Shown here: positions 1-28,152 of the stretch, piece after piece | How the letters are laid out: each line of letters opens with the position of its first letter | How positions within the stretch are numbered: the first letter of the stretch is position 1 | NCBI GenBank assembly: GCA_039630055.1 | Contig: JBCNVN010000020.1 | Coordinates: forward strand, 1 to 28,152 | Direction: 5' to 3' | Source: Candidatus Caldarchaeales archaeon | GTDB taxonomy: Archaea; Thermoproteota; Nitrososphaeria_A; Caldarchaeales; Wolframiiraptoraceae | DNA length: 28,152 nucleotides | Notes under the pieces: model-generated | The model's input: only the letters and a program-made list of their open reading frames with translations | Databases searched by the model: none | Told to the model about the DNA's origin: nothing | Program-made: the position numbers and the translations under genes

Positions 1-722
1 GCTGGCACAACAACATAATCTCTGCTGATAGCTTCACCTATCATCTTTAAGTCGCCCCTCATCACACCTACGATTAAATTTGTTAGACTGGCTTGCTGTT
101 TAACCATTAATCTTAGATCAATTTTTTCTGGAAGAAGGCTTCTAGCATACTCTGTCTTATTCTTAGGTAACTTAACCTTAGGTGTAACGAGAACTATGGA
201 GAAATCTATCGATGGTTTTACATTAAATATTCTAGGTTTATCTACGTCTAGTATCATTGTGAAGCCACCGTATAGCGATGGAGCAACATTATCGAGATGG
301 GGTGAGCCGCATGCAACCCTCTCACCTTCAGCAGCCAGCTTAACCAATACTTCCATCGGTAGAATATCTCCCAACAGCTTGTTCATACCATAGGTTGCTG
401 CAGCTGCAGATGCTCCAGAGCTTCCAAGCCCAATACCTATAGGTATATTCTTGATTAACTTCATCTTAAATCCATGTTCTACTTCAGTATACTCTATTAC
501 TTTTAATGCAGATACAGATGCAGAGTTTTCTTCAGGTTTTAAAGCAATATCTACTCCAGTATTATTCACCACTTCAAGCTCGGCCACACCTTTTTCAGTC
601 AACTCTATTCTAACTCTATCTCTGAAACCTTCTATAGCTAACCCTACTATATCGAATCCTGGACCGAGATTTGCAATCGTAGCTGGTGCAGATACTTCAA
701 TAACCTTCAAGTCTAGCAACAT
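1..722 (-). CDS. thrB: Homoserine kinase (3' end runs off the window)
   Basis: Not in the ORF track; translated by hand from ATG at 722-720: MLLDLKVIEVSAPATIANLGPGFDIVGLA...KNIPIGIGLGSSGASAAAA...GSPHLDNVAPSLYGGF. Has the ANLGPGFD, GHMP P-x-G-x-GLGSS and H-x-DNVAP motifs. Confidence 0.95.
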   Translation of the reverse strand, partial: MLLDLKVIEVSAPATIANLGPGFDIVGLAIEGFRDRVRIELTEKGVAELEVVNNTGVDIALKPEENSASVSALKVIEYTEVEHGFKMKLIKNIPIGIGLGSSGASAAAATYGMNKLLGDILPMEVLVKLAAEGERVACGSPHLDNVAPSLYGGFTMILDVDKPRIFNVKPSIDFSIVLVTPKVKLPKNKTEYARSLLPEKIDLRLMVKQQASLTNLIVGVMRGDLKMIGEAISRDYVVVP

Positions 723-806
723 AGATTATTGGGTTATTGATAAATTTGAACTCTAAAGATTTGATAATGTTAATAATATCGTTAAAGGAGGATTCTATGG
801 TATAAT

Positions 807-1766
807 ATGAGTAACGTAGATTATGATGTTATAGTAGTTGGTGCAGGAGTAGCAGGTTTATCAGCTGCACTATATACTTCTAGACAGAAGCTGAGAACAC
901 TCATAATCACTAAAGATGTTGGAGGACAACTAACCCTAACCTCGAATATTGAGAATTTTCCCAGCTACATGAGCATCTCTGGATACGATCTTGCATCTAA
1001 AATTTTACAACAAACACAACATTATGGGGTCGAGATATTTTTCGATGAAGTAGTTGAGTTACAAGATATTGGGGTGTTCATCTTGAAGACTCGCAGCGGA
1101 TATGAGTTGACCTCAGAGGCGGTAATCTTGGCCTTTGGAAAGACTCCTAGAGAGATGAAGGTTCCAGGAGAAGAGAAACTTAAAGGAAAAGGTATAAGCT
1201 ACTGTGCTATTTGTGATGCCCCATTATATAGGGGGAAGACCGTGGCCGTATATGGATGGGGGCCACAAGCTTTTGAAGCAGTCAACTTACTCTGTGAATA
1301 CGATAATAAAGTGTATCTAATTCATAGAGGTAAGAGTAGGCTTGACCCTAAGAGTCTTCCAAGAAACTGTGGAGAAAGATTCGAAGAATTCTCTGAAACG
1401 ATCATCAAAGAAGTTAAAGGTGAGGAGAAAGTAGACTCCATAGTCTTGGAGAGTTTAGCTGATAAGCGTACTTGGGAGCTGAGAGTAGAAGGCGTATTCG
1501 TCGAGCTTGGATACGAGACGAAAACAGATTGGATAAAAAATATCGTTCAACTAAATGAGAATGGAGAGATAGTGATAGACTCACTCTGCAATACTAGTAG
1601 GAAAGGAGTTTTCGCCGCTGGGGATATAACTAATATCCCCTATAAACAGGCTGTGATCTCAGCGGGTCAAGGAGCTATAGCAGCATTATCTGCATACAAT
1701 TATATTCAAGAGAAGAGGGGAGGAGTAAAGATAAAATCCGATTGGAGAGAGCTTCTAAGAGAATAA
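807..1766 (+). CDS. trxB: Thioredoxin reductase-like flavoprotein disulfide oxidoreductase
   Basis: FAD motif VVGAGVAGLSAA, redox CxxC (SYCAICD), C-terminal TSRKGVFAAGD and QAVISAGQG. The NADPH-binding motifs are atypical (see findings). Confidence 0.88.
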   Translation: MSNVDYDVIVVGAGVAGLSAALYTSRQKLRTLIITKDVGGQLTLTSNIENFPSYMSISGYDLASKILQQTQHYGVEIFFDEVVELQDIGVFILKTRSGYELTSEAVILAFGKTPREMKVPGEEKLKGKGISYCAICDAPLYRGKTVAVYGWGPQAFEAVNLLCEYDNKVYLIHRGKSRLDPKSLPRNCGERFEEFSETIIKEVKGEEKVDSIVLESLADKRTWELRVEGVFVELGYETKTDWIKNIVQLNENGEIVIDSLCNTSRKGVFAAGDITNIPYKQAVISAGQGAIAALSAYNYIQEKRGGVKIKSDWRELLRE

Positions 1767-1841
1767 TTAGGATACTATACATAATACAATCTTAGATTGG
1801 GCTCTAACATCTTAATTCTATAGGATAATCATTTTTGTGGT

Positions 1842-2030
1842 TTACGTTAGTAGAGCCGCAATCCCGAAGATTATTATAACTAATAGAAAGCTTATCGTAA
1901 ATATATTTAGTATTGGATAAGTTAATGGAAGTGTTAGTGCAATGTATAAAAAATATCCTGAGATGGCGATAACGATTAGGCAGAGAGCTTTCAAAAATAT
2001 CTTGAAGAATCTTGAAGAACTTATACTCAT
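1842..2030 (-). CDS. Small hypothetical membrane protein (two hydrophobic helices)
   Basis: C-terminal part of ORF 1842..2246 has two TM-like segments. Start more plausibly ATG 2030 (or 2063) than 2246, which would overlap the lysC promoter and leader. Confidence 0.45.
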   Translation of the reverse strand: MSISSSRFFKIFLKALCLIVIAISGYFLYIALTLPLTYPILNIFTISFLLVIIIFGIAALLT

Positions 2031-2157
2031 TCCAGGGCGACCGAGATCAAGAAACACATGCATCTTATTAAACTTCAATAAAAATATTTGAGACTCAAGG
2101 ATACTATAAGAATAATACATATTTATTAGAAGGTGTAGACATGCTTTTAAGAAAACA

Positions 2158-2176
2158 AAGAAATGTTTAATTATAA
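2158..2176 (+). promoter_or_regulatory. Putative BRE/TATA promoter of the leader-lysC-aro operon
   Basis: aagaaatg followed by TTTAATTA (2166-2173), predicting a start near 2196-2198. A second AATTATAA at 2186-2193 could instead give a leaderless start at ATG 2218. Confidence 0.6.
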
Positions 2177-2217
2177 CCCGAAACCAATTATAATCCAGCT
2201 CCAGAGGTAAGGAATCG

Positions 2218-2292
2218 ATGGGATTCCAGAAAAACAGCATCACCAAATCCTTCTACTTCTTCTGGAGCTACTTCTATTTTGCCCTAGCATAA
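2218..2292 (+). CDS. Aromatic-residue-rich leader peptide (24 aa, MGFQKNSITKSFYFFWSYFYFALA)
   Basis: ATG 2218 to TAA 2290-2292; SD-like GAGGT at 2204-2208; codons 12-21 = F Y F F W S Y F Y F; ends 44 nt before lysC, first gene of the aromatic biosynthesis operon. Confidence 0.85.
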   Translation: MGFQKNSITKSFYFFWSYFYFALA

Positions 2293-2339
2293 GCTAGGGC
2301 GCCGAAAAATTCTTCTCTATATCGGGGTGCTCTGGTTTG
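2281..2339 (+). promoter_or_regulatory. Putative attenuator RNA switch (alternative hairpins controlling the lysC ribosome-binding site)
   Basis: GCCCTAGC-ataa-GCTAGGGC (2281-2300, perfect 8 bp) competes with a 14-pair helix 2290-2303/2326-2339 (9 Watson-Crick, 5 G-U) covering most of the SD GGGGTG and the TTG start. Confidence 0.7.
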
Positions 2340-3557
2340 GTTAAGAATATAGTAGTTAAACTGGGTGGATCTGTCTTAAAAGATGTTTCGGCAATAGCAG
2401 ATGCTGCAAACTGGGTTAGGAAGCTGGTTGAGAATGGTTACGGAGTGGTTGTCGTGGTCTCAGCATTGAAGGGAGTAACCGATGAGCTAATAAATACTGT
2501 GAAGAATTTATCGAAGAATCCTGAACCATCTTTGATAGATGAGATACTTGCGATGGGTGAGAGAACTAGTGTAAGACTTTTCGCTCTAGCATTGAGAGAA
2601 CATGGGATAAACACTTTATTCATCGATCCAGCAGATGAAAAATGGCCAATAATAACAAATGATAAACATTTAGACGCTGAGCCAATCTATGAAGAAACAA
2701 GGAAGAAGGTAGAGGAGAAGCTGGTTCCTTTGATACGGGAAGGAGTGGTTCCCGTGATCTGTGGATTCGTAGGCATCACCCGTCAAGGTAAGATAACAAC
2801 ACTAGGTAGAGGTGGAAGTGATACTACTGCAGTTCTACTTGGAAGCTGTCTTGACTCAGAAGAGATAGTATTGGTAAAAGATGTTCCAGGAATATTCTCA
2901 GCGGATCCAGATATTGTTGAAGATGCAAGAATACTTGAGGAACTAGATTTTAAAGAAGTTCAAGCGCTGGTAAGAGGCGGGTCAAAAATAATTCATACAA
3001 AGGCTTTAAGATATTTAAATAGACGACTAAAACTAAGGATCGCAAGTTTAAAAGAATTATTAAGTGATAGAGGAACAATTATCAAAGGATATGATCCAGA
3101 GATAGAGGTTTATGCTCCTCCTATCAGGATAGTGATGGCCACAATAGTTGGTAAGCATTTAGACGGTGTGCAGATATATGAGAAACTGATAGAAAAGCTG
3201 AAAGATCGAGGTATAAGAATAATAGCTCTGACCAGCGAGGAACAATCTCTAATACTATACGTTGAAGAAAAAGATGGGATAATAGGTGACATTCATTCAA
3301 GCCTCGTCTCTACTGACTTGGGTAAAGCCATCAGCTTCTATCAAGACCTAGCGATGCTGGTGATCTCTGGTAGAATGCTCGAGACGAGTCCAGGTATAAT
3401 ATACAAAGTTACCAAACCACTTGCAGAAGCTGGTATAAACATCTATGGACTGCTAACCATAAGTTCATCGATAAGGCTAATAATATCTAGTGGAGATATC
3501 CAGAAGACTAAAGAGATGTTAATAAAGGAATTAGAGAAAAGTGAGGTGAAAGGATGA
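2337..3557 (+). CDS. lysC: Aspartate kinase with C-terminal ACT domains
   Basis: VVKLGGSV, VVVVSA, GER, TTLGRGGSDTTA, DVPGIFSADP motifs; TTG start with SD GGGGTG at 2324-2329. Confidence 0.95.
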   Translation: MVKNIVVKLGGSVLKDVSAIADAANWVRKLVENGYGVVVVVSALKGVTDELINTVKNLSKNPEPSLIDEILAMGERTSVRLFALALREHGINTLFIDPADEKWPIITNDKHLDAEPIYEETRKKVEEKLVPLIREGVVPVICGFVGITRQGKITTLGRGGSDTTAVLLGSCLDSEEIVLVKDVPGIFSADPDIVEDARILEELDFKEVQALVRGGSKIIHTKALRYLNRRLKLRIASLKELLSDRGTIIKGYDPEIEVYAPPIRIVMATIVGKHLDGVQIYEKLIEKLKDRGIRIIALTSEEQSLILYVEEKDGIIGDIHSSLVSTDLGKAISFYQDLAMLVISGRMLETSPGIIYKVTKPLAEAGINIYGLLTISSSIRLIISSGDIQKTKEMLIKELEKSEVKG

Positions 3558-4606
3558 GAACTGTAAAGATTGGAGTACTTGGAGCGACGGGAATGGCTGG
3601 GGTAGAGTATGTAGAGCTACTTGCGAATCATCCATGGTTTAAGATATCCTGCCTTACTGGGAAGAAGAGCGTTGGAAAGAAGTATGGAGATGCAGTAAAA
3701 GCCTTGGTAAATGCTCCTAAAGAGATAGCAGATATAGAGATAGTTGAACCCGATCCGAAGAAGGTTGATGCCGATCTAGTCTTCTCCTCTCTACCTTCAG
3801 AGGTTGCAAGAGAGATAGAAACCAAATTTCTAGAACATGGTTTCCGGATCGTTAGCGAAACCTCAGCATATAGGATGGAGCTTGACGTCCCCTTGATAGT
3901 TCCAGAGATAAATCCAGAACATCTAGATCTAATAAAGATTCAGAGGAAGATTAGGGATGGATTCATAGTGACTACACCTAACTGTACTGCTGTAGGTCTT
4001 GCACTCTCACTCAAACCGATATTAGATAGTTTTGGGATTAGAAAGGTTGTCGTAGCAACTTATCAAGCGGTTACAGGTGCAGGCTTCCCCGGAGTACCAT
4101 CATTCTTGATACTTGGAAACATCATTCCATATATTAAGAAGGAAGAAGAGAAGGTCTCATCAGAGACTAAAAAGATCTTGGGGAGGCTGGACAAGGACAG
4201 GGTCGAGTATGCAAGATTCCCTGTTGAAGCATCATGTGCTAGAGTTCCAACTATTGATGGACATTTAGAAGCAGTCTATGTTGAGACAGAGAAAGATGTT
4301 AAAGTCGATGAGGCTGTTGAAGTATTTAGAAGATTTAGGGGAGAGCCTCAGAAGCTCAACCTACCTACAGCTCCGAGAGAACCTATACTGGTTACAGACA
4401 TCGAGGATAGACCTCAACCTAGATTGGATGTTATGTCTGGAACAGTACCGGGTATGAGCATTGTCGTGGGCAGGGTGAGGAGAGGAGAATCAAGTAATAC
4501 TCTAAAATACTTTGTATTGAGTCATAATAGAATCAGAGGAGCGGCGGGTGTAGCTATCTTGACAGCTGAACTCCTCGCAGTTAGAGGATACTTGGAGGGT
4601 GGTTAA
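3554..4606 (+). CDS. asd: Aspartate-semialdehyde dehydrogenase (archaeal type)
   Basis: LGATGMAG Rossmann motif, catalytic PNCT, RVPTIDGH, HNRIRGAAG; ATGA overlap with lysC. Confidence 0.96.
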   Translation: MRTVKIGVLGATGMAGVEYVELLANHPWFKISCLTGKKSVGKKYGDAVKALVNAPKEIADIEIVEPDPKKVDADLVFSSLPSEVAREIETKFLEHGFRIVSETSAYRMELDVPLIVPEINPEHLDLIKIQRKIRDGFIVTTPNCTAVGLALSLKPILDSFGIRKVVVATYQAVTGAGFPGVPSFLILGNIIPYIKKEEEKVSSETKKILGRLDKDRVEYARFPVEASCARVPTIDGHLEAVYVETEKDVKVDEAVEVFRRFRGEPQKLNLPTAPREPILVTDIEDRPQPRLDVMSGTVPGMSIVVGRVRRGESSNTLKYFVLSHNRIRGAAGVAILTAELLAVRGYLEGG

Positions 4607-5406
4607 TGGTCACTGGTAAACTTGTTAGAATCTCTAGAATAACCTCCAATAACAAGATGCTATGCGTCCCTATGGACCATGGGGTAACGGTTGGTCCGAT
4701 AAAGGGGATAGACCGGATCCATGAAACGATAGAGAAGGTTGAAAGAGGAGGTGCTACAGCGATATTGGTACATAAAGGAATTCTGAAGAGTCTGTTGAAA
4801 CCTCTCAAGTTGGGTTTAATAGTCCATCTATCAGCCTCAACCAGTTTATCTTCAAATCCAAACCTGAAAGTCAGGGTTGGAACCGTAGAAGAAGCAATAA
4901 GACTTGGAGCTGATGCGTTATCACTCCACATCAATGTAGGGAATAAAGATGAACAAGATATGCTGGTCAAGCTTGGAATGATGGCCGATCATTGTGATGA
5001 GTGGGGGATGCCCTTAATAGCGATGATGTATCCGAGAGGGGAGAACATAAAGAACCCAAACGATCCGAATTTGATAGCACATCTAGCAAGGATAGCTGCA
5101 GAGCTTGGAGCAGACATAGTAAAGGTTCCCATGCCCTCGTCAGACCCAGATGAAATTAAACTGATCGTTAGAGGATGCCCAGTGCCTATAGTTGCTGCTG
5201 GAGGGCCAAAACTAGATGATGACCGTCAAGTATTAGAGCTTGCCAATGCTGTGATTATGGCTGGAGGATACGGTATAACATTTGGTAGAAACATCTTTCA
5301 ACATAATGACCCAGAGCTTATCACTAGAGCGCTTAGAAAGATAGTGATCGATGGAGCAGGGGTCGAGGATGCTCTAAAAATACTTAAAGGTGCAGGCCAT
5401 GAATAA
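4606..5406 (+). CDS. aroA': 2-amino-3,7-dideoxy-D-threo-hept-6-ulosonate (ADH) synthase, class I aldolase family
   Basis: PMDHGVTVGP, MYPRG, ELGADIVK Schiff-base lysine, AGGPK, GRNIFQH; adjacent to DHQ synthase II; TAATG overlap with asd. Confidence 0.88.
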   Translation: MVTGKLVRISRITSNNKMLCVPMDHGVTVGPIKGIDRIHETIEKVERGGATAILVHKGILKSLLKPLKLGLIVHLSASTSLSSNPNLKVRVGTVEEAIRLGADALSLHINVGNKDEQDMLVKLGMMADHCDEWGMPLIAMMYPRGENIKNPNDPNLIAHLARIAAELGADIVKVPMPSSDPDEIKLIVRGCPVPIVAAGGPKLDDDRQVLELANAVIMAGGYGITFGRNIFQHNDPELITRALRKIVIDGAGVEDALKILKGAGHE

Positions 5407-6430
5407 ACATATAATACTATACCCGAAAAGTCTAGACAAGAAGATCTTAGATTATGCAGCATCTCTAGGTATAAAAGATGTTTACTATAAAAGCAAAGAA
5501 GTGCCTAGAGAAATTATAGGCTCCTTTAACATATACCTAGAGAAAGAGGATGGAGAAATAGAAGTAATAGGAAGAGATGCGGAGAAAAATGCTGTAAAGA
5601 TTAGAGTAGAAGAAGCTAATGATATTGAAAATGTTTTGAATACTGCACGCTCCGGAGCTAAGATGATACTGGTAGATACACCTTCATGGAAGATTATCCC
5701 CTTAGAGAATTTAATAGCAGAACTTCAAGGTACTGATGTAAGACTATATGCATATAGTCCAAGTCCTGAAGATGTTGAGGCCCTCCTAGGAGTTCTAGAG
5801 AGAGGTGTAGACGGAGTCGTCGTCAATGTAGATGATATTGAAGATGTTGAGAAGCTCTTCGAAATGATTAAAACAATTAGGAGGGTGGACTTGGTTGATG
5901 CTGAGGTTGTAGATGTTGAGAGCATCGGGATGGGTGATAGAGTATGTGTTGATACTGTATCTATACTAGATATGGGCGAGGGGTTGCTGGTCGGCAACAC
6001 TGCACAGTTCTTCTTCCTTGTACATAATGAAAATATTGAGTCGGTTTTCACAGCTCCCAGACCTTTTAGGGTTAACGCTGGAGCAGTACATTCATATGTA
6101 ATGATGCCTGATGGGTCAACCAGGTATCTTTCAGAGATCTCCTCTGGAACAAGAATTCTTATAGTATCGAGAAGTGGTCAAGCAAGGATGGTCACTGTCG
6201 GAAGAGTTAAGATTGAAAAGAGGCCTATGAGATTGATTAGAGCCAGGTTTAAAGATGTGGAAGGATCTGTAATCTTACAAGATGCTGAGACCATCAGGTT
6301 AGTTAAAGGTGGTGACTCATTTATCTCTGTAACAGACCTAAGCCCGGGTGAGAAGATCATAGCGCATATCTCAGAGGTTAAAGCAAGACATTTCGGAAAA
6401 GCAGTCAATGAATTTATCATAGAACGTTAG
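5399..6430 (+). CDS. aroB': 3-dehydroquinate synthase II
   Basis: WKIIPLENLIA, GDRVCVDT, RPFRVNAGAVHSY, LQDAETIRL, ARHFG. Start placed at ATG 5399 behind AAGGTG rather than GTG 5390. Confidence 0.95.
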   Translation: MNKHIILYPKSLDKKILDYAASLGIKDVYYKSKEVPREIIGSFNIYLEKEDGEIEVIGRDAEKNAVKIRVEEANDIENVLNTARSGAKMILVDTPSWKIIPLENLIAELQGTDVRLYAYSPSPEDVEALLGVLERGVDGVVVNVDDIEDVEKLFEMIKTIRRVDLVDAEVVDVESIGMGDRVCVDTVSILDMGEGLLVGNTAQFFFLVHNENIESVFTAPRPFRVNAGAVHSYVMMPDGSTRYLSEISSGTRILIVSRSGQARMVTVGRVKIEKRPMRLIRARFKDVEGSVILQDAETIRLVKGGDSFISVTDLSPGEKIIAHISEVKARHFGKAVNEFIIER

Positions 6431-6432
6431 AC

Positions 6433-7113
6433 ATGAAACCACAGGTCTGCGTAAGCATTAAAGCTAGGACGGTTGAAGAATTAGAATGGAAAGCTAAGAG
6501 AGCCTTAGATATAGGGGGAGACCTGGTCGAGCTCAGATTAGACTACCTTCTCAACCCCTTCGATGAAGACCTAACAAGACTAGTCTTAGACCTTAGTCAT
6601 AGAGTTGTCATAACAATTAGACCTTGGTGGGAGGGTGGAGAGTATCAGGGAGACGAGAGCTCGAGGATAAGTCTGTTTAATGAACTGGCAGAGTTGAAAC
6701 CTGCATATGTAGATTTAGAACTAAGAACTTTAAAGATGAAAGGAGACATTTGTATGAAGGCTCGTAAGATAGTATCATGGCATAGTCTAGACGGTACTCC
6801 GAGTATTGATATTATCAGTAGGACAGTTTACGAGATGCTAAAATTAGGAGACATCTCTAAGATAGTCACAAAGATCAACAATTTTGAAGAAAATTTAAAG
6901 ATCCTTAGACTATATAAAATGTATCCTCCAGAGAGGCTGATAGCATTTGGAATAGGCGAATACGGTATCCTTTCCCGAATACTCTCAATAATAATTGGGT
7001 CACCAATAGTATACTCATGTCTTCCGGGAGAGGAACTAGCTCCAGGTCAACTAACTGTTGGAGAGGTAGTTGAGATCATGCATCTCTTGGAGGATAAGAA
7101 GCTATGGAGATAA
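6433..7113 (+). CDS. aroD: 3-dehydroquinate dehydratase type I
   Basis: VELRLDYL, TIR...EGG, YVDLEL, VSWH, APGQ motifs; operon context. Confidence 0.92.
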   Translation: MKPQVCVSIKARTVEELEWKAKRALDIGGDLVELRLDYLLNPFDEDLTRLVLDLSHRVVITIRPWWEGGEYQGDESSRISLFNELAELKPAYVDLELRTLKMKGDICMKARKIVSWHSLDGTPSIDIISRTVYEMLKLGDISKIVTKINNFEENLKILRLYKMYPPERLIAFGIGEYGILSRILSIIIGSPIVYSCLPGEELAPGQLTVGEVVEIMHLLEDKKLWR

Positions 7114-7967
7114 CCTCGAAGAGTAAGCTTTACTGTTTGATAGGCCATCCAGTCGGGCACTCCATCTCTCCCCAAATACATAATGCTGCCTTCAAATATT
7201 TCAACCTAGACTGTGTTTATCTATCGTTTGATGTTGAGCCTATCCATCTATCTATGGTTGTTAGAGGGTTTAAGGCATTAAAAATCGGCGGTTTCAACGT
7301 TACTATACCACACAAGATATCTATAAGAAGATACATTGATGAACATGATATATCTTCAAAAGAGACCGGAGCAGTAAATACCGTAGTATTAAGAAATAAT
7401 AAATATGTAGGCTATAATACAGATGTTGAAGGAATAAAAAAGTCTCTAGAAGAATTTGAAGATCTAGTAGATGGGAGAGCTTTGATCTTAGGAGCGGGTG
7501 GAGTAGCTAGAGCAGCGGTGGCAGCTTTAAAATCGCTCGGTCTCGAAGAAATAATAATTGCAAATAGGAGATTGATGAGGGCGGCCGCCCTAGTTAGGAG
7601 ATTTAAGGATGAAGGTTTGAAGATGAGGCCTGTACATTTTCATGAAGCGAGAAGATACTCTAAATCCTGCTCTCTCATCATCAATGCAACACCTATAGGT
7701 ATGTGGCCACATATAGATGAAACACCATTAAACTCGAACGATATTTCAAGAGGATCATTAGTCCTCGACCTAGTCTATAACCCGCTAAAGACTAGATTTA
7801 TTGAAGAAGCGAGGAAAGCGGGTGCTAAGATAGTATATGGTTTAAAGCCTCTCATCGAACAGGCGAGAAGATCATTTCAACTATGGACAGGTTTTGAGCC
7901 TCCCCTAGAACTTCTCTGGAAGATAGCTGAGAAACAGCTTAAAGCTTGGGATAAACATGAAGGTTAG
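7104..7967 (+). CDS. aroE: Shikimate dehydrogenase
   Basis: GHSISPQIHN, NVTIPHK, GAVNT, GYNTD, GAGGVARA, NATPIGM, DLVYNP. Confidence 0.96.
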   Translation: MEITSKSKLYCLIGHPVGHSISPQIHNAAFKYFNLDCVYLSFDVEPIHLSMVVRGFKALKIGGFNVTIPHKISIRRYIDEHDISSKETGAVNTVVLRNNKYVGYNTDVEGIKKSLEEFEDLVDGRALILGAGGVARAAVAALKSLGLEEIIIANRRLMRAAALVRRFKDEGLKMRPVHFHEARRYSKSCSLIINATPIGMWPHIDETPLNSNDISRGSLVLDLVYNPLKTRFIEEARKAGAKIVYGLKPLIEQARRSFQLWTGFEPPLELLWKIAEKQLKAWDKHEG

Positions 7968-8829
7968 AGCAATCGTTCATGGAGCCATATCTATTCTCAA
8001 CGCCATTCCAGCTGGGATAGGTGGAGCGATCGGTATAGATCTTCAAACAATGGTTGAAGCAGAATCCTTAGAGGATGAAAAAAAGCTACATGTTGAGATA
8101 AAAGTAGAAGATGATAGAGTAGAAGATATTTCACTGGTGGAGAAGACGGTTGATAGGATTCTAAAACTTTCTAGAGACCGAGATATAGGAATAGGATTGA
8201 AGATCTCTTCAAATATTCCGGTTGCTAGAGGTTTAAAGAGTTCTAGTGCTGTGACAGATGCTGTAACCTTAGCTGTTTCAAAACTGCTCGGGATAGACCT
8301 AAGCCTAATGGAAGCTGTAAATCTAGCAGTTGAATCTTCTATAGATGCTGGAGTAACCATTACAGGCGCATATGATGATGCATTAACATGTATGATAGGA
8401 GGAGTAAACATTACGGATAACTATAAGAGAGAGATACTGGCCCACTGGGAGATCGAGGAGAAATACAGCATACTTATTATGGTACCTGAAAAAAAGATAT
8501 ATACAAAGACCGTAGATGTATCGGCCTTGAGAAACATTGGAGAACTTTCTCGAAGAGTTGCTGAACTTGCTCTTAATGGATGGATATGGGATGCGATGAT
8601 ACTCAACGGTATTCTGATTGCCTCGGCACTAGAACTAGATTATGAGCCTGTAATGGTTGCATTGAAGAATAAAGCGACTGCTTCAGGGATCTCCGGTAAG
8701 GGGCCTGCTGTAGTCGCTGTTACATTACCAGAATATGAGAGAGAGCTAGAGACCGAGCTCAAGAATTATGGTAAGATTATAAAGACTAGACCTAGCAACC
8801 AGCTTGCAAAAGTAGAAGTTGTAAAATAA
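7957..8829 (+). CDS. aroK: Archaeal shikimate kinase (GHMP family)
   Basis: GAISILNAIPAGIG, IPVARGLKSSSA, VTITGAYDD, SGKGP. Confidence 0.94.
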   Translation: MKVRAIVHGAISILNAIPAGIGGAIGIDLQTMVEAESLEDEKKLHVEIKVEDDRVEDISLVEKTVDRILKLSRDRDIGIGLKISSNIPVARGLKSSSAVTDAVTLAVSKLLGIDLSLMEAVNLAVESSIDAGVTITGAYDDALTCMIGGVNITDNYKREILAHWEIEEKYSILIMVPEKKIYTKTVDVSALRNIGELSRRVAELALNGWIWDAMILNGILIASALELDYEPVMVALKNKATASGISGKGPAVVAVTLPEYERELETELKNYGKIIKTRPSNQLAKVEVVK

Positions 8830-8904
8830 TTCCCTATAAGATCTAGGCTCCAGCTAGAAGTCATTAAAATATCATAATGTATATCCTTAAAATTTCTATA
8901 ATAG

Positions 8905-8910
8905 TTTTTT
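8905..8910 (+). terminator. Possible archaeal oligo(T) terminator after aroK
   Basis: TTTTTT run about 75 nt after the aroK stop; weak evidence in AT-rich DNA. Confidence 0.3.
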
Positions 8911-9017
8911 AATCTCTAGGGTTTGAGAAGATAAACAATTATTCAAGACAGATCTGTGTTAAGTTGACAAGTCTGCATTAAGAAAAGCTCATTATGAAGG
9001 CTCGAGAATATAATAAT

Positions 9018-10352
9018 ATGAAGAAAGAAGATCTGAATAGGAAGCTTTCAAGAAGAGAGTTTCTAGGTGTAACGAGAGCTGCAGCTGTTGGAGGAGTTGT
9101 TGCCGCGGGAGTGATAGGAGGGGTCGCAGGATATATAGCTGGAACAGGAGCAGCTCCAGCTCCAGTAACTATTACTAAGACTGTTACCGAGGTCAAAGAA
9201 GTGGTAAAGACTGAGACAGCGCCTACAAAACCACTTAAAGTTGGTTATATCTATGTTGGACCTATAGGAGACTATGGCTGGAGTTACGGACATGACAGGG
9301 GAAGGATTTGGGCTGATAAAAATTTCGGAAAACCTGTTGAGAGTATCTATATAGAGTCGGTGCCGGAGCCAGAGGTAAGTGGAGCTATAACAAGCTTGAT
9401 AGAGAAGGGTGTCGACCTAGTTTTTACTACGAGCTTCGGGTTCATGGATCCCACGGCGGATGCTGCAGCAAGATATCCTGACAAATACTTTGTACATATT
9501 AGTGGCTACAGAAGTGGTGCAGCTGGAAATGCTCCTGAAAATATGAGCGCAGCATTTGCTGAATTCTATCAACTATATTATCTGAATGGCTTGGCCGCTG
9601 GAGCGGTTACAGAGACGGGAGTAGTAGGATATGTTGGTGCTTTTCCAATACCAGAGGTTGTCAGGCATATAAATGCATTCGTTATTGGAGCGAATTATGC
9701 TTATAAGAAAAGGACTGGAAAGGATATTAGAGCACATGTAAGCTGGATATTTGAATGGGTGGCTCCAGAGAAGGCTAGAGCTGCAGCAATAGCTCTAGTA
9801 GAAGAAAAGAATTGCGACGTCCTAGCATTTACAGAGGATACCCCGGCAGTCTTACAAGTAGCGGAAGAGTATCAGAAGAAGGGGAGAAAGGTCTGGAGCT
9901 TCAGCCACTATAGTGATATGAGAGAGTATGGGCCGACAGCACATTTAACTGGACAGATAGCTAACTGGGGGCCAATCTACCTAGACTTCTATAGGATGGT
10001 TGCAACCAATAGTTGGCAGTCTGTAGACATATGGACTAGGATTGGAGATTATATGCCTTGGAGATGGAGGCTTCCAGAAGAGAAGAGTACCGCGGGAAAA
10101 CCGGAGGGAACAGTCTACCTAGCACCTCTAAATCCAGTAATCCCCAGTGAGTGGCAAAGAGAGATAAAGAGAAGATATGAAGAGATGAAAGAATTAATCT
10201 TCGAGCCATTTAGTGTTGAGGGAAATCTAGGTGAACCTATAAGAGACCAAGATGGAGAGGTAAGAATAAAGGCTGGTGAGAGAGCAGACCACGATATGCT
10301 CTGGACGATGGATTGGCATGTTGAACAGATTGAGGAGCGACTACCGAAATAG
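9018..10352 (+). CDS. BMP/PnrA-family ABC substrate-binding protein (probable nucleoside/purine), Tat signal
   Basis: KVGYIYVGPIGDYGWSYGHDRGR, FTTSFGFMD, GYVGAFPIPEVVRHINAF; N-terminal SRREFL plus hydrophobic helix. Start ATG 9018 or 8994. Confidence 0.88.
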   Translation: MKKEDLNRKLSRREFLGVTRAAAVGGVVAAGVIGGVAGYIAGTGAAPAPVTITKTVTEVKEVVKTETAPTKPLKVGYIYVGPIGDYGWSYGHDRGRIWADKNFGKPVESIYIESVPEPEVSGAITSLIEKGVDLVFTTSFGFMDPTADAAARYPDKYFVHISGYRSGAAGNAPENMSAAFAEFYQLYYLNGLAAGAVTETGVVGYVGAFPIPEVVRHINAFVIGANYAYKKRTGKDIRAHVSWIFEWVAPEKARAAAIALVEEKNCDVLAFTEDTPAVLQVAEEYQKKGRKVWSFSHYSDMREYGPTAHLTGQIANWGPIYLDFYRMVATNSWQSVDIWTRIGDYMPWRWRLPEEKSTAGKPEGTVYLAPLNPVIPSEWQREIKRRYEEMKELIFEPFSVEGNLGEPIRDQDGEVRIKAGERADHDMLWTMDWHVEQIEERLPK

Positions 10353-10395
10353 GATCTAAACATACCTCCTATACCTTTATTTTTATCTTAACTAT

Positions 10396-11946
10396 ATGAT
10401 AGTGGTGGAGAGGTTGAAGGAGCTTGTAAATCTTAAAGGTATAGTGAAGAAATTTCCAGGAGTGGTTGCCAACGATAATGTAGATTTTATCTTGAATAAG
10501 GGAGAGATACATGCCCTACTCGGTGAGAACGGAGCTGGAAAAACAACTCTTATGAATATCTTGTATGGTCTCTACAAGCCAGACTCAGGAGAGATATATG
10601 TCGATGGTAGACTAGTAGAGATAAAATCACCTAAAGATGCCATCAAGCTTGGAATTGGCATGGTTCATCAGAATTTTAAACTCATACCCTCACATACTGT
10701 ACTAGAGAACATAATATTGGGCTTGAAAGATGTTGGGTTTATAATAAACAATAAAAAGATAAGAGAAGAGATAAGGAAACTATCCGATCAATATGGATGG
10801 AAGATAGATCCGAACACTTATGTTTGGCAGCTCTCAGCAGGGGAGAAGCAACAGGTAGAGTTATTGAAGATACTTTATAGAAAATCGAAGATATTGATTT
10901 TGGATGAACCTACATCAGTTCTTACACCACAAGAGTGTAGGCATTTATTCAATGCTTTAAGGAGGATGGCGGAAGAGGGGAAGGGTATCATCTTTATTAC
11001 ACACAAGCTAGATGAAGCCATGACGCTATGTGATAGGATAACCGTTATGAGAAGAGGAAGGGTTGTCGCGGTGAAGAACGCTAATGAGACAGACGTGGTA
11101 GAACTTGCAAACTATATGGTGGGTAGACCACTACTCTTCAACCTGAAAAAGAGTAAGACATATTCAGATGAAGAACTATTAATAGTGCGAAACCTGAAGG
11201 CTTTTGGAGATACTGGAATACTTGCATTGAAGAATGTTAACCTAACGATAAAGAAGAACGAGATCCTTGGAGTAATCGGGGTTACGGGAAATGGGCAGCA
11301 AGAGTTAGCAGAGGTCTTAGCAGGCTTAAGAAGAGCGGTTGATGGACAGATAATAGTTGAGGGTATAAACGTGGTGAACTCTAACCCTCAGAAGATGATA
11401 GAGCTTGGCATCGCCTATATACCGCCTGAGCCTATGAAGTATGGGATAGCTCCAAACCTCTCCATCGTGGACAACCTCTTTCTTAAAGCTTATAGATATA
11501 AACCATACTCCAGGAAGTCGATCATAGACTGGGAGAAGATGAAGAATAAAGCTGAAGAAATTATAGCTAGATTTAATATTGTATGTCCAAGCATTTCCGC
11601 CAAGGCTAGATCTCTATCTGGTGGAAATATACAGAGATTGATACTTGCAAGAGAACTCTCAGAACTTGTTGGTGGAGTAAGGCCAAAGCTCATCATCGCT
11701 TCATATCCTACGAAGGGGTTAGATGTTGCTGCAGCAGAATTTGTAAATAATACTTTGATAGAATATAGTAAGCTCGGTACAAGTATCCTTTACATTACGG
11801 AAGATGTTGAAGAAGCTATGATAGTTTGTGATAGGGTTGCAGTAATACATGATGGGAGGATAATTGGAATATTCAAGCCAGGTGAGGTAAATATGGAGAA
11901 GGTAGGCTTGATGATGGCTGGCGTGGAAGCCATAAACCCATCTTAA
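10396..11946 (+). CDS. ABC ATPase with two fused NBDs (CUT2/NupA type)
   Basis: GENGAGKTT Walker A, LSAGEKQ, ILDEPT, second domain LSGGNIQR and PTKGLD. Start may be TTG near 10414. Confidence 0.92.
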   Translation: MIVVERLKELVNLKGIVKKFPGVVANDNVDFILNKGEIHALLGENGAGKTTLMNILYGLYKPDSGEIYVDGRLVEIKSPKDAIKLGIGMVHQNFKLIPSHTVLENIILGLKDVGFIINNKKIREEIRKLSDQYGWKIDPNTYVWQLSAGEKQQVELLKILYRKSKILILDEPTSVLTPQECRHLFNALRRMAEEGKGIIFITHKLDEAMTLCDRITVMRRGRVVAVKNANETDVVELANYMVGRPLLFNLKKSKTYSDEELLIVRNLKAFGDTGILALKNVNLTIKKNEILGVIGVTGNGQQELAEVLAGLRRAVDGQIIVEGINVVNSNPQKMIELGIAYIPPEPMKYGIAPNLSIVDNLFLKAYRYKPYSRKSIIDWEKMKNKAEEIIARFNIVCPSISAKARSLSGGNIQRLILARELSELVGGVRPKLIIASYPTKGLDVAAAEFVNNTLIEYSKLGTSILYITEDVEEAMIVCDRVAVIHDGRIIGIFKPGEVNMEKVGLMMAGVEAINPS

Positions 11947-13064
11947 TGGTGGTCGATTTGACTAGACAAAATCTTATACCATACAGGATTAAGATTGAGA
12001 AGAGGTTTCACTACTCTCGTAAACTCTCTATATTAACAACCATATTAAGCATTCTTATCGCCTTCGTCATAGCTGGTGCTACACTCTCGCTACTAGGTGC
12101 AGATACAATAACAGCGTATAGACAGATAGTCTCGGTCTTCACCACTCCGACATTGCTGATTGAGGCCGTGAAGTATGCTATCCCTATAGGGCTTGCAGCA
12201 TTAGGCTTGAACATCGCTTTTAAGATGAATTTCTGGAATATCGGTGCAGAAGGTCAGATATACATGGGCATGTTCGCATCTACAGGCATCGTCCTACTTC
12301 ATACATACCATGGAGTTATTCCTGAATATCTAGTACTCCCAATTATGATCGTAACCTCATTTATAACTGGAGGAGCATGGTGTGCTCTTCCAGCCTTCCT
12401 CAAATCAAAATTAAAGGTAAATGAGATACTGACGACTCTAATGATGAATTATATTGCAATATACTTTGTAGACTTCTTGATATATGGACCTTGGAGAGAT
12501 CCAAGAGGTTATGGATTCCCCCTCTCTATACCCTTTCCAGATCATGCTAGGCTAACAATACTCTTCGGAGAATCTATCTACATGGGATCGATACTCTTTC
12601 TCGCAATGATAGTACTGGTCTTCTTCATACTAAAGTACACTACACTTGGTTTTGAGTTAAAGGTGGTTGGAGAAAGTTTGGAGACGGCTAGATATGCTGG
12701 AACAAACTTGGCTAGAGTGATAACCCTAGGAGGTTTCTTGTCTGGAGGTTTCGCAGGGTTAGGTGGGCTAGCCATAGTAAGCGGTATTGTCGGTAGACTA
12801 AGACCTAGAGCATCTGCCGGATATGGATACACAGCTATAATAGTAGTCCTCTTATCAACGTTGAATCCTTGGCTGATAATACCTACCAGCATATTCTTTG
12901 GAGGTTTATTTGTAACTGGAAACATGCTACAAGCAACCTTAAACATACCGGGAGCTACGATAGATATGCTACAAGCTCTCATACTCTTATTCATCTTATC
13001 TGGAGAGCTGCTCAAACGTTATAAGATAACTATCCTCTCGGAGGAGATAAAAACTGAACATTGA
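11946..13064 (+). CDS. ABC permease I (NupB-like)
   Basis: Polytopic membrane protein with WNIGAEGQ, VNEILTTLMMNY, GYGYTAIIV motifs. Confidence 0.9.
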   Translation: MVVDLTRQNLIPYRIKIEKRFHYSRKLSILTTILSILIAFVIAGATLSLLGADTITAYRQIVSVFTTPTLLIEAVKYAIPIGLAALGLNIAFKMNFWNIGAEGQIYMGMFASTGIVLLHTYHGVIPEYLVLPIMIVTSFITGGAWCALPAFLKSKLKVNEILTTLMMNYIAIYFVDFLIYGPWRDPRGYGFPLSIPFPDHARLTILFGESIYMGSILFLAMIVLVFFILKYTTLGFELKVVGESLETARYAGTNLARVITLGGFLSGGFAGLGGLAIVSGIVGRLRPRASAGYGYTAIIVVLLSTLNPWLIIPTSIFFGGLFVTGNMLQATLNIPGATIDMLQALILLFILSGELLKRYKITILSEEIKTEH

Positions 13065-14037
13065 ATGGTTTGAACAAGTATTCCAATTAACGGTACAGAT
13101 GGGCACGATCTACCTCATAGCATCTCTAGGCGAGATATATGCAGAGCGTTCAGGGGTCTTGAATCTAGGTCTAGAGGGGATGATGATTATGGGTGCAGCA
13201 ACCTCGTTCATATTCACGATAGCATATGGACATCCTGCAGCCTTATTCATGTCTGCATTGGTAGGGATAATGTTGAGTCTGATCTTGGCGGTCATGACTA
13301 TACGTTTAAGGTTAAACCAAGTAGTAGTAGGCTTAGCATTAACATTGCTGGGAATTGGGTTAAGCGGTCTCATAACATTTCCAGGGATAAGGGAGAGGAT
13401 ACTCTTATCTTTGAATCCTTCTTTATCGAAAAGCATGTTGGTAATACAGCAGGCTGAAAAGCTTCCAGAGATACCTATACCAATACTCTCACAGATACCT
13501 TTCCTCGGAAAAGCATTCTTTACACACAATATACTCGTCTATTCTTCACTTATACTAGCAGTAGCTATGTGGTTCATTCTGTTTAAGACTAGGATAGGGC
13601 TTGTAATTAGATCTGTTGGAGAGAACCCATCCATGGCCGACTCTCTCGGTGTAAACGTTTTTCTTGTTAGATATTTAACGGTGTTGACGAGCGGATTATT
13701 CGCAGGCTTATCGGGTGCCTACTTCTTTATAGGATTCCATCCATTCTGGAGAGAAGGGTTAACGGCTGGAAGAGGATTCATAGCGCTCTCATTGGTTATA
13801 CTTGCAACATGGAACCCGGTCAGAGCGATTCTTGGAGCATACCTCTTCGGAGGGGTAGAGACTTTCCAATACAGACTTCAGTTATTCGGTCTAGGCGCCC
13901 AATCTCCATACTTTATCGCTATGCTCCCATACATCGTAACGATAATCACTTTGATCCTAATCTCTATAGAGACTGTCAGAAAGAGGATAGGGGTACCGGC
14001 TGCTCTCGGAGTACCCTACTCAAGAGAAGATGGATAG
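13054..14037 (+). CDS. ABC permease II (NupC-like); start uncertain (CTG 13054, ATT 13060 or ATG 13099)
   Basis: LGEIYAERSGVLNLGLEGMM, RSVGENP, AGRGFIAL, MLPYIVT, PAALGVPY. Frame is open back to 13051 with GGAGGA at 13040-13045. Confidence 0.88.
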   Translation: MNIEWFEQVFQLTVQMGTIYLIASLGEIYAERSGVLNLGLEGMMIMGAATSFIFTIAYGHPAALFMSALVGIMLSLILAVMTIRLRLNQVVVGLALTLLGIGLSGLITFPGIRERILLSLNPSLSKSMLVIQQAEKLPEIPIPILSQIPFLGKAFFTHNILVYSSLILAVAMWFILFKTRIGLVIRSVGENPSMADSLGVNVFLVRYLTVLTSGLFAGLSGAYFFIGFHPFWREGLTAGRGFIALSLVILATWNPVRAILGAYLFGGVETFQYRLQLFGLGAQSPYFIAMLPYIVTIITLILISIETVRKRIGVPAALGVPYSREDG

Positions 14038-14220
14038 TTACCTTCAAAACATCTCTCAGGATGCTGAATATGGCAAGATCTTCCAATCAAGATTCCTCCC
14101 TGACATCTTAAGGCATCCTCTAGAAGGGGTGTACTAGAATATGAGAGTCAGAGCCTATACCTATAAACGTACTAGATCTCTCGATATGGGTTTGAGGATG
14201 AGTCTCCTTAGTCTAAACAA

Positions 14221-14679
14221 CTAGATCATTAGCTGAATACATACAGCTACTATTATACCATATAGTATGTGGAGCATTATACTTAGTATGATTGGCGATG
14301 TTTTGAGAGGATGTCTTAATATCGAGACCCCTGTTATAGATTTATGGATAAGGGCAAGGGTTAGCAGCCAGAGAACAATACCGAATAAGGCTCCTAAAAG
14401 CAGGACACTCAAGATCTTTAAAATAGGGAAAAAGAATATTGTCAAGGAGTAGCCGACTGCAGCAAGAGCTCCATTGAGAAAGTGGAGCGAGAAGCTAGGT
14501 AACAGAACATCGTCTGGATCCTTGTGGAAAAGTCTCGAGAGTATCATCTGATTCTCATGCCATTCTAGGATACCTATAGTACCCCATCTTCTCCAGAAAA
14601 AGTATTGGGGCACACTCATTATAGCGGTCGCAATTATTCCTGCTACCAGTCCTGAGAGAATGACTACTAGTAGCATCAT
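14221..14679 (-). CDS. Uncharacterised membrane protein (about four TM helices)
   Basis: 152-aa ORF with hydrophobic segments and conserved-looking His motifs (LHFLNG, LHILYG). Confidence 0.7.
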   Translation of the reverse strand: MMLLVVILSGLVAGIIATAIMSVPQYFFWRRWGTIGILEWHENQMILSRLFHKDPDDVLLPSFSLHFLNGALAAVGYSLTIFFFPILKILSVLLLGALFGIVLWLLTLALIHKSITGVSILRHPLKTSPIILSIMLHILYGIIVAVCIQLMI

Positions 14680-14974
14680 AGGTTCTATCTATAACCATAT
14701 TATAAAATCTATCTTCATTACATAGTCTCTAATAGCATTCATCAGCTAGGACCAAGTTTCTATTTTTCTCATGATGTTCTCAGATAGCTAACCATCCATG
14801 ACCTGTTACTAGGTTCCATTTACTCGATCTTCGAAGAAGATATGAATCAAGTTGAACAGATAATTAAAAATTCAATAGATGTTTAGGATAAATTCTAGTT
14901 TTTTATATCTGTAAACGTTTTTGATTAGACTGAATTCTTCTATAGAATTGTCGTCCGATTTTGTTGTCGATATC

Positions 14975-15890
14975 TCATTCTTTAATCAGACGACTTCTCG
15001 GTGGTAGGGATAAAAGCGAAGTGTAAATCTTGTCTATATTTAGTGATGCTCCCCTCTTGAGATTATCAAATAATATGAACGTTTTCAATCCGATCTCTAT
15101 AAGCTTCTCATCCAAGATGGAGATATCTGAATCATCTATCCTGATCAAACCCTCCTTAGAATAATCATTTACTACCATCAAGATACAGCCTGTGAATTTT
15201 CTGATCCTAAGACATCTCTCATAATAATTTCTCAGTATACAGTATGCTGAAGACTCCATCTCGCTCGATATCGCACCCATCTCAATGTAAGATTGAAGCT
15301 TCTCTTTAAGCTCTAAACGTCTCGGAGAAAAGCTCGGCCTCTCCCTAAAGTATAGGTAATCCTCCGTGTGACTGGACCTATCCAAGGGTCCCCCTAATTT
15401 GTAGCCAAGGTCTTCAGAAGCCGATACTAGTAGAGGTATGGTCTCGATGTTCGCAATGGGAGGATATTCGTGGCCGACTACCGGGGTAGTTGAACCCTCA
15501 TCTCTAATACATCCTGTAGGGACATGTATATGTCCTCTCTTTACATAAGGCTGTAAAGATCCTGATGTACCAAGTCTAAGGATAAATATGGACTCTCCAT
15601 GGACAGACTCTATAATCTCTGGTAAGATTACCATCACACTCGCTGGCCCCACATCCATAGAGATCGCAGAGACTTCCAATCCTTAATATATGCCATTTAC
15701 TACAACATGACCTCTCTTCCCGATAATAACTTCAGAGTATTCTAAATATCCTGCTACTTTCCTTATACTTTCGGCCGAGCCGCCTGCTAAAATATAGGGA
15801 CCGAGTTTATCAACTTCTAAGTGGGCTGTTTTACCACTACACGTAAAAAGTGATCTTCATAATCTTTTTCTCCAGGAAAAATACTCGGAC
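14975..15890 (-). pseudogene. Disrupted uridine/purine nucleoside phosphorylase (PNP/UDP family)
   Basis: RLGTSGSLQ, RDEGST, SEMES motifs. The frame extends upstream (TAHLEVDKLGPYILAGGSAESIRKVAGYL...NGIY*GLEV) through an in-frame TAA at 15683-15685, and there is no clean in-frame start. 5' boundary approximate. Confidence 0.8.
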
Positions 15891-16033
15891 CAATATTTAT
15901 AAATTAAAAAGTTAAAGAGCTTTATTACTCAAATGATTATACTTCTCCTCGAACTTCTCTAGGTTCGGGATGGATGAAATTTTTGATATCATGCTCCCTT
16001 GTAAAAAGCTAAGAGAATCACAAGTCTTTCAAT

Positions 16034-16300
16034 CTACTCTTTCTTCTCTTCAGTAAGTTCCTTTCCCAGTTCTTTCTCAATCTCTTCTATCGGTTTCGGA
16101 GGTGGCGTGGTAGCCAAAGTGTATCCTATCCAAGCAAGTATTGCGAGGACCCCCGTAACGGCAACGAATGCTGTTATCTTTAAGACGATCATCCCCCAAT
16201 CTGAGAAGAAGAGTAGCCAATTATAGACTAATATACCTATGATGGATGCGACGAGTATTAGTACGCCGGCTAGTACATCTCTGCTCAAACCTTTATCCAC
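16034..16300 (-). CDS. Small archaeal two-TM membrane protein of unknown function
   Basis: Two TM helices followed by WIGYTLATTPPPKPIEEIEKE, a C-terminus I recognise from conserved archaeal hypothetical proteins. Confidence 0.8.
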   Translation of the reverse strand: MDKGLSRDVLAGVLILVASIIGILVYNWLLFFSDWGMIVLKITAFVAVTGVLAILAWIGYTLATTPPPKPIEEIEKELGKELTEEKKE

Positions 16301-16470
16301 ACTCCACTGGTAAGAAGCCGACTCACTGATTTTTATATTTTTTCTATCTTTCCAGCTTGATAAATATAGTTTTGCATCAAAATTTACATACTATTCTGAA
16401 ATGTCTCTCCGATAGCTCAGAGTAGAAATATCTCATATCACGGATCTTCCATATCTATCTAGAATCCCTA

Positions 16471-16603
16471 AATCTTCAAGACTCTTTCAAATAGGATTTA
16501 TTTATTCAGGTCTCCCGACTTTACCCTTACGCGGTACAGCTCTCCACAGCACGTAACACTTAATAAACATACTTCAAATAAATTCCTATTTGGACTGAAG
16601 ATT
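16471..16603. repeat. Degenerate inverted-repeat pair (MITE-like remnant or paired operator)
   Basis: CAAATAGGATTTATTT (16488-16503) versus AAATAAATTCCTATTTG (16576-16592, one indel), with outer AATCTTCA (16471-16478) / TGAAGATT (16596-16603). Confidence 0.5.
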
Positions 16604-16647
16604 AAGAGTTTATATTATTGTGAAATGTTATACAAGTCTAGATTAGA

Positions 16648-17937
16648 TTGGATAGGGTATATGTTAACCCCTCGATAGTATATGGTGAAGTAAATGCTCC
16701 TCCGAGTAAGAGCTATACCCATAGAGCTTATGCCGTATCTTTACTAGTCGATGGTAAAAACTTCATATACAGTCCACTTAGATCGAGAGATACTCAAGCA
16801 ACTTTAAGAGCATGTCAACAGTTTGGAGCAGAAGTCTATGAGGAGGGAAGTTCTAAAATTATTGTAGGCGGCGGCTTAAAGCTACCTGAAAATATTGTAG
16901 ATGCTGAAAACTCTGGAACAACACTTAGAATATTTACAGCGATATCTGCACTTCCACCATCTGGATATGTTGTATTGACAGGCGATGAGAGTTTGAGGAG
17001 GAGACCTATGAAACCATTACTAGATGCTCTCAAGCTCTTAGGAGTAGATTGCTGGTCTACGAGGGGAGATGGATGTGCACCTATAATCGTTAAATCAGGT
17101 GGGATAAAAGGTGGAGAAACGGTTGTGAGAGGAGATGTATCATCCCAGTTTGTCTCTGCATTACTGATAGCCTCTACTAAAGCTGAGAGAGAGACAAAGA
17201 TAAGAGTTGAAGGAAACATAGTATCAAAGAAGTATATCGATGCAACTATAGAAGTGCTGAAGAGATACGGGTATCATGTTCGGAGGGAAGGTTACACACT
17301 ATTTGAAGTAGAACCGAGTCAGCATGGACACCCCACCCATTTTAAGATACCTGGAGACTTTAGTTCAGCCTCATTCCTCTTCGCCGGTGCATATTTAACT
17401 GGTGGAAGAGTCGAGATAGAGAATCTAAGCCTAGACCTTCCCCAGGCAGATTCAGTCATAATCGATATTCTAAGAGATTTCGATAATAAGGTAACTATCG
17501 GCTCATCTAAGATTATTGTGGAAAGTAGAGGTATCAGTTCAGGTGATAGAGAGTATGATCTAGTAGACTCGCCAGATCTAGTTCCAGTGATCGCAGTCAT
17601 GGCCTCAAAATCTCCTGGAGAGACAATTATCAAAGGTGTTAGACATGCAAGGTTCAAAGAGAGCGATAGAATTACTTCGACTGCACTTGAATTAAGGAAG
17701 CTCAATATAGATGTAGAAATATTGGAGGATGGTATGAAGATAAGAGGTAGAGAAGAGATTGAAGGTGGGGTAGAGTTAGATTCACATAATGATCATAGAT
17801 TATCGATGGCCTTCTCAATACTTGCAGCATCGACAAGGAAAGGATGTATCGTAAACGGATTAAGATGGGCTGAGATCTCTTATCCGAACTATCTTGAAGA
17901 CTTGAAAAAACTAGGTGTATCATTTAGAGAGGTTTGA
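16648..17937 (+). CDS. aroA: 3-phosphoshikimate 1-carboxyvinyltransferase (EPSP synthase)
   Basis: PPSKSYTHRA, NSGTTLR, RRPM, SSQFVSALL, PGDFSSA, RFKESDRI, DHRLSM. Confidence 0.96.
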   Translation: MDRVYVNPSIVYGEVNAPPSKSYTHRAYAVSLLVDGKNFIYSPLRSRDTQATLRACQQFGAEVYEEGSSKIIVGGGLKLPENIVDAENSGTTLRIFTAISALPPSGYVVLTGDESLRRRPMKPLLDALKLLGVDCWSTRGDGCAPIIVKSGGIKGGETVVRGDVSSQFVSALLIASTKAERETKIRVEGNIVSKKYIDATIEVLKRYGYHVRREGYTLFEVEPSQHGHPTHFKIPGDFSSASFLFAGAYLTGGRVEIENLSLDLPQADSVIIDILRDFDNKVTIGSSKIIVESRGISSGDREYDLVDSPDLVPVIAVMASKSPGETIIKGVRHARFKESDRITSTALELRKLNIDVEILEDGMKIRGREEIEGGVELDSHNDHRLSMAFSILAASTRKGCIVNGLRWAEISYPNYLEDLKKLGVSFREV

Positions 17938-18015
17938 AAAAATCTTGAAAACTTCTAGAAGTTCATGGAAATCAAAATTAGATATTCCCATCTTCTATGA
18001 TAGCTTTATGATATT

Positions 18016-18468
18016 ATGGGTGATCTCAGATTCTTGAAAAAGATAACACTTGCAGCTATATTGCTAATTATATTAACAGGTGCAATTTTGATATTTGGAT
18101 ACATGTATAGACATGAAGGTGTAAGATCTATTAATCTTAAAGTCATTGGAGAATCTTTCATAGGATTACAGTATGTAAAGGAAGCAATCTTAACTTATGA
18201 GGATGGTGTCTACCATTTAAAATATTCATGTAGTTCTCGAGAAGGATACGAAGAATTATGTAAGTATAGAGGATTTGAAGGAGTTGTAAGAGAAGATCAA
18301 GCTAATAAGTTTCTGGAAATGGTTAAAAGCCTTAAAGATGAAGGAGAACAGGCCAAATGCTGTGATCACCCATGGACAGAAATAGAGATCACATATATGG
18401 ATGGAAGAATAGAGAAGATCATAGTAGCTTTTGAACCAATAAAGATAGAGGAGATTTTTGATATCTAG
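18016..18468 (+). CDS. Hypothetical membrane-anchored/exported protein
   Basis: Basic residues plus N-terminal hydrophobic helix; soluble domain with four Cys including CCDHPW; no family recognised. Confidence 0.65.
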   Translation: MGDLRFLKKITLAAILLIILTGAILIFGYMYRHEGVRSINLKVIGESFIGLQYVKEAILTYEDGVYHLKYSCSSREGYEELCKYRGFEGVVREDQANKFLEMVKSLKDEGEQAKCCDHPWTEIEITYMDGRIEKIIVAFEPIKIEEIFDI

Positions 18469-18548
18469 AGATAACCGTTCTCTCTAGAGACAGTATAATT
18501 AAATGATGTAGCTAGAAATATTGATAAATCCGTAGAAAATGCTGTAAG

Positions 18549-19670
18549 ATGATTAGAGTGACAGGGAATATTCTTGGTGAAAGATTTGTAGTAGTAAGCT
18601 TTGGTGAAAGCCATGGTAGATGTATAGGTGTAGTAGTTGACGGGTGTCCCGCCGGACTAGAAATCTCAGAGATAGATATTCAGAGAGAGCTAGATCTGAG
18701 AAGACCTGGACTAGCTGAGATATATACTAAGAGAATGGAAGAAGATAGAGTAGAGATCTTGTCAGGAGTATTTAATGGATATACTACTGGAGCACCAATA
18801 TGTATGATTGTATGGAATAAAGATGTAAAGAGTAAAGATTATGAATCATTAAGATATATGCCTAGACCTGGACACGCAGATTATTTCGCACATGTAAAAT
18901 ATGGCGGTTTCAATGATTATAGAGGAGGGGGAAGATTTTCCGGCAGAATTACCGCAGGCTTCGTAATGGCTGGAGCAATAGCCAAGAAACTTCTGAGAAG
19001 AGTTCTGGGAATAGAGATAGTAGCATACTCATTAGAGATTGGAGGGGAGAGAGCTGAGGATTTTACACTTGAAGATGCTCGAAGATTCAGATATGAGAAT
19101 GAAGTGAGAGCTCCAACAATCAAGTCTGCAGAAAAGATGAAGGAAAAGATAATGGAAGCTATGTCGAAAGGTGATAGTGTAGGAGGAATAGTTGAATGTG
19201 TAGTAGCAGGGTTGCCGATAGGTCTTGGAGAGCCAGTATTCGACTCGCTCGACTCAGATTTAGCTAAAGCCTTATTCTCTATTCCAGCTGTTAAAGGTGT
19301 AGAGTTTGGAGCAGGATTCAAAGCATCCAGAATGTTAGGCTCTCAACATAATGATCCGATGGTCATACGGGATGGTGAGATCGTTCTTCAGAAGAATGAT
19401 GCTGGAGGAGTTATTGGCGGGATCTCTACTGGAGCACCAATAATCTTTAGAGTCGTATTCAAACCACCCTCATCTATATCTGTAAAACAGAAGACTGTAG
19501 ATATAAAGAATAGAAAAGAGGTTGAGATCACTGTGAGCGGTAGACATGATCCATGTATTGTTCCAAGAGCAGTCCCTGTAGTTGAATCCATATCTGCTAT
19601 TGTATTAGCTGATCATGCATTAAGAGGAGGCTTTATACCTACAGTAATAAAAAGTAATTTGAGAGAGTAG
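18549..19670 (+). CDS. aroC: Chorismate synthase
   Basis: FGESHG, RRPG, PRPGHAD, YRGGGRFSGR, GGISTG, GRHDPC. Start could be GTG 18558. Confidence 0.97.
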   Translation: MIRVTGNILGERFVVVSFGESHGRCIGVVVDGCPAGLEISEIDIQRELDLRRPGLAEIYTKRMEEDRVEILSGVFNGYTTGAPICMIVWNKDVKSKDYESLRYMPRPGHADYFAHVKYGGFNDYRGGGRFSGRITAGFVMAGAIAKKLLRRVLGIEIVAYSLEIGGERAEDFTLEDARRFRYENEVRAPTIKSAEKMKEKIMEAMSKGDSVGGIVECVVAGLPIGLGEPVFDSLDSDLAKALFSIPAVKGVEFGAGFKASRMLGSQHNDPMVIRDGEIVLQKNDAGGVIGGISTGAPIIFRVVFKPPSSISVKQKTVDIKNRKEVEITVSGRHDPCIVPRAVPVVESISAIVLADHALRGGFIPTVIKSNLRE

Positions 19671-19672
19671 CG

Positions 19673-20272
19673 GTGGATTTGTTGGAATGGGCATCTGTCG
19701 GAATAGATTTAGCAGGGTCTCCTAAGAGGAGAACCGGATTGTGTAGAATGAGCGAAGACCTTCACTGTGAAACATACATTAAGAAGAATGATGAAGATAT
19801 ACTGAACTTTACCCTTTTATCAAAACCAGAGATCGTAGCGGTTGATGCACCTCTCAGTTTACCTAGTGGGAACCGTGGCCTCCGTATCTGTGATAAAAAG
19901 CTTCTAGAGATGGGGATAAGGATACTGCCCCCGACACTTAGAGGTATGAGGATGCTTACAGAGAGAGCGATATTACTTAAAAAGAAGTTAGAAGAATATG
20001 GCTATCAAGTTATTGAAGTCTATCCAGCTGCTGCTCAAGATATTTTAGGGATTCCTAGAAAGAGTAAAGATCTAAAATTGTTAAGAGAGAGTTTAATAGG
20101 TATTGGTGTTAGAGGGTTGATGTTAGATGAATGTAGACATGAGATTGATGCTGTTACATGTGCTCTAACCGGAATAGCCTATCTTAGGGGGAAATATATC
20201 GCCGTGGGAGACCCTTCTGAATGTATCGTTATTTTGCCTACTAAGGAGATGCTTGGAAAGAGTATGCACTAG
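19673..20272 (+). CDS. DUF429-family protein (predicted RNase H-fold nuclease)
   Basis: GIDLAG, VAVDAPLSLP, R-x-CD, IEVYP, HEIDA motifs. Confidence 0.8.
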   Translation: MDLLEWASVGIDLAGSPKRRTGLCRMSEDLHCETYIKKNDEDILNFTLLSKPEIVAVDAPLSLPSGNRGLRICDKKLLEMGIRILPPTLRGMRMLTERAILLKKKLEEYGYQVIEVYPAAAQDILGIPRKSKDLKLLRESLIGIGVRGLMLDECRHEIDAVTCALTGIAYLRGKYIAVGDPSECIVILPTKEMLGKSMH

Positions 20273-20418
20273 TAAGGGTTTAAGCATGGCATCATGGTTG
20301 GATAACTATAAATTATGTAAACTGGATCAATATCTATGTCTTATACACGTGATTTTTTCTGATGGCATCTTTATGTATAAACATTCTACGAAAATTGGAA
20401 CATGGATAGGGTTGAACT

Positions 20419-20745
20419 CTAGTATCTCTCCGCAACCTCACTAGAAATCCATTCGAGATATCTACTATATCCAGTAGTTATAGGTATGGCGATAATCTCA
20501 GGGGTCTCATAATTATGTAATTCTTTTATCATCTTTTCTATATCTTTATACTTAGCTGATTCTGTCTTTATCAAGCATATCCATTCTTGAGAGGTCTCTA
20601 TCTTTTGTCTCCACCAGTAAAATGATATAATAGGACCTATTATCTGGATACATGCAGCCAATCTTTCTTCTAGTAGTCTTTTAGTAATCTCTTCAGCCCT
20701 CTCTTTTGAATCTACCGTAGTCAGGACTTGGATATACTCAACCAT
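20419..20745 (-). CDS. cutA: Divalent-cation tolerance protein CutA
   Basis: LLEERLAAC, S-x-YWW, IKT, HNYETPEI, YLEWI. Confidence 0.93.
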   Translation of the reverse strand: MVEYIQVLTTVDSKERAEEITKRLLEERLAACIQIIGPIISFYWWRQKIETSQEWICLIKTESAKYKDIEKMIKELHNYETPEIIAIPITTGYSRYLEWISSEVAERY

Positions 20746-20828
20746 ACCCTACATGATCACCATTCAGCTTAATAATTTTTGAGCCATTATAACAAAATAA
20801 GTTTAATAAGATTATCTTTAAATATTGG

Positions 20829-22001
20829 ATGGATTATCCATCCACCATGAAATATGTAACACTAACCATTATAGCTCTATTATTAGTGAGCTTTGGGATT
20901 AACCTATATCTCCTTACATCTGGGGAAGGCACCAGAACGGTAACAGAATATGTTACTCTCCAAAGCCCGATGACCACCACGATAACCAGCACTGTAACTA
21001 GAACTGTAGCTAGCACGTTAACCATCACTACACAGGTTGCAAGATTTGAAGAGAGTCCCTACCCATTAAAGATAGTAGATTTCATGAATAGGGAGGTCTT
21101 GATAGCTGAACAGCCTAAGAGGGTTATTTCTTGTGCACCGAGTAACACCGAGATCTTGGCCAGCCTAGGATTGTTAGAATACATTGTTGGCGTAGATGAG
21201 TTCAGTGATTATCCCCTGGAAGTAAGAAGGCTTAGGGATGAAGGAAAAATAGCTAATATTGGAGGTTTTGCTACACTTAATATAGAGAAGATTCTAGAAC
21301 TTAAACCAGACATCGTATTTCTTAGTGGAAGCTTTCAAGCAAGGCTGGTCCCAGTCTTAGAGGAGAAAGGAGTTACTGTGGTGGTTCTAGATGCTAATAG
21401 CATCTTAGATGTCTATAAAGGAATAATCTTAGTTGGGATGATCATGAATGTTGAAGACGAGGCATTCAAGCTTGTCAACAGTATTAGAGAGAGAATAGAT
21501 AGAGTCCAGTTGAAGCTTGCAGGTCTACAGTATAAGAAGAGCGTTACAGGAATTATCTGGCTTGAGCCTATATGGACCGCCGGCAACAATACATATCTCA
21601 ACGATATAATCGCTCTAGCAGGTGGATACAACTCTTTAATAGATTCTACTGGATGGTTTATGACTAGTCCAGAGACAATAGTTACCAGAAATCCAGAAGT
21701 AGTCTTCATAACCGCTATGTCTATCGGGTTGAAACCAGAAGAAGTATTCGAGAAATTCAAGAATATTGAAGGTATGGCCTCCGTGAATGCAGTAAAAGAT
21801 GATGAAATCTATCTACTTTACGGTCAGGCTGAGAACATCTTTGTTCGACCCGGACCGAGAGTAGGAGAAGCGGTAGAACTGCTGTCTAAGATACTCTATC
21901 CAGAGATATTTAAAGTAGATATTCCGAAAGTTCTCGGAGACGATTATAGAGAACACTTATCATCTACTCTGTACGAGAGTAGTCCAAGTGTCATACAATG
22001 A
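20829..22001 (+). CDS. Cobalamin/heme/Fe-siderophore ABC substrate-binding protein (BtuF-like)
   Basis: N-terminal TM anchor and Thr-rich linker; PKRVIS-x-APSNTEIL, VGVD...DYP, NIEKILELKPD, RPGPR. Confidence 0.85.
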   Translation: MDYPSTMKYVTLTIIALLLVSFGINLYLLTSGEGTRTVTEYVTLQSPMTTTITSTVTRTVASTLTITTQVARFEESPYPLKIVDFMNREVLIAEQPKRVISCAPSNTEILASLGLLEYIVGVDEFSDYPLEVRRLRDEGKIANIGGFATLNIEKILELKPDIVFLSGSFQARLVPVLEEKGVTVVVLDANSILDVYKGIILVGMIMNVEDEAFKLVNSIRERIDRVQLKLAGLQYKKSVTGIIWLEPIWTAGNNTYLNDIIALAGGYNSLIDSTGWFMTSPETIVTRNPEVVFITAMSIGLKPEEVFEKFKNIEGMASVNAVKDDEIYLLYGQAENIFVRPGPRVGEAVELLSKILYPEIFKVDIPKVLGDDYREHLSSTLYESSPSVIQ

Positions 22002-23014
22002 ATAACAATCCATCAATAATTGCTCTAAAGAAAAAGAAGCTAATCATAATAGTCATCTCTGGAGTATCTCTAACAGTATTTTTCACTCTAGTCTCTCTAT
22101 TTTCTGGGACTGCTCAAATAGACCTGATAAATTTATTATTATACCAGAAGGATTTAGAGAATCTCGAGCTGATATTAAATGTTAGAGTTCCGAGAATAAT
22201 AACGGCGATAATCGTTGGTTCCTCTCTAGCTATTGCTGGCGCAGTAATGCAGAATATATTTAGAAATCCACTTACAGACCCCTATATTACAGGGGTTGCA
22301 TCCGGAGCCGCTTTCACCACCTCTCTATCCATATTCCTTGGAATAACATTCTTATCTCCCACATCGTTATATGCTCTGCCAGTGATGGCTTTTGTAGGCG
22401 CTTTAACCGCTCTAAGTTTAACTATGTTTTTCGCTCGATTAGCCGGTGGAACTTATCTCAGCCTCCTATTGTCAGGGGTTGCTATTAGCTTTCTATTCTC
22501 ATCTGCTACAACTATAGTCGTCACATTGGCCGCTGGAAGAACTTTCGGTATAGTCTTCTGGCTGTTCGGAAGTCTTATTACATCTTCATGGAGGTACATC
22601 TATATCCTGGCCCCTGTCTATATTATAGTATTATCATATGTACTATATAATGCGAGGAGAATGAATGTCTTATTGTTGGGAGAGGATGAGGCCCGTCAAC
22701 TAGGTGTAAACACATATTCTTTAAGAAGAAGCATGGTGATCTCTCTTTCCCTTCTTACATCTATTGCTGTAGCTTTTAACGGTATAATTGGCTTCGTAGG
22801 GCTGGTGGCACCACATATATCCCGACTGATAGTTGGAGAAGATAATAGAATACTTCTACCTTCAAGCATCTTCACTGGGAGTATAATGCTTGTCTTAGCA
22901 GACTTGGCCGCTAGAACTCTTATCTCACCAGCAGAACTACCTATAGGAGCGATAACATCATCTATAGGTGCGCCATTCTTTCTAATCCTCCTAATCAAGA
23001 TGTATAAGAGATAA
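21998..23014 (+). CDS. FecCD/BtuC-family ABC permease
   Basis: RVPR, MQNIFRNPL-x-DPY-x-x-GV, LGEDEARQLG, GIIGFVGLVAPH, ELPIG...GAPFF; ATGA overlap with the upstream gene. Confidence 0.92.
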   Translation: MNNNPSIIALKKKKLIIIVISGVSLTVFFTLVSLFSGTAQIDLINLLLYQKDLENLELILNVRVPRIITAIIVGSSLAIAGAVMQNIFRNPLTDPYITGVASGAAFTTSLSIFLGITFLSPTSLYALPVMAFVGALTALSLTMFFARLAGGTYLSLLLSGVAISFLFSSATTIVVTLAAGRTFGIVFWLFGSLITSSWRYIYILAPVYIIVLSYVLYNARRMNVLLLGEDEARQLGVNTYSLRRSMVISLSLLTSIAVAFNGIIGFVGLVAPHISRLIVGEDNRILLPSSIFTGSIMLVLADLAARTLISPAELPIGAITSSIGAPFFLILLIKMYKR

Positions 23015-23135
23015 TGATATGATGATATCTGAATTTTATAGTTTAAGCCCCTTTAAATGTAGAGTTATTAATAAATCCTTAAGCTATCAGTGGAAGATGT
23101 TTTTAAATTGGATGAGATATGATTAGAAGGAGAAA

Positions 23136-24443
23136 ATGGGTTTGTATGAAAACTCAACACAAAAATCCCGTGAACTATTCAATAGAGCTACAAAGTCTAT
23201 TCCAGGCGGTGTAACATATTCGATTAGATATTTTGAGCCTTATCCATTATACGTATCTAGAGCATATGGTCAGAAAGTATTAGACGTAGATGGGAACGAG
23301 TATACAGACTACTGGATGGGCCATGGAGCTAAGATCATGGGTCACTGCTATCCTCCCGTGATAGAGGCTGCCCGCAGACAGCTCGAGATAGGAGTTCATG
23401 TAGGCCTCCCCCATGAATGGGAGATTAAACTAGCTGAACAGATCTGCAAGATGGTTCCAAGCGTAGAGATGGTTAGATTTACTAATAGCGGTACCGAGGC
23501 GAACATGTATGCCGTCCGACTTGCAAGAGCATATACCAAGAGAAGTACAATAGTAAAATTTGAAGGTGGATGGCATGGAGGATACGATGCTCTACATGTA
23601 GCTGTTAGACCACCATATGAAAAGTTGAATGTCGGGCTCACTGAAGGAGCGGTAAAAGATACTGTGGTCTTACCCTACAATGACTTGGAAGTCGCATACA
23701 GAGAGATCAAGAAAAAAGAGATTGCAGCAGTATTCGTCGAGCCTGTTGCTGGAGCAGGGGGAATGATACCAGCGAGTACAGAATTCTTAAAAGGGCTAAG
23801 GGAGGTATGTGATGATGTCGGTGCAGTACTCGTATTCGATGAAGTCATAACAGGCTTTAGATTATCTCCTGGAGGCGCACAAAAAGTTTATGGGGTTTAC
23901 CCAGATATAACTATATTTGGTAAGATAGTGGGTGGAGGAGAGTTTGCTATAGGAGCATTCGGTGGGAAAATCGAGATGATGAGCCTGCTTGATCAGATTA
24001 GGTATCCAGGATCATTGGATAGAGTATTCCAGGGAGGAACTTTCTCCGCAAACATGCTTACGACAGCCGCAGGCTATACTCTTTTATCAGAACTAGAGAA
24101 TAGGCCTGAGATATATAGGTACATCAACACTCTAGGAGAGAAACTTAGAAGAGATATAAATAGATTGTTCGAGGATCACTCTGCAATTGGATGCGCTACA
24201 GGTATAGGCTCTCTAGTTGGGATCCACTTTACACCATTAGTCCCTAGAGATGTCAAGACGGCTCAAACCATGAAGAATGAAGAAGAACATAGAAGATACT
24301 TTAGACACTTGCTTGAGAACAAGATAATAGTATTGACACAAGAATCTCAGCACTTCTTCATCTCTTATGCACATACGGAGGAAGATATAGAAAAACTAAT
24401 CCAAGTTACAGAAGATTTCTTAAAAAGTAAATCGCATAGATGA
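23136..24443 (+). CDS. Class III PLP aminotransferase, glutamate-1-semialdehyde 2,1-aminomutase (HemL)-like
   Basis: IPGGV, DVDGNEYTDY, RFTNSGTEA, KFEGGWHG, FDEVITGFR, GKIVGGG, GTFSAN. Orthology to true HemL is not certain. Confidence 0.75.
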   Translation: MGLYENSTQKSRELFNRATKSIPGGVTYSIRYFEPYPLYVSRAYGQKVLDVDGNEYTDYWMGHGAKIMGHCYPPVIEAARRQLEIGVHVGLPHEWEIKLAEQICKMVPSVEMVRFTNSGTEANMYAVRLARAYTKRSTIVKFEGGWHGGYDALHVAVRPPYEKLNVGLTEGAVKDTVVLPYNDLEVAYREIKKKEIAAVFVEPVAGAGGMIPASTEFLKGLREVCDDVGAVLVFDEVITGFRLSPGGAQKVYGVYPDITIFGKIVGGGEFAIGAFGGKIEMMSLLDQIRYPGSLDRVFQGGTFSANMLTTAAGYTLLSELENRPEIYRYINTLGEKLRRDINRLFEDHSAIGCATGIGSLVGIHFTPLVPRDVKTAQTMKNEEEHRRYFRHLLENKIIVLTQESQHFFISYAHTEEDIEKLIQVTEDFLKSKSHR

Positions 24444-24558
24444 TAGAGACTCAGAATATCTTGCTTATCCTAGTAGAAATCTAGCTAGTCTCTTACGCTC
24501 GATATAGATTTCACTAAAAGAATTCAAATCTTCCGACAATTATTTAGCTAAACGATTG

Positions 24559-24573
24559 GAGAAGGTTTTTAAG
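24559..24573 (+). promoter_or_regulatory. BRE/TATA promoter of tRNA-Phe
   Basis: gagaagg followed by TTTTTAAG, about 24 nt upstream of the tRNA 5' end. Confidence 0.7.
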
Positions 24574-24596
24574 AAACTCTACTCAAGATAAAGATA

Positions 24597-24704
24597 GCCC
24601 CGGTAGCTCAGCCCGGGAGAGCGCCCGGCTGAAGATAAATCCGAGATAGAGAGGTTTTTGTAATGGGAACCGGGTTGTCGCAGGTTCAAATCCTGCCCGG
24701 GGCA
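24597..24704 (+). tRNA. tRNA-Phe(GAA) with a 34-nt intron at 37/38 (about 24635-24668); CCA not encoded
   Basis: Acceptor GCCCCGG/CCGGGGC+A; D arm GCTC/GAGC; anticodon stem CCCGG/CCGGG with CT-GAA-G; T arm GCAGG-TTCAAAT-CCTGC. Confidence 0.95.
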
Positions 24705-24713
24705 CATGAGCCT

Positions 24714-24740
24714 CTCAAGATAAAAAAGTGGGATCTTGAG
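24714..24740. terminator. Hairpin/T-tract between the convergent tRNA and ADH genes
   Basis: CTCAAGAT...ATCTTGAG 8-bp inverted repeat; the loop contains A6 (T6 on the minus strand after the ADH stop). Confidence 0.4.
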
Positions 24741-24758
24741 TTTATGAAGAATCGATCA

Positions 24759-25976
24759 TCAGATATTTTTCGATAATGGATATAATGATTCTCTGTAGAT
24801 CTTTTCGACAAGTTCTTCATCCACTTGTGCTGGTGTCGCTTCTACTCCATCTCTCAATCCAGGTGTTTCTTTTAACAATCTCACCAGCTCTCCAATATCT
24901 CTTTCCGTAAATCCATAGTCTGAGAGCTTCTTTCTCAATCCTATGTTGAACATCCATTCCTCTACTCTCATAGCTAACTCGTATGCTTCTCCAGGTTTAG
25001 CTCGAAGATTTGGCGCTATGGGCTCATATAATTCTGATAGAATCTCTGGCATAACAGGGTATACTACCTTCAGTATGGATGGTAGTAATATTGCTAAACC
25101 TATACCATGGGGGACATCTGGATTAAATCCGCTTACAGGATGTTCTAAACTATGTGTAAGATGTGTTCCAGCATGATCTATAGCTATCCCCGCCAACATT
25201 GAAGCATATAATAGATAGTATCTTGCAACTAGATTGTTCGGTTCTAATAACGCTAGAGGAAGATACTTAAATATTAAATGTGCAGCCTCTCTAGATAATT
25301 GGATAGAGAATGGGCTTGCTGATTTAATAGTCGCTGATTCCGTTGCATGATTTAAAGTATCCAACGCTGTGGCAATGGTCTGCCACTTATCAAGATTCAC
25401 TAGAAGTTGTGGATCATCAATAGAGAACTCTGGATATGTCAAAGCCATTCCTACCTTATATTTCTTCTCAGGGATCGTCTCTACACCGTATCTATTAATC
25501 TCAGTCCCGGTCCCATGTGTAAGATTTATTACAGCTACGGGAAGGGAATTTTTGGGTTGCTCTCTCTTCATGAATAATTCTCTTGCATTTCCGCCTTCTG
25601 CCATGAGACAGCCTACAGCTTTAGCCGTATCTGCAGGACTTCCACCACCTATACCGATCACCGCTTTGGCGTTAAATTCTCTACCGATCTTTAGAGCTTC
25701 ATCAACTATATCGACTGTTGGATTTGGAATCACTTTATCAAAAACTTGATATTCAATTCCATACGTATCCAGCAATCCTTTGACGTGATCCCATGCGCCT
25801 GAAACTCTATATGATGATTTACCCGTGACAAAGAGAACTCTATTCAGATTACGTTTTTTGAATTCTTCGAATATTTTGGAAACTTTTCTTATAGCTCCTA
25901 CACCGAAGAATAACTGTGTTCCACCATATCTTAGAGTAAACGTATTATTGATGTTTATTTTACTAGTCCAGCTCAT
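24759..25976 (-). CDS. Iron-containing (type III) alcohol dehydrogenase
   Basis: PNPT, IGGGSPAD-x-x-K, THGTGTE, metal ligands D-x-x-x-H, H-x-x-EH, PHG. Confidence 0.92.
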   Translation of the reverse strand: MSWTSKININNTFTLRYGGTQLFFGVGAIRKVSKIFEEFKKRNLNRVLFVTGKSSYRVSGAWDHVKGLLDTYGIEYQVFDKVIPNPTVDIVDEALKIGREFNAKAVIGIGGGSPADTAKAVGCLMAEGGNARELFMKREQPKNSLPVAVINLTHGTGTEINRYGVETIPEKKYKVGMALTYPEFSIDDPQLLVNLDKWQTIATALDTLNHATESATIKSASPFSIQLSREAAHLIFKYLPLALLEPNNLVARYYLLYASMLAGIAIDHAGTHLTHSLEHPVSGFNPDVPHGIGLAILLPSILKVVYPVMPEILSELYEPIAPNLRAKPGEAYELAMRVEEWMFNIGLRKKLSDYGFTERDIGELVRLLKETPGLRDGVEATPAQVDEELVEKIYRESLYPLSKNI

Positions 25977-26073
25977 ATTATTGAAACAACTTCACCCATA
26001 TTTAAGCAATATTTTGAATAACATTTTCCTATATGAGGAAAAGGTAGATATCGATGATGTCTATTTTATCATC

Positions 26074-26493
26074 TCATACAAGGTATTTTTTAATCTTCTC
26101 TCTAAATTCAGTTGGGATGGGTACAGCTTTATTCAACTTCTTGTCAGCTGTTACAACTACTACATGTCCTTCAGCGATAATGTTGCCGGATCTTAAAATC
26201 TTGAACCCATATTTTACATGCTTCTCTCCAATCTCTATAACTCTAAGCTTCACATCTAGTACGTCTCCAAAATAGGCTGGAGATATGAAGTGACAATGTG
26301 CCTCAACCCTCGGCAACCATATCCCATATTTTTCATAGAGATCCTTAAAACTAAATTCTAGATTGAGATACATTTCTTCTTCCACTCGTTCAAAAATTCT
26401 GAAGTAGTTGCTGAAATGCACCACTCCTGCAGCATCGGTGTCGACCCATGAAACTCTATAGACCGATGAGAACTCTCCACTCATGAAACTCAT
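26074..26493 (-). CDS. Acyl-CoA thioesterase (4HBT/YbgC hot-dog family)
   Basis: RVSWVDTDAAGVVHFSNYFRIFE signature and C-terminal AVPIP. Confidence 0.88.
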   Translation of the reverse strand: MSFMSGEFSSVYRVSWVDTDAAGVVHFSNYFRIFERVEEEMYLNLEFSFKDLYEKYGIWLPRVEAHCHFISPAYFGDVLDVKLRVIEIGEKHVKYGFKILRSGNIIAEGHVVVVTADKKLNKAVPIPTEFREKIKKYLV

Positions 26494-26611
26494 AGCATCT
26501 GAGCATTTTATAGGCTTATCTGGATAGATTCCTTAACTCCATTAAGATAGATAATTATATTGTCATATGCATTAGAAAACATGTTGGGAGAGACTTTCGT
26601 AAACTATAACT

Positions 26612-27535
26612 TTAAAGAATCAACCTTGATATGATAACTTTTGTTGAGATTATCGCTCTAACCTGGAGGTTTGGGGGAAAGAACGGGATTATCTTATGGT
26701 TGACCAATCCTAACCAGAGTAATCCTTCTAAAGATGTATTGATGTATAGTAAGATCCAGTAGATCTTGTTGATATCTTGTTTGAATAAGGCTACTCAGAT
26801 AGGTATTATAGGATAGATTATCGTAAGGAAGCTGAGAGGATGAAAGTTTGTCAATGTTACTGATAGGTATACGAGCCCTATCCAGAAGAATGTTACGAGG
26901 GCGAAGGCTGCATTCTTGCCTATGAATACCGGTGTCGTTTTAATACCAACCCTCTTATCATATTCCACATCTATTATAGCTGAGAATATATGCATCGATG
27001 ATGTGTGGAGTAATCCAGCTAAGAGAATCGTGGGAGCAGGCAGCAGTCCTGAAACTATGTAGTATCCGAATATTCCAGGCATGATGTAGAGATAGTTGGA
27101 GGCGAAGTCAAGGAATGGTCTTTTCTTGAATCTTAGTGGTGGAGCACTGTAGAATATGGAGAGTAAGAGGAAGATGGGGAAGACAATCTGTCCCAGAGGA
27201 TCTTGAATCGTCATCAATAGCACACTTATAGAGATAACTGCTATCAGCAATCTCTTAATTTTCTTCTTGTTCGAATCTGTTAACCTCAACTCTTTTATGT
27301 CTTTTTTCGGGTTAAATTGGTCGGTCTCTACATCAATGTAGTCATTTATTCCATAGATGAGTATGTTGGCTGGAAAGAAGAAGTAAAAGAGATATATGTA
27401 GTATTCAATCTTAAGGAAGTCTTCAAATCCTGTAGCTCCTAAAGTATATCCTACCACATAGGGTCCTGCAGTATATATCCAGAACCTAAACCGTGATATC
27501 TTGATTATCTCTGAGAGGTCTTCTCTTATCGTCAA
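26612..27535 (-). pseudogene. UbiA-family prenyltransferase, lycopene elongase LyeJ/CrtEb-like, with a premature stop
   Basis: SRFRFWIYTAGP, GINDYIDVETD, YSAPPLRFK, SAIIDVEYDKRVGIKTT. The frame continues past TGA 26795-26797 as VALFKQDINKIYWILLYINTSLEGLLWLGL to TAA 26612-26614. Confidence 0.7.
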
Positions 27536-27536
27536 C

Positions 27537-28152
27537 TTAGAGCACCAGGTTCTTGTAGTGGAGGGCTGAGATAGAATTGATAATTGCGGTGGTGACTATC
27601 TTTATTTTCTGTGGTTTTACTTTTCTCCTAAATAAGATCATAGGATTACGGTAGATTATCTTCGCAGTTAGTTTATACATGTCTGCCGCAGTCTTTATCG
27701 GGATTAGATATCTGTATGGTATGTATTTATAACCTTTCTCAGCGAAATCCTGCCACTCCATATATCTGTCGATCTGTCTTCATATAAACTGGTTGAATTG
27801 CTCCCGTTTTCCAGCTGCTTCTTCCATAGTTAGATTCCTAATTCCTAAACTTCTCATCTCATCATAGGGTAGATACTGTCTACCTAGAGTCAGGTCTTCC
27901 TGTATATCTCTTATGAAGTTCAAGTACTGCATCGCTCTCCCTAGATATCTTGCATGAATAAAAGAATCTTCGCTTAGGTCCATAATCCTGGCCATGAATA
28001 ATCCTATAACCTCTGCGGAGCCATAGATATAGGTGTAGAGTTCCTCTAAAGTATGATAGACTTTCTTATATTAGTCTGATTCCATAGCGTCTAGAAATGC
28101 TTTTATCCAGCTATCTTCGAACCTTTTCCTTCTAGTAGGTGATATAAACTCT
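27537..28152 (-). pseudogene. crtB: Phytoene synthase (CrtB) with two in-frame stops; 5' end outside the window
   Basis: One frame: [35 protein letters not shown]...[26 protein letters not shown]...NQFI*RQIDRYMEWQ; TAA at 28071-28073 and TGA at 27780-27782. Confidence 0.85.

Follow-up and report, generated by a model that had tools for sequence, protein, structure and literature searches.

The 5' leader of an aromatic-precursor operon in a Candidatus Caldarchaeales archaeon carries a short upstream open reading frame (uORF) crowded with codons for Phe, Tyr and Trp. The most plausible reading is that of an archaeal leader-peptide attenuator, a variation on a known bacterial principle, whose output is probably translational. 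We put at roughly 0.6 the probability that the leader peptide senses amino acids and acts through something other than a terminator, probably at the level of translation. On comparative sequence evidence the uORF is a genuine leader ORF, rich in aromatic codons and strongly conserved, within a structured 5' leader; it is very probably translated, and it likely senses the charging of aromatic tRNAs. The sensor is well supported, while the actuator and its sign are what we infer. The window, by which we mean the whole stretch of DNA analysed (28,152 nucleotides; assembly GCA_039630055.1, contig JBCNVN010000020.1), is contig C13 of a 92%-complete assembly, and features lie on its + strand unless stated otherwise. 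Three DNA runs, all from one hot-spring study, contain the stretch, and no RNA run is listed for it.

The uORF occupies positions 2218 to 2292, from an ATG at 2218 to a TAA at 2290-2292, and its 24 codons specify the product MGFQKNSITKSFYFFWSYFYFALA. An SD-like GAGGT (2204-2208) lies 9 nt 5' of the ATG, and 44 nt separate the uORF stop from the TTG start codon of lysC at 2337. Further upstream, a BRE/TATA-like promoter element (2158-2175) consists of an A-rich stretch followed by TTTAATTATA (2166-2175), and appears as the conserved block GAAAnnTTTAATTA in an alignment of 11 loci. From the usual TATA spacing, the transcript is predicted to start near 2197, the first base of the conserved AGCUCCAGAGG. 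Six Phe, three Tyr and one Trp codon make 10 of the 24 codons aromatic, and these are concentrated in codons 12-21 (F Y F F W S Y F Y F, 2251-2280; nine of ten aromatic), the proposed sensor. An earlier note on this DNA had described a 24-codon aromatic-rich ORF with a GAGGT, placed between a TATA-like box and lysC, and it is present with the composition given there. In a census of 16,524 ORFs of 15-40 codons, taken from all six frames of the 1.54-Mb assembly (39.4% G+C), this was the sole ORF with nine aromatic residues in a 10-residue window, the runners-up being one with eight and five with seven. SD-like 5-mers at -18 to -4 precede 286 of 1,340 crudely called genes in the same genome, against 54 in a control window. 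On the opposite strand, a 134-codon ORF (1842-2246, -) overlaps the leader; it has no family match and its conservation is limited to its last 62 codons. These form a gene for a two-helix-like hydrophobic protein (1845-2030, -), divergent from the leader promoter and 47-77% identical in seven relatives, of which the 134-codon ORF is, judging by this conservation, an over-extended version.

The operon 3' of the leader (2337-8829, +) comprises lysC (aspartate kinase, 2337-3557), asd (aspartate-semialdehyde dehydrogenase, 3554-4606), aroA' (ADH synthase, 4606-5406), aroB' (dehydroquinate synthase II, 5390-6430), aroD (6433-7113), aroE (7104-7967) and an archaeal shikimate kinase (7957-8829), all close together or overlapping. 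The NCBIfam identities back the earlier claim that the leader heads an operon for aromatic precursors, and they also place EPSP synthase (16648-17937) and chorismate synthase (18549-19670) further along the window. Elsewhere in the assembly there is a prephenate dehydrogenase (C1:2876-3697) and a chorismate mutase domain (C7:13423-13659) within a 486-codon frame; trpE (Chorismate_bind), trpA (Trp_syntA) and prephenate dehydratase gave no match in the 92%-complete assembly. Another aspartate kinase, a longer paralogue with about 30% identity, is encoded at C12:22593-23645 (-) and is also found in most relatives, and the lysC adjacent to the leader may therefore be a copy dedicated to the aromatic pathway. 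The search for analogous leaders elsewhere in this genome, which the earlier note had proposed, came back empty: no comparable uORF was seen 5' of hisD, tyrA, EPSP synthase or aroC, and a genome-wide scan for other single-amino-acid leaders yielded nothing convincing. This result, like the missing trpE, trpA and prephenate dehydratase, counts against the sensor reading. The region just 5' of EPSP synthase (15680-16647) holds about 970 nt without an ORF of at least 100 codons. Beyond it lies a uridine-phosphorylase-like ORF (14975-15679, -) whose family match begins at profile position 54, and which may be truncated or mis-started.

Orthologues of lysC were collected from 40 relatives. A uORF precedes lysC, at about -120 to -44, in all seven same-genus genomes and all three genomes of a second genus (g3), that is, in 10 of 10 of these relatives. 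Across the two genera the N-terminal half of the peptide varies, and the C-terminal pattern FF.FWSY.YFALA is retained. The family to which these archaea belong, Wolframiiraptoraceae (Caldarchaeales, formerly Aigarchaeota), includes the genera Candidatus Geocrenenecus and Candidatus Benthortus and has one cultivated member, according to one report (PMC9246946).

An RNAalifold consensus gave two helices, P1 and P2, for which pairing statistics were taken from 22 sequences aligned, and fitted, to a covariance model. P1 joins the predicted 5' end of the mRNA (AGCUCCAGAGG, 2197-2207), which holds the SD-like GAGG(U) of the uORF, to CUUCUGGAGCU (2259-2269), made up of codons F15-W16-S17 and their flanks. 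Its 11 pairs thus link the ribosome-binding site of the uORF to its F-W-S codons, and in relatives the helix often reaches over the uORF start codon and UUC codons. Of the P1 cells in the 22 sequences, 94.6% are paired, and the helix is worth -18.0 kcal/mol at 37 C and -9.0 at 70 C. P2 is a hairpin (2281-2300) whose 5' arm GCCCUAGC (2281-2288) encodes A22-L23-A24 and whose 3' arm is GCUAGGGC (2293-2300); the loop, AUAA, contains the uORF stop codon (2290-2292). Here 97.7% of cells are paired, compensatory changes occur in three of eight pairs across the 22 sequences, and the energy is -14.8 kcal/mol at 37 C and -6.8 at 70 C. For P1 and P2 together, in this model-fitted alignment, 95.9% of cells are paired, against 28-58% for controls with slid partners, and four pairs show compensatory change.

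The covariance model comprising P1 and P2 (R1) was searched in 76 genomes of the class, and found a single forward-strand match per genome in 22 of them, with seven weaker echoes on the opposite strand that overlap the same sites. The matches cover the genus of the window (8/8, window included), g3 (3/3) and a third genus, g2 (11/14), while the other 51 genomes have none. In the 11 genomes of g2 the leader adjoins aroA' directly, in an operon that lacks lysC, and the leader therefore goes with the shikimate genes. Since FWS and ALA-stop are also arms of P1 and P2, conservation of the peptide alone proves nothing, and it is the frame test that carries the case. Among the 22 leaders, the uORF frame has no stop in 589 codons, against 32 in 567 and 21 in 567 for the other two frames, and aromatic codons make up 201 of 589 (34%) in frame against 41 of 567 (7%) and 69 of 567 (12%). 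The unpaired linker between P1 and P2 has four codons in the window's genus and g3 and 7-10 in g2; it differs in length by whole codons only, and remains rich in Phe, Tyr and Trp (e.g. WSYWYFGFYYFALA). TAA, TAG and TGA interchange at one site in the P2 loop, always in frame, the start codon and SD spacing of the uORF are maintained, and the UAUUUU just 5' of P2 is invariant at the nucleotide level. The frame is thus kept while the N-terminal codons and the length change, and in other relatives even the entire leader sequence differs; the alternative raised in the earlier note, a pyrimidine tract conserved irrespective of frame, does not describe these leaders.

In g2 (L051-L061) a second small ORF of 29-41 codons, some 30-150 nt 3' of the leader, bridges to aroA'. 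It has an SD of GGAGGUG, begins AUG UCU GGG GUC CAC and, in most of these genomes, ends in a GLG-stop that overlaps the aroA' start ATGGTTTGGGGTAAG, an overlap that suggests translational coupling. The lysC of L008 begins with the same AUGUCUGGGGUU as this second small ORF.

How the sensor might be read out is suggested by a third pairing, P3. Its upstream strand GCUAGGGCGCC (2293-2303) is the 3' arm of P2 plus the tail GCC, and P3 is therefore mutually exclusive with P2; its downstream strand GGUGCUCUGGU (2326-2336) runs from the SD to the start codon of lysC, within a translation start region (2324-2339) defined from the sequence and NCBIfam as an SD-like GGGGUG (2324-2329) and the TTG (2337-2339). 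The proposed scheme is that the time ribosomes spend reading Phe, Tyr and Trp codons would report the supply of charged aromatic tRNAs, and that this readout would set expression of the lysC-asd-aroA'B'DE-shikimate kinase operon, with control probably exerted at lysC translation and not at termination. The 3' arm of P2 could pair either with the last uORF codons (P2), leaving the lysC start free, or with the lysC region from SD to start codon (P3), masking it. With aromatic tRNAs charged, ribosomes would enter the 5' arm of P2 and free its partner to form P3, shutting lysC; with ribosomes stalled in the upstream aromatic tract, P2 would form and persist, and lysC would stay open. P1 probably restricts uORF translation to the first, co-transcriptional round; alternatively, the uORF ribosome-binding site would be open only while a ribosome occupies the sensor codons. 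As P1 hides the uORF SD, translation of the uORF may be rare. The direction of the response, with starvation turning the operon on, would follow from pathway logic and not from the structure.

Several observations are consistent with such a switch. In the window, P3 scores -19.0 kcal/mol (p=0.003 against shuffles) and its duplex energy, -17.3 kcal/mol at 37 C and -8.3 at 70 C, is similar to that of P2. Out of 1,350 start regions (mean -7.4, sd 2.7), the best partner for the 2293-2303 strand is its own lysC start region. Pairing at the place of P3 recurs among the 22 leaders, with nine reaching p<0.05 and 14 reaching p<0.1; in g2 the equivalent falls on codons 2-5 of the second small ORF. The minimum-energy fold of the window consists of P1 and P2 at 37 C and, at 70 C, of P1 and a longer P3 (2285-2303 with 2326-2343) that pairs the stop codon of the uORF with the start codon of lysC. 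When the 5' arm of P2 is masked, predicted accessibility of the SD falls in 9 of 11 sequences from the two lysC-led genera.

Other results weigh against it. P2 dominates the equilibrium ensembles, with P3 exceeding P2 in just 2 of 22 leaders at 70 C (in the window, about 2.3 expected pairs for P3 against 7.3 for P2), so that an off state based on P3 has to be kinetic. P3 is weak in L003, L004, L006, L009, L057 and L060, and in the window G-U pairs make up four of its 11. In ribosome-mask folding of the 22 leaders at 60 C, mimicking a stall at the Trp codon shifted SD accessibility in no consistent way; that single Trp codon sits in a paired arm of P1. A ribosome on the uORF stop codon would also cover the P3 strand, which counts against the scheme, and because P2 begins directly after the last aromatic codons (the invariant UAUUUU), ribosomes stalled on these should promote P3, opposite to the proposed logic. 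The P2/P3 switch as described is therefore offered tentatively, as a possibility that we would not bet on at even odds. Other pairings with the downstream start region fared as follows: that of a free 5' arm was no better than shuffles (p 0.01-0.71, 11 sequences scored), and that between the aromatic tract and the next ORF's start region reached significance in L001, L002 and five of the 11 aroA'-led leaders and nowhere else. There was also a weak CUUCU:GGGAG pairing.

The same sensor could instead act through premature transcription termination or polarity, mediated by an archaeal RNA polymerase that responds to oligo-U or by a factor acting on untranslated RNA. Classical bacterial leaders work by termination, and a P1 that limits uORF translation to the first co-transcriptional round would suit a decision taken once per transcript. 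T-runs of at least four occur within 32 nt 3' of P2 in 14 of 22 leaders, nine of them among the 11 of the aroA'-led genus. Against this, the window itself has no T-run of at least three in the 32 nt 3' of P2 and, in a scan for sigma-70-type promoters and terminators, no terminator-like site on the + strand; the distance of the T-runs from P2 varies, and no antiterminator pairing for P2 was found. We consider this output unlikely, although it is the most credible of the alternatives. As there is no intrinsic terminator in the window, the anatomy is not that of a trp-style transcriptional attenuator. The comparison across relatives supports the reading of the earlier note.

Whatever the output, the sensor itself might be an illusion, if P1 and P2 belonged to a structured regulatory RNA (a riboswitch or a protein-binding leader) and the ORF were incidental to a pyrimidine-rich arm. 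Both arms of P1 are nearly invariant, FWS and ALA-stop fall on helix arms, the loop of P1 is made of the variable N-terminal codons, and the UAUUUU 5' of P2 is conserved as nucleotides, all of which such an RNA would account for. Yet the uORF frame is open in 22 of 22 leaders against 53 stops in the other two frames, linker indels stay in frame and add aromatic codons, three stop codons swap at one site, and start codon and SD spacing are maintained. A riboswitch or T-box has an RNA core that is independent of frame, whereas here frame and stop are preserved. Nor does Rfam offer a match: an E-value scan of 1600-2600 gave chance-level matches only, and a gathering-threshold scan of the whole window returned a single tRNA and no leader family. 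Together with the leaders of unrelated sequence described below, which have only the aromatic-rich uORF in common, these points make an incidental ORF improbable. The tRNA reported by Rfam (24597-24704, +) is 108 nt long, and hence probably intron-bearing; ARAGORN reports none in the window.

In genomes of several genera without an R1 match, the leader sequences are unrelated to that of the window, and again an aromatic-rich uORF stands 5' of the first gene of the same operon. Leaders of type g4 carry MRDCLFLTTGYSYYRYSE.DASL at 7 of 7 loci, those of g11 ..FSAFTTFSYYYRW at 2 of 2 and those of g12 MERPVGMYFYPFSRYFYYRF at 2 of 2, and in family f2 MGSKNFKLIGFATYAYFYAWIS is found 5' of asd at 7 of 7 loci. 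The single g13 locus has an aromatic frame without ATG, GTG or TTG, and in g8 the uORF 5' of lysC is weak in L018-L020 and clearer in L021 and L022. No aromatic uORF was seen at the separate asd-aroA'-aroB' operon of g8 (0/3) or in family f3 (0/3). Over the 24 loci with other leader types, stops number 0 in 608 codons of the uORF frame against 39 in 584 and 30 in 584, and aromatic codons 145 of 608 against 42 of 584 and 44 of 584. In most of these types a GAGGCGG-like 5' arm, the SD of the uORF, pairs with a CCGCCUC-like stretch at or after the uORF end. The g4 consensus fold pairs the uORF end with the main SD, which on the simplest reading would mean positive coupling, that is, a direction reversed from the proposed scheme.

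The length of the peptide (24 residues), its conserved Trp and its conserved C-terminus (FWSY.YFALA) recall TnaC, and the stop codon lies at a structurally sensitive site, the loop of P2. A TnaC-type arrest peptide, in which the nascent chain and a free aromatic amino acid in the exit tunnel would stall the ribosome at the stop and hold P2/P3 open, is nevertheless very improbable. Arrest peptides of this type keep a fixed spacing between residue and stall, and here Trp lies 8 residues from the end in all 11 leaders of two genera and 11-15 in the 11 leaders of the third. The other leader types differ at the C-terminus, and the conserved C-terminus of this one is explained by the P2 arm. Furthermore, a stall triggered by abundance would leave the lysC start open, the opposite of what a biosynthetic operon needs.

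Slippage at hungry codons is less probable still. Starved ribosomes would slip to +1 in the UUC/UAU tract, pass P2 and terminate on the lysC start, turning lysC on, and in 6 of 11 lysC-led leaders (L003, L004, L005, L007, L010 and L011) a second frame does continue from the aromatic tract across P2 as far as a stop that overlaps the lysC start. The leader peptide pheL is described as prone to frameshifting in PMC3082878. Such coupling fails in the window, however, where the +1 frame closes in the 5' arm of P2 at a TAG (2285-2287); the same holds for L002, and L006 and L009 have early stops. That the product is a functional hydrophobic micropeptide with no sensor role is just as remote, its C-terminal half being conserved but its N-terminal half not, its length ranging over 23-32 residues, the other leader types resembling it in composition and not in sequence, and its location being always the 5' leader of an operon of the same pathway.

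An aromatic-sensing leader peptide with a probably translational output, the reading preferred here, shares many features with the enterobacterial leaders pheL-pheA, pheM-pheST, trpL, hisL, thrL and leuL: a biosynthetic operon preceded, in its 5' leader, by a short ORF with an SD, in which codons for the end product are crowded and the rest of the peptide is unconserved, and conserved RNA helices, here with a candidate alternative pairing. It differs from them in its archaeal host and in mixing Phe, Tyr and Trp codons in one leader before a common pathway, as well as in the lack of a hairpin-plus-U terminator in the window and of any match to an Rfam leader family. Moreover, P1 base-pairs its sensor codons to the 5' end of the mRNA, where the uORF's ribosome-binding site lies; its stop codon sits in a hairpin loop, and its candidate switch would mask the start region of the first gene. 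In this last respect it would resemble the translational attenuation of ermC and cat, where the position of the leader ribosome likewise determines pairing of the downstream ribosome-binding site. In ermC and cat, however, the stall is caused by a drug and melts the masking stem directly, whereas here the signal would be tRNA charging and an upstream stall would let the anti-masking P2 persist. The cysteine-rich short ORFs of mycobacteria, as presented in a preprint (bioRxiv 10.1101/834739), are also rich in cognate codons and act as amino-acid-responsive attenuators without a classical terminator; these are bacterial and leaderless, unlike the SD-led uORF described here, which lies inside the long-range P1.

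Amino-acid control in archaea is usually credited to DNA-binding factors, and ribosome-mediated attenuation is regarded as a bacterial device. Among the papers listed by full-text searches of the open-access literature, none dealt with cognate-codon leader peptides in archaea. One source says in general terms that uORFs regulate in archaea too (PMC10219788), and passages of three others (PMC13158618, PMC4833913, PMC2965389) contain no such statement.

Outside the class, 20 loci from other families of the phylum were considered, 19 of which were readable. Seven of ten lysC-first loci have a uORF with at least five aromatics per 10-residue window; examples are ..NPYYYYYYYCFF and ..SQFFSFDYYFYYFN, and L106 has a run of seven Tyr codons. 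In a family with an aroA'-first operon, 1 of 6 loci has an aromatic uORF. The aromatic uORFs in these several other families are a lead only. A wider generalisation, which we regard as rather unlikely to hold in full, is that the class, and probably much of the phylum, gauges aromatic amino-acid supply by leader peptides of a design undescribed in any domain. The leader's ribosome-binding site, at the extreme 5' end of its mRNA, would be paired to sensor codons, and ribosome dwell time on these would decide both continued translation of the leader and masking of the first gene's start, in a purely translational device with no terminator.

In the operon of the window, aspartate kinase and aspartate-semialdehyde dehydrogenase share one leader with the archaeal shikimate genes. 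The leader is a compact element of about 140 nt and is amenable to direct reporter tests. A cognate-codon leader kept across the class, with examples in other families, would mean that archaeal ribosomes also serve as amino-acid sensors.

Follow-up and report, generated by a model that had tools for sequence, protein, structure and literature searches.

Positions 2281–2339 of the window, by which we mean the whole stretch of 28,152 nucleotides analyzed, form the 3′ half of a leader that heads an aspartate kinase–asd–DKFP/shikimate operon in a thermophilic (hot-spring) Caldarchaeales archaeon, and they raise the question of which RNA structure in this leader a translating ribosome would control. 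A preliminary description had read the segment as a translational attenuator with two mutually exclusive helices: a hairpin between segments A and B (A:B) and a longer helix between B and the ribosome-binding site (RBS) of the first gene (B:RBS), which would bury its Shine–Dalgarno (SD) sequence and TTG start. Our analysis suggests that the leader open reading frame (ORF) and the A:B hairpin belong to a bacterial-style amino-acid sensor, and that the proposed switch over the lysC RBS is probably not how this sensor works.

A leader ORF rich in aromatic codons heads the operon

The first operon gene encodes a lysC-like aspartate kinase (2337–3557, forward strand; Pfam AA_kinase, 3.8e-49) and is followed by asd (3554–4606; Semialdhyde_dh), a DeoC-family aldolase of the ADH synthase type (4606–5406; DeoC, 9.6e-55), DHQ synthase II (5390–6430; DHQS, 2.9e-104), aroD (6433–7113; DHquinase_I), aroE (7104–7967; Shikimate_dh_N) and a GHMP-type kinase (7957–8829; GHMP_kinases_N). 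These genes overlap or abut, as had been said of the stop/start junctions downstream of lysC. The TTG start of the kinase is supported by the same alignment column in relatives, which holds TTG in 7 of 11 kinase-bearing leaders (L001–L007), GTG in three (L009–L011) and ATG in one (L008), each 6–9 nt downstream of a GGGGTG or GAGGTG motif. Expression of the kinase by frameshifting out of the leader is excluded: the TTG comes 45 nt after the leader stop, and a TAG at 2295–2297 closes the kinase frame, which is open for 419 aa. Upstream, the TATA-like box TTTAATTATAA (2166–2176, forward strand) predicts a transcript start near 2197, a position that we take from the usual archaeal box-to-start spacing. 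A TTTAATTA-type box lies at an equal distance upstream of the 5′ arm of the first leader helix in 11 kinase-bearing relatives, and genus g2 has AT-rich TATA-like boxes at comparable positions.

The leader ORF, MGFQKNSITKSFYFFWSYFYFALA (2218–2292, forward strand), has 24 codons and a stop; six Phe, three Tyr and one Trp make up 10 of the 24 codons, ahead of an operon for the aspartate kinase–asd–shikimate pathway. The ORF, whose translation is predicted from sequence, has the run of amino-acid codons characteristic of classical attenuators. The leader motif matched in 25 of 76 genomes of the order, of which 22 were kept; the pattern matches in G034, G066 and G041 proved on inspection to be chance occurrences inside other sequence and were dropped. 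All eight genomes of genus g1, all three of g3 and 11 of the 14 of g2 carry the leader, and its frame is open throughout, with 23–32 codons and 8–11 aromatic residues. When the whole genome was scanned, unfiltered for intergenic position, for codon-biased mini-ORFs whose stop is spanned by a hairpin, this leader scored an enrichment of 8/10 with a hairpin of −16.4 kcal/mol, and no second example was equally clear. Inspection by eye of the region upstream of the EPSP synthase gene (16301–16647) found no aromatic leader.

Conservation within the leader peptide is uneven: across the 22 leaders, the N-terminal half is variable in both sequence and length, and the C-terminal motif F-W-S-Y-x-Y-F-A-L-A is conserved. 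This motif could point to a leader that does not attenuate at all, acting as an aromatic-rich micropeptide or as a booster of ribosome loading or reinitiation, with the RNA helices described below serving as mRNA-stability or 5′-end protection elements; the available part of one report proposes reinitiation-boosting leader genes for bacteria (PMC4833913). We consider this account quite unlikely, because the conserved W-S and A-L-A residues coincide with helix arms, so that RNA pairing accounts for them, and because the N-terminal half is unconstrained and aromatic residues interchange elsewhere in the peptide (Y/F swaps and, in g2, inserted aromatic blocks). Other genera carry unrelated leader sequences before the same operon that are likewise rich in Tyr, Phe and Trp, which suggests that codon identity matters rather than a particular peptide.

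Two helices form the conserved RNA core

The first of two helices in the leader RNA, P1, pairs AGCTCCAGAGG (2197–2207, forward strand), which includes the leader's own SD (GAGG), with CTTCTGGAGCT (2259–2269, forward strand), the codons of Phe15-Trp16-Ser17. P1 is present in both the minimum free energy (MFE) structure and the consensus, encloses an unconserved loop of ~50 nt and is paired in 95.2% of cells over 19 aligned sequences, all changes being one-sided (A-U to G-U, G-U to G-C); TCTGG.G.T in its 3′ arm is invariant in these sequences. The second helix joins arm A, GCCCTAGC (2281–2288, forward strand), the last sense codons Ala-Leu-Al(a), to arm B, GCTAGGGC (2293–2300, forward strand), its exact reverse complement. 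The sequence confirms the perfect 8-bp hairpin originally described, with the leader stop TAA (2290–2292) within the 4-nt loop ATAA (2289–2292). The stop starts at the second loop nucleotide in all 22 leaders, and the arms pair 8/8 in 21 of them. Among the 19 aligned sequences, the seven inner pairs of A:B are 100% paired, with compensatory changes at two (UA/UG/CG and GC/AU/GU). Arm A lies immediately 3′ of the last Phe codon in every leader, adjoining the last four aromatic codons Tyr18, Phe19, Tyr20 and Phe21 (2269–2280, forward strand), and the terminal TATTTT of this run is conserved (TAYTTY in L082).

Taken together, P1 and A:B are paired in 96.7% of cells, versus 33–61% when the partners are slid, and nothing else appears in the RNAalifold consensus of the 19 sequences. 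The region 2197–2360 folds better than 200 of 200 shuffles (z = −3.6). A second alignment, A2, intended for a covariance model, was set aside with arm B misaligned in several rows. The leader ORF and the conserved, covarying A:B hairpin support the claim of a leader-ORF attenuator at this locus. The operon of genus g2 lacks aspartate kinase and asd, yet P1, the aromatic run, A:B and the linker behind it are all retained, which argues that the conserved core is independent of any lysC-specific pairing.

Neither RNAalifold nor folding with a masked ribosome yielded a conserved RNA alternative to A:B. With the Trp codon region masked as a modeled ribosome, A:B kept a probability of 0.96–1.00 in 22/22 leaders, and pairing of the P1 5′ arm with arm A as an antiterminator stayed at P ≤ 0.01 in all of them; only a ribosome on A itself could therefore prevent the hairpin. 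Duplexes of the P1 5′ arm with the linker or the RBS reached p ≤ 0.05 in 0 of 22 leaders (400 shuffles).

Two invariant G+C-rich helices with highly conserved loop-proximal sequence might also mark the site of a protein or small-molecule effector (riboswitch-like or TRAP-like), to which the ORF would be incidental. We regard this reading as extremely improbable, given that Rfam 15 has no match at E ≤ 1 in 1800–2700, that the P1 loop is unconserved and that start codon, SD spacing and open frame are retained in all 22 leaders despite indels.

Pairing of arm B with the lysC RBS is lineage-restricted

The helix that would bury the kinase RBS exists as claimed. Its 5′ strand, TAAGCTAGGGCGCC (2290–2303, forward strand; stop codon, B and GCC, unconserved), and its 3′ strand, GGTGCTCTGGTTTG (2326–2339, forward strand; SD GGTG, spacer and kinase TTG), form 14 contiguous pairs that agree position by position with the claim, nine of them Watson–Crick and five G-U (2290/2339, 2293/2336, 2295/2334, 2298/2331 and 2301/2328), and they span the GGTG of the SD GGGGTG (2324–2329) and the entire TTG (2337–2339). 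This is the longest helix of Watson–Crick and G-U pairs in 2197–2360, a length of at least 14 arising in 7 of 1,000 dinucleotide-preserving shuffles, and the RBS is the best partner of 2290–2309 among all 21-nt windows in 2120–2520 (−22.2 kcal/mol). As isolated helices at 37 °C, A:B and B:RBS have energies of −16.3 and −19.6 kcal/mol, respectively. The whole structure with A:B compares with that of forced B:RBS as −53.1 versus −49.8 kcal/mol at 37 °C and −12.62 versus −12.38 kcal/mol at 75 °C. B:RBS pairs have a mean probability of 0.007 at 37 °C, rising to 0.15 at 75 °C, where A:B has 0.82, and the unconstrained MFE structure contains A:B and no B:RBS. Instability at growth temperature had been named beforehand as grounds for giving up the helix; we find instead that it is thermodynamically competitive at thermophilic temperature, being near-isoenergetic at 75 °C.

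Lack of conservation had been named as the second such ground, and here the homologous columns pair no better than shuffles. In the 19-sequence alignment, 61.7% of B:RBS cells are paired, a value reached by 216 of 500 shuffles and exceeded when the columns are slid by 1 (65.1%). Assessed free of alignment, duplexes between the B region and the RBS outperform shuffles in 6 of the 22 leaders, none of which is among the 11 g2 leaders without the kinase; in full context, B:RBS beats versions with shuffled B in just 3 of 22. The significant duplexes fall in two groups, the core of g1 and the g3 pair, and use different registers. L003, L004 and L006, all of this genus, lack the helix, and the closest relative, L002, keeps all 14 pairs through two transitions to G-U. 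In this genome, B:RBS is a genuine alternative to A:B of nearly equal energy, but its occurrence is restricted by lineage.

Two other structures at the RBS were tried and rejected. The local RBS hairpin of the MFE structure (2309–2314:2343–2348, 2317–2319:2338–2340 and 2321–2326:2331–2336) is absent from the RNAalifold consensus. Pairing of the aromatic codons with codons 2–7 of the aspartate kinase (AK), as a mask over the RBS, appears in 4 of 22 leaders at 37 °C (L003, L004, L006 and L007) and in 0 of 22 at 70 °C, where its energies are merely −0.3 to −4.0 kcal/mol, too weak for a thermophile. The Tyr codons are complementary to the AK Ile-Val-Val codons, and an RBS mask of this kind would have the right regulatory sign.

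Ribosome geometry conflicts with the proposed ON/OFF logic

Under the proposed logic, a ribosome stall at the early aromatic codons would keep A:B intact and the lysC RBS open (ON), and read-through would melt A:B and let B bury the SD and TTG (OFF). Ribosome footprint geometry and a model of RBS opening both contradict this scheme. Because arm B starts 1 nt past the leader stop, a terminating ribosome covers B; the modeled footprint with the stop in the A site is 2275–2302, over A and B together. After release, A and B are freed simultaneously, and A:B is the local, favored fold. In the footprint model, the sole A-site codons that cover A while leaving B free are Y18–F21, and a stall there frees B and would bury the lysC RBS in starvation, when exposure is needed.

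We also computed the cost of opening the RBS in a thermodynamic model at 70 °C. With the ribosome on the last Phe, 18 of 22 leaders show a cost increase above 0.5 kcal/mol and none a decrease of that size; with the ribosome on Trp, 14 show such an increase and two such a decrease. A ribosome early in the ORF leaves the cost unchanged, and one on the stop lowers it slightly (mean −0.5 kcal/mol; 10/22 below −0.5). Since an early stall and the absence of a ribosome give the same RBS state (4.5 versus 3.9 kcal/mol in this genome), the early aromatic stall would not create a distinct ON state.

The translational attenuator as first described is therefore, in our judgment, very improbable. The length and RBS specificity of B:RBS, its near-equality with the A:B state at 75 °C, the retention of 14/14 pairs in the closest relative and the missing U-tract in this genome all speak for it, but the helix is not conserved by the measures above and is missing from L003, L004, L006 and all 11 g2 leaders. 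A terminating ribosome would moreover cover B and, on release, favor A:B with the local RBS fold (0.82 versus 0.15 at 75 °C), and the early stall equals the resting state, so that ON and default are alike. P1, finally, would close the leader SD on mature mRNA and so limit the multiple rounds of leader translation on which a translational switch at steady state would depend. What survives of the attenuator reading as a whole is the leader ORF, A:B, the lack of a U-tract and the competitiveness of B:RBS; the conservation of B:RBS and the ON/OFF logic do not.

B:RBS could still function under another logic: in lineages without a U-tract, it might hold the RBS closed during a stall and be unwound when the stalled ribosome itself moves on to the stop, leaving a fresh RBS 45 nt downstream, or it might have taken the place of the U-tract as the sensor's output. 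Significant duplexes are found in 5 of 8 leaders without a T4 run versus 1 of 14 with one (one-sided Fisher 0.011), a value that overstates the association because the genomes are kin and the AK tree leaves at most two to three independent contrasts. The occurrence of the helix in two groups in different registers and the slightly lower opening cost with a ribosome on the stop point the same way. We nevertheless think this unlikely: closing the RBS under starvation is the opposite of what a biosynthetic operon needs, the helix has no double compensatory change, and the T-less leader L006 of the same genus lacks it. We regard B:RBS pairing during a ribosome stall as a lineage-specific side effect or chance complementarity, not as the switch. 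A pure side-effect reading leaves unexplained why the helix is statistically unusual in this genome (7/1,000 shuffles).

The linker varies in its T-tracts among relatives

Intrinsic terminators of bacteria have a U-tract adjacent to the hairpin. The linker between the A:B hairpin and the SD (2301–2323, forward strand) is pyrimidine-rich, with 10 pyrimidines among the 11 nucleotides of TTCTTCTCTAT (2310–2320), as reported, and contains no T run longer than two, in keeping with the earlier statement that no hairpin-plus-U-tract terminator follows. As cut (22 nt), this linker has a T fraction of 0.36 and a pyrimidine fraction of 0.64; T fractions over the relatives range from 0.33 to 0.63. T4+ runs occur in the linkers of 14 of 22 relatives, versus 8.5 expected from shuffled linkers, and by our own reading of the linkers they begin ~9–19 nt past the hairpin, not adjacent to it. 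Obvious oligo-T terminators were not seen at gene 3′ ends within the window. The genome encodes an ortholog of FttA/aCPSF1 (TIGR03675, 760.7 bits; cutoff 580.2), and aCPSF1 acts together with U-tracts, according to the available part of one report (PMC8716108).

Occlusion of arm A as a candidate sensing mechanism

We tentatively favor an explanation that we consider quite possible, if short of probable, namely that the leader is a ribosome-sensing upstream ORF (uORF) attenuator that senses by occlusion of arm A, with the folded hairpin as the negative element. A ribosome starved of Tyr or Phe would stall on the invariant UAU-UUU codons adjoining arm A and cover A, thereby preventing A:B. If the ribosome had terminated or never loaded, A:B (and P1) would fold, and the folded A:B would act as a negative element for downstream expression, most likely by making the archaeal RNA polymerase prone to pause or terminate within the T/pyrimidine-rich linker, perhaps aided by FttA/aCPSF1. 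On the finished mRNA, P1 would close the leader SD, which fits sensing by a ribosome that loads cotranscriptionally. Arm B, once freed, may also pair with the lysC RBS during the stall in this genome and in a few relatives.

Several observations sit uneasily with occlusion of arm A. The linker in the window has no T run longer than two, and the T-tracts elsewhere are not adjacent to the hairpin. A stall on the earlier aromatic codons F12–W16 would leave A:B intact. A ribosome close behind the polymerase would cover A in replete cells too, a kinetic problem that makes the explanation depend on a polymerase pause and on stalls at the last four codons.

It is conceivable, and in our view rather doubtful, that one aromatic-codon sensor (P1 plus the stop-in-loop hairpin) is wired to two outputs within one family: termination at T-tracts in most lineages, and pairing of arm B with the RBS in those without T-tracts, including this genome. 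Such wiring, if true, would show in nature how an attenuator can move between control of transcription and control of translation, and it would rest on the broader idea that Archaea have leader attenuation based on ribosome sensing at all.

Comparison with known attenuators

Leader-peptide attenuation is a textbook bacterial mechanism; a full-text literature search, judged by titles and the first lines of abstracts, returned no report of it in Archaea. In translational attenuation of the ermC/cat type, the RBS is buried at rest, and the strand competing for it is the one occupied by the stalled ribosome. Our leader shares with this type a pair of helices that exclude each other, one covering the SD and start codon of the gene under control, but its resting state has A:B, not B:RBS. 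The RBS is unburied at rest, a leader stall does not free it in the model, and the sequestering helix is unconserved. In the polycysteine leaderless small ORF (sORF) attenuators of mycobacteria, as far as the available part of the report describes them, stalled ribosomes block an RBS-sequestering structure, so that a stall opens the RBS (bioRxiv 10.1101/834739). To that extent, they resemble the mechanism first proposed here, in which an sORF of amino-acid codons controls an operon through RBS accessibility, and they differ in that a stall in our leader covers A, frees the candidate anti-RBS strand B and would close the RBS, through a pairing that is unconserved. In this respect, our analysis serves mainly as a correction: conservation lies elsewhere than in the conspicuous RBS helix, and the logic proposed for that helix is at odds with the footprint of the ribosome.

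The E. coli leaders pheL–pheA, trpL and hisL are bacterial leader-peptide transcription attenuators. Our leader resembles them in that a short ORF rich in end-product codons opens a biosynthetic operon, that a stable hairpin lies just downstream, and that stalled ribosomes would alter which RNA structures form. It differs from them in its archaeal host and RNA polymerase, in having no 2:3-type antiterminator helix, in the stop codon within the hairpin loop with the ORF passing through arm A, in the sequestration of the leader's own SD by P1, in the lack of a U run adjoining the hairpin in this genome and in the lack of an Rfam leader family match. An aromatic leader with two covarying or invariant helices precedes an archaeal-type, aspartate-semialdehyde-dependent aromatic route in 22 thermophilic Caldarchaeales genomes of three genera. 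Its differing design (no antiterminator, stop in the hairpin, leader SD sequestered) offers a direct handle on the coupling of translation and termination in Archaea, whether intrinsic or FttA dependent. Rho-like attenuation through FttA/aCPSF1, a factor that this genome encodes, possibly operates at the leader.

In the E. coli pyrBI leader, the translating ribosome physically blocks a terminator hairpin; UTP is sensed through polymerase pausing, and expression is ON when the ribosome keeps up. Unlike in pyrBI, the signal in our leader must be stalling on aromatic codons beside the hairpin, and not every leader has a U-tract. As in pyrBI, the leader ORF runs into the hairpin, here in 22/22 leaders, and occlusion by the ribosome itself, rather than an alternative helix, would decide the outcome.

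Two alternative helices at the kinase start

A small open reading frame on the forward strand (2218–2292), encoding MGFQKNSITKSFYFFWSYFYFALA and ending in a TAA stop codon at 2290–2292, precedes the aspartate kinase gene (2337–3557, forward strand, TTG start at 2337), which is the first gene of an operon. The kinase is followed, in order, by genes for aspartate-semialdehyde dehydrogenase, a DeoC-family aldolase of the ADH-synthase type, 3-dehydroquinate synthase II, dehydroquinase, shikimate dehydrogenase and a GHMP-type kinase, with junctions that overlap or abut. We take this operon to encode the archaeal aspartate-semialdehyde/DKFP route to shikimate, which makes an aspartate kinase behind an aromatic-codon leader metabolically sensible. 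An Rfam search of the leader region returned zero family matches. EPSP synthase (16648–17937) and chorismate synthase (18549–19670) are encoded in the window outside the leader-controlled operon, and visual inspection of the 347 nt upstream of EPSP synthase revealed no aromatic leader. A 108-nt Rfam tRNA match at 24597–24704 (forward strand, 56.4 bits), uncalled by ARAGORN, is probably an intron-containing archaeal tRNA.

The preliminary description had proposed two alternative pairings ahead of the kinase, and both are borne out. GCCCTAGC (2281–2288) and GCTAGGGC (2293–2300) are exact reverse complements with ATAA between them (hairpin A:B), and TAAGCTAGGGCGCC (2290–2303) pairs with GGTGCTCTGGTTTG (2326–2339) through 14 contiguous pairs, 9 Watson–Crick and 5 G–U (helix B:RBS), covering four of the six Shine–Dalgarno (SD) bases (GGGGTG, 2324–2329) and the TTG at 2337. 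B:RBS is the longest helix of Watson–Crick and G–U pairs within 2197–2360; a helix of at least 14 pairs arose in 7 of 1,000 dinucleotide-preserving shuffles, and no 21-nt window from 2120 to 2520 pairs better with 2290–2309 than the RBS does. This helix exceeds chance within the window sequence. Taken in isolation at 37 °C, B:RBS (−19.6 kcal/mol) is the stronger helix (A:B, −16.3 kcal/mol), and the whole-structure optimum keeps A:B because this hairpin is compatible with the local fold of the RBS region (A:B versus B:RBS, −53.1 versus −49.8 kcal/mol at 37 °C, −27.26 versus −25.37 at 60 °C and −12.62 versus −12.38 at 75 °C). The pair probability of B:RBS is 0.007, 0.07 and 0.15 at the three temperatures, respectively. 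Judged by the energies at 75 °C, instability of B:RBS at growth temperature, raised earlier as a concern, was not found; one account places the genus Candidatus Geocrenenecus within the thermophilic family Wolframiiraptoraceae (PMC9246946).

The leader and its two helices are conserved in three genera

We examined the upstream regions of aspartate kinase orthologs heading the same operon in 24 related genomes. A clearly homologous leader is present at 11 of 25 kinase loci including that of the window, in genera g1 (eight genomes, window included) and g3 (three genomes). Searching the family at the DNA level and the order's 76 genomes by pattern added leaders from genus g2; the pattern matched 25 genomes, and matches in G034, G066 and G041, which lie inside unrelated sequence, were dropped. 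The remaining 22 leaders represent 8/8 g1, 3/3 g3 and 11/14 g2 genomes, and the pattern search of the 76 genomes found none in the other 12 genera of the order. The g2 leaders (L044, L047–L050, L052–L054 and L082–L084) head an operon without aspartate kinase and asd, in which the leader, both helices, the linker between A:B and the SD, and the SD itself are retained. An ATG and the first kinase-like codons (MSGV...) persist after the SD, opening a short frame of varying length that in several g2 leaders ends overlapping the start of the ADH-synthase-type aldolase gene (N-terminus MVWGKRVRLSR, against MVTGKLVRISR in the window). This residual frame looks as if it were retained for translational coupling.

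The leader frame is intact in all 22 cases, with 23–32 codons and 8–11 aromatic residues, and has a GAGG-type SD upstream of its conserved ATG start (TTG or GTG in a few); its N-terminal half varies in sequence and length. Throughout, arm A consists of Ala-Leu/Pro-Ala codons directly following the last two aromatic codons, UAU-UUU (in one leader, UAY-UUY), the stop codon begins at loop nucleotide 2, and the A:B arms pair at 8/8 positions in 21 of the 22. RNAalifold on an alignment of 19 leaders, leaving out three later-found g2 leaders, yields two helices only: A:B and P1, formed by AGCTCCAGAGG (2197–2207, holding the leader SD) and CTTCTGGAGCT (2259–2269, the Phe15-Trp16-Ser17 codons). Together they pair in 96.7% of cells, versus 33–61% after a 1–3-column shift of the 3′ partners. 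The seven inner A:B pairs form in 19/19 sequences, and compensatory change is seen at two A:B pairs (UA 12, UG 5, CG 2 and GC 13, AU 3, GU 3). Variation in P1 is one-sided only (A–U/G–U, G–U/G–C), a pattern that agrees with pairing without proving it. A TATA-like box at 2166–2176, conserved in position among relatives, predicts a transcript start at ~2197, so that P1 would open at the extreme 5′ end of the mRNA.

The helix over the kinase start is not conserved

B:RBS, the sequestering helix of the preliminary description, is not conserved: 61.7% of homologous-column cells pair in the 19-sequence alignment, against a column-shuffle mean of 61.3% (216 of 500 shuffles reach the observed value), and a one-column shift of the partner raises the figure to 65.1%. 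Because SD–start spacing varies, we also ran an alignment-free test of the best duplex between a 20-nt segment beginning at the stop codon and an RBS segment that starts 2 nt ahead of the SD and extends 6 nt into the gene (500 shuffles of the RBS segment, P ≤ 0.05). The duplex was significant in six of 22 leaders, namely L001 (the window), L002, L005 and L007 in g1 and L010 and L011 in g3, and not significant in L003, L004, L006, L008, L009 or any of the 11 g2 leaders. In full-context folds at 70 °C in which a modelled ribosome occupied the last Phe codon, the RBS was harder to open than in shuffled-B versions in only three of 22 (window, 0/40; L010, 0.05; L052, 0.03).

In the kinase tree, the g1 core is a polytomy of (L001,L002), (L003,L004), L005, L006 and L007. 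B:RBS may be ancestral to this core, with loss in some of its genomes, or it may be fortuitous complementarity. L002, the closest relative, preserves the full 14 pairs through two transitions to G–U, L005 and L007 retain a bulged version, and no double compensatory change supporting the helix was found among the relatives' leaders. A significant duplex occurs in five of eight leaders without a T4 run versus one of 14 with one (one-sided Fisher 0.011, which ignores kinship), an association that the kinase tree cuts to two or three independent contrasts and that we therefore treat only as a lead. Should it hold, the same sensor would have been coupled to different outputs within one family, and the earlier label of translational attenuator would be partly vindicated for this lineage, its stated logic not.

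A proposed occlusion of arm A by the ribosome

That logic held that an early aromatic stall keeps A:B and leaves the RBS open, and that read-through frees B to sequester it. We modelled the ribosome as a mask reaching from 15 nt before the first A-site base to 12 nt after it, assumed dimensions that derive from bacterial footprints. When the stop codon occupies the A site, A and B both fall under the mask (2275–2302), so read-through cannot leave B free for pairing; on release, both arms would be freed simultaneously and the local hairpin favored. In this footprint, only Tyr18 to Phe21 (2269–2280) as A-site codons, a starvation stall, mask A without B.

RBS opening cost was modelled at 70 °C across 22 leaders, and at both 37 and 70 °C for 19. 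A ribosome on the last Phe codon raised it by >0.5 kcal/mol in 18 of 22 (mean +1.6), with no fall that large; on the Trp codon the cost rose in 14 and fell in two, on codon 6 it was unchanged in all 22, and on the stop codon it fell slightly (mean −0.5; 10 of 22 below −0.5). The proposed ON state is, in these models, indistinguishable from the resting state (4.5 versus 3.9 kcal/mol in the window). Because the last-codon stall raises the opening cost, any translational effect of arm B is predicted to run opposite to what a biosynthetic operon needs. The leader Tyr/Phe codons are also complementary to Ile-Val-Val codons early in the kinase gene (2274–2277 with 2349–2352 and 2270–2272 with 2354–2356); this duplex exceeded shuffles at 37 °C in L003, L004, L006 and L007, was predicted to be negligible at 70 °C and was set aside.

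When the Trp region was masked and transcripts stopped immediately short of the SD, A:B had a probability of 0.96–1.00. The freed 5′ arm of P1 paired with arm A in none of the Trp-masked folds, and its complementarity to the linker or RBS was significant in 0/22 leaders. The modelling thus offers no RNA alternative to A:B, leaving only a ribosome on arm A to prevent the hairpin, which the invariant placement of UAU-UUU against arm A fits. We propose an occlusion-type sensor, in which a stall on the last Tyr/Phe codons would block A:B, a terminated or absent ribosome would let it form, and the hairpin would act as a negative element. Output may pass through the linker and FttA/aCPSF1, which is encoded in the genome and has been reported to work together with U-tracts (PMC8716108). 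The linker is rich in T and in pyrimidines, with a T4-or-longer run in 14 of 22 leaders versus 8.5 expected from shuffled linkers, and P1, which closes the leader SD once the mRNA is complete, fits a sensor that is read a single time, while transcription is under way. However, the window linker has no T run longer than 2, clear oligo-T terminators were not seen at window gene ends, the relatives' T-tracts begin some 9–19 nt past the stem, the kinetics would require a polymerase pause, and the hairpin would survive stalls on earlier aromatic codons. We therefore hold the occlusion mechanism, with A:B as its negative element, only tentatively, leaning slightly against it; that the element belongs, more broadly, to the ribosome-sensing leader attenuators is likely.

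Other leaders and known attenuators

Unrelated leaders precede the same operon in neighboring genera. Genus g4 (L012–L016) has a Tyr/Trp/Phe-rich leader frame, for example MRDRLFLTTGYRYYRYSEPDASL, and g11 (L017, G040) has another aromatic leader, VVRAVGLTCTGFSAFTTFSYYYRW. Both lie ~60–170 nt upstream of the kinase start, are followed by a pyrimidine tract and are enclosed by a helix between the leader SD and the last codons plus stop (AGAGAGGCG:CGCCTCTCT in g4); in L016, the minimum-free-energy fold instead pairs the 3′ arm of this helix with the kinase SD. A conserved ATGCGGTGGTGA mini-frame (Met-Arg-Trp-stop) in g7 (L023–L025), ~30–45 nt upstream of the kinase match, is possibly a minimal Trp-codon leader.

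A full-text literature search, judged by titles and the starts of abstracts, found no report of leader-peptide attenuation in Archaea, which does not prove its absence. The closest described translational analogue is that of the mycobacterial Cys-sORF attenuators, in which a stalled ribosome is reported to block an RBS-sequestering structure (10.1101/834739), the opposite direction to that predicted for arm B here.
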